Assembly: GCF_009834535.1 (NCBI RefSeq)
Contig: NC_045696.1
Coordinates: 59,212,001-59,276,000 of the forward strand
From: Camelus ferus
Taxonomy: Eukaryota
Direction of reading: 5' to 3'
DNA: 64,000 bases
Below the pieces are notes generated by a model. That model was not told where the DNA came from. It saw only the letters and a program-made list of their open reading frames with translations, and ran no database searches. How positions within the stretch are numbered: the stretch's first letter is position 1; each line of letters starts with the position of its first letter. A program made the translations under genes and the position numbers. Below, in pieces: positions 1 to 64,000 of this stretch.

Positions 1-344
1 TAAAGAAATAAAATATATGTTTGCTTCTAAAAGCAAATAATAGTGGAAAATAATTTAATTGGTTCAGTAAAAGGACTGTAAGCCTTTAATAGCTTATAAA
101 AATATTTTTCAAAATATTTTAACTATACTTGAGTATAAATAATATTTATATTTTGTGGAAAATTTAGCATTTTAATTGTTAAATTAACTGGTAACATTTC
201 TAGAATTTCCCCTTATCAAAAAGCTTAATTTTTCAAAAGTTTTGTGATTTATTTAAAAATATTCTTAAGAAAATGGACAACCTTATTTTCTTTGAAAATT
301 GACTTGTTGTAGTAATAAAGGCCTATAATCTCCTTAAATGTTTT

Positions 345-462
345 ATTTTTTGGTTGGGGGAGCTATTTAGGTTTATACATTTTTTAAGCAGCAATACTGG
401 GGATTGAACCCAGGACCTCATGTGTGCTAAGCATGCATTCTACCACTGAGCTATACCCTCCC
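345..462 (-). mobile_element. tRNA-derived SINE (camelid type)
   Basis: The reverse complement reads GGGAGGGTATAGCTCAGTGGTAGAATGCATGCTTAGCAC..GGTCCTGGGTTCAATCCCCAG (A and B boxes) followed by an A-rich tail. Confidence 0.85.
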
Positions 463-794
463 TTTTCCTTAAGTATGATTTCTTTTCCAACTATAAAGTA
501 CAATTTTAAATTAAATATTAATATTTAATTATAGTTTAATACTGTTTAGATATTCACAGACATATACAGTAGCCAAAAAATATAAATTTAAGTCACTTAT
601 TAGGTAATAAAGTGAGAAGTATTTCAAATTTGGATTTGTTTGCCCTGATAATTTTCTTTACCTAAATATCTGCCTAAATGTCTTATTTTCATGGAAAAGT
701 TATCAAATGAAAAAAGCGGTGCCAGGTAAATTATGCCAGCGCCTTAATAGAAGATATCTGTATTATACAGATACTCTCTTAAGAGAGTAATTCT

Positions 795-1288
795 TTAAGG
801 TTTGATCTCAGTGCCCCTGTAAATTCCTAAAGGTTCTTGAGGACCCGAAAGAGCTTTTGTTAATGTTGGTTATATCTAGCAATATTTATTTTAGAAATTA
901 AATGTTTTTATTTTAAAATAAAAGTAAATCCTTTGTATGTTAATACAGGTAACAAATTTTTATTAAAAAAAAACAACTATAGTTTCCAGAGATTAAAAAA
1001 ATCCTTAATGACAAGCATGGCATTGTTTTACATTTTTTGCAGATCTTTTAATGTCTTATTTAATAGAAGGTACCTAGATTCTCATATCTGCTTTGCATTC
1101 AATCTGTTGTGATATCACACATGATGTAGTTTCTCAAACACTCCACTGTATACTCATAAGAAGAGGAGTGAGAAAGACATATAGTGTCTCAGTATTATTA
1201 CAAAAATAGTTTTAACTTCATGGATTTTTACTCCCCCAATTCTCAAGGATCCTTAGAAGTCCCTGAAACCACACTTTGAAAACTACTT
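795..1288. mobile_element. Non-autonomous hAT-Charlie-type DNA element
   Basis: GAGGACCCGAAAGAGCTTTTGT.. body and terminal ACCACACTTTGAAAACTACT, resembling Charlie TIRs. Confidence 0.6.
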
Positions 1289-1379
1289 TTTTTAAATGAA
1301 ATTGCTTAATAACAGTATTTTCAACTACAATAATAGTTTATGTCAGATTGGGTTCAAGAGACTAATTAAAAGGTGACAT

Positions 1380-2950
1380 AATTGAGAATTAAGGCCAAAA
1401 TGTCTGCTACAATTACAGAATCACTCATTTTATCAACCTCCCTGGGAAATGACCAAGTTTGGGACAAAATGAAACAAGGAAAATATAAAAATGGAAAATT
1501 ACTATTAGAAGATTCATTGTTGACAGTCTCCACAAGACCAATTAATCAAAGTGTTTCCTTGCAGGGCACTGAATCTACAGATGCTAATAACAGTATTCAG
1601 TTAATAGCACTAGATAGAATCCCTGGAGAGGAAGGCTTGGCGGAATATTGATTTGCCAGAAAGTACCAAAACAAACTACTCAGGAAGAGGTATTTGGGGT
1701 AGTAACCAAATACTTTAAAACAAACAAGATTTTCTGGATTATGCAAGCACAGCGGTTTCTGTACTGGTGGGAAAGCTGTGATGACAGGAAGGTGGGAAGG
1801 CTTTACATCATATCTGTTCTCCATGTTCTGAACACCTGCGATGCAATAAGACATTGCTTTGTTCACATAGAGCTCTTGCCTGTAGATGTGAATTCCATAT
1901 TAAAGGATGTTACTAATAAAATCCAGGCTGCTATAGTTCCGTCTGGTTTCAGCTTTACGTGAAGAGACAGTCTGCTGTTTCCTACTAAGTCACCTATCAA
2001 AGAAAAAGCTTTTTTCTCCCCTGAAGATTAGGAGCAAAAAGAGGAATTGAAAAATGTCAATGATCCTCATTGCAGTTGTTGAGGAGAGTTTACTGTCTTC
2101 AGAAATTTGGCTTACTTAACATTTTCAAGCACCAGAATGAATCCAATCAAAATCACAATGAATGTGTGAGAATATAATAAAGTATACCAACAATGCTCAT
2201 AGATTCAAAGGAAATGTGAGGTTAGAAGTAGTTCAGTGGGGCAGTTTAACTAATATTCTAACTTCAACCCTAAGTAAGACTAGTAGAAAAACATCTGTTA
2301 GGTGTCACGTTCTTTGGAAATACATGATATGAAAAAGTTCAAGTGCATTAGAAATCCATTCACATTATCATAAGAATTTCAACCAAAGATGAAGAAATGA
2401 AATTATTCAAATCCTGGTTAATAATGAGAAAAGAGTTTCTGTCAATTGGAGAAAAATTAATTAATACCATTTTGACATTTGCTGAGACCCATCTGCGAGG
2501 CAAACTTTCTCACTGATGGTAACTATAAGAATTTGAAGAGAACAGCATTAAAAATTTTTGATCAGGACCTGCATGATATAAAGCAAAATAATGATCAGAA
2601 AGTGAGCTTTATTTCTCTTTGAAAAGTTAAAAAAATTATTTTGAAAGTTTTATTCAAAGTAAAATTTACTATCTTCACTCTCACTCTGTATTTAACTTTT
2701 TATTGCAATTATGTGATAAAACTATACTGAAGTTTTCATAAGCTCCATATAGACCTCCCCAAACCCTACAGTGTGCCTGATGTGCTTTACAAATCTTTAC
2801 AAATATTTCTGTGTGTCAGGACATGAAAAGAGGTGGGAAGCTTTGCTGTAAAGTCGAAATCCAAATACTTCTGTTGAAAAACTTGTAAGTTTTGTTTGTT
2901 TCAGTGTTTTAGGATAATGTGTTATAGAAGAGATTCTGCTGAGTACCGAA
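1380..2950 (+). mobile_element. Fossil hAT (Charlie/Buster-like) transposase coding remnant
   Basis: Broken ORFs keep family motifs: SLQGTESTDANNSIQL (cf. LQLDESTD, first catalytic Asp), TTQEEVFGVVTKYF (cf. TTGEEIF), HCFVH (CxxH), and CEANF at about 2495 (cf. LCEAGFS in the dimerisation domain). Many stops and frameshifts. Confidence 0.75.
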
Positions 2951-4519
2951 ATCAATTTCCAGTAAAATCTGAGATTCATATAATTTATATATATATAATA
3001 ATTTCTGTAATTTTAAAAGAATGTAATTAGAAAGTAAACTGTAAAAATACTGGTTGTTAAGGGAAAAGTAGCTTCTAATTTAAATTACTTAAATAAAGTA
3101 TTGATTAGAAGCCAGCAGGAAGTTTGAGACCAATGAGAAAAGCAGATACACTTTTTTGATTGCAGAGAAATAGAGTTCACAGAGTGTCGCACAGGCTGAA
3201 GGCATATGGTATTTTCTAAAGAAAACAGAAGCCAAGAGAATGAAACAGCAACATCTCACTAATACTGGCAGCAACTCCCTTACTGAGGCAGCAAGATAAG
3301 GCAGTGTAACTTTGTTTATGTGTATGAGGTTCATGAGTAGGAGCTGTGATTCCCTGTTGAGGACTGAAGTTGCTTTCTGGGGTTGGTAGAGGGAGGGGGT
3401 TCTTTAAGATTTCTGGCACTTACAACAAAGCGTGAACAAATTTTAAGTTGGTCATGTAATTCCAAGATTGAGATCAGCTGAGAGTTTGAAAGAATGAGAA
3501 AACTGGCCTTCTATCAAGTTAGGCTTAATCTAATTGGCAATCACATTTGGACCCAGGTTGTTCTTCAGGCCTCATTCTATTATTTTATAAAACAATAACA
3601 TCACAAAAGTAATCTTTACAGCATCATTCAGTGCAGCACACTCCATCCAGCCTTGCATTGCTTCTACTCTCTAGCTCCTTCACGCCTGCTTCTTCACTGA
3701 TCTATGTCATCCCCCAGGAACACATTTCTATTTCTTATTTAATCTCCAGTGAATAACTTTCCCCTCAAGCCTGCATCCCACTTGAGTGCTGTCCTCACTC
3801 TCAGTAGAGGAATTTCCTACCTGAGTGAGATGAAGGGTGTCAGAATGAATTCACATGCCTTCCTCTGCCACTTCAGTCTACCTCTTTGACCTCATATTTT
3901 CCCCTCTACTGCTTGAGCTCTGAGCTCTTGCCTTGTCCAAGGCCCGAGGAACCAGCATTTGACCTTCTACACCCTCTAGAAAGTTTCATCTTTGCCACCT
4001 CCCTGGCACCTTCTCTTGTATCAAATAGGCACTGTCTGGCCTTCCCTTTGGAAAAAAATTTTTGTTTATTTGTACTTTACTCTCTCTCCCAATGGTCTAA
4101 TTCTCCTTTTCACTGTCAGACTTCCCAAGTGTGTTACGGGCTGATTCCTTTTCCTCTCCATGACCCCTGCTCCTTTAATCCTTCTTATAAGGCTTCCACC
4201 CTGATTATTATGGTTTTGAAACTGCCTTCACAGGTATAAATATCACCAATGTCTCCCTGACTGCTAAATCTAGTGGTTTCCCCCACAGCACTTATTCTTC
4301 TGGGCTTCTGTATTGCGTTTGAGAAGCTGACCCCTCTCTGATGAACCGCCTCGCTCCACTGGATAGCGGTTGTACGGCGTCTTTCTTGTCCCACCTCTGT
4401 GCTCTTCCTTGTTCGTTTCTGTTGCTCACCTTTGTCTCCGCTATCACTTTTTAGAGGTATTGCCTAAGGCTCAGTCCCTGAATGTTTGTGTTTTCTAGTC
4501 TATACTTTTTTTTTTCTCA

Positions 4520-6120
4520 AATAATTTGTTTTTAAGAATTTTGGTAAATGTTCCATGTGCACCAGAAAAGAATGTTTGCTCCACAGTTGTTGGGTGTAAC
4601 ATTCTATATATGTCAAGAGGTTTAATCAAGGAGTTCAAATATTCTGTATCCTTATTTACCTTTTTTTGCCTGCTTATTCTATCAGTAACTGAGAGAAGTG
4701 TGTTTAAAATCTCCCATCTATGAGATGGTTTTGTCTATTTCTTCTTTCAGTTCCATCAGTTATTGCTTGATAAATTTTCAATCCCCATTATTAGGTGCAT
4801 AAATATTAAGGGTTTTTTAAAACCTCCTACTGAATTTAACCTTTATCATTATGAAATACCTCACTTTATGTTTTATTTGTCTTAAAGTCAACTTTGTCTG
4901 CCAGTATTTTTTTTTTTAATTTTTGCAAGATTATACACTTTTTCCTAAACTTTTCCATTAAGTTGTTTGGTGTCTTTTGTAAACAGCTTAAAAATACACT
5001 GATAATTTTGTCTACTAAATGCCTTCCTTTTTTTAAAGGACATTCACTGAGTATAGAATTTCTAGGTTAGCAACTTTTCCTTTCAGCATTTTAAGTATGT
5101 AATCTCATTATCTCTTGATCTCCATACTTTGTTAAAAATAAGCTAGATGTCTTTATGTTGCTCCTTTGGAGGCAATGTGCCTTTCTCCTCTGGCTGTTTT
5201 TATGATTTTCTCTTTATCTTTGATTTTCAGTAGTTTGATTGATTTGCCCAGGTGTTCCTGGTTGGAGTTTGCTGAGCTTCTTGGATCTGTGAATCTATGA
5301 GTTGATATCTTTTATCAGTTTTGAAAGGTCCTTGAGCATTACCTCTCCAAGTGCTCACTGTGCTCTTACCTTCTGGGACTCTAATTATATCTATTTCAAG
5401 TCATATACTCTGTTTTTTCCATTTTTTTCCATCTGTGATTCAGTTTGGATATTTTCTGTAGACCTTTGAGTTTACTAACCATGTCTTCTGCTATCCAGGC
5501 TGCTGTTAAATCCATTCAGTGAATGCTTTATTTCAGATATTATATTTTGAGTTCTAGAATATCTGGTATTTTTATACATCTGTGTTCAAATTCTCCATTT
5601 ATGCATCTTTCCCTTGATTTTCCTGGACATATCATTTCAGGTTATTTTAGTCAATGTCTGATAACTCCAGTGGTTGAATCTACCTGTGGGTCTCCTATTT
5701 TCCCTCTGGATTACTAGACACATTTTCCTGCTTCTTTGCATGTCTAGGATTTTTTAAATTGTATGTCAGATGTTATGTAAAAACTAAAGTGTGTTGGGGT
5801 GCCTCAAATTTCTAATCTGTCATGCCAGTGCTGTTTGACTGCCAAAAGCCTTGTTGGTTTCTCTTTCCTCCAGTAAAATCTGTCTGCAAGGGCCAAGCAC
5901 AATCCTGAGTCCACATCCAAAGTTGGTAAAGAAAACGACTTATGACCTTCAGCTCATCTTGGAAGGGCTCAGCACCCTCCTGGAATTGTAATTAATCTAG
6001 TATTCATCACTTCTGAAGCTCTCTGGTGCACTTACAATAGCTTTAAAAATAATTTTTCTAGATTTTAAAATTCATTGCAGTGGGAGGCTTGAGCTGCTGC
6101 AAGCTGCTGTATTCTGCTGG
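4520..6120 (-). mobile_element. Old LINE-1 fragment (L1M-type)
   Basis: T-rich antisense L1 ORF-like sequence (AATGTTCCATGTGCACC.., TATAGAATTTCTAGGTT.., GAGCTTCTTGGATCTGTG). Confidence 0.7.
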
Positions 6121-8519
6121 AAGTAGAGGCCTTTTTTGTGGCTTTAACGAGAGCTCTATGCTGATGACTCCTGAATCTCCAATTGTAAACTTTCAACCAT
6201 ACTATGTCATATCCACCAGCTACCTACTCTGGAGTTCCCCTTTCCCATAAAAACATCCAAGATGAACTTCTTTTACTCTCTCAATTGCATTAGTCTGATA
6301 TATCATGGCCATTTTTTATTCATCCTTCTTTTTCATATCCCCACTTTAGTCCTCATGGACTTTGAAAAGATTTGCCTGGAAAATAAAAAGGAACATCTTT
6401 TTCCAAAAAACGAAGGGGCTTAATTTGACTTCCAATATAGTTCAATGTCTTCAATTTACAAATGAGAGAACTGATGTACAAAGAGGAGACGTGACTGGCA
6501 CAACAGTTTGTGTTGGAGCTGAGTCAAGAACTCGGGTCTCCTTCATTGCTCCTTCTACACTATACCATCCTGCCTGTCTCTGAATAAGGCAGTTACACAC
6601 CATGGATTTTCTCTAGGACAATGCTAGTTTCTAACATTATGTCTGACTTTCTCCATAAGTCAATGAATTATCCTGGATATTCCAATTTGCCTCATAAGAA
6701 GTACACTTTTAGCGCCTTGGAGTGGAACAAAAATTATCTGTCAGAGTATGTCCTAATTTTTTTGTCTGGAAAATATAATTATTGTCTCTTTAACCATATT
6801 CCATACAGTTGCAAAGAATGGAAGGGGTGCCCAGCATAAAACAGGCTTAAAAGCCAATGCACATTCCTTATCTCATTTAATACCTACAGCAATCTGTGGG
6901 TAGGTAGGTTCTACTATTATAATCATTTTTCCAATGCCAGGAAATTGAGGCTTAGTTTTTCCAGAAAAAAGGTCCTAACCACTCACGTTGTTACATCACT
7001 CTGAAAAGCCTTTAGTGGATTTTCATTTCTTTTCTCATCAAAATGATGCCCTGTGTGACTTTCAAGTGCTCCACAATTTATCTTATTCATATTAGTTTGC
7101 CTCTCCAACTTTATTTCACAGAAGTCTGGATCTTTTTCTATCCGGGGGCCAACCCCTGGATCAAGTTAACCCAGCATTTGGATGCCAACAGCAATATTGC
7201 TAAAAGCAGTCCTACCTGACCTTGTCCTTTTTTTGAGTAGTACTTTTTGGCTCTGTTATTAGCAAATTTCTCCAAATTGCTTATATATCATGCTAGTACC
7301 ACCTCTTGACATTTATGAGTTCCATATGTTTGTTATTTAAAAAGTGAAGTTACCTCTTTTGACTTATGTTAACTTAGTCATGTTCTTATTTCAAAGATTT
7401 CCCCCATGTTCATATCATGATCCACAAGCCCAGAGATACCACTGACAGATTGCTGTGTTAATTGTGCTCCCTAAGATATACAACACATCTCCTATTTTGG
7501 GGACCTGGTATACAAACCTAGGGCTACCTTAACCTTGTCATTCTAAAGTGTATGAAATTATTCATTTCTTCAGTGAAGGGTTAGAATATCCCCACATCAC
7601 TTCATCCTTGTACTTGTCCTCCCTACTTCTGATTTCATCACAGCATCCCTATGATCCAGGGATTCAACATATACAAGGGCTCTGAGGGGTGAATGCACCA
7701 CAGTTTTCAACAAAAGATCAGGGCTACGTTTCTCTCCTGTGTCTGCTACCATTCCTGATGATGTTTAATACTGCACTTGGCTTTTCCAAAACAAAACACA
7801 GGGCTGCTGTTCCTCATAGGTCCCAGAGGGAGGATCAAGCTCCAGTGAAGAAGCACTGGTGGCTATGAGACAGGAGACCAAGATTCTGGTCCTGGGCCTA
7901 TCTTTGACTAATTATGTGATCCTGAGCAATAATTAATCCAGTAAAATGTTATCTGTCAGGAATAGCACTGAGGACTGGGAGACAGAAATAAATGAGTCAC
8001 ACATCCTGCCTTCAGGAGCTCAGAGGCTAGTGGAAGAAACTGATAGGAAAATCAGTGATTAAAATTGGGTGCGGTAAGTGTCAAGAACTCTGCACTCTAT
8101 ATAGGAGAACAGAAACGCCTAGATGAGGCATCTAACTCATCTGAAGGCAATAGATGGTAGTCAGAAAATATTTCTAAAATAGTGATTATATTGAACAGAG
8201 ACTTGGGGAAGCCTAGTTTGTTCATTGCTGTATTCCCAGCCCTCAGAACAGTGCCAGGTACTGATACCAGCAAGAAGGGAATTCTTTAGACAAAGGTGTG
8301 GAGGTGTCAGAGAACATAGAGAATTCAGGGAACTGTCAGTAATTGTGGAGGGCTAGAGTGGATAAAGCGGGAGTGGTTGAGCCAAAGGCTGGAAAGATAG
8401 CCCAAGACCAGAATATAAAAGATCTGGTATACCATGGTAAGGCTTTTGAACTTTACCTTAAAGGCAATAGGGAGGCACTAGAAGTTTTAAGCAGTAGAGT
8501 CACACAGTCAGATTTGGGT

Positions 8520-9210
8520 GTTAACTTGATGCTCTGCTTATCAATTGATTGCCTCTCTGCTCCGAATTCAACCTGCCCTGCCTTCTCAGCAAAAACAGAA
8601 CTAGGTCCTTTAAGTATTTCTCCTTTGCCAGATAGCATAATGTTAAGCTTTGTTAGTAGAGGGCGCTGGAGGGAAACTGGAGGAGGGAGCTTCTCTTAAG
8701 GGTTCCAATATGATCCTCCTGCTAGGCTCCAGGAGCATGCAGTTCCCAGTGCTGGGATCCTGCAGTGCACAGCTTCAGCAGCGTCTGCAGTACGTGATCT
8801 CCTAACTGCCCGACTGCTGCAGTGCCCAGTGGCTAGCCGCTTCCCCCGGCGCCTCTCTTGGGAAGCTTTGCTGAAGAATGCAGCCAGTAGTCATCTTTTC
8901 ATGAATGGCTTTTCTGGCATCCCAGTAAATGGATCTCTGCCTGCCCTGCACCTCAGTAACTTCTCTGCCATCCAGTGAGCTGTGGCCACACCCTGTGAGA
9001 CACACTCTTGGGAGGTCATCTCTTTCTTGGATGATCTATCTCAAGGGTAATGATAGCTTCTTATATCTGTGATTCCTGTATACTTTAGATTTTTATGTCT
9101 GGCTAACTAATCTTCCACTACTCCAATCTTACTATGCTTAAAATTTGTTATATTGAACTTTCTTTGTTAAACTGTTATATGATTTTCTCTTTGCTGGACT
9201 CTGAAACACA
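8520..9210. mobile_element. ERVL LTR41-like solo LTR inserted in an L2
   Basis: ATTTCTCCTTTGCCAG..AATGTTAAGCTTTGTTAGTAGAGGGCGCTGGAGGG matches the recalled LTR41 consensus; L2-like sequence lies on both sides. Confidence 0.65.
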
Positions 9211-10749
9211 CATTGACTGAAAGCTGTGGAGATAGGCTGAAGGGAGTGGAGTGAAGCTTCACACAGGGAGCCTGGTCAGGAGAAGATGGCAGCATTTTTG
9301 GAGACAACTCTGGAGAGCATCATTGCCTTGAAAAGCAATTGCAATGGGGAGGGATAGGAGAGACAGGAACTAGAGGACTTGGTAACCACTGGGGGAAATG
9401 GATGAGAAGAGAGGAGTTTAGGATGACTCCCCACTTTTCAAGCTTGGATGACTGGGTAGATGGTGGCATCATAGATGGCACATAGATCACAGATGGAAAA
9501 CACTGAAGTAGGGGCAGGTCAAATTCTCCTCCCATATCCCCATGGGACTCAGGACTTCCATGCACTTTTAAACCACAGAGACTTAGAGTCATAGACTCCT
9601 TAAGTTGAAAAGCACTGAAGCCCAGCGTTTTGCCTTTGGGCATTATGGACCATTTGTTCACATCAGATAAAAGAAGTGGGGAAAGGTCCATTCTACCTTA
9701 ACATTCCATGATTCCAATGTTTTGTGTTCTTTTTCATTCTTAAAGCTGTCAGTATGGTAGGCCTTCCTCAATTATCCATCATTCCTGCCCCACCCCGACC
9801 CCAACTCAAAATTCAACAGGTTCCTCTTTTGTTAAACCTACATGCCTCCCAGTATGGAATGGCAGGCCAACACCTTTGTGCTAAGTGCTGAAGAATATAG
9901 GTCTTATCAAATACAATATATATATATCTGTTTCTGGAATTTCTCATTTAGTTTTATTAGTATGGGCTAAACAGGGCTTCAGTTATGTAAACAAAAGCCT
10001 GCAGTTACCTAAATGAAAGGCTGCAGACACCAGAATTTCAGAGGCAGTTTCTATGAACAGCTCTTGGAAAAGAGGACCAGGCAACTGTATGTACTTGTTT
10101 GGGTTTGGAATAGGAGATGATGGATTTTGGATACGTGGTTGCCTTTGCTGGGATGCACTCCTCACCTTTCCATAGGTTCTTCTGGTTTCAAATCAGCTTT
10201 TCCTGACCTCTCTGACTGTTGGTTCCATTATATCTTCTCAGAGCATCACTTACTCACCTCTCCTTGGCAGCAGCTAGTTCTAATTTTACATTATTTATGT
10301 GATTCTTGGATTAACACCTGCCTCCCCACAATAGACTGTAAACTTCAGGGCAGGGTCAGTCATTTTCTGCTCACTATAGAATCCCCAGTGCCTAGCTAGG
10401 TGCCTGGAATACAGTCAGTACTCAATATATAGGAGGAAAATGAATGAATGGTAGCAGTTTATAAAGTACTAGTCATGTTCATTTGTCCTCCTGACAATCC
10501 CTCATAGGTATTCTTATATGCACGTTGCAGACGAAAAAACAGAGGTTTGGCTAGTCGGGGGAGGGGGGAGGGGGAGATGTCTAATCCCAGATTCTGTTTT
10601 GTTTCCAAATCACGGTCCTGCATGTAGAAATCATAGTTTGGGCAGAGAGCAGTAATCACCCATGGTTCTGTTTCCTTAAATACCACAGTTCCCTCCTCTT
10701 GCCCTGTGAACAGGAGGGGTTTAGAATCCTGATGGGCCCATCAGGCAGG

Positions 10750-11250
10750 ACCTGAACAGCTGTCGGGGCGCTCCGGGTGCTGCCCTCCCTCCACTTCCCC
10801 TCGGGGTGGCTACCTGAGGCTTGCTCCCAAAGAGGCTATCCGGCAGCGGGCGGCAACTCGCGCCTGGCCTCAGGAGGGAGGTGTGCGGAGAGATCCAGCG
10901 CCTCGCACCTTCGGCGGGCGGAAAGCAGCAGAATCTGGGCGGGGAAGGGCGGCACCTGCCTCAGCCTCGCGGCACAGGAGAGGTGGGGCAGGACCCGGCT
11001 TTGTTAGCGCTTCGCCTTCGCCAGGCAACGACGACGCCAGCTGCGCTGCCTGGCAACCGCGGCGCAGGGGCGCGGCCGTGACCTCACAGAGCCGGCCCAC
11101 CCCCGCCGCCCCGTCCCGCCCCCTCTGCTACGGCCTCCTGCGGAGTCTCATGCGGGTGGAGCTGGGAGGCGGAGAGCTGCTTGAGGGTCGGCTTGTGGCG
11201 GAAGGACCAGACGGCTTGGCTAGCGTTTAGGGCTGAGGCTGAGGGCTTTG
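10750..11250. promoter_or_regulatory. ROPN1: CpG island promoter with tandem RFX X-boxes; probably the ROPN1 promoter and non-coding first exon (minus strand)
   Basis: CpG-rich. X-box-like TTCGCCAGGCAAC (11017-11029) and GCTGCCTGGCAAC (11045-11057), TGACCTCA (11079-11086), GC boxes at 11101-11122. Minus-strand donor candidates AAG|GTGCGA (exon end 10909) and CAG|GTAGCC (10814). Gene identity is inferred only from recalled synteny (ROPN1 lies divergently upstream of KALRN); no ROPN1 coding sequence was seen in the window. Confidence 0.6.
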
Positions 11251-12399
11251 AGGCACCTAGGGGAATGTGTAGCAATTTACAGTGGGCTTTTTGTCCGTTA
11301 GAGAGCAGAAGTGGACGACCTTTCAATGATCTTTTGGCTTGTGAAAAATGGGCAGGTGAGGAGAAGCCCTGAGGAAGAATTTTAACAAGGTTTTTGTTTT
11401 GTTTAGTTTTTTGACCAGTGACGATTCTATGTGCATGACACATATTAATTCACTTAATCCTTACAATCACCCCACCAGGCAGGGACCGTTATTATCTTCA
11501 TTTTTACAGGCGAGGAAACAGCACAGAACACCCTAGTAACTTGCCCAAGAGTTAGCAAGTGATAGGGCTAGGATTTGAACCCACAGTTTGAGGCTCCAGA
11601 TTCCTCAGATTCTATAATGATAAGAAAGGGGGTTGGATCTAGTGTGGGTAGGAACAGAGCTCAAGATGCCAGGGGCAACAGAGAAAGAAAAAATAGTCAC
11701 ATGCAGGACGGCATCACATGTGACGTCTCACATTAACTCTGGAGGTAGGTATTTATCTTCATTTTAGAAATAAGAGACAGGCTTAAAACATTGAGTAACT
11801 TGCCTATGGACAGATAGCTGACAGTGAGGCCCAATTTGACTCCAGATTTTCCGATTTCAAGATTTTTCTTTTTTAAGCTCCTCAGGAGGCAAGAAAGCCT
11901 CATCTTTCTCTGCTACAACCCTTGACACTTCACACCCATTTTTAAGGTGTCTGTTGTGGCAGCCAATGTTTCAGTCCAACCGTGGTGTGTGCTGGTCTAA
12001 ATAAATGAATTAGTTCATCCAGGGCCTTCAAAAGTTTCTGTAGTTGTGAGATGAAAGCTGTTGTTTCTCCTTAAAGCAATTTCAAGCATCAGTGAGCAAG
12101 TGGGGAAGCTGGGTTTTTGGTTTATATATGCAGAGGGCTTTCAGAGCCTGCTGTCTTCTATTTGTAAAGGGTTCCATCTCTTGGCATTTGCCAGAATCTT
12201 GCAGGTCCTTGCATAGCTGGAGAATTCTGGATGATGTGAAGATGGCTGTTTGTCCATAGGCAAGATTTGGGGATAAAAGAAGTAGAATCACTGGTCACCA
12301 TCTGCCTTGCTGAGCTCTCTGGAGAGGGGACACCTGATGTTGGCGTAGGCATCTGCTCAGCGTGTGTGCCTTAGGATTGGAGAGGGAGGCTGGAGGTTT

Positions 12400-12995
12400 T
12401 GTGACTGGAGGATAGGTTCTTATCTCATGTAGGAAAGAATTCAAGAGCAAGATATGGTGAAGTGAAGGTAGATTTATTCAGGGAGATAAGCTCTTCACAG
12501 GCAGAGTGCGGTCTAACTTACTCAGAAGGGAGAGCGATTTAGGAGATAACATGCTTTACAGGCAGAATGTGGGCCATCTCAAAGGGCAAGAGGGAGAGGC
12601 TGTGAGGTATGGCAGTGTTTAGTTTAAAGTAAAAATAGATACATGCTCCATAGACAGAGTGTGGGCTGTCTCAGAAGGCAAGAGAGAGAGAGCGACCATG
12701 AGGTGCGGGGTTGCTAGTTTCTATATGCTCAGTAATTTCTTATGCTAACAAGTAAAAAGATTATTCCAACTACTTTGAGGAAGGGCTGGGATTCCCAGGA
12801 ATTGGGCCCTGTGCACTTTTGGTCCTTTTATGGTCAGCCTAGGAACTGTCATGGTGCCTCTGGGTGTGCAGTGAGGCTCAAGGTCTAGTGGAAGTCAAAT
12901 CTTCTGCCATCTTGGTTCTAAACAGTTTGTCCTATCCTTAACTGCTGTGTCATTCCTTCAGTGGTCGTGCCCTGCCCTCTTCCCTCCTGTCCTAT
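12400..12995 (-). mobile_element. ERV1-class solo LTR with internal tandem subrepeats
   Basis: TG start, TTTATT near the left end (polyA signal on the minus strand), three AGATA..CAGGCAGA(G/A)TG(T/C)GG-like subrepeats. Confidence 0.65.
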
Positions 12996-14016
12996 TTTAA
13001 GGGTTGTGGGTGCATCTTCTGGGGGGAAAAGAATGCTGTGGCTACTGGGGTCTGTTCTGCAAGTGCACAAGGGAAGAAGATGTGCTGATCCCTTCCTGTT
13101 TCATACAGGTTAAGTGGTACAGAGAAGAATGAATAATGATGATCTTTGTGCAGAAGAAGGGATACTTCAGGCAAAGCTAGAGATGGAAGAAGAAAAATTG
13201 AATGTTAGTGTAGGAAATTAAATGTAAGAAAGTAATTTCATGTTACTGCCTGACCAAAGTGATCTGACAGTCTGCAGGGGGTTAGGGTGAGGTTCTATCA
13301 GTCAATAAATACAACAGAAAATAGTGATGTGAATATGACTTTACAAGGAAATGAGAATCATGAAATTCAGAAACTTTGCTTTCTTCTAAGAGAGAAGCAG
13401 GGAGGATGAAAGAAGGAAGAGCATATAGACGTGGTTGGTGGTAGTCTAGCTCTTGGTGTGGGTGGGGGGTTTGTGGGTGTTTCAGAACTTACATATGCTT
13501 TTTTAATGTTTCAGATATTCCATAAGGCTTTTTAAAGTAAACTCATCAAATAGGTCACACTATTTCTCTCTGGTTTTTTGTGTGTAATTGAGAATTGATT
13601 ATATATGTTTTATTTCATTTTCACTTTCATTTCCATCAATATACAATTATTTTCTAATTTCTCCCATCATATTCTTCTCCAGCTTTGCCCCATTTCTCTA
13701 CTCCCCTTTATTGCAAAGTTCTTTAAAAGAGTTGTCTATACTTGCTGTCTCTAGTCTGTCTTCCCAGTTCTCTTGAATCCACTTGAATCAGGTTTTCATC
13801 CTCATCACTCCACTGAAGCTACTTTTGTGAAGATCTCAAACAACAGGATATTAAATCAAAGATCATCTCTTAGCCTTAACTCCACTTATCGGCAGCATTT
13901 GGCCCTGTTGATTACTCTCTCATCCTTGAACCTCTTTCCTTGGTTTCAGGACATCGTGCTCTTTTGGTTTTTCTCCTTCCTCATTAGCTCTTCCTTCTCA
14001 GTCTCTTTTGCTGGGT

Positions 14017-15161
14017 TGCAGTAGAATGAATGCTCCTGTCCTCCCAAATTCATATGCTAAAGCCCTAAAACCCAATGTGATGGTATCTGGAGGTGGGAAC
14101 TTTGGGAGGTGATTAGGCTTAGATGAGGTCACGAGGGTAGAACCCCAAGATGGGATTTTAGTGCCCTTGTAAGAAGACTGAGGGACCAGAGCTCACTTTC
14201 TCTGCCATGTGAGGACACAGCAAGAAAATCGCAGTCTCTAGTCCTTGATTTGGGCCCTCACGGGGACCAAATCTGCCAGCACTTTGATCTTGGACTTACC
14301 AGCCTCCAGAACTGTGAGAAATATATTTCTCAATCTATGGTATGTTGTTATAGCAGCCAACCATTCTGCATCCAGTTCCAGTGTGTGCAGTTCCCCCCAC
14401 ACCCAGCCACACCACCAAGCAAGTCTCTGACAGCAGCCGGGTGTCTTACAATTCCACTCCGTTCTATCTACCTGGAGACAGCATCCAATTCCACCAGTAA
14501 GGACTCATTCCCACAAGACTTCAGATGCTAGTCTCAAATCCAGGTTGTCACCCATGCTTCTGACCCACTGGCTAATAAATCGCAGGTCCCATGACCCCCT
14601 CCTTGGATTCAATTAATTTGCTAGAGCAGCTCATAGAACTCATGAAACTAGTTTACTCACTAGATGACCAGGATTGTTACAAAGGATATTAAAAGGTACA
14701 AATCAACAGTCAGGTGAAGAGATACATAGGGGGAGGTCCAGAATAAGAGAGCTTCTGTTCCTGTGTAGTTTGGCACTTGGATGTGTTCTTGTTCATCAAC
14801 CTGGGAGTGCTCTGAAACCTGCCCTTTGTGGGTTTTATGAAGGCTGTATTCCATAGGCATGTTTGATAAAATTATTACCCACCATCGGTGATTGATTCAA
14901 CCTCCAGCCCCTTTTCCCTCCCCGGAGGTCAGCAAGTGGGACTGAAATTTCCAACCCCCTAGTGGCAAGTTTAGTTCTTCTGGTACCAGCCCCCATCTTC
15001 AGGTGAGGTCCAAAAGTCACCTCATTAACATAACAGAAATACCTTTGTTGCTCTTATCATTCAGGAATTCCAAAGGTTTTAGGAGCTCTGTGTCAGAAAC
15101 AATGGCCAAATATACATTTATTATAAATCACAGTATCACACAGCCCAGACTGACTCAGACA
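14017..15161. mobile_element. MLT1 (MaLR) LTR interrupted near its 3' end by a MER21-like LTR (about 14360-15140)
   Basis: MLT1 motifs CCTCCAGAACTGTGAGAAAT..GTTATAGCAGC resume as CAGCCCAGACTGACTCAGACA at 15141. The insert ends ATAAATCACAGTATCACA, as MER21 does. Confidence 0.7.
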
Positions 15162-15164
15162 TTG

Positions 15165-16240
15165 CTCCTTCCTCCCCTCCCTGATACCTTAATGTTTGGA
15201 GTGTCCCAGGATTTACCCTTGGACTTCTCCCTCCACACTCACTCCCTTTTTTTTCTTACCCCATCTCATGTTTTCCTTTCCACATTTGTATCAACAGCCC
15301 TAATCTTTTCCTAAACTCCACCCTAGCATATCCAACTGTCTGCTTGATAGTGCCACTAACCAGCTTCTCAAACTTAACGTGCCCCTCATTGCACTCCTGA
15401 TGTCCCTTTCCCAGCCAGCTCCTCTAATCTTCCCTGTAACAGCAAATGGCAACTCCACCCTTACAGTTGCTCAGACTAAACCTTGGCATTATCCCCAGCT
15501 GCTTTTTCTCTGACACCTTTCATCCAATCAGAGCAAGTACCGTTGGCACTTCGTTCAGAAGCTTTCCAGAATCTAAGCACCTGTCTCCACCTCTACCACC
15601 AACATGCTGGTTTGAGTAAACCTCATCTCTCACCTGGACCAGTGCAGTGCCTTCCTCAATTCTCTGCCTTTGCCTCGCCATAGTCCACAGCACAGCTACC
15701 AGAGGGAGCCCTTGAAAACCTGACTGGTCATGTCACTCGTCCATTCAGAGTCCTCAATAGCTCCCACCTCACTCTGAGTAAAAGACATGGTGGTCTGCAA
15801 GGCCTTAAATTCTCTGAACCCATCATTTTCTCCATTTCTCCTTCCTCACTACCCTCTAGCCACACTGGGTGTCTTGCTATTCCTTAGAAAGGCCAGGCCC
15901 TCTCCTGCCCCAGGACCTTTGCACTTGTGTTTCCTTTGCCTGGAACATGATTTGCTCAGATATCCACATAGTTCACCCTTTAGCTCCTTCAGGTCTATAT
16001 TCACATGTCACCTTTGCAGGGAGCCTTCACTGACCCCTCTATTTAAAACTGAATATAAGTGTCCCTTCCAGTTCCTCCTTTACTATCAAGGCACATTGTA
16101 TTTTTAAAGATTTTGTATTTTACCAGTCTACCTATATTCTCTCACTGGAGTACATGGGTTTCTGTTTTATTCATGTGTTTTTCTGGGGCCTCAAACAGGA
16201 CTGCATACATAATAGTTGCCATAAATATCTGTTTATGACA
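15165..16240 (-). mobile_element. L2 LINE fragment (left part at about 13680-14015)
   Basis: Typical L2 motifs: CCTGCCCCAGGACCTTTGCACTTG, GGCAACTCCACCCTTACAGTTGCTCAG. Confidence 0.7.
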
Positions 16241-16514
16241 TAAACTTCTCCTTTTTTCCCAGTTGTGTGGAGATGGAGATTGAGAAACTCTGCTCTATGT
16301 CTATTCCTTCAAGCTTCCTGAATGTTATAGCCTGCCTCCTAAGAAAATACACTTTGCATGCACTATGGTATGTTGTTATAGCAGCCAACCATTTCCTATT
16401 TCCCATTTCCTATATAGGCATGTCTTCTTCTGCCCAAGATGCCCTCCCTTTTCCATTTCTATGCCAAGAAAGTGCCCCTTTCTCTTAAAATAAATCCCAC
16501 AGCAAGGTGTCCAG

Positions 16515-16945
16515 CCTGTGCCTAGTCTCCACCTGTCCCTCTGTGTCTACTCCCCACTCTTGTCTCTCCCAATCTGTGTTCCAGGCCTGCATCTCCAGGC
16601 TCCCTGGCCCTCCAGTTTCTGGTTGGGCCTATGGGAGGCATCAGCAGGTGACCAGAGGTTGGATGTTTATTCCCCAACTTCCATCCTGAGCTTCCGGCCT
16701 CAGCTTCTGTCCAGCACCCCCTCTTCCATGTTGCCAGCTCTCAGTCGGGCTCCAGTGATATGATTCCTTGCCTTGCCCCTTCAGGCCAAGAGCGGTACCA
16801 GCTTCCCAATGTTGCTAGTTCCCTGTCTGCTGCCACTGTGATTAGTTGGCTTAACTCTGCCCTTACCCCAATCGGTATTTTGTCAAATTCTCAGTTAAAT
16901 TCCTTGAGCATGCCGTCTGATTTTTCCTGGATCCTCAGTGACACA
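16515..16945. mobile_element. ERVL LTR (LTR33/LTR16-like)
   Basis: GGCCTATGGGAGGCATCAGCAGG and TTGCCCCTTCAGGCC motifs, ending TGACACA. Confidence 0.5.
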
Positions 16946-17973
16946 TCAGTCAGGACCATTCCCATGTCATTCCACATGTACGTGTATGCCTTATACTGCT
17001 GTGATCCACTCACAGCTTGTACTTCTTCTGTTTCCCAGACACATTGCAAACCCCAGTTTGCATCATGTGCACCCCTCTTGGCATAGTGCCTTGCTCTATG
17101 TTTACCAATGAAAATGACAATAAAATGTATTGAAATATTACCTTATTTTATAAACAAAGTATTCTAAATTTAAGTTACTTATTTTCTTTTGTACCACGAG
17201 TGTTTGAGGTGATTTGAACTCAGTAACTTTTCCATGATGTTTTAAAACTGCCTAGGGCTTGGGCTTTGTGGCTGGAGGTTGACTGCTCAGCTCCTTCGTC
17301 TTGCTTACTTCCTGGTTCCCGTTGGCCTTCCATATGTTTATGGATGCTAAAGAAGGGACTCCAAGTAAAACTGGGGGTTTGCACACTGGCTTCCTCCCTG
17401 GAAACCAATATTCTCTCCCTTCAAAACTCTTTGCCGCATTATTCTATTACTGGTCTGCAAATGTTCTGTTTGCACCTAAGTCTAAAATGTGTGCTGCATG
17501 GGACCCAAACATCTGCTTTATAAATGCCTTTTTGTCCCACAGTTCAATTTGAGTTTTTATTTAAATATTTAATGATGCAAAAATTGGTGTAAGTGCCTCT
17601 TTAGGGAATCTTGGGAAAGTACAGGGATGTAATCAAATGGTTTGCAAATTGTGCTTATTTATTTATAACTCTAATTTGAAAAGAAGGACCAGAGTTATTA
17701 AAGGGAATGTTCACATTTCACAGAGACCTTATCCTAAGGAATGAGGGGTAATCATTTTTATGAAAAGGGAGAAACACCGAGTCATTTCCTTTTTGTCCTT
17801 CCTGTGTTGTAATGGCTTTTTTTGTGGACAATTTAAAAAGCTGTTTCTTATGCTCTCTGCTAAATATGTCTCCATCTGACTAATTCTGCTGTGGGGGTCT
17901 CAGTCTAACCTCATAGTTCCGGTTATTTTTCATGCCAAGCGTCCACACCCAAGTTCTGTTTCCTTTGTACCAG

Positions 17974-18006
17974 AAGGATGGAGAAGATGAACAATAGAGA
18001 GGCATG
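17974..18006 (+). other. Candidate micro-exon of the cryptic plus-strand gene (ATG at 17978, MEKMNNREA..)
   Basis: Acceptor TTTCCTTTGTACCAG|, strong Kozak AGGATGG, donor ATG|GTAGGC. Short, so it could be a chance match. Confidence 0.25.
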
Positions 18007-19472
18007 GTAGGCATTCTGGTCCGCAGTCCACCTTGATGATTTCTTAGAAGGCCTTAGGAAAAATGGAGCTGATATAGGCTGAGTGGGGCCACATTATGAC
18101 TTTTATGGGTCTCAGGCATATTTGCATTTGTGTGCCCCTTCCACCGTTAAAAATGTCAAAACCTACATTTTACAACTGTGCTGGCATATGGCAAATACAT
18201 TAATATATTAGTTTTTGTGGACCCCTAAAAGTGTTGTAGTCCCTAAGCACTGTGTCTCCTGTGCCTAATGAATTAGTCAGCCCTGTAAGTGGGCAAGGGG
18301 ACAAGGAAATAGCCTGACTCCTTTTTTCAGGGTCTAAAAGTACCTAGGTTCCAATCTGTTCTTCTCAATGATGCCTATGTCGGATGTTATGGTCATAAAT
18401 AAGGCGAATGAATGTTCTTCCTCTGAGAGGCTTTGAGGGGGCGGGGCTGTGGAGGGCTGGGCAGCACAAAGCTGGACACCTCCCAGAGCTGGGCTGCTTA
18501 TCTCTTCAGCCTGCCCCACATACCTTCTCTGTATGATACTGCGGGTGTTACAGTCTCCACACTGGGAGGGGCCAGGGCTATTGTCCCACTTTGTAGATGG
18601 AGAGCTTAAAGTGTGGTGAGGTGAGCCTGGGTGGCTTGTTCTTCTGCAGCTGATTCAGATTCTAATGCCTTGCTGCTTTCTTGGCAGCACAAAGAAGAAA
18701 CACTTAAAATAATTTTTTTCTGACTATAAAAGTGATACTGGTTTATTATGAAATTTGGAAAATAAAAGAAGTTGAGAGAAGATTTAAAAAGAACTTTATT
18801 CCTAAGTCCTGGAGCCAGCCACTGCCCACTGCCTGATGAAGTCGTGTAAATGGGTGAACCCTACCACCCGTGGGACAGGACTCTTCCAGTTCCCAGGAGC
18901 TGACACAGTAGTGCTGGTTGTCGTTGCTGTTTTTGCCTGATGTCACTCTCAACTATAAAATGACTGGACTTAATGAAACCCTCCCACCTTCCAAGGCTTA
19001 CAAACTACAATGTTAACTGAAAAAGGCAGATTACAAAATTTATGTACAGTATGATCTCAATTGCATAGAAACATGCATAAAAATTGAGGAAGGAAATAGA
19101 TAATTATGCCAACAGTGATATTAGTCCACGGAAGCTCCAGTGTGAGTGACGGACAGCTTTTTGGGGGGTTGGTAGCTTTTCAGCACCACCTAAACCCTCC
19201 CCTACAGAGAGTTTCCTATGCAATTTCCAGGCAGTTTCCTATGAATCATATTGCTGCTGTTTATACTCCTGGGAGAGGTCAAGGGGGGTCGGTGATCCCT
19301 CCATGCATAAACCCTACACCTTTGGAAGTAGCTGTCCTCCCTCGTCTCCTTTTCCCTGTGCCCACCCATGAAGCAGCAGTTTCTGCAGACTCCTATTTGT
19401 ATTCGAGGCTGGCAGTGGGTTTTCCCAGCTCTCCTCTTGGGAACATGATTCTATTCTCTACATAAAAGCAAG

Positions 19473-19654
19473 GATGCAATTAAAGCTACGCATGAGAGAG
19501 CAATCAAGGGAACTAACAACTCCACATTACTGTGAAGAGGATGCCACTGAACGAGGGCAGTTTCTGCAGCAGACTCTTCCTACGGTTACCACAAATGCAG
19601 AAGAGCAGCTTCTGGTGGCTCTGAAGGCCCTCATAAGCAGAGCATTCCCTGCAG
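19473..19654 (+). pseudogene. Candidate exon A of an unannotated or decaying gene
   Basis: Non-repeat, protein-like translation (..EEQLLVALKALISRAFPA). Donor CAG|GTAGGA at 19654 in phase 1; the acceptor is weak. Confidence 0.4.
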
Positions 19655-21884
19655 GTAGGAATCTGGCTCATCCCAGAGAGATGGGGATCTGCAGACAAAA
19701 TACTTTGCCTTCTTCAGTGGCCTGGTCCAGGATCTTACCATGTTTCCTTTAGCCCTAACCTAAATCCCACCTGCTAAGTTTTCACCCCATATCTGCTTTC
19801 CTTGTTGAAGACAGGAAACATTGGCTCATTGTCCCCGTCTAACTCTCTGTAGCTCAATGCTGGGTTTCTTCTAAAGCATCTATGTCAGGCCCAGAAAATT
19901 AGAATAATACCAGGTTAAGAAACTAAGTCTAAGTGATACATTCAATAATTTAAGTCAACAAATATTTGTCTGAGTACTTACTATGTGCCAGGCAGGAAAG
20001 AAATAGACAAGGGACACAGACTGAACCAGAGGTTATTAGTGCGTGCTACGTTAGATGCTGTATTCAAGGGCCCCAAGTCCTCTGTCAGTTGTTAAAGTGA
20101 GCTCTGAAGGCAGATAGACTTGGGTTGAATCTACTTACTCTTTCTGTTACCTAAGCCAAACTGCTCACCTACCTGACTCTCAGTTTTATTACCCTAAAAT
20201 GGGGATAATAGTATCTATTTCAGAGGTTGTAGAATAAATGAAATCATTTAAGCAAAGTACAACTTGTAATGGTGGACGTTGCTCTGTAAATGCTGCTCTT
20301 TCATACAGGTTTTATAATGATTTGGTGATGGGGACATCAGAGATATTGGGTGTAGTAGGAAATTGGTATTTATTTTTAAAAATGTGAATTTTAATATGTA
20401 TTGTTCACTTTGTGGATCAGCTGTAATTCCAGATTGGCTTCCTGCAGACTCAGTTATGATCTATCTATTATTAATATGCCAACATTCATTCACCCAACAA
20501 GTATTTCTTATGTGTCTTTTATGGTATAGTCAATGTATGCTAGGGTAATAAAAACTGCCTTTAATGTAAACTTGGTGCAGACATGATCAGAAAGGGAAAT
20601 CTGCTAGGAAGAAAATCTTGTATGGAAGGAGTTTCCAGGAAGCGGAAGATGGGCCCAGGAGAAGCACAGATGCCGGCAGAGACACTTCTCCAACGCTGGC
20701 AGAAGCCCTCCTAACCAATGCTTGCCTGCAGAGGAGTCCTGGGAGCCTGGACTTGCCACTCATTCTTGAATTGCATTTATTCTGGGAACCAAGCAGAGTG
20801 CTGTGTCAATCTGCTAAGGAGGAGGCGGAATTATAAATAGGATGTGTGCTGAAAATAGGAAATAAGACGAAAGATGGTATTTGGGGCTTTCACGGCTTTA
20901 CCCCCCTTAAGCAGAGAGGAAAGCCATCCAGTGTTGGTGGGGGCAAGAAATTCAGGAGTCATCGTTCCAAGAGAAGTGGAAGAAAGTCAGAAGTAAGAAA
21001 GTGATGAAAAGTGGAGAGGTGGGAAGAAGTGAGTGAGATGTGAACAGAGGGGTGGGAAGGTAAGCTGTCCTCCACGGGCAGATGAGATAAAATCAAAGAG
21101 AAAAACCTTGTGCTAGGACAAGGAGTGAAGATTTACCCAGCTGGAGAGAAACTTGAAATAACAAGATAGTAATCACACATGGCCAGAAAGAAGGATTGGG
21201 TAGGAAAAGAATTTAAAAACTTAAGCCATAAAATTAAATGGAAAGGCTGATATGATTATGAGATAAAAGACCAGACTTCATCATAGCATTCCCAGGTAGT
21301 ACCATTTACCCTTCCCCCCAAAGCCCACCTTGACCCTCAGCCCTCAAGGTGAATGAATATCTTCAGAGGCATTAGTGAATCAATAATGGGATATTCTTTC
21401 ATCAGGGGTGGGAAAGGGTGTTCTAGCTATGGTTAAGGGAGGCTGTAATGGAAAGAAGTCTTGGAATTGGAGTTGGGTCCCAGCATTGTCATTAACTGGA
21501 CATATGACCTCAGACAAGTCACCTGACCTCTGTGAGCTGGGTTTGGATATAGACTCTACCATGAACTGCCTGTTTGACCTTAATCTATTCACTTCCCTTT
21601 TGTAGACTTCCTTTTCTTTATCCGTACAACGATGGATATTAAACTGTGTCTTAAAAGCTGCTGCCAGGTGTAAAATTCTACATTTTAATACTTGGATGAA
21701 TGCTTAGGATGAGAGAGAATAATGACCCCCCTATTTTAATTCGATCTATAATAGGAAACCGCTCTCACAGAGACCATCCAGCTTAGATACTGGATGAATG
21801 GAGAGTCCTAAGTCCTGGTCTAGACAGAATAGGTCTCCTTTTTGTATTGCATAGATACATGCCTTCTCCCATCTCTCTCTGTAG

Positions 21885-22100
21885 ATGTGCCAAGTGTGGA
21901 TCTGTGCTGCTTGAGACAGGGGGCCCTGGCAGCGTTAGCCCATACAAGAGAGTTTTTAGCAATTACCCACCCAGGATCAGTTGGGCAGGAGGCTGCTGGA
22001 GAACATAGCATGGAGGTTTCTCAAGGAGGCCTTGGAGGAAACCATATAACGGCACTCTGCCAAAGAGATGAGAGAGACCTAGTTATCTTGCAAATAGAAG
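21885..22100 (+). pseudogene. Candidate exon B (216 nt, symmetric phase 1)
   Basis: Excellent acceptor CCTTCTCCCATCTCTCTCTGTAG| and donor GAAG|GTATGG. Open in the frame set by exon A. Confidence 0.55.
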
Positions 22101-23466
22101 GTATGGAATGGCAGGTCTGGTTTTGCTTCATTTCCCCAAAATGATCTCTTTCTGAGGCCAAAACAAAGATTTGGGGAAGTTGTAGGTCAGGGGATACCAA
22201 AGTGCATCAATGTTGAGAAGTATTCTCTGAAGCAATATTGCCCAAGCTCATGAATCAGGAACAAATTTAGGAACATGGTGCATACTTTTACCTTACAAAT
22301 CACATTATCAATTCACCTTGATACAATCACTTGTCCTCCCACTGCTCCCTATGCTAAGGTTGTTTCATTGGATACAGGTTCCTATGAAGATTATCTCAGC
22401 TGCCTCTAGAGATTCTGTTGCTTCTGCTCTGCACTCTTGCTCATCTCTCCTCACCTCCCCACCTCCTCATAGGCGCTAGTATGCAAAAGCTCACCCCCGT
22501 TAGACAGATAACTTTGAATCTTAATCAGCTTTTATTCGCTTGTCTAGGGAGTCCTTAAATAGCTCAAACCTTATAAATTTCTGACAATAGGTATGAATCC
22601 AGGTACTGGGTCACTGGGTCACTGTCTGGGATGTTTAAGCCTTGGATATTGGAAGTCCTGGCCTAGGAGACTTATCATATCATTTTATTATATCAAGGAT
22701 TGTAAATGGGGATCCACATGTGGGGATACATGTAAGTCTTGGTCAGAAACCTTGGTAGGAAACCAAGACCATTACCAATAGGCAGAGTGTCCCCTCTGCT
22801 ACAGGTGTTTTGTCAGTGCTGAAGTATATGTTTTGATAAACTGATTGACTACTGTAACCTCTTAGATGGTTGTGAACCCTTCTTAAGGGCAGACTGGTGG
22901 CCGGGTCAGACTGAGTATTGCTTAGAGTTAGAGCTTTATTTGAGTTTGGGCCTTGCTCTTCCAGCTGCTGTCCTGACAGACAGCATCAGCATCGTCCGGG
23001 AGAGGGAGCTTGTCAGAAGAACAGAATCTCAGGCTCCATGTCAGACCTACTGGGTTAAAACTGCATCTGACAAGATTCCCAGGTGATTTGTATGCTCCTT
23101 AAAGGTTAAGAAGCTCCTTAACCTGGATTAGGGTGCTCCTTTAAGAAAGAATATAAATGTCTCTCCCAGAAGGTTACAACAGGCCAGTTACTTACAATGT
23201 AATGAGAACAATTTAAACAAGGTTACTTCTCATTTATCCCTTAGCTAAAATAAACCAGAATGGGAATTTTGTTTGAAAGGGGTGGAAAAAAATCACCAAA
23301 CACCCAGGCTCTCACCCCTACTGTAACCTCAGCTTTAACCACAGGGATCTGACATATAGCAGGGCTCAACACATTTTTGTTTGTTTTTGTTATTTGGCTG
23401 AATAACTGATTTACAATAACAAAGGATATGTGGTTTTGTGGTTATCGCTATTTGCTATATGCTGCG

Positions 23467-23893
23467 TGTGGTAGGCAGAATAATGGATCCCAAAATGCCC
23501 AAGTCCTAATCCCTGGAAGCTGTGGATATGTTAACTTACGTGGCACTGACGATTTTATGATAGGGAGATATTCCTGGATTATCCAGGGGGACCCAATGAA
23601 ACCATAAGGTTTCTGAAAAGTGGATGAGGGAAGCCAATGGGGAGGTCAGAGTCAGAGAAGGATATGTAAGAAAAATTAGACCTGTTGTTGGCTTTGAAGA
23701 CGGAGGAAGAGGACCAGGACCATGAGTCAAGGAATGTGGGTGATCTTTACATGCTGGAAAAGGCAAGGGAACGGTTCTCCTCTAGAGCCTCCAGAAAGGA
23801 ATGCAGACCTGCAAAATCACATTTTGCCCAGTGATACCTGTGTTGGACTTCTTACCTACAGAACTATACAATAATTTATGTTGTTTTAAGCAA
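23467..23893 (+). mobile_element. MLT1 (MaLR) LTR, followed by an antisense L1 fragment to about 24375
   Basis: TGTGGTAGGCAGAATAATGG.., TCTCCTCTAGAGCCTCCAGAAAGGAATGCAG. Confidence 0.8.
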
Positions 23894-24594
23894 GTCTTTT
23901 AAATTTTTTACTATTCTAATGGATGTGTAATGGTATACCATTATGATTTAAATTAGCATGCAAATAATGATGTGGAGCATTTTATATATGCTTATTGGCC
24001 ATTCATATACCTTCTTCCATGAAATATTGCTTCATATTTTTTGCCCCTTTTAAGATTGCATTGGTTGTATTTTTATTATTGAGTGGTAAGTGTTCTTTAT
24101 ATATTCTAAGTCCTTTGCCAGATACATGCATTAAAAGTTTTGTCTCACATTCTGCGGCATAACTCTTCATTTTTAAATTTGTCTTATTTTCTTATACCTT
24201 TCCATTTTTTAGACAGTGTCTTTCGAAGAGCAACATTTAAAAATTTTGATTAGGTCCAATTTATTAACTTTTTGTTTTATCTTTCGTGTATACTAAGAAA
24301 TCTTTGCCAACTCGAAGGTTGCAAAGCTTTTCTCCTATGTTTTCTTTTAGAAATTGCATAGTTTAAGATTTTATACCACTTGTGCGTAACCTTAACTGCC
24401 TCTTTTGATCTCTGAGATCCTTGGGTCCATGGGTCTTCCCAGTAGAATCTCTTTTTATTTGTAATGGGAATAAACCTTAAGACTTAGCTGGAGTCCTTTG
24501 ATTCCATCATCAGCCATTTGAGGTCAAGGCCACATAAACATATAGAAGAAAATTTAGAAATTTCACCGAGTGATAAAATTTCTCCTCTACTTAG

Positions 24595-25187
24595 GTACTA
24601 CAATGTGCAATATGACTAGTTGTCCCATCTTGAGCCTAAATAAGATTGATATTCCTCGGAAAGAAAGTGGGCAGCAATGCCAGGAGCTGATTTGGCTAAA
24701 GGAAGAGGGAAGGTGTTTTTGCTCAGGCACCTGGCCTGGAGAGACATGGGGGATCAGGAGAGAGAAAGGTGTCTATTCTGGATATTTACGAGTAGAGTTC
24801 ATGAGACTCAAGGAGAAACTGAAGGATATGATTTCACAACTGATGCTGGAAGCAGAAGAACACAAACAGAGATGCTACTTTGGCATCTAGGGGAAAAGTG
24901 TCTTCTTCTCCACTTCACATACACCCAGCATGGCTTTAACCAGAAAAGACTCTGGGAAGTACAGAGCATCTTTGGCACCATGGAAATTTGCAGTGCTGGG
25001 AGCTCCAAGAGCCACCAGCCTTGGCACAGACATTAGTGTGGTCACAGAAAAAAAAAGTGGGGACAGAGTTGAAAAACAAGAGAGAAGTTCTTGAGTGCAT
25101 GAGAGACTCCCCTGGAGAACTCTCCAAAATGCGGGAGTAGAGGATTATTGCCAGTAACAAGACAGGAAAGGAGGAAAGGAGAGCTGG
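24595..25187 (+). pseudogene. Candidate exon C (593 nt) with a coiled-coil-like segment and in-frame stops
   Basis: Acceptor TTTCTCCTCTACTTAG|, donor TGG|GTAAGC. The frame entered from exon B reads ..EFMRLKEKLKDMISQLMLEAEEHKQ.. to TAG at 24888-24890, with two further stops later. Confidence 0.5.
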
Positions 25188-25744
25188 GTAAGCCTTGGGG
25201 ACAGTCACAATGGAAATGACTGGCCCAAGGGGGTGCTACGGATTACTTACAGCTCTTAGGAAGGAGGATGGGAGAGGGCAGGCATAGCAAGTTTTCTGTC
25301 TGTTGCAGCCATAAACCAGGCTAAAAAGGCAAGAGTTATCTGAACTGCCCTCCCTAGGAGGGTCATACATTCAGGATCTGACTCATGGATGACTATCCTT
25401 AATACTGATCTGTAGATGTTGGTTTCTCTAAGAGGGCTAAGAAAGTTCGACAATATTTTTTTTAAGTATTCTGGTTTAAAAGTATCTTCCCACAAATTAT
25501 TTGGAAATTGCAAAGGCAAAAATGTACTTTATAATCTAGATATTTGTAAGCTACCCTTTAACCAATCATCACCACTAGTGGAACAACCTAATATTGTATA
25601 TCTCCTGCTGGGATATATTATGATGTATGTAGCATCATCTATAAAGTATTCTTGCCCAAAGTGAATCTATTCAAGCTTTCAGGCCAGCATTGTCCAACAG
25701 AAATATAATATGAGCCACATGTAATTTTAAATTTTCTAGTAGCC

Positions 25745-27160
25745 ACCAACAGACAACAACAACAACAAAAATATAAACTGGACTATGTCCAAATTAAAAA
25801 CTTGTGTCATTAAAGGATACAATGGACAGAGTGAAAAGGCAGTCAGGGGTTGGACAAAATATTTGCAAGTCATATATCTGATAAGGGATTGATATCAAGA
25901 ATATATAAAGAACTATAATGTAACAACAACAAAATATAACTAGATTAAAAAATAGGCAAAGGACTTGAAATATTCCTCCAAAGAATATATACAAATGGTC
26001 AATAAGCATATGAAACGATGCTCAGCATCACTAATCATTAGGGAAATGCATATCAAAAATGCAATGAGAAAAAAATGCAATGAGATCATACTTATTAGAA
26101 TGGCTATTAACAAAAAAAAAAAAGGAAATTAACAAATGTTGGTGAGGATGTGGAGAAATTGGAACTATTGCTGATGAGAATGAAAAATAGGTGCAGCCTC
26201 TGTAGAAAACAAAATTAAACACAGAATTACCATATGATCCAGCAATCCCACTTCTGAGTAAATACCCCAAAAAATTGAAAGCAGGTACTCGAATACATAT
26301 TTGTACACACAAGGTTCATAGCAGCATTATTCAATGTAGTCAAAAGGTAGAAGCAATTCAAATGGACATCAGTGGGTGAATGGATAAACAAAATGTGGTA
26401 TATACGTAAAATGGAACATTATTCAGCCTTAAAAGGGAAAGAAATTCTGACACATGCTGCAACATGGATGAATCTTGAAGACATTATGTTAAGTGAAATA
26501 AGACAGACACAAAAGGACAAATGGTGTATGACGTCACTTATCTGAGGTGCCTGATGTAGTCAAATTGCATAGAGACAGAAAGCAGAATGGTGGTTGCCAG
26601 GGGCTGGGGGAAGGAGGAATGAGGAGTTGTTGTTTAATGGGTAGTTTCAGTTTGGGAAGATGAGAAAGTCCTAGAGATGGGTGGTGGTGATGGTTTCACC
26701 AACAAGGTGAACGTATTTGATGCCACTGAACGGTCCACTTAAAGATAGTTAAAATGGTATATGTGATGTTATGTATGTTTTACCACAATAAAAAGGCAAC
26801 AAATGGCATTCTTGCAGCAATTGAGGATATTTGATGTTATAGAATTACTAATTTTTTAGGTGTAATGATGGTATCATGGTTATAAAGGACAATGTCCTTA
26901 TTCTCAGGGGATGCATTCTGAAGTGTGTGGAGGATAAAAATGTCATGATATCTATGATTTATTTTCAAATGGTTCAAAATGATTAAAAAAAAAAACAAGA
27001 AAAACCCCAAACATACACATGCACACATACCGTATATATAGATGAAGCAAATGTGGCAAAATGTTAGCTGTTGATGAAATAGGAGAAGCATATACAGGTA
27101 TTCATTTTTTGTATTCTTATTATTTTTCCTGTGTGTTTGAAAACATTCAGAATAAACACG
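25745..27160 (+). mobile_element. LINE-1 3' fragments (ORF2 end and 3' UTR, L1M types)
   Basis: GAATTACCATATGATCCAGCAATCCCACTTCTG, GGATAAACAAAATGTGGTATAT, end ..TACCACAATAAAAA at about 26793; a second L1MC-like 3' end runs to about 27160. Confidence 0.85.
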
Positions 27161-27400
27161 GGGGCAGGAGGAAGAAGGTGACTGGAGACCTCGGAAATGC
27201 CCAAATCCTATTCTCAAACAAGGAACATGATCTTCTCTCTCTTCCCCATAAAGTTTCTAAGGACAGTATATGCACAGGGAACAATGACAAAGGAAAGTAG
27301 CTCTTCACTGAGCTTGTGTTTGAAAGCTACATGCCTCTCTCTCTATTAGGTGGCCTAGAGCACCTGGCAGAGGCCAGAGTCTTACCTGTGCCTCTTCTTC

Positions 27401-28036
27401 TGTTACCGAACGCTCACCCAAAGTAAAGCCAAACTACTGACACTGGGTTGTGGTGGTGGTGAGTGCAGCATTTATTGCAGGATTTAAGTGCAGCATTTAA
27501 GCCAGGAGTCCAGGTAGCTAGTGCTCAAAAGGCCCAGATTCCCCAGTGACTTTTAGGGAAAGGTTTTCAAAGACAGGGTGAGGGAGGGGGTTTGTGGGGT
27601 GTGTGATCAGCTCGTGGACATCCTTCTGACTGGTTAGTGGTAAGGTAATCAGGAGTTAACATTCTCAGCCTTCTGGTTCCAACAGGGTCTGGGATCTACA
27701 TCCTTGTGGGGATATAATTAACTTCTTCCACCTGGTAGGGGTTTCAGTATCTGCAAAACAGCTCAAAGGATATGGCTTAGAATACTTATCTATAGCCCTT
27801 GAGGAGGAAATAGAGTTCCTTGACTTTGCTTAGTAGCTAAACTATTATTTTGTCTTGCTTGACTCTTTTCCTTTCTTTGTGTATTTTCTCACTTCTTGGA
27901 CTGAATTTAATCTTTGGAACTTGGGGAAAGCCTAGGAGGCTAACATTTTTCAACACGCAAGAGACAGGCAGAGGACATGGGGTGGGTGAGGGGTCTATGG
28001 AACCAGGAAGCTTCCATAGGATCCTGCTCAGTTACA
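27401..28036 (-). mobile_element. ERV1-class solo LTR, 636 bp, with a 4-bp TSD (CTTC)
   Basis: TGTTA..TTACA termini, CTTC at 27397-27400 and 28037-28040, TTTATT near the left end. Confidence 0.85.
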
Positions 28037-28047
28037 CTTCCCCCAAG

Positions 28048-28279
28048 CACAAACTCAAGTTTGAAGACCTTTATGGGACAAGATCCCAAAGAGATGACTG
28101 CACCGCAGCAGGCATAGGAGACGAAAACTGTGAGCCAGACACCCTCTTCAGCAATGCGAAGGGAAGAGGAAGAAAGGAGAGTGGCAGAGAGAGTGCCGTC
28201 TTCCTTTACTAAGCCACGCCCACTCAGTGTGCCAAGATCTCTCCATCACATTGGCATGACATCTTCCTGAGGTACCGAG
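28048..28279 (+). pseudogene. Candidate exon D (232 nt) whose polypyrimidine tract is split by a solo LTR
   Basis: The reconstructed acceptor is CCTCTTCTTCCCCCAAG|, the donor GAG|GTGAGG. The phase-0 frame reads HKLKFEDLYG..VFLY*ATPTQCAKISPSHWHDIFLRYR with one internal stop. Confidence 0.4.
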
Positions 28280-28371
28280 GTGAGGGCATGGGGAGAAGTG
28301 AAGACAGCTTGAGTTCCTTCTCTTCCCAGGGGTAAAGGGTTGATGGATGGAGGCTCTTAGTCAATATATTT

Positions 28372-28700
28372 TTTGTTGTTGTTATTGAAGTATAGTCAGT
28401 TCACAGTGTGTCAATTTCTGGTGCACAGCATAATGTTTCAAGCATACATGTACATACATATATTCCTTTTCATATTCTTTTTTCATTATAGGTTACTACA
28501 AGATATTGAATATAGTTCCCTGTGCTAAACAGTAGAAACTTGTTGTTTATCTATTTTATATATAATAATTAGTATCTGCAAATCTTGAATTCCCAATTCA
28601 TCCCTTCCCACCCCCTTTCACCTATGGAAACTATAAGTTTGTTTTCTTTGTCTGTGAGTCTGTTTCTATTTTGTAAATATGTTCATTTGTGTCATTTTAA
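28372..28700 (-). mobile_element. Younger L1 3' end (artiodactyl type)
   Basis: TTATTGAAGTATAGTCAGTT..GATATTGAATATAGTTCCCTGTGCTA; related copies at about 45465-45570 and 46225-46400. Confidence 0.75.
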
Positions 28701-31700
28701 AATATTTTAGTCAATATCTGAAAGCCAGTCTTCCACCCCCATAAGTATCTCTAGCATCATGAATGGTGTGTAGGCCACTGTCTTTAGAGGAGTTGTGAAA
28801 AGGAGAAGTTCCAACTTGGAGAGGTCAGAATCGGGCAAAACAGTATTGTTGCTGCCTTCCCTGAAAGCTGTATCCAGCAACAAAGATGTCAAGCAGGAGA
28901 GGAGGCACTTTGAGTTAAAATGCTCAGGAACTTGGAGAGAAAATTAAAAGCACTAATAGTTACTTTTATTAAGGACCAAAGAATTACATGATGTCATGTT
29001 AGTAAAAGAGGTACAACTTATGTGGAGGAACCTCTACCCTGGCCCTTCCTAAAATGCTACCTTTTCTTCTCTTTAACTTATTTTTCCATAACCTGACAAA
29101 GGTTCAATTCATAGGTATAATTCAGGTTTTATAATTTGGAATACTGCGGAAAGAAAGTAACTGGGTTCTCTTTGGTATAAATTACTGACATTGTTACTCC
29201 CACTTTAGCCGCATTGATAAACGTTTTATAATATGGATAAACTCAGGGAAAGAGGAAGGGTAGCAGGTGAGATTTGGGGGAAAGGGAACAGAAAGTAATA
29301 ATCTCTTGAAACAGAGCAGGGAAATTCTGACTTTCAACTTGACTGGATGTTGAATGATGGTCTTAAGTTGAACCACCATAAGTTGAGTCAGCTACAACTT
29401 TTCTTGCAGCTTCTCCCATACTCTGGTCTCTTGCTGCCAACTTCCTGAAACACTCAAACATCCTTGGCTCACAGTGAAAACTTCTTCCCTTGCTACCTCA
29501 CTGTAAATTTTCTTAAATGTTTAGAAAAAAACCAATGCCTTTACTGAAGTGGTTGCTAGTTTCAGAGGCACATTTGCTTGCTTCGTCTGATCAAGTATTT
29601 GTCCACCCTGTGCTCCTATGACAACTATCACAGTGACCTAGCATCACGGGATGTGGCATGGTATGGGAGCGAGGCAGTCTTCAGTAGATATTTTAAGTAC
29701 AGACTGCCCCCTGGATTCCCAGGCACCACTTCTGGTGGAGTATGGCTTCCCCTCACCTTCAGCTGTTGAGAGTCACTACTTGTAATGAGAAGTATTACTG
29801 ATGTGGAGCCAGAAAAAAGGTTCTATATTCTCTGTCTCAGGGTGATGAGGAGGGGCGGTTCACCTGTGTCCTTGACTCGGTTATCTTCTTGGCCTGGGAC
29901 TGTGGACTCAAGGTCCCACTCAGCCCACCTGGCACCTCAAAAATACCTGTTGCTCAGCAAGTAAGGGTACACTTAACTTCCTTCCAATTTGGTTTTCCCA
30001 TCTGGAAATATGAAGCAAGTATGAGACCCAGTGAGGCAGACCCGTATCTCTCAGGTTTTATCATTTTCACTGTGCTCCAGACGTCTTCCGACTGCCAGTA
30101 CCTGCAAGTTGGTGCTTGAAGACTTTATCTGGAACCCTGGAAGGCCCAAGATGCATGGAAGCTCAGAAGTTCTGGAAAACTAACTGCCTTCCCCCATCCC
30201 CACACAGGAGGGGGGAACCAGTGAGTGATGGGAGATGATGTATAAATATCCCAGCAACCCCAGCCCTTGGGCAGGTTAATTCTGAAGTGTGTGTTTTACA
30301 CTGTTTCCCTGCAGGCTTAAGCTATAGTTGTCCACTGTGTGGTTGGCTTAATAATTCACCTTTTATTGGCTGTCTTCCCCTTCCTGACTCACTTCCTCCC
30401 TCTCTTGCTTGTATTTCCTTGGATTAACTCCCAAACAAACTACTTGCTCTCAAATCCTTGTTTCAAAGCCAGCTTCTGGAGGACCCCAAATGAAGATGAT
30501 TCTCTAGCATAAGTTAGCATCATGAAACACACATTTCTGAAGAGCCGCTGAAGGAGAGAGATGCCCCCTCCTCTTCCTATTCCTCTGTTATTATCTGAGG
30601 CAACGGGGCTGTACCCAGAGATCTGTGGGGTGTACTGCATGTGCCCTCCTCTGTGTAGAGCCTCGTCTTGTAATAACATGTTCACAGATGCTGGGGAGGC
30701 TCCTTGTTATAATGTAAATGTTCGATAAAGGAACACGTGTCACAGTGGAAAGAGAGTGGATCAAATGCTGTGCTGATGGTGAGTGAGAGGAGTGGTCTTT
30801 ATTGAGAGTGGCCCCTGGATTCCCCCTACACTGTGTTCCCTGGTGTTCTGAGAGGTGCTTAATAGATGGAAACACAAAAATAAAGTTCCTATGGTCAAAC
30901 GTTTGGGAATTGCTGAAACAAGCAGAGGCTATTTTATGGTAGGACTTCCCAGGACCTTTAACAAGACAAAGCACATTGTGATTCTCTGAGGGAGGGATCA
31001 CAGATTTGGTGTTTTCCAGATCTCTCTGGCCATGGACTTTTTGAGGAAACATCTATTAACACCCCATTGAAGACAGTCTGGGAAGTGATATTAGAGAGAC
31101 ATATATTTTCCCTCTCCCACGTCTTTCAATCATGAGTGTTTTGAAATGAGTTCTGGCCTCCATCTGAGTGACTGAAATGTCTTCTCCCTTTTTTCTCATC
31201 TGTGAAGCTAGGCTTTAGAGAGGGGCTGTAACTCATTATATTTAAAGTACCATAATCATTATGAGACCCAGCAATTGCCTGGACCTTTGCAGTCTCCAGA
31301 TTGCTTTTCCACACATTAATCCTCATAACAACCCCAAAGGTGGAGCTTTTACATTCTTATTTAACAGGTGAGGAAACTAAAGTTCAGACGTTTTCCCAGG
31401 ATCACTTGGTAGCACATCGTTTCAGGAAAACTGCTATTTGAAGCAAGCAACACAAGCGGTAGACTCATTTTCTCTACGTTGCCTGAATTTTGAGTAAAGA
31501 TTCAACTAATATAGCAGACTTTTCGGTTTGAAAAGCTCATTGGACCAGGCCAAGAGAGAGAAAGATGAAAACGCATCAACTCTCAGAGCATGACATATGG
31601 GATTCTTTCAGATGGTGTGTGGGCTGGGTTTGAATTTTTGTGCTATCATTTACCAACTGTGTGGCTTTGGGTGAATTACTTAAACAATCTGAACCTCAGT

Positions 31701-34700
31701 TTCCTCATCTATAAAGCGGAGAGAATAATATTTCTCATGGGGGCTACTGTGAAGATGAAATTAGATCATGTACTTAAAGCTCTTCACATGGGAGGTGCCT
31801 GGCATGTAGTAGGAATGATAGAGAAAAGTTAACTATTACTAGTAGCGCAGTACCCATAACTTCATTTTTTCTGACATGAATTAATATTTTAACAAAAACC
31901 AGACATTATTTCTGTTGCTGCTTTACTAGAAACAGTGCTATTTTCTAATGACTTCTGGCAGTAGGGTTTTTTCTCCTCTTAAATTGTTTGTTTTTGGTTT
32001 TATTTTGTATAAAAATAAGACTCAGTGAGATAGGTCTTTGCAATTTTTTTCTCTCCAACTAAATAGCCCGTCAACACTCCTAAACACTCCACCTCAGCCT
32101 CTGAAAAAAAGGAAAAAAGGACAAGTTGAGAACATTTGGAACCACAGCTCAGAAACCTGAGTGTTTCCCATTTCAGCTTTTCCTGAAATATTTTGATGAA
32201 AAGCCTGTGCTGTGGTTTTAAATGGCATTGGGATACCCATCTTCTGTTCCTCCCCCTAAGCTCCTGAACATGATTTATATTTCCCTATTTTAAGTTAGTG
32301 CAGATTTATGAGACTTTAAACACCATAGTTGAAGTTATTGGAGGTTTAAAGGGATTAAGCAAGTCCGGCAGTACCTGGAGGTGTATAGGTTGTTGAAAAG
32401 ATTTATCAGTATTTCCGTGTTAAAACTCACTTTTAAGGATTCTCATAGCCTGGGTCTGAATCTATTTATTTGGGCAGAGGAGTGAAATTTTGGGATTTCT
32501 CTCAGATGGGAAAAAGTCCATCCCTTTATTGCTTCTTGCTTTGTTTTGCGGGCTGTGCCTCTGCCGTTCACCTCCTCATCTCTCACGTCTAGCTTGCTCT
32601 TTCTTCTCTGGGGTTTCCCTTTCTTCTCTCTGGTCCTGTCTTCTCTCCAGCTGCTGAACTCTTGGTATTCCTCTGTGTTCGCGTATGCATAAGCTCAGCT
32701 CTAACACGTGAACCTAAGAGCAGCTGTGGGGAGCTGACACTCCAGGGTCGGGCTGCGAGGGTTGGGACTGCCTCGTGCCATGGGGGTGACAGATCCCTGT
32801 GTTTACAGCAGGGGGTGCAATGGCTCCGCGGCTGAGAGGGGCTGGCTGGAGGCTGGAGTTTCGAAATAAAATGTCCATTCAAGGCAAAGCATGTGAAATT
32901 CCCAGGCAGTTAGGTTTTAGAGAAGCCGTATTGAGTGACACTGAAAATAGGTTCAGGGGACAAAGTGGGCACACACTCTTTGTCATATTCTACCAGTGCT
33001 GGGAAGAGCCAGCGTTCTTCTCATTGCCAGTAATTATTCTCATCAGCCTCTGCTTCTTACCTCTCAGGTTTCTTCCAAGTCTTAGTTCTGCCTACCCTGT
33101 CAAATCAGTGTGGGTGCAGGGAACGTGAACTCATTTTAATATCAGTCTGAACCAGACATCACTGGAAAGGAAATCAGAGAAGCTCTTCCAAAGTCAAAGA
33201 AAAATAACTTTTGTTGAGTACATACTCTATGATTTCACTTACATGAAAGCCTAGAAAAGGCAAATCTAATCCATAGCGACAGAAGATTGGTGGTTGCCTG
33301 GGGCCAAAGTAAGGGAAGATTGACTGAGATGGGGCAGGCGAGGACTTTTGGGATGCTGGCGATGTGCTTTGTCTCAGTTAGGGTAATGGTATGTAAAATT
33401 GTAAAAACTCATTAAAATGTAGAATTTAAATGGGTGTAAATTATACCTTGATTTTTTAAAAATGTATCTGCTGTGCGTCCACACCCTTGTCACCTCTCTC
33501 AGCACAGATGATGGAAAGCTGAGTGTAAATCTTAAGAGTGCCCCCCCAGTCTTGGATGGTTGTTGAACCAGCCGAAGCTGTGTATCCATATAGGGCATGC
33601 GGATAATCTGAAGTAGTAGTTCAACACCTGATCAGTTATCACTGACTTTGGACTGCTCTCTGTGCCCTTACATTCCCTGAGTACAACCTGACTGACAGGG
33701 GCAGGAGGGAGCAGACAGCCAAGAAATGTGGTTGGGGAAGCCAGATTAAACAATTACCAGGGAGAGACAACCAAAGAGTGAATGACCACACGGATGATAA
33801 AGAATTGTTGACTCTGTAATGTGAGCCGTGCATTGTATAAAAGTGTAAAGGGATTCATGAGTTGGAGCAGATGCTCATTAGAAATCAAACTAACCACACC
33901 GAATGATCTTGGCATCTGGATAACAGGAGGTCTTCACCAACTCCATCTTTTTCACATCTCTAATGAAATTTTTGATATTGCTTAAGTCAGGCACAGTGCC
34001 CTATTCATTCTGGCTTCCAAATTTCCATTTTAAAGTTGGCCAGGCTCACCCAGAGGATGATGTAACTTGATCAAGGATGGAGTTAAGATTTAGGACATAA
34101 TATTTTTGTCCCTGCTGTGTGACCTTCTGAAAAATCACTGTTTATTTGTTCACATATTCACTTATTTAATACAGTTATTGAACACCTGCGACAAATAAGG
34201 CTGTTGAAAAGACCCTGGGGATACATGACTCAAGGCTTCGCTTGCCTCATTGGTAAATGCTATTCAGGGATCCCTGCTCCATCCTACCACAGTGCTGATG
34301 GATGGCACGGGGAGCAGTGTGTGTGGTCAGGCTTTGAGAGCCGCAATGCTGTGCCTCCCTGATAAAGCTGCCCAGGAGCTACAACAAAAATAGGACTCCC
34401 TAACTTCTCTGGTCTCTATCTTTCCAAAGGGTAATTCTCGGGCAGGTAGAGCATCTTTGCCATAAAAAGTTCCATGGAAATAAAATTAAGCATTTTAGCT
34501 TGTTTGTTGGAAAAAAAATGCTCTTAAAAACCCTGTAAGGTGGTTTTTAAGTTAATTCCTTATTGCTTCAAAGCACAAATTCACATATAGTTATAAATTA
34601 ACATTTGATCTAGTGCAGGCAGTAGACCAAGGCTTTTGTTCAGCCTTTCTCCCTGATTTGCAGTGTTCCCTGTCCTACTCACTCCATCCCTAAACAAAAT

Positions 34701-35171
34701 TGGGAGGTCAACAGACACAAAATTGCTTTTCTTCTTGAAGTCCTTCTCACACTCATCTTTAAGTGTACAAGATCTGTTCCCTTTCAGCGCATCAAACCAA
34801 CTCTCAGAAGAATCTGAGAGCATGGGATTCAAATTCTACTCTGTCCATTTATAATATGTGAACCCGGGGAAGTTCCCTAACCTTTCTGTGCCTTGGTTCC
34901 TTCATCTGGAAGTAGGAATAACAATATCTACTTCAAGTTGTTAGGAAATTTAAAAAAGATAATGGTATCTAGCCAATGGTAGAAAACCAACTGGTAGTTA
35001 TTAAAGTCTAGCAAAAGTGAAGTCTGGAGAGAAGAGAAGAAGTCCATCATAGAGCAAGAAGTATTTCGCTGATTCTTGAAATGGAGGAACCAGGACTTTC
35101 AGCTTTTGTTGAGTTGGTAGCTACCATGGGGGTTAGGACCTTCAGATTATTAAACTCAGAAGAGCATATTA

Positions 35172-35518
35172 CAATTGTCCCTTGGTATTTATAGGAGATT
35201 GGTTCCAGGACCCCTATGGACACCAAAATAAGGGAATGCTCAAGTCCCTTATATAAAATGGTGTAGTATTGACATTTAACCTATACACATCCCCCTGTAT
35301 ACTTTAAACCACTCTAAATTACTTATAATCCCTAATATAATGTAATTACAATGTAAATAGTTGTAAATACACTATAAATGTGATGTAAATACTTGCCAGC
35401 ATGTGGCACAATTAAGTTTTGCTTTTTAGAACTTTCTGGATTTTTTTTTCTAAGTATTTTCAATCCGTAGTCAGTTGAATTCACAGATGCAGAACCCACA
35501 GATAGAGAGGGCTGACTA
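35172..35518. mobile_element. MER2/Tigger-type TcMar MITE
   Basis: TA|CAATTGTCCCTTGGTAT..GATTGGTTCCAGGACCCC..GATAGAGAGGGCTGACTA|TA with TA target sites. Confidence 0.8.
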
Positions 35519-36404
35519 TAAAGAAATATTTCCCTGCAATTCTTACTTTGTTTAGAATATTCATTCACACCTTGTTATAGGGATGACCCTTACTGTCATT
35601 TATGCTCCTCTTTTCTCATGCAGCCTCTTTTTTTTTTACACTTTGAAAATTTTTTTTTAATAACAAACTTAATCCTTGAATTTCCTGAGGATACAGAGGG
35701 CCGACTGTATCTATCTGGGACATTCTGAGAGGGGAAATAAGTCATCATAAGCCCTTGACCTAAGAGTGAGTTTTTCTCATTAATCTAATATCCAGCTATA
35801 GGAAGAATGCATATGGAACAATGATGGAAAAAAAAGTCATGTCCCCACTAGCTGCGATGGCTACATCAGCAGATGCCGCAGTCAGATTACCTCCACACTC
35901 CCCCAGGAAACGTTGACATCTCCTGGCCCTTTCCAAAGAAGGCCCTGTTCCACCCAAGAGGTCAAAATCAGTGTCACAAACTGGGCTGAGAACCTGAAGA
36001 GAGTCTGCCTGCTGATCCAAGAACAACAGACGACTTTAATCACGGCTCAGGCTGTGATTAAAGTTGGTTGGAATTCACAGCCGGCAGAACAATGACCACA
36101 TTCATGAACTGAACTTCTGCTTACTCTCCTATTCCAAAGTTCTTCATCTTCCCTCTGCATGGACAGCCAGCTGTGCTGAGAGATTTGTGGTGTTAGCACC
36201 TGGAAGTGTTGGGTGGACTTGATTACTGTGTAATAAAATCTAACTTGAATGACTTGAAAATATAGTTAAAGGATGCAAACCTATTTGTAATTACTAGGAG
36301 CCCCCAAATAAAAACCCACTAGATTGTAGAGCTCCATGTGGGCAGTGACCATACTTGGTTTTTCTTTTTACTGCTTTATAACTAGTATCAAGCACAGAGC
36401 TTCT

Positions 36405-36516
36405 TGGGTAACCAACCATCTTCGCTTGCCTGGGACTCTCTGGCTTCAGCCCTAAAACATCCTGCATCTCAGGAAACCCCTCAGTCACAGGCAAACTGGG
36501 ATTATTGGTCACTCTA
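36405..36516. mobile_element. Short hAT-Blackjack MITE (MER81/MER94-like) inside an L2 3' end
   Basis: Imperfect TIRs GGGTAACCAA..TTGGTCACTCTA. Confidence 0.6.
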
Positions 36517-38564
36517 GGCTTGGCACATAGTAGGTGCTCAAAAAATTTTCTTAAATGAGCAGCAGAAGTGTAACTGGAATTATAATGCAGTAAGTTGGAT
36601 TAATTGCTGGGAATAGGAGTCTACCTTCAGCAGACACTGATTTGAGGTTGAGTTTGGTGAAACCACCATACTATTTTGATGGTATATAGGCCTGGTTTTG
36701 AGCTCTGAATACTGTCTCATTTCTTTTCCTTAGTTTGACTTAAGTTTATACATCCGGGTCATTCGTCAGCAATAGGCTGCACACTTTCAAATTGTCAAAA
36801 TATGGTCAAAACATGACTGGGATTTCTAAAGTCTATTTTCCATATTTGGTAACTTTCCTACCCTATATACATAGAGGACAGGTGTTTTAATGTGATCCAT
36901 TCTATGCAATTGGGAAGGGAGGAGCGATTCTCCAATCAAAGTAATTCAACCACCCTTTACTGAATGACTGCTCTGGGCACGGTGCAAGGTGCTGCAGGGC
37001 ATTCAAAATGAGTTGAAAGGATCCTTGCCCTTAGCAGCCCTCCATCTGGGAGAGCTCCATATGTAAATATTTATGACAAGAAGCAGGCTTGATAGATGCA
37101 TGCTACTTTAATGATTTTAATTGTGCCCTCTGTGACTATGGGAAAAGGAGATCAATCTTGAGACATTATGGAATGCCTTCTTAAGGAGGTGGGATTTAAG
37201 GTGGGCTTTGAAGAAAGTGCAGGACTTCAAAAACTGGCTAAGGAATGCGGAGAGTGACTCTCCAGGTAGAAGGAAGTGTATTAGTTGGGTTAGGCTACTC
37301 ATTACCTAAATCTGTCTATAGGGCCTTAACCGAATGGAGGCACGTTATTCTCATTCAGTGAGAAGTCCAAGGCTGATGCAGCAGTTCCAAGGTGCCACCA
37401 GGGTCCCAGGCTCTTTTTCTCCTTCCTCTTCCTACCCTTAGCTTTGCTGTCTCATGCTTCCAAGATGGCTGTTCTACCTCAAGCCTCCTGTCCATGGACC
37501 AGGCAAGAAAAAGAAGAAAGGAAGGAAGGAAGGGAAGGAGGGTTGAGAAAGGAGAGAAGCATGTGGGAGGGGAAGTCAGGGGCCTGTGTGAGGAGGGCAA
37601 ATACTTCCCCAAATCCCTAGCAGACTTTCTCTGAGTCATGTTTCATGACAAGCAACAGGTTACATGGTCACCCCTAGCTGCAAAGGAGTTGGGGAAGGTG
37701 AACATGCTAGCTGGACAGAGTGTCCTCCTGAATAATATTGCAGTTGTTTTAGTAAGGACAATGGATTTGGGGTAGTTAACCAGCAGTGTTTGTGCCTTTG
37801 AGCGGGAGTCTAGGAATGGGGACAGGGCAGGGATTGCTGGATAACTAAGGGGATGAAAAGTAGAATCTTGTGCCTGGAGTGGGGTGTGTGTGGGGTGGGG
37901 AGGGGCAGGACAAGATGTAGTGGGATGGCTTCATGGACTATGGGGAGGAATAATCTGAAGAAGATAAGATTGGAAAAATACAAGCCAAATGCAGGAGACG
38001 TGTGGCTCTCACAGGGCTCTTTAATTTCTTTGCAGAATCTCCCGAACAGCCTAGATGACTCTGTTTCATGTTTCATGGGGTAGAATTCACCCTTTACTCC
38101 CAGCCTTTTTCCTTCTCAGTCTCATGTTTCCAAGCACCTTGGATAGAAATATAAAAAATACCACTTTCAAACTTGTACCTTCATGTTAATATCAAAAGGA
38201 GATAATAGAAACATTTAAACCATTTCTTTCCCTAAACTCTCCTGTTATTCATATTTCAATTTCATGTTATTATTATTCATATATTATCTTGATCAATTCT
38301 CTTAATTCTGTTGGGCACCATACCATATCAAACTTTTCTCCCATGAAACAACTGATTTCAGTAATGTGCAAAATGCGATTTTAAAATACTAATCAGAAAA
38401 AAAAGTATGTAAAGAAATATAATGCTTATCAGAAATATAATACATATTTCCATATATAGATTTCTGATTAGTATTTAGCAATGCTAAAATTTTATCACAC
38501 ACACATATCCATATACATACACATATATATTTTCCATCTATAGGTGTCTTTTTGAGAGTTGGAT

Positions 38565-39552
38565 TTGTTCTTCAGCTTTTTTTTTTTAAGTCCTAACAGT
38601 GAACCTAACCCTAAACTTGCACTTAGCCCTAACCCTGAACCTAGCCCTGATAGTGTATGTAGCCCTGACTCTGAACCTAGCCCTAACCGTGAACATAGCC
38701 CTCACCTTGAACCTAGCCCTAAACCTGAAATTAGCCCTAACTCATCACCTAGCCCTAACCCTGCATATTGCCCTAACCCTGAAACTAGCCTTAACCCTGA
38801 ATCTAGACCTAAATCTGAACCTAGCTCTAACCCTCAACCTAGCCCTAAACCTGAAACTAGCCCTAATCCTGAACATAGTCTTCACCTTGAAACTAACCCT
38901 AATCCTGCACCTAGCCTTAACCCTGGACCTAGCCCTAAACCTGAACTTAGCCATAAGCCTTCTCCTAGCCCTAACTCTGAAACTAGCCCTAACCCTTCAC
39001 CTAGACCTAAACCTGCACCTAGGCCTAACACTGAACTTTGCACTAACCGTGAATGTTTCTTGTCCTAACCCTTAACCTAGCCCTAAACCTGAATCCAGCC
39101 CTAACAATGAACCGAGCTCTAACCCTGAAACTAGCCCTAAACCCGAACCCAGACCTAAACCTGAAACTAGGCCTAAAATGGACCTAGCTAGCCCTGCACC
39201 TAGCCCTAAACTTCAACCTAGCCTTAACCCTGAACCTAGCCCTCAACCTGAACCTAGCCCTAAGCCTGCATGTAGACATAACCCTACAATGGGACCTAAA
39301 CATGCATCTAACCCTAAACCTGAACCAAGCCCTAACCTTGTACCTATCCCTGACCCTGAACCTAGCCCTAAACCTGAACCTACCCCTAACTGTGAACCTA
39401 GTCCTAAACCTCAACATAGCGGTAAACTAGAAACTAGCCCTAACAATGAACCTTGCCCTATCCTTCTTTTTTTTTTTTTTTCTTTTCTCTTTTTGGCATC
39501 ATTTTATTTATTTATTTATTTTAACATTTTTTATTGATTGTTCGTCAGCTTT
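38565..39552 (-). mobile_element. L1-mediated retrotransposed insertion (3' transduction) with a 15-bp TSD
   Basis: TTGTTCTTCAGCTTT (38565-38579) and TTGTTCGTCAGCTTT (39538-39552). T-run at 38577-38587, internal T-run at 39467-39481, and an L1-3'-end-like TTTATTTTAACATTTTTTATTGATT at the right end. Confidence 0.75.
38592..39461. repeat. 18-bp telomere-variant minisatellite/satellite (consensus CCTAGCCCTAACCCTGAA), roughly 48 diverged units
   Basis: Directly visible periodicity built from CCCTAA, CCCTGA and ACCTAG hexamers. Confidence 0.95.
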
Positions 39553-39754
39553 GAGATTTTTTTTGTGTCTTGGTGTGATCTTGCTTTGGTCATTCTCTAA
39601 GCTATAGATCTGAATAGTTTTCCCATTGCTTGGCACTAGCCTTGGTTTCTTTCCAGATAATAGTTTCTGAAGATAACTTTAAGTGTAAAGAATAGTTGAA
39701 GAACCAGGAAGAGCTTACTAGTATTACAGGAAGTTATGATATTATTACTCTAAG

Positions 39755-39925
39755 TCAGGAGTCAGCAAACATTTTTTGTTAAGGCCAGGTAGTGATTATT
39801 TTTGACTTGCAGGCCATATGTCTCTGTCACAACTACTCAGCTCTGCTGTTGTAGCATAGACATTAAGTGAAAGAATGGGCATGGCTGCATTCCAATAAAG
39901 CTTTATTTACAAAATCCCTGCTTTA
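39755..39925. mobile_element. MER58A-like hAT MITE
   Basis: CAGGAGTCAGCAAAC..GCAGGCCATATGTCTCTGTCACAACTACTCAGCTCTGC..AATAAAGCTTTATTTACAAA. Confidence 0.75.
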
Positions 39926-42405
39926 AGTGAACAGCAGGAACACTATTCTCCCTTTCTCTACCGCTCTCTTTCTCTATTTCATTGCCTTCTTATCAGCATC
40001 TTTCTTCCACCTTTGTCTTTATTCCACTCCCATCCTGACCCTTCTGTTTCTCATTCTCTTTTTCACATCTTGATTCCTTTCCTGTCTTGTCCCTTGCTAT
40101 AAGACATATCCACGAGGGATGCTTGGCAGGTCCTCCTAGCCTCTGAGATGGCATCAGAGAGGAAACTTACTCTTCCTCGAGTCCACTTAGTGACACAGAG
40201 AGGCTCCTGGGCTGACTGCATTCTGAGTCTGGTCACTTTTTAAGCACATGTAATTCTTCTTGGGGAGCTTTAGATATACTTTGGTTTATTAGCTGTGGGA
40301 TTTTTTTCTGGCTTCCTTTGGACCTGAATCTCTGAACTGTCGAAAGGAGGCTTTCTCTTAAAATGTCAGTGGAAAATGACATATGTTTGAATGTTCTTTT
40401 GTCTTTCTGAGTTCCCCCCTTCTCTTCAGGATAGGCAAGGCTGACAGAGGCATGGGTGTGGAGTGTATGAGGACAACTTCCTCAGGGTCTGGAGGAAATC
40501 CATCTTACTTTACCTGCTGCAGATTTCCTCATGCAGGCAGGTTTTTTGGCCACCACGTGCTTTCCCCAAAGACAGGATGAGAAGGAATGGGCTGCAGCTG
40601 CAGCAGGAAAGATTAAAAGTAGAGGTCAGGAAGAACTTTGGTTTTGTCACAACTGTATATTAAACCAGGCAAAGACCGGTGATGTTTTGGCGTTCCCTTG
40701 GAATTGTTAAAAGAACAGGACAGATTACTTCCTATGCTCACTCTAAACAGAAAATAGTGTGACAAAGGAAACAGCTTTGTGTTAGAAATTTCCTGTGCAG
40801 TATGGACTGAGGGCTGGGAATCAAGATTTGAGGCCCGAATATCTTCCACCAGCTTCCTCTGTGCAGACCAGTCCTCAGGATGCAGGCTGATCCCTGCAAC
40901 AGGGAAGGCCACTTGCCCTTCCAGTTTCTGCGTGATGCTGATGGTTTTCCAGCTTCAGAGCTTTTTATCCCTCTCTTCTTCTTGTGGCTGTGTCTTTCAA
41001 TTTTGCATAGCTAGCTCCATTTTGAAAAACAAAGTGAAATAAATATTTGGAAACTTGACTATCCTGTCTAAGCTATTGTCTTATTGTCTTTTTTCACTGC
41101 CTGAACTTCATGAACAGATGACTCAGCTCTGCTGCTTCCACTCTCAGTCCACACACTGGCTCCTGTCCTGTCTGCAGTTGGGTTTCGCACTCTGCTTTGC
41201 TCCCCCACCACATACTCTCTCCTAATATCGGGTTCCAGTCTCCTCTATCTTCTCAAAGGTGCCTTGAAATCTATCACTTACCCACACATCCTGTCTCCAT
41301 GCCCCAGGTTTCGTTGGCCCTCACTCATCTGTGGAATCTGCCATTTTTGACTCCTGTCTGCCTCCTGACACCCTCTTGTCTCTCATGTCCATGGCCACCG
41401 TGCTCCTGTCACTTGTCGTCTGTTTTTTCTTTCAGGCCTTGACTACCCTTCTCTACCTCGCCTGGCAAAACCAGTTGACAAGCTGTTGCAGAAATTCAAG
41501 ATTACAGAGCTAGAGCTGGGCTGAGATGGCCCTGGAGGAGAAAGTGGGCAACAGATGACAATTCAAAGGAAAACTTTGGCTTAATGACCATCTAGATGCT
41601 GGAAGTAGAAGAGATGAAGGAGCCAATCAAGTGTCTCAGGGTTCTAGTCTGGGTGAATGGAATAATGAAGTTAGGGAAGTCGGGAAGAGGTGCTGGTTCT
41701 AAGGCGAATTTGATTTGCGTGGAAAGCAGAACATACAAGTGGATAATATGTCTAAAGAGGATAGTTAATGGAAGTGGATAGAAAACCTTTTATCTCATTT
41801 GCTCTAGCTGCTCCAGCCAGCTCCTAGCTCCTTAATCAATATTTCCTGCTCCCACCCCTCCCAGGCTCTGCGCTGACAGTCCTAATTGCCGATTGGACAT
41901 TTACCACCCAAATGCCCATCATCACTTCAGATCTTCAGGTAAGAAGTAATGTGTTACAGGGAAGCAGCATGGAAAGCTGGCCCAGGAGGCAGGAGTTCTA
42001 GGGTCTGCTATGTGACTTTGGGCAAGTCATTTTACTCTGTAGTTTTCTCAATGATGAAATGAGTGGTTAGATTAAGTAATATCCTACTTGATCGCTTTCC
42101 CATCTTTCCCTAGATGGATTTCTCCTCTAGATTTCCTTCTTCTGTTAGTCATGCCACCGTTCCCTCAGTTCCCTGGTGCTGGGAGGTATTTTGAACTCCA
42201 GTTTCCCACCCTTCCCTCTTTCCTGCCCACACCTGCTTCACTCCACATATAAGCCATCAACACATGCTACTGCTTTTCCTTCTCATTGATTTCTATAGCT
42301 TCCCGTTTCCTTCCCACAGCCACACCCTCCTTGAGGTGCCTACCACCACATTCCTTGATTATTTCTGTGAATTCCAAACTCCTCCACAGTCTTCTGGGCG
42401 CATCT

Positions 42406-42516
42406 GCCTTCCTAAACACTTCCATCTACTCTTATGTATCAGGCCTTCCTAAACACTTCCATCTACTCTTATGTATCAGGCCTTCCTAAACACTTCCATC
42501 TACTCTTATGTATCAG
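42406..42516. repeat. Perfect 37-bp tandem repeat, 3 copies
   Basis: GCCTTCCTAAACACTTCCATCTACTCTTATGTATCAG at 42406, 42443 and 42480. Confidence 0.95.
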
Positions 42517-42839
42517 CCTGTCTCCTTCCTCCTTCCGTCTCCAAAGAGGGGTGGATGGAAGGGGGTGTTTGTCAAGATTATTTGAGAGATTTTTTCCTAA
42601 ATACTTGTACCTGAACCTCTCTCCTCCTTCCTCCCCACTAAATTCTTATGCACCATGTGAAAACATTTCCCCTGGTCATGATCCTCTCTCTCTCTTCCGT
42701 TATTGTCAAGAATCCACATTATGAAAATTAAAATATTTATATATGCACTTTATAGTTCATAAAATTCCCAAATAATTCCCTCAAGATAACTGCTATTTCT
42801 TTGTAAGATGTCTAGCGTTACCCTATTCTTTTAAAAATT

Positions 42840-45800
42840 ATTTTAAAAATAGCTTTATTGAGGTATGATTGACATTTGATAAATTGCATGTATTTAAAGA
42901 ACACAATTTTACCAGTTTGACATAAGCATACACCCATGAAATCATTGTCACAATCAAGAACATGTCCGTCCCTTCCAAAGGCTTCCTTGTTCCTCTCCAT
43001 AGTCCTAACTGCTTGCCCCTACTCTCCGAGTCTCCTGCTCCAGACATCTCCAGACAACCAGTGATCTGCTTTTCTATCAGTATAGGTTTGTTTTCTATCA
43101 GTACAGATTACTTTGCATTTTCTATAATTTTATATAAATAGAACAATTTAGTATGGGCTTTTTTTTGACTGTTATTCAATCAGCATAATTATTTTATCCA
43201 TGTACTGTGGGTGTATCAATAATTCATTCTTTTTTATTACTGTGTAGTATTCTGTGTTATGAATATATTGTAATTTGTGTATCTCATCACTTGTTGATGA
43301 ATTTTGGGATTGCTTCCTGTCTTGGGCAATTACAAACAAAGCTGCTTCATAGCATTTGTGTATGAGTCTTTGCACGGATATTTGCTTTTATTTCTCTTGG
43401 GAAAATATCCAGACTGGCTGGGCCATATCATAGGGGCATGTTTGACTATTTAAGAAAATACCAAACTGTTTTCTGAAGTGGTTGTACCATTTTACAATCC
43501 CACCAGAAGTGGAGGAGAATTCCCGCTAGTCCACATCTTCACTGACACTTGATATGAATAAGTCATTTTATTTTACTCTAATAGACTGTGGTATCTCATT
43601 GTAATTTTAATTTGCATTTCTCTAATGCCGAATGATGTTGAGCATCTTCTCCAGTGCTTATTTGCCATCCATACATCTGTAAGGTGAGTTCCTATTCAAA
43701 TCTTTTGCCCAATTTAAAATAATTGGGTTTTCTTGTTTTGAAAGTTTGAGAGTCCTTCATATATTCTGGATATAGCCCTTCATCAGATATGTGACTCTCA
43801 AATATTTTCTCCTGATGACTTGCCTTTTCATTTTCTTACCAATGTCTTTTGAAGAGCAGAGCCTCTTAATTTTGACAAAGCCAAGTTTATCATTTTTTTC
43901 CTTTTAAGGATTATGCTTTTGGTGTCATATATGAGAAATCTTTCCCTACCAAGGTCACAAAGATTTTCTTCAATGTCTACTAGAAATTATATAGTTTTAG
44001 GTACACTTTTAGGTCTGTGATCCATTTTGAGTTAACTTTTGTATATAGTGTGAAATATTGATTCAAATTATCTCTTTTTTGTATATGGATATTGTGATAG
44101 GTACAATAATGCACTTCCCCAAGAATGTCTACATCCCAGTCCCCAGAATCTGCAATTATGTTAGGTTACATAGCAAATTACATGAGAATTAAGGTTTCAG
44201 GTGGAATTAAGGTCGCTAATCAGATGACCTTAAAATAGGGAGATTATCCTAGATTAATCTGGGTGGGCCCAGTATAATCACAAGGGCCCATAAAAGTCGG
44301 AGAGGGAGGCCAAAGAGAGAACTAGAGAGATGACAATGTGTGATGGACTAGGCCTGTAGGTGGTTTTGAAGATGGAGAAAGGAGGGTAAAAGCCAAAAAA
44401 CACAGCTGGCTTCTGGAAGCTGGAAAAAGCAATGAAATGGATTCTCTCCTAGAGCCTCCAGAGAGAACATGGTCCTACTATCAGCTTCATTTTAGCACAG
44501 TGAGAACCATTTTGGACTTTTGACTTCCAGAACTAAGATAATAAAACTTATGTTGTTTTAAGCCACTAAGTTTGTGGTAATTTGTTATAGCAGCCGTAGA
44601 AAACTAATACAGGTTTTTAGTTTTTCAAGCACCAATTGTAAAGACTGTCTTTTTTATACTGAATTCCCTTTGATCTTTGTTGCAAAGCAATTGACAATAT
44701 TGGGGGGAGGGTCCTGTTTCTGGACTCCATTGATCTATTGATCTGTCTTTATACCAGTACCACACTGTCTTGATAACTGTAACTTTAAAATAAGTCTTGA
44801 AATTGGGTAGTGTAAGTCCTCCAACTTTTTCCCTCTTTTTTAATTTGTTTTGGCTTTTCTAGATTCTTTGCATTGAATCAGTTTGTCAATATCTACAAAA
44901 AAACCTTCTGGAATCTTAATTGGGACTGCATCGAATCTGCTGATCAATTAGGAGAAAATAGATGTCAAATATTTTGAGTCTTCTGATCATGACACAGTAT
45001 ATCTCTCCATTTACTTAGGTCTTCTTTCATTTCTTTCAGCAATATATTGTAGTTTACAATGCATGGGTCTTGCATATCTTTTATCAGATTTAGTCTTCAT
45101 ATTTCATATTTTTTAAGCTAATATGGTGATGCTTTTTTAAACTTCCATTTACAATCTTAATTGCTAGTGTATAAAAATACAATTTATTTTTTATATTGAT
45201 CTTACATCCTGAAATCTTGCTAAACACATTATTAGTTGTACTGGCATTTTGATGGATTTTTTAAATAGGCAATCATGTTGTCTATGAATAAAGACAGTTT
45301 TACCTCTTCCTCTTCAATTTGGATGCCTTTAATTTCTTTTTCTTACCTTATTGTACTAGCTAGAACATCCAGTACAATGTTGAACAGAAGTGAGAGTGGA
45401 TATTTTGGCTTTGTTCTGATCTTAGGGAGGAAGCATTTAGTCTTTTGCCATTCAGTATAGTGTTTTTTTGTTGTTGTTGTTGAAGTATAGTCAGTTTACA
45501 ATATTGTGTCAGTTTCTGGTGTATAGCTAATAGTTCAGTCATACATATAAATACATATATTCATTTTCATAGGTTTTTTGTAGATGCCGTTTATTAAGTT
45601 GAGGAAGTTCCTTCAATTCCTAGTTTGCTGAGAGTTTTGATCAGAAATAGACATTGTATTTTGTCAAATGCCTTTCCTGCTTTATTGAAATGATTGTATA
45701 GTTTTTCTTTTTAAATACGGTATATGAATTTTCTATGGATACCATAACAAAGCATCACAAATTAGGTGGCTTAAAAGAACAGAAATTTATTCTGTCCCAG

Positions 45801-47930
45801 TTCTGAGGGCCAGAAGTCTGAAATCAAGGTGTCAGCAGGGCCCTGTTCCCTCTGTGACTCTGGGTGGACTCCTTCCTTGTCCTGTCTTCTGGTGGTAGCC
45901 ATCAATTCTTGGCCTTCCTTGACTCGCAGCTGCATCATTCTAATCTCTGCCTCCGTTGTCTCATGGTGTTTTCTCTGTGTCTCTGTGTTCACATAGAGTT
46001 TTTCTCTTCTTATAAGGACACTCATCACATTGGATTAGGGCTCACCCTAATGACCTTATGCAAACTTGATTTCATCTACAAAGACTTTATTTCCAAATAA
46101 GGTCATGTGCACAGGTACCTCAGATTAGGACTTTAACATCTTTCAGGGGGACACAATTTAATCCACAACATATGGTAAATTACATTGATAGATTTTCTTT
46201 CTTTTTTTTTCTTTGTACTTAAAAAAAAATTGAAGTATAGTTGATTTACGGTGTCATGTTAGCTTCTGGTGTACAGCATAGTGATTCAGTTTTATATATA
46301 TGTTCTTTTTCATTATAGACTATTACAAGCTATTGAATATAGTTCTCTGTGCTATACAGTAGGACCTTGTTGTTTATCTATTTTGTATATAGTAGCTTGT
46401 TACATTGATAGGTTTTCAAATGTTGAATCAATCTTGCAACATTGGTATAAGACCACCCACTTGGTCATGTTATATTACCTGTTTTATATATTATTGGATT
46501 TGATTTGCTAAAATTATATTAAGAATTTTGCATCTATGCTTATGAAGGATGGTGGTCTGTAGTTTTGTTGTTTTCTCTTATATGGTCTTTGTTTAATTTT
46601 GGCATCATAGTAATGTTATAGAAATAGTTGGGAAATATTCTCTCTTTATTTTTTCTGGAAGAGAGTGTATGGAATTGGTATTATCTCATCCTTAAATGTT
46701 TCACAGAATTCACCATTCAAGCCATGTGGGTCTTGAGTTTTCTTTGTGGGAAGCTCTTAAGCTACAAATTTAATTTATTTAATTGATACATGATTATTTA
46801 TCTATTTCTTCTTGAGTGAGCACTAGTAGTAGTTTGTGTCTTTCAAAGAATTTGTCCATTTTATGTAAGTTGTCAAATTTGTTGGCATAAAATTGTTCAT
46901 AATATTCCCTTATTATTCTTTTTACCTATCTATAATGTATAGTGCTGTCACTTCTGACAGATTTCTGACACTAATTTGAGTCTTCTCTCTGTTTCCTTAT
47001 TTCAGTCTGGCTAGAGGCTTATCAATTTTATTGATCTTATCAAAGAAACCACTTTTAGTTTCATTAGTTTTTCTCCTTTGTTTCTGTTATCTATTTCATT
47101 GCTTTCTGCTCAGATCTTTTAAATTTTCTACTCTTCTGCTTTGTATTTCATTTGCTCTTATGGTAGAACAGGAAATTATTGATTTGAGACTTTTTTTTTT
47201 CAAAATAGTTTTTTTGTACTATAAATTTCTAAGTACTGTTTTATCTCTAGTCCATATATTTTTATATGCTATGTTTTCATTTTTATTCACTTAAAAATTC
47301 TATTATCTCCTTTGGGTTCTTAATTGATCACAGGTAATTTAGAAGCACTTCTTTAGTTTTCAGGTGTTTGGGGGATTTTTCGTATATCTGTTGTTGATTT
47401 CTAATTTAATTCCATTGTGCTCAGAGAACACTGTATGATTTAAAAAAAACCTGAGGTATAATTTGCATATCACTTTGCATGATGTTAATCTTCTTATATA
47501 TATCAAAACTTGTTTTATGGCTTAACATATAGTTTATCTTGTGCACTTGATACTTGTGCACTTGAAAAAATGTATATTTGTTGTTATTGAGTGGAGCATT
47601 CTATAAATATCAGTTATGTTGGTTGATAGTATTGTTCAAGTCTTCCCTATCCTTACTGTTGATTTGTTTCCTTGTTAATTATTGAGACAGATGTTAAAAT
47701 CTCTGACTATAATTATTAATTTGCCTGTTTTTCCTTATTTTGTCCTATTAGTTTTGCTTCAAATATTTTGAAACTCTTAGACACAAAAACTTTTAGGATT
47801 GTTAGGTCCAATTGATGAACTGAAATGTCTCTATCTCTCGTAGCAGTCTTTGCTCTGAAATCTTTGATATTAATATAGCTATGTACATTTAAAATCTTAA
47901 TAGAAATTGACAAATTTCCTCTTAAAGTCT
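42840..47930 (-). mobile_element. About 5 kb old LINE-1 with nested MLT1 LTRs (44093-44611; 45721-46170) and younger L1 3' ends
   Basis: Antisense L1 3' end AGCTTTATTGAGGTATGATTG, continuous degraded ORF2 antisense sequence. MLT1 motifs are present, and the second MLT1 has a TACGG/TATGG 5-bp TSD. Confidence 0.85.
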
Positions 47931-50069
47931 GAGTCATTTCATAAGGTTTCCCCCATTCTGGTCCACACCTGTTGAGAATTTGATATGAACCTTTCTCTAA
48001 ACTTGCAATATTTCTTCTGAATTTGGGATGAGCTAATGCTCTTGCCAGGCCTCTTGTTCTTTATGTGCACAATAGTGGCGGTTAATAGCGACTCTGTCTT
48101 CATGTGCACGTGTGGGAGTGCAGGGCAGGGTTTAGGCGTAGGGTTAAGGAGAAGGCAAAATTTAGAAAGGACAAATGAAAAATACTTTCATTGTCAGAGG
48201 AGGTGGTAAATAAGGGGCATCTGGCTGCTTTAAGGCAGTTGAAGCTATCAGACCAGATGAATTAGATCTCATGGCAGTGAACTTTGGATGTCAGAGTCTC
48301 TATTCATAATTTTTAAGAAATGAGGTCTGATAGATGTACCCAAGACTGAGGACAGACAACTGTACTTATTTTTCCATTGGTTAAAAAAAAATTGTGACAT
48401 TCAGTAAAGAAAGTAAGGAGTACAGGGAACCAGAAAGGGTTCACTAAAAACTTATTTACTTCATCATATTTGCTGTTAGATCTGGAAAGGTCCCAGTTGC
48501 TTTGACTGGAAACAGGTGGAACCAAGTAGGTTACCAGAGACAAATAGATCCAGGAGATTCTAGCTGGTGGGTACCCATGTCATCAACTTTACACTAAGAC
48601 CTGGTTTTCCTATTAGCCATGTTTTAACACATTAGGTGAGGCCACAGCCTCTCCATCTGTCTGGATGAGGCAGCAGCAACAGTCCTCAACACACCACGTT
48701 AAGTGCTCATGTCTAAAGAGCCTCTGTTTTGTAGGCTCGCAGTCACTGGGACTATAAACAGAATACTGGCTAATTATTGTTTAATTATTGCTTAAAAACC
48801 AATTGGCACAATACAATCACTGCATTAATTACCCCATACAGCATCTGCTTTCTTTTTAGAGGTCTTCCCCATTCCTCCCCATCCCCTCTCCCCACTTTAA
48901 TTGAAATTCAGCTTGCTGTAACACCTCCTTTCTCCTGGCCAACTGGATCTCTCCATTCACACGAGGGAGAAGAACAAAACAGAGCAGCCCCTGGAGATTA
49001 GGGAGTTTTGACAGCTGTCCAAGAGGAGCGCTGAGATACGGGCCAAGTACCGAGGCAGGGCAGAGACAAATGAAAGACAGAAGAGAGTGAGGGAGGGAGG
49101 GAAAGATAGGCAGGGACACACCGCAAGAGGAATGACCTGGCGGTGTCACAGAGACAGGCAGAAATGTTTAAAGGGGCGCTGAAAAGGGTAAAAAGAAAAA
49201 AGCTTAAGAAAGAGAGAAACTAAGGTGAGTTGGTGAGGAAAATGCGAATGGCTCCGGAGAGGCCGGAGACAGGACAGACCTTGTCGCGAAGGAGGGGGAA
49301 AAAGTCCAGCCTCTAGGGACAGATCAGTCCAGCTCGGGGACAGGCAATTTGGGGGGGCGGGGGCGCACACACCTGGGAGTAGGGTGGGTGGAGGAGACGG
49401 CCACCAGGCCGCGAGCACCGGCAGCGCGAGGGGCGAGGCTGAGCGCGCGGGGCTGGGGCGTAGAGCCCTCTCGGCGAGCCCGGCGTGCGCCCAGCAGCCC
49501 GGGACTCGCCCGGCGGCCCCGCCCCCTCCCCGGCCGCCTCCTTCGCCGGGGCTTTTCCTGCGGGGTTCAGGAAGCCGGCCTAGCGTAACCGCGAACAATA
49601 GCTCGGGGCCCGAGCTTGGCTCCCGGAGAGACCGGCGCGGGGCGGCGCGGGAGAGAGGCGTCCGCGCCGCCGGGGGCTCTCGGCGAGCCCCCGGCCCGGG
49701 CCGGAGCTTCTGTTGAGCTCAGCGCTGCCCGGGTCATTGTTGGCCGGGACTGAGGAGCGGGAGCCGTGGGAGGAGCTGCGAGGCGGCGGCGCTGGCGGAG
49801 CCAGAGGGGGAGCTAGAGAGCGAGCGAGGGAGGGAGGCAGGGAGCGAGCGGGCGAGCGAGCGAGGGAGGGAGGAGGTAGAGAGACAGGGAGGGTGGGAGG
49901 GAGGAGGAAAAATAAAGAGGAGAGCCGAGCAGGGCTGAACAATAGAGACAGGCAGACGGGCGAGGAGGAGAGCCAGCTGCTTCTTCTAGGGGAGAGCGGG
50001 CGCCCAGGCAGCCCAGACCCCGGCCCCGGCCAGACCGCAGGCGGCCAGCGCCCCGGGGGAAGGGGGACC

Positions 50070-50120
50070 ATGGGGGAGCCAACGGCAGGCGCCCCCAGCC
50101 CGTCTCGCGCCTCCGCCTGA
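50070..50120 (+). other. Upstream ORF in the KALRN 5' leader (MGEPTAGAPSPSRASA*)
   Basis: ACCATGG Kozak context at 50070, TGA at 50118-50120, ending 188 nt before the main ATG. Confidence 0.5.
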
Positions 50121-50308
50121 GGTAGCCTCGGCGTCCTCTGCCCCAGCCCCGCCGCCCCGGCCGCCCGCCCTCGAAGCCCGGTGTCCGCCGGGTTTGCGGC
50201 CGCGGCCGCGGCCGCTGCGTCCCGCGCCCTCCGCCCACCAGGCGCCAAGCAGCCCTTGGCCCCAGGCTTCGCCAGCCCCCGGCTGCCCGCGGACGCCCTC
50301 CCCCAGTC

Positions 50309-50381
50309 ATGAACCCCCCGGAGGGGGCAGCGGAGGAAGGAGGAGCCGCCGACTCGGACGTGGACGCCTTTTTCCGGACAG
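50309..50381 (+). CDS. KALRN: Kalirin RhoGEF kinase, alternative first coding exon (Ex1B-type N-terminus), 24 codons plus a phase-1 donor
   Basis: ATG at 50309 encodes MNPPEGAAEEGGAADSDVDAFFRT, which I recognise as the Kalirin b-isoform N-terminus preceding GSFRNDG. The strong donor CAG|GTAAGC at 50381/50382 splits the Gly codon. The exon lies inside a CpG island. Confidence 0.92.
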
Positions 50382-51807
50382 GTAAGCTGGGCAGGGCGCG
50401 GGGGCCGGGGAGGGGGGCTGCTGCCCTGGACGCGGCGTCTTGGACAAGTTTGGGGAAGGAGGGCTGTTGCTGGGGTGTGCGTGTTGGGGGGCAGTCCCCC
50501 TCGTCGTCGGGGCTGGAGTTGCCGAGATTCTTGTTGTTATGGCAATACTGGTCGCGTTTGGGGGAGGAGTGGGGGCTGGGAGCTCGGCGCCCCTCGGCGT
50601 TCACCCCACTTGCAGGAGTCTGTGTTGGGGAGGCGGGAGGCGGTCCCCTCGGGCTGCCTTCTCCCGGAGCGCGGGGATGGGGCGATGTTGGATCACTTTG
50701 CAGCGTGCGGCTACCGGCGTCCCCCGCCCCTCCCTCGGCTCCCCCCTTCCCCCAGCCCCTGTCAGCCGGGCTCCGGCCGCCCTGCGCTGGCACCCTTTCT
50801 CGGGCCGGCGGCCCCGGGCTCTGCTGTGCAGAGGGGCAGCGGGGACCGGGAGTCGTGTAGGCTGCAGACTGACAGTCAGGAGCGGAGCGGACCGAGGACG
50901 GTCGTGCTTGGTGTGTGTGGGGAGCCAGCGCCTCAGACTTGAGAGGCAGACCTGGCTGGGAGGGCGGTGGGCGCCTGGGACCTCCTCCTTGTCCTCCTCT
51001 CCTCCAGTTTTGGGAACGGATGAGCTTTTTTTTTTTTTTAAATAAGAATCACTCATTCCTGGAAGTGTGAGTTAGCGTCCCCCTCATACACACCCACTGA
51101 ATCTTTGCTTGCCTGTGGTATGTGGAGCACCCCCCATATCTGTCTTTCCAGCTGTTCTCGGCTCCTGCCTCCTCCCAGACCCAGGTTCTAGAACTCCTCA
51201 TGTTCCTTGGCTACACAGTCCCTTTCCCAGAGCGGACACCGACCACCCTCATCTCCCACCACCTGTGGCCCTGTTTCACTGATGACCAGGGATTCTCTAT
51301 CTCCCCTTTACCTGTGGCTTTCACCAACTCGGTAGATAGAGCTCCCCATCTTCCATGTCTGGAACCATTTTGTCTGGAATTTTTGTCCCAAGGAATCCAG
51401 TAAGTTATGGGGACCCTGGGCATCTGCCCTCTTTCTGTGAGTTGGATCAGAGGACATGAACTGGTAGGGGTCGAGGACCAGGTTAGCTCTGAAGACTCCC
51501 AGCGCACCCATCTGCTTCCTAGCCTCATTGCCTTGTCCTGGAGGTCATCTAACGGAAGGGGTGGGGTGCTTTGTTGGGGAGACTTGTGGCTTTAGAAGTG
51601 ACGTCTTGGTTGGCCATATGTTCATTTTCTAATTGGTCTGAAGAGAAAAGAGCAGGAGGACAGAAAAGAAGCTGAAGCCAGGGCCTGGAGAAAGCAAAGG
51701 GAGCCCTTGTTATCCTATCCTGCTTCCCAGGGCTCAGCCTTGCTTCTCCCTCTTCCTTTTTCCCAGACGTGTGGTCCAATATACACCCTGCGCCCCCCAC
51801 CCCCAAA

Positions 51808-51933
<126 letters not shown>

Positions 51934-53102
51934 GCCTAGGAACCAAAGCATGGATTCTAAAGAGGTGCCTGCCCTGAGTTTATCACCTTAGTTTATAATC
52001 AAGGGGAGAGGTTCTGGGGGCTAAGAGATACCTGGAAACACTCACCAGCATGTCTTCCCTGACTCCCCCCCCCCCCCCCCACCTTGGCTCCCGTCTGGCA
52101 CAAAAGTCTCCCTTTTCTTAGCTCTGGGGAAAACTCTTGAAGTGTGAGCTTTCCCACCTTCCCTTTCTGGACCCACTTTCATCTTTTGGCCTCCACTCCT
52201 CCTCTCTCTTTCCTACCATCCGAACACTGATTCCTGTGCATTCTCTGTCCCAGGCCCTTGGAGCAGATCTCACTTTCTGGAGGCTTGCTAATTTCTGATA
52301 AATGAATTCACACAGTGTTAATGGTGTTAATAGCCTCTAATGGTCCAATGTGTTACTTTTCCCAGGGCCTTTCAAAACACATCGTGGGGCTTACATTGTC
52401 TAGCTCTGGCTCAAATCACAGAGTAAATAGCAGACTGGGTCTGTCTCCTGTGGAATCCTGTTGGGGATATTCTCCTTCCTCCTCAGGCAGCCTTGTTGGT
52501 GAGGGGGAGGCTAGGTCTGATGTGCACTTAAAATCAGAGAAGGGTGAAATCTTCAGTACATAAGGCTGGAAATGACTGATGACCTGTAATAAGTTGTAAG
52601 AGGGGGTGCAGGCTGCCTGTGGTAGGGTCTGGGACCACCACCCACCCTGAATGGCCTTCTGTGCTCTACTTCCTGAACTTACCCCCTTCTAGTCTCTAGC
52701 TTGGGCTCTTGCTGGGGATTCTTAAGCCTGGAAAAGCCCGTATTTCCTAACTGTCTCCCTTCGGATTCCCCATCTTTATGGAACACAACACTACACCTGG
52801 TAGGCTGGACAAATGATAAATTGATGTAGTTGAACAACTGAGAAAGCTTTGAACACATTTTCAAAGATGCTAGTGCCAGGATTACCCCCTACTATCTGGT
52901 GGAAAATTTTACACACACAAAGACCAGATTGGCAATTGCATTGTCAAAACCCTGGCATACTCTGCCTCTAATTAGGCATGTTTCGAATAATTCTGTCATT
53001 TTGGTTCCTTACTTATCCTCTTCTGATTATTTTGGTATTTCAGATCTTTTGACCACTGATTAAGCTGGATTCCCTAAATCTTGCTTCCCCTGCATGCACA
53101 TG

Positions 53103-53148
53103 GACAGACAGACAGACAGACAGACACACACACACACACACACACACA
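53103..53148. repeat. (GACA)n(CA)n microsatellite
   Basis: Directly visible. Confidence 0.95.
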
Positions 53149-56100
53149 CCCCAGACCATTATTTTTATAGATGTATCGTCTTGGAATTTTCTGGTCCAAG
53201 CCTGAGGAAGTGTGTCACAATAATTTTATTGATTATGGTTATGAGGCAGAGAAGGGGAAATATGGGAACCCAGAACTGGGACTAGAAATCAGTTGGAGTA
53301 GAAAACCAACCAGGACTTTTCAGTTCCTACTAGGAGCCTTCTGCTGTCCAGGGTGCTGTGGGATACAAAAGAAATATTCAAAGTCGTCTCTACCCGTGAA
53401 GAACTTTTAAAAGAGGATTTACAATTACTGCTCAATTATAGATTAATTAATTGCTGAACATTACGGTGCTATAAGATAAAAAGTTGGCAGAACTACAGAG
53501 GGTAGAACTGACAATAGCCCTTGAAGGGGAGATGGAGGTTGGGAGGAGAAGCGTAGGCAAAAGCCCAGGGAGGTAGAGGCATTGACTTTGAGTATCCCCA
53601 GGGGATGGAGGGTGAGGTGTAGGGTAGGGAGGAATGGGAAACTGGGTTGGGAGAGTAGGGCAAGGCCAGATAGGGAGAATCTTGGAAGCCTAAGAGATGA
53701 GTTTAGATTTGATTCAGGATTGGTAGGGAGTCATTTTAGGTTCTTGAGCAAGGGCACATCCTGAAGAAAGTGGTAGTTGGAAAGGTTAATCTGGGGGTCA
53801 TATGACAGGTGAAGTGGAGAAGAGAGAAAGAATCCAGGGAGATGCAAAAGTGATCCAGAACTGATGGCAAGGGGCTTGGTCTGGGTTGATGGCAGAAAGA
53901 GGAAGTCAGGGACCACTCTGGGAGACTTTTCAAAGGCAGAAATGTGGGAGTTTGTTGACAAACTAGTTGTAGGGGGGAAAGAAAATTATGCTCGGAAGGA
54001 CACGGGAATAGCTGGGTTGAAAGCATAGATGACCAAGTGTCCTGAATGACGCACTCTGGTTTAAGACAGGAGCTGGTTTTGCAGCGCAGATAATGCTGTT
54101 AGCTTTGGACATGGAAAATTAGAAGTGATTGAGGAGCATCCAGGTGGAAGTGTTTTGCAGGTGATGTGGGACTTAGGAACACAGGCAGGGGGTGAGGGCT
54201 TGTGGTGAGGGCTTGGAAACCATCTGTAGCAAGGCTGGCTACAGCTGAAGTTTTGTGAACGCTTCAGTTCTCAGAGGGAGGGGGTGAAGGAAAGAGGAAA
54301 GGGCTAAAGTTAGACATTGGGGGAGAACCCTTATCTAGGAAGTGGCAGCAAAGGAGACTTGATCTCGGAGACCCCGGGGAGTTGGTGTGGGTTCTGATGT
54401 GATGACAGGCTGCAGACAGGTTGAACAGGAGGAGACTGGCTAAGTGTCACTGAATGTGATAAAAAGAAGGCCACCTGTGAGGTCTTGGAGCACATTATTT
54501 GAAGATGCATTCAGAGTAGGAACTTGGGGTGGTGGGTAGACACTGTTTACTTGCAGAATTTACCAGTGAAAGGAAAAAGAGATAGGGAGCTAGTCAGAAG
54601 GGATGTTAGTATCAAGAAAAGGAGTTTTTATTTTTTTGTCAAAGAGTCAGAGCAGGTTTGGAAGTGGAAGGGACAGAGCCTGTGGGCAGGGAGGACTAAG
54701 ATGCAAGATTGATGGTTGAGTTAGATAGTTGCAGAGGTGGGACAAGAGCAGGTTCACTAAAAGAAGTAAATGCGTGGCTTTGATGAGTGGAGGAGAAGCC
54801 TCTTTCTTTAAAACTCAAAGGAAAAAAATGAAGGCGAAGTTTAATGAGACTGTTGTGGAAGTATCTTCTACCTCTGTCTTTCTGTTGAGCATTCAGAGTA
54901 GGAACTTGGGGTGGTCCTGTGAGTCTATAGACATCTCTAACTGGAGTGTTGGCTGTTACCTGAATTTTGGTCCTCCTCAAACTCAATTCTGCCTTTTCAA
55001 GTCCCTAAACCAGCCTCTCCTCTTGCCTTCCTTAATTCTGTAAGTGGCATCTTCCCTCTCCTAGTCGTGATATTTAAAACCTTGGTATTGTCTCCGAGGA
55101 ATCTCTCTCTTCTAACAAACCTGACTGAATTATCTTTCATAGTTAGCTCATGGTATTCATCCACAGGGCCTCTGGCCTTGGCCAGGAGACCCAGCATGTG
55201 GCCCATGGACCCCTTTAGTGGCCTTCATTCTTGGTCCTGGGATCCTGCTCTCTCATGCCCACTCCAAATTGGCATTTGCAGACAGATCGCACTTTGTAGA
55301 TTGTACTAATTTAATTGCACCTGGTTTATGAACCTACAGTGACTCCCTCCTTCAGGGTCAAGTCTGTACTTCACACAGACTCCAGCCAGGCTGCTCTTCT
55401 CACCAGCCAAGGGTGCTTTGACTCATGTTCTACTCCTGCACCCCCACTCTACGAATGCAACTCATTCTCCAAGGTGTGAGCCCCACATTCTTCTGGAAGC
55501 TTTCATAGCTCACCAGACCAGCTCTCTCCTCTGAATTGCTGAAACACTCACTTGTCTACACTCATTTTCTCACTTCAGCAGAGGTATTGTTTTTAGCCCT
55601 TTCATACAATGAAGTTATTTGTTCTTTAAGAGATCTTTTAAAAAGCTTGTGATTCGTCAAAGCCAAACCAAAACAAACCATCTCCCCCCAGTATAGATAA
55701 AGCAAACATGGCAAAATATAAGCAGTTGCTGAATCTAGGTGGTGATATATCGGTATTCACTGTACAGTTCTTTAAACTTTTCTCTCAGATGACAACCCCA
55801 TTCCACCCATACAGGGACCTGGACATTATCAGGTCTAGACCATAGAGAAGGGAGATTTTGAGGTGACAACCTATGTTGGTGTACAGTTCTTTGGGTAACA
55901 ATCCCCACTCTGTCTGTGCATTGCCAGGCACCTAAAAAGAGAAGGGTCTCTTGCCTCCTGAGCTCTCTTTTGCAGCAAAGGAAAACACCACTTTTTGATG
56001 TTGTGCTTAATGCTCCAGGATGTAAACATGGTGCTTAAGTCAGTGTTTACCTTTCTTTCTTGATTCTCCTCTACTTCCCCCATTATGATTTGGGCTTTTG

Positions 56101-56569
56101 GTCACATCATCTTCCAGGAACTTCTTGGGGAGTATTGAGAGGACTTTGTTGTTCTGAAGAGGGAATGCTGTTAATATTTCTAATATTGCATTTATTTGGC
56201 TATTTCTACCTTAAGTACTTTAGAACATATCAGTGACATCCAGGTGCACCTTCATAAGATTTGGGAGGCTTTCCTTTATCCTTGGGTCACCAGTCATCAA
56301 TAACTCAATTACTAGCACATTCTGTCCAACTATATTTGATAATCCTTTGGGGAATGGAAGCGGTATTGGAATAAACTGAAGCTACGGAAAGAAATTAAGT
56401 GAGATGTAAAAAAAATATATTCCTGACTGTCGATATCAATAAAACCTGAGAACGGATGGACTAGAGGTCCTTTTTAGATGTTGGAGAATGAACGCTTTTA
56501 CTTCTCCAAGTTCTTTCTGGTTTAGAACTTGGTAATTTATTTCTGACGGTAGGCAGTATGGTATAGTCT

Positions 56570-56780
56570 AGTGGTCTTAACTGGAGGCAGTTTTGTCCTC
56601 CAGGAAATATTTGGCAATGTCTGGAGAATTTTTTTGGTTGTCACAGCTCAGGGAAGGGGGTTGGTGCTGGCATCTAGTGCACAGAGGTCTAGGGTGCTTC
56701 TAAGCATCTTATAATGCACAAGACAGTAAAGAATTATCCAGCCCCCAAATGTTGGTGGTCTGAGGCTAAGAAATCCTGGT
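56570..56780. mobile_element. MER20 hAT element inserted in a MIR
   Basis: ATTTGGCAATGTCTGGAGA..TGCTGGCATCTAGTG..AAGAATTATCCAGCCCC; MIR sequence lies on both sides. Confidence 0.8.
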
Positions 56781-58499
56781 ATAGCCAGAAGATCATGGGC
56801 TTTGGGTCAGACAGGCTCAGTAATAATCAGGGGCAGAATCTTGGGTAAATTATTTAATCTCTGTCATCCTCAGTCTTCTGCAAAGTGGGACCAAGAATGC
56901 TTGTTTCACAGGTTGAGAGGATTAAATAGGAAGAAAAAGGTGTAAAAAATATCTAGTGGTTTCTGACACACATTAGGAGCACAAGAAATCTTGGCTGTTC
57001 CTGTTGTGTTCATTTTTACCTGAATGCGATGGCACAGAGGCTGAGGGAATCTCCGAAGGGTAGTGCAGGGCTTTTGACGAGGAGTGGGAGAGGGCGCTGG
57101 AGAGGCATCACGTCGGAGTGCAGGAGCCTGGGTGGAATCAGAAGGCGAGGGTTTGGGCCTCAGCTCTTTTCCATTCTTTCATTTAATCATTTGTTTGACA
57201 AATATTTATTGAGTGCCTAGTGCAGCCGTGTACTCTGCTATGGGAGTGTATAAAATCATTGCAAGAAAGACTACAGAGCAGGAATATAATTACTATACCC
57301 CCCTCAGGGAGCACTTGGATTTAAGCGGGGAAGGAAGGGAGAAAAAGCCTGTGAAAGAGGCAGAGAAGATCACGCAAGGGAGCAAGAGGTGAACCCCCAC
57401 CTTTGCTCTCTACTTATCTGAACGACTTGGGCAAATGAGTAACATCTGTGTAAGATGAGGATAACCTCCCCCGCTCCAAACACACACACTCCCCAGTTCC
57501 CTTACCAGGCTGTTGAGAGACTCAAATAAGATACTGAATGTGAAAGGTCTTTGTAAGTTGTACCATTCTATCCAAATATGTATAGATAGTTCCTTCCATA
57601 TTGAACATTCTATTACTCTAAGTACCTCTTCTGACAAATATTATCTTGTTTAATCTGACCTCCATGGGACCTTTTCCAATCCTTCTCAATTTGGTTTCCC
57701 AAGGGGACTGGATGAGGCACCCTCCTTACAATAGATCAGGGCACTCTTGTTCTCTCCTCTTCCACAAAGGTGTAAAAATGCCAGCCCCCCAGGCCCTGGG
57801 CCACGTGTCCCCATGCCATCTGGAGGAGACCAGTGAGGATGGAGTTCTTGCTTCCGCTGAGCCTCAGGTGGGTACAGAGAACCAGTCCCTTCCTTCCTCT
57901 CTGCCTGCGTGCAGTTTAGACTTCTTCTGCCTCTCCTTTGAGTGTGAATGACTGGCAGCAGAATAACTAGGAAATGATTGGCAGCCATAGAGTTGTTGGA
58001 TCAATAGAGCTGCTTGAAATCGTGTCTGCCGAAGAGTGAAGGAACAGAAAGAATTAGCTGAGAGGACAGAGGAATTAATTCAGGGAGGTAAAGAAGAAAC
58101 TGTTGGAGAATTAGCATCATCTCCTCCCCTTCTGTCCCATAGTATTATTAGAAGGGAGCTAGAAGTTAGCTAGAAAACAGATAACGAGACATAGACAAGT
58201 AGGAGAGTGAAAAGTGACAAATGAATTGTTCTCAAGGAAGCCGTTCCTTCTTGAGCTGAGACTTGAAGGGTGGGTAAGATTTGGATGGGGAAGACAGAAA
58301 GTGTTGGAACAGTGTTAGAAAAATGTGCGACCATCCATGGCATATATAGAGCAGTAAGTGGTCCAGTTTATGTGGCTTAGAGGATGCAGGTGGAGGATCA
58401 ATGGGAGATAAAACTCAGAAGGGGATGGGGACCAAGTTGATTGCTTCATTTATCAAACATTTATTGGACTTCTCGATAATATAGGGCTTTAAATGGCAG

Positions 58500-59700
58500 G
58501 CCAAAGAGTTTGGCCTTTCTGCAGTTTGCTTTCAGGAGCCACTAAACATTTCTGAATGGGGTGGTGACACGATCAGGAAGATAAATCTGGCAGCCCTGCA
58601 GAGGGTGGATTGCAAGGGGGGAGGAACTGCTGGCCAGGGCTGGACTGGAAGACGACTTGATAGGTTAGGAGCGTCTGAACTTGGGATGCCACAGTGGAAA
58701 TAGGGAGGAGGGGGTGGATGTGAGGGAGCGTGTGGAATGTAGAGTCTGTAGGACTTTGTAAGTTGGATGGAGAGGTGTTAAGGAAGAGGCAGGACTCAAA
58801 GATTGCTCCAAAGCTTAGAGCCTGGGTGAGGATGGAAGTACCATAAATGAAAATCGGGAGTTAAGGAAGAGGAGGAGAGGCTGTGGGGAGGCAGGAGGAA
58901 AGAAAGGATTTGGGAATTTACTTTGGGGACATGTTGCTTTTCAGGTGTCAGTGAAATAGCTTAAGGAGGTGTTGATTCAGTAGGTGGATAATGAAGGGAG
59001 TCTGGTGCTTTGGAGGGAGGCCAGAGACGAAAATATAGATTTGGGAGATATCCATAAGAAGTTGTGGCTGGAGCTATCAGAATAGATGAGATAATAAATG
59101 AAATGCATACACAGACTTAAGGGCAGAGGGCCAAGGACAGAGCTGTAGACTCCAGTGAAGGGCTGGAGGGGAACCAGGAGAGAGCAGGGCTGGGAAGCGG
59201 TCGGATCATCAGCAGAGACTGTGCTGCAGAGAGACTGAGGGAGAAGGGGGCTGAGCACACCTCTGGGTTCTGGAAATTGGGAGATCACTGGTAACCTTTG
59301 AAATAACAGTTTGAATTGTGTATGGGAGGTGGAATTCGAATTTCAAGGGGAATAGGGAGTGAGTGGATGGGGAGGAAGTGGTGGGAGTGCATATAGATGA
59401 CTCTTTGGAAAGGTTTGGCTGTGAAGGAAAGGTTAAAAATAGTAAGGTAGTTGGAGATGGGTAGCAGAGTTGAGGGGAGGCTTTTTTTAGGTAGAGAAGA
59501 TATGTGAATACCTAGGGGTGGGTAGGAGGGAGAAGGCAGGCAAGGGGAAGGGAATGAATATTTAGAAAAGAGAGGAGCAATTGGAGGAGGAAGATCCTGG
59601 ATAAGCCTGTAGGGGTGGATCTCAAGGTTAGCTTAGGGGTGAGCCTTGGGCTAGAGGAGGAGACTGGGGGAAGGCAGACTTCAGTAAAGTTTGGCTGAGG
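58500..59700 (+). mobile_element. L2 LINE relic (related purine-rich L2 also at about 53330-54700)
   Basis: TTTGGGGACATGTTG.., AAATATAGATTTGGGAG, GATCACTGGTAACCTTTGA motifs typical of L2. Confidence 0.6.
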
Positions 59701-60776
59701 GCATAATGTGCTGATCAACAGCCCCAGCAGAGAGAGCGTCACCTGGCTTGAAGACTCAGGGGCTTGTGGTACCATGCTTGGGGAGGGTAGTGCAAGCTGA
59801 GGCCAGCTGTGAAATGGGTGAGCTGGGTTGGTGTGGCTCTGAAAGGCTTCTTTGGCAGAGAAGCTAGAAAGCAAGGCTGGGAGGTCCCAAAATAGCAATC
59901 TTTTTATAAGTGCTGGTGGCTTCTTTTTGCAGGCTGAGGTGGGATTTGCTCCAGGCTATAGTGGGGTCTACAGAATCACTTCCTACAGAGTGTGAGTCAG
60001 AAAAGCAAGTTGAGGGGTAGGTGGAGGGTGAGTGAGGATAGGACAGAAGGAGGACTCAGGCAGGAAGGTGTCAGGGCAGCCTCCTGAGAAGGGGTCCATG
60101 CCTGGCCACTGGGTGCTGTCTCCTGTCAGGGATGGACCTGCTCTTGAATTTCCAGTTTCTTTAATGCCTCTAGAAGTTCTAAAAGAAAGAGGAAGCGGAG
60201 TAGGGGTCTTGGAAGAACCTCTTGCCCATTTTTCTCCATGAAGAGGAACCCTTCATACCAGAGGGAAGATGCCAATGAGTACACTCATTCCTTTGTCCCC
60301 AAAGGGGCAAACCCAAGGACTGTCGTCAAGTGAGGAGTCTTACGTGGCCCTCTAGGGGGATGGGGAGTAGGAATCTAGGGGCTACTATTACCACAAGGTG
60401 GGCTTTAGGGGACTGGGTTTATATTTCCTGGAGTAGGAGGAGGTGGGAGTTTCCTGAGGTATGGCTCAGTTCCAGAATCATGGAGTCTTAGAACAGGAAC
60501 TTACTGGCCATGTGACCTTGTGCAAGGTACAGCCTCTTTGAGCTTCAGTTTTCTCATGTCTAAAATGGGTAAAAAAAAAATCCTTACTTATCAGGATTGC
60601 TTGATGTTTGTAGATACATATTGTGATAGTTACATTCACGTTATAAATAGTAATAGAAATGGGATTATATTACTAGTAATAGAATAGTCATATTCTATTA
60701 CTAGTATAACTGTATTACATATATAATCATATTACTAGTTGCATTTTACAAATTATGAAAATTATGCTTCAGTAGT

Positions 60777-60899
60777 TTCCTTCTTCCTCTCCCCTCCTCT
60801 GTGATGCCCTCCCCATCTTCCCTTCCTTCCTTCCTTCCTCCCTCCCTCCCCTCCTCTCCATCTTCTCTCCCTCCCTCCCTTCCTCCCTCCCTTCCTTCT
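60777..60899. repeat. Polypyrimidine/polypurine (CCTT/CCCT) low-complexity tract
   Basis: Directly visible near-pure pyrimidine strand. Confidence 0.9.
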
Positions 60900-63742
60900 G
60901 CATAGATAGGTAGGGGTATTATTTCTAAGCTTTCAGTTACAGTTATTCCAGAGCATGGCAGGCAGAGACTGGGAATGTGTCTAAACCCCCTGCCTTTTAC
61001 ACTCTTACCCTGCAGCCCAGGGACAATGGCCATCTATGGGGAATGGGGGTGGGGAACACAGGATTCAGTTGGCAGCTGGACAGTGGGCCTAGAGGGAGAC
61101 CCAGGAGACTGGCAGATGGTTAATTGGATGTGACAAAAGGGGGCAGGGAGGAGGGGTCTGGGGCTCCTGGGGGATTCCTGTCTCTGACTTCTTACTGTCC
61201 TGGAAAGGAGATTGTGGGGAAAGGGAGGAGTATCTCTGGGAGCAGTTGGGGAAGAAGATTGGCAGGATTCCATGCTGGGTATGTGGCCTTGGAAGGACAG
61301 AATGCCATTAAGAATGATGCCTCAGCTTTAATTTGTGGGGGAGGTGCAAGATATTGTCTCTTCTCTGTACCCCAGTCCATTGGCACATAACAGGCTCAAA
61401 TTCTTGGATATAAAAAGAATGCTTAACCAACTATTGGAACAGTGTAATTTTCTAGTCATTCTTCATGATCCTAACCACTGAATTTGACAGCTAAATATTG
61501 TGATTACTTTTGATGAGAACTGGACAAAGTCTGATCAGTTTCGGTAGGGCACTAGATTTCAGTGAGTGGATCTCTTCATTTATTCTTGCATTCATTCATT
61601 CGAGTGTCAAACACCAGCTGTGCACCTAATAAGTGCCAGGCACTGGGGCTACAAAAACAAGTTAGAAATCAAATCATCTTTCCCACATGGAGGGTAATGG
61701 TCTAGTGGGGTTGTCTGACACATAAACAAATGATTGCAAGGTAGTACAAGTGCCATAAAGAGGACTGCAGGCTGAACATTGAGAACATAGGGGAAGCATC
61801 AACAACCTCCCCGGATGGGTGTGGGGAGGATTCACTGAAGAGGGGATGCTTATGCCGAGCTAGATCAGGAGGTAGTGAAAATCAAGATGGACCACTGTTC
61901 AAGAAGCTTGGCAGTAAAAGTAAGGAGAATAATAAAATGACAATTGAAGAGGTATTTTTCTAAGTAATCTTCTGTTCTTTGATCATAGGTGTGATCTGTT
62001 TGTGAGCTTTCAGTGAGCTGTAGGCTTACGTGCAATTTTATACATGCAAATGATACTTCAATAAAAATTTTTAAAGGTTATCAAGTCCAGTGAAGTTTTT
62101 TTTTTTTTTCAAGAGAGAAAAATCTTTGAATGTTTGAAAAAATCATGAGAGGAGACAGTGATAGCTGCTGAAAGTGATAGAAAGTGGTACATATGTCGGT
62201 AGGGTACTAGGGTGGGCACTAGATTCCTCAAAAGTCAGAAAAGGATGAGATTCCCAGGCAAAGAGGTTACCTCTGGGATGGAGAGACACTTTTCCTCTAT
62301 GGCTATGGGAAAAGACCAGGTGGTTTTCAGGTCAAGTGTACAGGTCAGATGTTAGAGCTCTTATTAAGCTTATTAAGAAGACTGACCTCAGTTTTCTCTG
62401 TGAATGGGAGCCACGGTCATCTGAAGAACTGAGAAGGTGCTGAGAGCCTGTGAAGAAAGGGGATGGATTGGATCCATTCTCTGAAGAGTGAGTGAGAATT
62501 GCATTAAAGAATGACCTGTCCATTTGAGTTCAGAATGGGCCAGGTGTGCAGACTTCTGCATTTTGCTCAGCCCTGGAGTCTCTGGAGTAGAGGTGAAAAC
62601 AGGACTCTTGAGTCCTTGGGTAGTGACTTGGACAAGAGATGTCCAAGGTGGTGGACAGACTTGTTTGGACACTAGTCTCTTTCCAGAACCTTACTGAACA
62701 TTGATGACTCCAAAGACTTTTGGAAGCCCTACCTTAGAAAATGGTCATGTCTGGTTTTCCCAAGTAGGCTGTACTCATCTTTTGTTTTGGACTTGTCTGT
62801 CTTCTTCCCAATATCCAATTCAATGCCTTGCAGATAATACTTGCTTGATTAGAATTTGTTGACTTAATTTTTTTTAAAAGAGCTGTTTATTGGTATGTAG
62901 GTCATTTGGGAGTTTTATAATGAATTGTTGTGCTACGGAAATGAATCTTTTTTGTGGACAAGCAATTCTACCTTAAACAAAAAGACCTATGAGATAAATA
63001 TTTACTGTGGAATATAATGAACAATTCTTGTTGACTCTGGATTAATTAGAGGGGACCTTTTATTGCTTGCTTACAAATGTTCGTATATTTCATAGGCACT
63101 GGAAAACTAAAGAAGCATATAGGGAAGTTCAAACATACAGATGGACCAACTGATCGATACTGACTGAGTGTCTGCCGTGTGCCCAGTATTATGCCGGGTC
63201 CAGATACTAAGGGGGCTGCTAAAGATTGGTAACAAATGGTCCTTGTCCCTGAAGAGTTTATGGTCTTGTTTGGTTGTGGGGAGACTGATACAGGAAAAAA
63301 TGGCTAACTGGAGGTCATTCAGAAAGGGAATTTCACTCATTCTTTGATTCATTTAATATGTATGTATTGTCTATAAGGTAAAAGATAATTTAAGTAGTAA
63401 ATAAGGTTTCATTTAGAGAAATTTGATTTTCAGTATACTTTCATAAAACATTTATTTTTTTGTCCTAAAGTTATTTTTTATTATAAAAATAACGCTGGCT
63501 CACTATAGAGCATTTGGAAAATGAGATGAAGTATAAAGGATAGAAACACCACTGTAATCCCATCATCCAGAGAGAACCCCTGTTTGTTAATTTGAGAGCT
63601 TCTGGTCTTGTTTCCTGTGTGTGTACTCTTTCCCTTGATCCAGGTTTGCTTTTTGATCACTGAATTAAATTAAAAAACAAATGGGAGGCCAGACATTTTC
63701 CTAAATGAAGTCATTTTTCCCTAATTAGTTGAAATGTATGAA

Positions 63743-63885
63743 GGGGAGAGTATAGCTCAGTGGTAGAGCATATGCTTGCTACCACTAGTATGGTAGCATG
63801 TACAAGGTCCTGAGTTCAATCCCCAGTACCTCCATTAAAAATAAACAGATAATAAACCTAATTACACCCCCCAAAATAAAAAAAA
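63743..63885 (+). mobile_element. tRNA-derived SINE (camelid type) with an internal hairpin insertion
   Basis: GGGGAGAGTATAGCTCAGTGGTAGAGC..GAGTTCAATCCCCAGTACCTCC and an A-rich tail; same family as 345-462. Confidence 0.85.
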
Positions 63886-64000
63886 TTAAATATGTGATAT
63901 ATCAGTATATGCCTATCTATTGAACAAAGCCAATTCCACCTTTACGTGGGGATGATATAAGACAGAAGATCCGTTGGATGTTTGGAGGAGTAAAGGCATT

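Follow-up and report, generated by a model that had tools for sequence, protein, structure and literature searches.

Divergent long non-coding RNAs (lncRNAs) and cryptic open reading frames at the CpG-island promoters of testis genes form a known class, and two other classes are close to it: unitary pseudogenes, which are defined by the existence of a functional orthologue elsewhere, and de novo testis genes. Divergent, promoter-upstream lncRNAs are also named as a category in PMC7849387. The spliced frame considered here lies within a window of 64,000 nucleotides of the camel genome (Camelus ferus, C1:59.21-59.28 Mb). It resembles divergent lncRNAs in that it stands head to head with a spermatid gene, is single-copy, has fair GT-AG sites and has a frame that is not conserved, but it is known from sequence alone, and a bovine testis catalogue, in its available tables, has no entry in the matching interval. 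Like unitary pseudogenes, the candidate is single-copy, alignable across mammals, composed of exon-like blocks and marked by lineage-specific frameshifts; unlike them, it has no functional orthologue that we found in any species. With de novo testis genes it shares a lineage-restricted frame, an identifiable enabling indel and a testis promoter alongside, but it is a sequence-level frame, and its exon 3 does not show selection by the proxy used here. Of these explanations we favour chance: the frame is probably fortuitous, in neutrally evolving DNA, and at most noisy RNA, transcribed divergently from the promoter of ROPN1, would carry it. The sequence observation from which the analysis started is correct, while the inference of a gene is most likely wrong.

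The candidate lies between a sperm gene, ROPN1, and a neuronal one, KALRN. Sequence and gene order suggest the name ROPN1, and that of CCDC14 beyond it. The ropporin coding exons are on the minus strand, 5.4-15.3 kb to the left of the window, and among PDB entries the first of them is similar to ropporin-1-like chains (E 4e-12). Two features within the window flank the candidate:

11001-11500, no strand assigned: CpG island, with an X-box-like site at 11045-11057 and GGCAAC half-sites.
50309-50381, plus strand: coding part of KALRN exon 1B, 24 codons plus 1 nt, inside the second CpG island, at 50 kb.

The island at 11 kb, X-box-like by the general consensus, very probably drives ROPN1, a sperm-flagellum gene transcribed from the minus strand, so any plus-strand RNA arising here would be divergent. 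The sequence-only reading had proposed an unannotated gene transcribed divergently from this promoter; of that proposal the setting holds, as the island is X-box-like and very probably serves ROPN1, while the interpretation of the frame as a gene is not supported. KALRN exon 1B matches PDB 7UR2, kalirin isoform 7 (E 1.3e-9), and two RhoGEF matches also lie downstream of it. A 24-residue acidic front peptide, in agreement with exon 1B, is given in PMC9823006. When the window is joined to the DNA that follows it, exon 1C is seen about 60 kb downstream of exon 1B (about position 110700) and exon 2 about 174 kb downstream (about position 224617). No gene between ROPN1 and KALRN is described in the abstracts and passages covered, which include PMC11117017 and PMC7849387 and come mostly from open-access papers.

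The candidate was proposed to consist of three repeat-free blocks, with an optional micro-exon in front:

17974-18006, plus strand: proposed micro-exon, ATG at 17978, weak donor; requires the poor acceptor at 19473.
19474-19654, plus strand: proposed exon 1, 181 nt, 60 codons plus 1 nt; GT donor at 19655.
21885-22100, plus strand: proposed exon 2, 216 nt; matched solely by the camel's own ORF call.
24595-24890, plus strand: proposed exon 3, 296 nt, TAG at 24888-24890; most relatives share the frame only to about 24734.

The three blocks do join through two GT-AG phase-1 introns into 693 nt, corresponding to 230 codons and a TAG. The ATG at 17978 is in a strong Kozak context, and if the micro-exon is joined by way of the AG ahead of 19473, the product has 240 aa; the latter acceptor is as weak as had been conceded, since a score at least equal to its own is found at 2558 of the interval's 5500 AGs. 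The remaining four sites are better. By interval-wide scoring with approximate, general matrices, 35 and 37 of 3735 GTs equal or exceed the donors at 19655 and 22101, and the corresponding figures for the acceptors at 21885 and 24595 are 35 and 137 of 5500 AGs, so that all four are among the top 1-2.5% of the interval's GT or AG sites. A second good acceptor, at 21855, is in frame and 30 nt 5' of the proposed exon 2, and yields a 240-aa join that does not involve the micro-exon. The first canonical AATAAA 3' of the frame is at 26787. In a genome copy search, exons 2 and 3 were single-copy as DNA and all three exons were so as peptides. No parent gene or retrocopy was found in the 2.09-Gb genome, where each exon peptide matches itself alone, and exon 1 has neither a Pfam match nor a paralogue in the genome.

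How unusual such a frame is depends on the splice sites that are admitted. With strict thresholds, which are the scores of the candidate's own weakest sites, a frame of at least 230 aa from three blocks was obtained in none of 100 Markov simulations (maximum 218 aa) and in none of 10 real strand-blocks of 37.5 kb taken from the neighbouring KALRN introns, whose maximum was 221. Once the thresholds were relaxed, such a frame appeared in 7 of 10 and 9 of 10 of the real strand-blocks, at up to 373 aa. The frame, itself selected out of a very large scan, is thus modestly unusual, and only under post-hoc thresholds tuned to the candidate. If it is a chance product its meaning is one of caution only, as a free choice of GT-AG pairs often yields frames of such length in mammalian non-coding DNA.

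The composition of the blocks is slightly exon-like. The codon-usage score of the candidate is -0.017 against -0.118 for the non-coding null, a value reached in 4.0% of 2000 null draws and in 2.2% of 1000 draws matched for GC and purine content. Real genes scored +0.22 (ROPN1), +0.34 (KALRN) and +0.14 and +0.04 (two olfactory receptors), and the real CCDC14 exons scored -0.14, under the null. The GC content is 48% in the blocks vs 39-42% in the introns.

Searches with the candidate peptide (exons 2 and 3) retrieved no named homologue, all inspected members of the matching clusters being unnamed or "hypothetical", which speaks against the proposed gene. For exon 3, HMMER returned 6 matches among 1.84 billion representatives, three of them real, two repetitive chance matches that were dropped as relatives (P0008 and P0009), and one a 4285-aa protein (P0007) for which there is no matched stretch. 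A search with a profile built from exon 3 relatives gave 7 clusters. The relatives, whose similarity is confined to exon 3, are nameless or "hypothetical" ORF predictions from contigs of 0.5-6.4 kb. Because their ORFs run into intron 2 and beyond the camel stop, we read them as unspliced stray mammalian host DNA. Exon 3 gave no match among proteins of 171-2000 aa, and exon 2, compared with proteins of 39-125 aa, found only its own camel ORF. As a control, both of two olfactory receptor genes from this genome were recovered as exact Camelus records, with one start site each. Camel RefSeq and UniRef entries are part of the collection, so any annotated camel protein in which exon 3 is included would be expected to surface; the candidate was not found among the annotated Camelus proteins. 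It has no match in Pfam or the PDB, no usable match in the Atlas (scores under 0.9 or TM under 0.5, depending on the query), and there is no Rfam match in 11000-49000. Metagenome scans for orthologous DNA gave a sole match (L011), which has no blastn similarity to the window. None of the exon 3 matches, from any species, is an intact functional orthologue, although a 97-aa query could miss deep homologues.

The relatives allow the frame of exon 3 to be followed across lineages, and two further features are needed for this comparison:

24730-24739, plus strand: 5-nt tandem duplication at the point where the camel and the relatives diverge in frame, probably a lineage-specific insertion.
24891-25187, plus strand: alignable DNA past the stop, bounded at 25188 by a donor-like GTAAGC, 297 nt beyond the stop.

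In a frameshift-aware alignment, 7 relatives were painted onto the camel DNA (P0005 being represented by its cluster mate P0010). At 24597-24611 the candidate frame is off in one of two relatives. It is the majority frame in four of five at 24612-24730, the part by which the relatives were found, and in none of five at 24737-24800, none of seven at 24801-24846 and one of seven at 24850-24888. The relatives depart from it at about 24735, and because this break coincides with the duplication at 24730-24739, the last 51 residues look like an accident of the camel lineage. The relatives are also out of phase with one another: one cluster has 100-aa and 93-aa members with a frameshift at an A-run between them, and in two clusters the members are separated by a stop. 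Judged by the relatives' peptides, the exon 3 frame is not retained in orthologous DNA. Past the camel stop, the stop codon that terminates the ORFs of two relatives is consistent with the GTAAGC at 25188, hinting at conservation of this donor. That exon 3 is coding as far as the 25188 donor was considered and rejected, as only a single relative reads through in that frame.

An intact, conserved mammalian protein-coding gene that has been overlooked could account for the opening of exon 3, where 4 relatives, at 61-80% identity, keep the same frame open over codons 1 to 41-46. However, it was through this very part that the relatives were detected; beyond it the frame is broken in all of them, their substitutions are neutral-like and exon 2 has no relative. 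For exon 3 this explanation is already contradicted, and we consider it very improbable overall.

Substitutions in exon 3 look near-neutral. As a proxy for dN/dS we used the BLOSUM62 scores of mismatches, set against a neutral simulation and a selection model devised for this analysis, with relatives that are not independent. Mismatches in the candidate frame have a mean of -0.55, compared with -0.71 +/- 0.24 for the neutral simulation and +0.39 +/- 0.22 for the selection model, and the segment past the stop behaves like the candidate frame (mean -0.69). Mismatches pooled over all 7 relatives, and those in 24737-24847, are slightly more conservative than neutral (3.2% and 3.4%, respectively, of 500 simulations as high), both sets being far under the selection model. 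By this proxy, purifying selection on the amino acids of exon 3 was not detected. The claim of an unannotated gene is unsupported on three counts: no named homologue was retrieved, the relatives do not share the frame of the 51 C-terminal residues, and the exon 3 substitutions look near-neutral.

The rival explanation of a relic supposes that an old mammalian testis gene, arranged head to head with ROPN1, has become a unitary pseudogene. Its exon 3 would once have encoded about 165-190 residues in the reading common to most relatives, and an early death would have been followed by different frameshifts in each lineage. The relatives mostly follow one frame path, along which the camel is stop-free for 163 codons, and among 807 good acceptors of the surrounding DNA just 2 open a phase-1 frame of at least 165 codons. 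The 24595 acceptor is spanned by two relatives, and the peptides of both appear compatible with a kept AG, two relatives stop where the 25188 donor would fit, and codon score and GC are mildly exon-like. Against this, the searches return open-frame relatives only, the profile was built from these and the frame path is post hoc; the 7 relatives are not independent (pairs have 82-93% identity), and no species yielded an intact named member. Nor does the shared reading have a predicted fold (AlphaFold pLDDT 38, pTM 0.27 with a 7-row alignment; Atlas pLDDT 0.29), a Pfam match or a paralogue. We regard a relic as unlikely, though a long open reading through exon 3 is common to most relatives and the codon score lies slightly over the null. 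The more specific version, in which an ancient undescribed testis gene decayed lineage by lineage and the camel still has a spliced, translatable remnant of 230-240 aa, is quite doubtful.

A camelid-specific de novo gene would not require ancestry. Here, a divergent testis transcript would have had its frame completed by camelid indels and would be translated to 230-240 aa. The frame is open, its splice sites are fair, its ATG is in Kozak context, and the probable CpG-island promoter of a sperm gene is found 7-8 kb upstream. The stretch is present in four RNA runs from the reproductive tract, but these include intronic sequence and are hence silent on splicing. Among 24 runs listed, 8 that contain the stretch are on record as RNA. 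The four reproductive-tract runs contain 64-82% of its words, and because only about 10% of the stretch is exon they must hold intronic sequence, as DNA carry-over or unspliced RNA; shares of 0.07-0.27 are near the expectation for scattered DNA, and none of these runs is taken as evidence. The failure to find the candidate among the annotated Camelus proteins, the poor first acceptor and the distance to a canonical poly(A) signal also weigh against a de novo gene, which we rate as improbable. Should either a relic or a de novo gene prove true, it would represent an undescribed sperm-related gene, or a gene loss, at a well-studied fertility locus.

Bovine testis data allow a comparison in another species, subject to its own filters. 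In the available supplement tables 2, 3, 4 and 10 of PMC6624472 (23,709 novel-lncRNA, 13,615 uncertain-coding and 22,119 mRNA rows), no transcript has its start or its end within the ROPN1-KALRN interval of chromosome 1, from 68.99 Mb to LNC_000241 at 69.039 Mb. LNC_000241 is reported there as a neighbour of ROPN1 in cattle; as a counterpart of the candidate it was rejected, as it starts 49 kb from ROPN1, a position that we assign to the KALRN exon 1B promoter, outside the interval.

Under the favoured explanation, the frame would have arisen by chance in the intergenic DNA that separates ROPN1 from KALRN, which is single-copy and evolves neutrally, and no functional protein would result. As CpG-island promoters in general suggest, that of ROPN1 may have weak activity in the reverse direction in spermatids, and the divergent RNA could use the candidate's cryptic splice sites, giving a low-level non-coding RNA. 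If the donor at 25188 were used, the stop would lie 297 nt upstream of the junction, and the RNA would be a substrate for nonsense-mediated decay.

Several other elements occur in the window. A degenerate telomere-like array at 38592-39460 has an 18-nt period and 48 copies with 70% matches, contains 23 CCCTAA hexamers (vs 0.3 per kb elsewhere) and includes Pro-rich open frames of 153-170 aa. At 42406-42516, a 37-nt unit occurs in three identical copies, which point to a recent tandem expansion. Two elements at about 360-460 and about 63745-63870 we take to be tRNA-derived and SINE-like, of the camelid type, and those at about 12400-12900 and 27400-27950 are presumably LTR-like solo elements. 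Intron 1 of ROPN1 has, at about 800-2800, what we assume to be decayed coding fragments of a DNA transposon (hAT/Charlie-like), within which 1618-1962 is an open stretch of 114 codons.

What the first reader, a model, noticed from the sequence alone, without database searches (positions are those of the whole stretch)
38565..39552. Telomere-like satellite delivered to an interstitial site by L1 3' transduction
Seen: read on the minus strand, the insert has a short A-rich L1-3'-end-like tip (AATCAATAAAAAATGTTAAAATAAATAAA), a first poly(A), about 870 bp of (TTCAGGGTTAGGGCTAGG)n, and a second poly(A). The whole is flanked by a 15-bp TSD with one mismatch, and the junction CTTT/GA resembles the L1 endonuclease TTTT/AA site. 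Established: this is the target-primed reverse transcription signature of a 3' transduction. Inference: the source L1 sits in a telomere-variant satellite array (subtelomeric or pericentromeric), transcribed a G-rich TERRA-like read-through RNA, and seeded an interstitial telomere-like repeat by retrotransposition rather than by telomerase capture or chromosome fusion.
Basis: partly seen in the sequence, partly recalled or inferred. Interest (0 to 1): 0.78.

Follow-up and report, generated by a model that had tools for sequence, protein, structure and literature searches.

The report
L1-copied fossils of a telomere-like satellite
This 1-kb insert is one of at least 11 scattered pieces of an 18-base telomere-like repeat in a probably camelid genome, likely pasted in by LINE-1 jumping-gene enzymes from RNA copies of a parent repeat block that was not found, which would make LINE-1 a source of telomere-like DNA inside chromosomes.

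Summary
The anatomy is confirmed: 15-bp TSD with one mismatch, a 20-nt young L1 3' end, an A-run, 48 degenerate 18-mers and a short A-tail. The insert is not a one-off. The 18-mer occurs at 11 dispersed loci; 8 of 11 have significant junction TSDs, and most have A-tails at L1-endonuclease-like sites. Seven were copied from the C-rich strand and four from the G-rich strand, so a G-rich TERRA-like RNA is not the general rule. No two copies share a segment (0 of 55 pairs). No parent array turned up in the assembly or in contigs of two whole-genome runs. L1 reverse transcription is about 90% likely. For this insert, 3' transduction (55%) narrowly beats copying in trans with a template switch (30%): no source L1 was found, and 0 of 11 ends carry a poly(A) signal. 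The repeat is telomere-derived but barely telomeric (no TTAGGG dimer). Three of five older hexamer arrays also show TSD plus A-tail. The outgroup empty site could not be tested. None of the 8 earlier scan notes shown covered this repeat.

The parts
39538..39552 (-). 5' copy of the target-site duplication (15 bp); its last 2 nt overlap the L1 tip (microhomology)
39520..39539 (-). Last 20 nt of a young L1 of this genome, including its own poly(A) signal
   Evidence: identical to the end of the full-length L1 in L036/L004; 5165 exact copies, control 0
39501..39519 (-). Tetranucleotide-patterned A-rich L1 tail
   Evidence: sequence; similar tail in L014; 1 of 70 ordinary L1 ends
39495..39500 (-). 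6-nt non-satellite linker, probably flank of an earlier source L1
   Evidence: found only at this locus by exact patterns
39467..39494 (-). First A-run (28 nt, G-interrupted)
38588..39466 (-). Array of about 48 degenerate 18-mers (TTAGGG CTAGGT TCAGGG), G-rich strand in sense
   Evidence: 23 TTAGGG hexamers, no TTAGGG dimer, 3 TRF-type half-sites
38580..38587 (-). Terminal poly(A), with no poly(A) signal in the 50 nt before it
38565..38579 (-). 3' copy of the target-site duplication

Best explanation
This 988-bp insert is an A-tailed, TSD-flanked piece of an 18-bp telomere-like satellite behind a 20-nt L1 3' end, likely made by L1 reverse transcription of a read-through RNA from an L1 that probably sat in a parent array not found in this genome. 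Shown: the anatomy, the L1 identity of the tip, 10 sibling inserts in both orientations, and that each sibling carries a different segment. Inferred: (1) an ancestor had a large, already degenerate telomere-derived array, probably over 20 kb; (2) L1 copies inserted in it in both orientations; (3) their transcripts ran into the array and gained A-tails without a canonical signal; (4) ORF2p nicked this site, copied about 900 nt of satellite and the A-run, and stopped 20 nt into L1; (5) the eight copies without L1 are orphan transductions or copies made in trans; (6) the parent array was later lost or is unassembled. I put L1 reverse transcription itself at about 0.9; the confidence given is for the transduction route.
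For: TSD p=0.009 here; 8 of 11 loci pass p<0.05, and in 8 of the 10 loci with a junction repeat it starts pyrimidine/AA as aligned. The order L1 end, A-run, satellite, A-run is seen in 3 of 11 loci (L001, L004, L014), always with L1 on the 5' side and of the same young family; so high a partnered fraction is natural for transduction. Insert lengths of 128-1138 bp match human transductions of 8-997 bp (PMC9311842, passages). TSD copies differ at 4 of 95 sites in six loci and L1 copies by 5-7%, whereas monomers differ by 27% from each other, within or between inserts, so the array was degenerate before it was copied. Zero overlaps imply a source over about 20 kb (simulation: p=0.036 at 20 kb, 0.30 at 50 kb).
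Against: No source L1 with this linker or this segment was found. No poly(A) signal of 13 hexamers lies in the last 50 nt in any of 11 inserts, whereas 6 of 7 prolific human donors had one. No shared source among 55 pairs, whereas 27 of 58 human progenitors gave several offspring. All 3 partnered copies have a linker plus second A-run (2 of 70 ordinary L1 ends by pattern, about 5 of 70 by eye), and 2 of 3 have L1 tips of 50 nt or less (3 of 70 ordinarily); transduction predicts neither. L004 has no TSD around L1 plus array and reads as well as a nested insertion. The nick site here is a weak match.
Confidence: 0.55

Rival explanations
1. Copying in trans with a template switch: the parent array was transcribed on both strands into A-tailed TERRA/ARIA-like RNAs. 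ORF2p copied random fragments; in this insert it then jumped onto the poly(A) tail of an L1 mRNA and copied 20 nt of L1 before joining.
For: Both strands are used (7 C-rich, 4 G-rich), segments never overlap, and no poly(A) signal is present. Hamster cells make abundant polyadenylated RNA from both strands of large interstitial telomeric arrays (PMC13403905, passages). The linkers are non-satellite, so the L1 ends look like mature L1 mRNA ends from unique DNA. The L025 tail holds an 8-nt match to the L1 terminus 3' of the satellite (weak, low complexity).
Against: It needs a switch in 2-3 of 11 events. Described L1 chimeras put the other RNA 5' of L1, the reverse of this order (bioRxiv 2025.02.02.635956, passages). 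The linkers are no more expected under this model than under transduction.
Confidence: 0.3
2. Two separate events: a very short L1 inserted first with the 15-bp TSD, and a satellite retrocopy later inserted into its A-tail with a duplication made of A only.
For: A-runs flank the array on both sides, and L004 shows an 11-bp A-rich repeat directly around its array (p=0.024).
Against: L1 ends of 50 nt or less are 3 of 70, and linker-bearing ends 2 of 70. Such targets are a tiny part of the genome, yet the layout occurs twice (L001, L014).
Confidence: 0.09
3. Not RNA-mediated by L1: telomerase addition, capture of satellite DNA at a break, or a chromosome-fusion relic.
For: Direct target duplications occur at a few horse ITSs (PMC7215372, passages). 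Use of both strands and the lack of a poly(A) signal also fit DNA capture.
Against: The unit is an 18-mer with no TTAGGG dimer in this insert, which a TTAGGG template would not produce. A-tails lie on one side only, next to the 3' TSD, in either strand orientation. The array has one orientation, not head-to-head. Internal duplications in L003 and L016 show an evolving tandem array.
Confidence: 0.06

Closest known systems
L1 partnered and orphan 3' transductions (PMC9311842, passages seen; the term 'orphan' is recalled)
   Same: L1 3' end, A-run, foreign DNA, A-tail and TSD in that order; similar lengths.
   Different: The cargo is a telomere-like satellite; no poly(A) signal; no progenitor found; no shared segments among 11 copies.
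Class 1 templated sequence insertions (Onozawa and Aplan, PMC5110952, passages seen)
   Same: TSD, A-tail and TTTT/A-type site on non-L1 RNA; fits the 8 copies without L1.
   Different: Class 1 has a poly(A) signal before the tail, absent here; the paper says no such insertion held telomere sequence.
Short interstitial telomeric sequences and TERC-ITS (PMC7215372, PMC8537989, PMC6410037 passages seen; PMC2246262 search listing only)
   Same: One-step insertion of telomere-like repeats at an internal site; TERRA-derived cDNA is proposed as a source in PMC7215372.
   Different: Those are near-perfect hexamers with break-repair junctions; this is a degenerate 18-mer with L1 hallmarks on either strand.
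TERRA and ARIA from heterochromatic ITS arrays in hamster cells (PMC13403905, passages seen)
   Same: Polyadenylated RNA from both strands of a telomere-like array is the substrate this family would need.
   Different: The passages seen describe no retrotransposed copies, and the camelid RNA has not been observed.
L1 chimeric insertions such as U6/L1 (bioRxiv 2025.02.02.635956, passages seen)
   Same: Two RNAs under one TSD, by ligation or template switch.
   Different: The order is reversed here; the words satellite and telomer- do not occur in that main text.
Alpaca satellite catalogue VpaSat01-16 (PMC13751797; abstract, Results part 1, supplementary table seen)
   Same: Camelid satellite DNA.
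   Different: Units are 1.8-8.5 kb; the 18-mer is not in the first 400 letters shown of 14 consensus sequences; the rest of those cells was cut and could hold it.

Membership tests
L1 TPRT insertion | Target-site duplication of about 7-20 bp | tested here: met
   15 bp, 1 mismatch, p=0.009; 8 of 11 family members pass p<0.05
L1 TPRT insertion | 3' poly(A) next to the TSD | tested here: met
   8 A plus 3 shared with the TSD; longer tails in most siblings, minimal in L005
L1 TPRT insertion | Endonuclease site like TTTT/AA | tested here: inconclusive
   CTTT/GA here, 4 of 6; good matches at L003, L005, L009, L016, L025
L1 TPRT insertion | Empty orthologous site with one target copy | not testable with these tools
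   no related genomes are held; both DNA runs laid carry the insert
L1 partnered 3' transduction | L1 3' end with its tail upstream of the foreign DNA under one TSD | tested here: met
L1 partnered 3' transduction | Foreign DNA matches the flank of a source L1 | tested here: inconclusive
   no source in the assembly; heterochromatin may be unassembled or lost
L1 partnered 3' transduction | Poly(A) signal 10-40 nt before the terminal tail | tested here: not met
   0 of 11 inserts, 13 hexamers tested from recall
Class 1 templated sequence insertion (trans) | No L1 part in the insert | tested here: not met
   L1 tip present here; absent in 8 of 11 family members
Short ITS made by telomerase or end-joining | Near-perfect (TTAGGG)n | tested here: not met
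   18-bp period, no TTAGGG dimer
Short ITS made by telomerase or end-joining | Adjacent telomerase-RNA fragment | not tested
   no telomerase RNA sequence was at hand
Fusion-relic ITS | Head-to-head inverted arrays with subtelomeric flanks | tested here: not met
   single orientation, unique flanks
U6/L1-type chimera | Non-L1 RNA 5' of a truncated L1 | tested here: not met
   L1 lies 5' of the satellite (definition)

The most novel reading that the evidence does not exclude
L1 ORF2p is a recurrent maker of interstitial telomere-like repeats in mammals. It copied polyadenylated TERRA- and ARIA-like RNAs of both strands in trans, with a C-rich bias. The 11 18-mer inserts, plus several older hexamer inserts, are the only surviving record of an extinct telomere-derived satellite and of its two-way germline transcription.
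Probability: 0.35. Interest if true: 0.82.

Novelty: new variant of a known kind. Interest (0 to 1): 0.62.

Why it matters
Short interstitial telomeric repeats are explained in the papers I read by telomerase, break repair or fusion; a TERRA-cDNA route is only proposed there. This genome offers a countable series with L1 hallmarks on both strands, so the retrotransposition route becomes directly testable by comparing orthologs and by screening other mammals for tail-plus-TSD telomeric arrays. The copies also preserve samples of a satellite that seems to be gone. No function is shown: with no TTAGGG dimer and 3 TRF-type half-sites in 881 bp, strong shelterin binding is unlikely (inference).

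Tried and rejected
Source searches: exact patterns for this linker and for the L014 linker found only the inserts themselves. Present-day subtelomeres as source: rejected; they carry TTAGGG with TTAGAC/TCAGGG units and gave no match to the 18-mer patterns. L004 as source: rejected. Retrocopies of the modern subtelomeric repeat: undecided; only the first 100 of 393 matches were listed, all at one locus. Metagenome scan: 11 hits, all single chance monomers in hexamer arrays, no 18-mer array; camelid DNA may not be in that collection. Reiterative synthesis from one 18-nt template: rejected, since about 16% error per base is too high and internal duplications exist. Empty allele in reads: none seen, but only the left flank and the array were laid, on 4 of 24 listed runs. 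G-rich hexamer-plus-tail pattern: 2 hits, each two units only, taken as chance. Gene identity at the CpG island: the Pfam and structure look-ups failed on frame errors and the paper search found nothing. Literature: searches listed no paper whose title or abstract start describes L1-retrotransposed telomere-like satellite or this 18-mer; the library lacks most subscription journals, and bioRxiv supplements were closed.

Full report
Observation. On the minus strand the insert reads: TSD (39538-39552), 20 nt of L1 terminus, a patterned A-rich tail, a 6-nt linker, a 28-nt A-run, about 48 degenerate 18-mers, 8 A, TSD (38565-38579). The TSD is the best 15-bp pair near the ends and beats random windows at p=0.009 (I set the window boundaries by hand, so these p-values are optimistic). 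The tip equals the end of a 7.05-kb full-length L1 at G000:C37 and has 5165 exact copies, control 0.

A family. A DNA search with the array gave 59 matches from 40 of 51 candidates scored; a second query, with all 38 candidates scored, gave the same top loci. An exact 17-letter pattern hit 26 places in 9 loci, control 0. A looser one hit 51 places: 50 in 11 loci and one lone hit with no array, control 4. All 11 are short dispersed arrays of 128-1138 bp with an 18-bp period. A twelfth, of about 5 monomers, has no clear tail or TSD (L124) and is left out of the counts. Eight of 11 have a junction repeat at p<0.05; L003 (0.068) and L005 (8 bp exact, 0.158) are weaker and L007 fails. A stricter ungapped test that down-weights A passed 5 of 11. 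By the side of the tail, 7 are C-rich sense and 4 G-rich sense (not different from even, p=0.55). Three have an L1 end, a linker and an A-run upstream: this one, L014 (47 nt of L1, C-rich array) and L004 (full-length L1).

The parent. No pair of inserts is collinear (0 of 55 at p<0.01; lowest p=0.04). Neighbouring monomers are as unlike as monomers of different inserts (0.273 against 0.275), apart from rare internal duplications. TSD copies differ at 4 of 95 sites in six loci and L1 copies by 5-7%. So the array was already degenerate when copied; with a recalled rate of 1-2 changes per billion sites per year, the events are of the order of 10-30 million years old. No overlap in 6.2 kb implies a source above about 20 kb. 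None is assembled, and present subtelomeres carry a different repeat. At 80% likeness only 16 and 13 contigs of two whole-genome runs were laid, and summed depth peaked at 87 and 26 against 13.9 and 9.7 for the locus. Loose ends that I could match by eye belong to L002, L003, L012 and L016; a few matched nothing I hold. This points to loss of the parent, but contigs collapse repeats, a filter drops human-like records, and the contig table was cut, so absence is not proven. Fourteen runs, 8 of them marked as possible sources of this DNA, hold at least 99% of the words, so the insert is probably fixed. Monomer changes are transversion-rich (ratio 0.62, against 2.37 for L1 pairs; G>T 8.2%, G>A 7.2%), which would fit oxidative damage in telomere-like DNA (inference).

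Mechanism. Tails, TSDs and nick sites across the family make L1 target-primed reverse transcription about 90% likely. The route is open. For transduction: L1 lies 5' of the satellite in 3 of 11 cases, a share hard to reach by rare switches, and the lengths match human transductions. Against it: no progenitor, no poly(A) signal at 11 of 11 ends, no shared segments, and unusual L1 ends, with linkers in 3 of 3 (2 of 70 ordinarily) and tips of 50 nt or less in 2 of 3 (3 of 70 ordinarily) (the 70 are the first listed on contig C1 of 5165, not a random draw). The linkers are not satellite, so transduction needs two steps: an L1 with a short flank first entered the array and was then read through. 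L004 lacks a TSD around L1 plus array, sits between two non-contiguous old L1 pieces, and has an 11-bp A-rich repeat directly around its array, so it may be nested. Copying in trans is made plausible by hamster cells, where both strands of large interstitial telomeric arrays give polyadenylated RNA. I weigh transduction at 0.55, trans plus switch at 0.30, nesting at 0.09 and non-L1 routes at 0.06; these weights are judgement.

Beyond the 18-mer. Five older hexamer-type arrays have an A-tail on the C-rich strand, and 3 of 5 have a TSD at p<0.05 (L127, L030, L144). They were picked because of their tails, so the pooled count of 12 C-rich to 4 G-rich (p=0.077) is only a lead; the mirror search for G-rich tails gave 2 two-unit hits.

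Comparison. The insert works like an L1 3' transduction but fails the poly(A)-signal feature and has no identified source, so I do not file it as a proven one. It is not a telomerase-type or fusion-type interstitial telomere. A TERRA-cDNA origin for such sequences is proposed in PMC7215372 (passages), through break repair. PMC5110952 (passages) reports no telomere sequence among templated insertions. The review PMC6410037 (passages) has no occurrence of 'LINE-1' or 'transduc'. PMC8662618 (passages) describes an alpha-satellite insertion without a TSD. PMC8537989 (passages) has no occurrence of camel or alpaca. Nine searches listed no paper on this 18-mer or on L1-retrotransposed telomere-like satellite (listings only, limited library).

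Verdict. No function is shown. Interest 0.62.

Noticed in passing
window 38577-39161: One run guessed to be RNA (X15) has a single 587-bp contig at depth 55 that starts at the terminal A-run, with the left flank uncovered. This would fit oligo-dT priming on a minus-strand transcript through the insert; contigs show neither strand nor level, so it is a weak hint.
   Followed up: no
window 49000-51000: CpG island with a plus-strand exon at about 50309-50381 followed by a splice donor; from recall it is a first exon of KALRN, not verified (one search found nothing). The insert lies about 10 kb upstream.
   Followed up: partly
L127, L128, L129, L030, L144: Degenerate hexamer telomere-like arrays with an A-tail on the C-rich strand; 3 of 5 have a significant TSD.
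   Followed up: partly
L028, L130, L132-L135, L138, L142, L144: A second dispersed telomere-like family with CTAGGG, TGAGGG and TTAGAG units and a 12-bp bias, 0.1-1.9 kb long; origin not studied.
   Followed up: no
L008, L017, L019, L022, L023, L024, L143: Subtelomere-like loci share one unique sequence, then degenerate repeats, TTAGAC/TCAGGG units and pure TTAGGG up to an N gap; several lie mid-contig, which suggests chromosome ends scaffolded internally.
   Followed up: no
L125, L131, L136, L137, L141: Head-to-head inverted TTAGAC/TCAGGG arrays with a shared unique flank on contigs C24, C29 and C33.
   Followed up: no
L036 (G000:C37:51110000-51119900): A decayed full-length 7.05-kb L1 sits between an old L1 5' UTR and an old ORF2 piece without a TSD, possibly an insertion-mediated deletion.
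   Followed up: partly
window 42406-42516: Perfect 37-bp tandem repeat, 3 copies.
   Followed up: no
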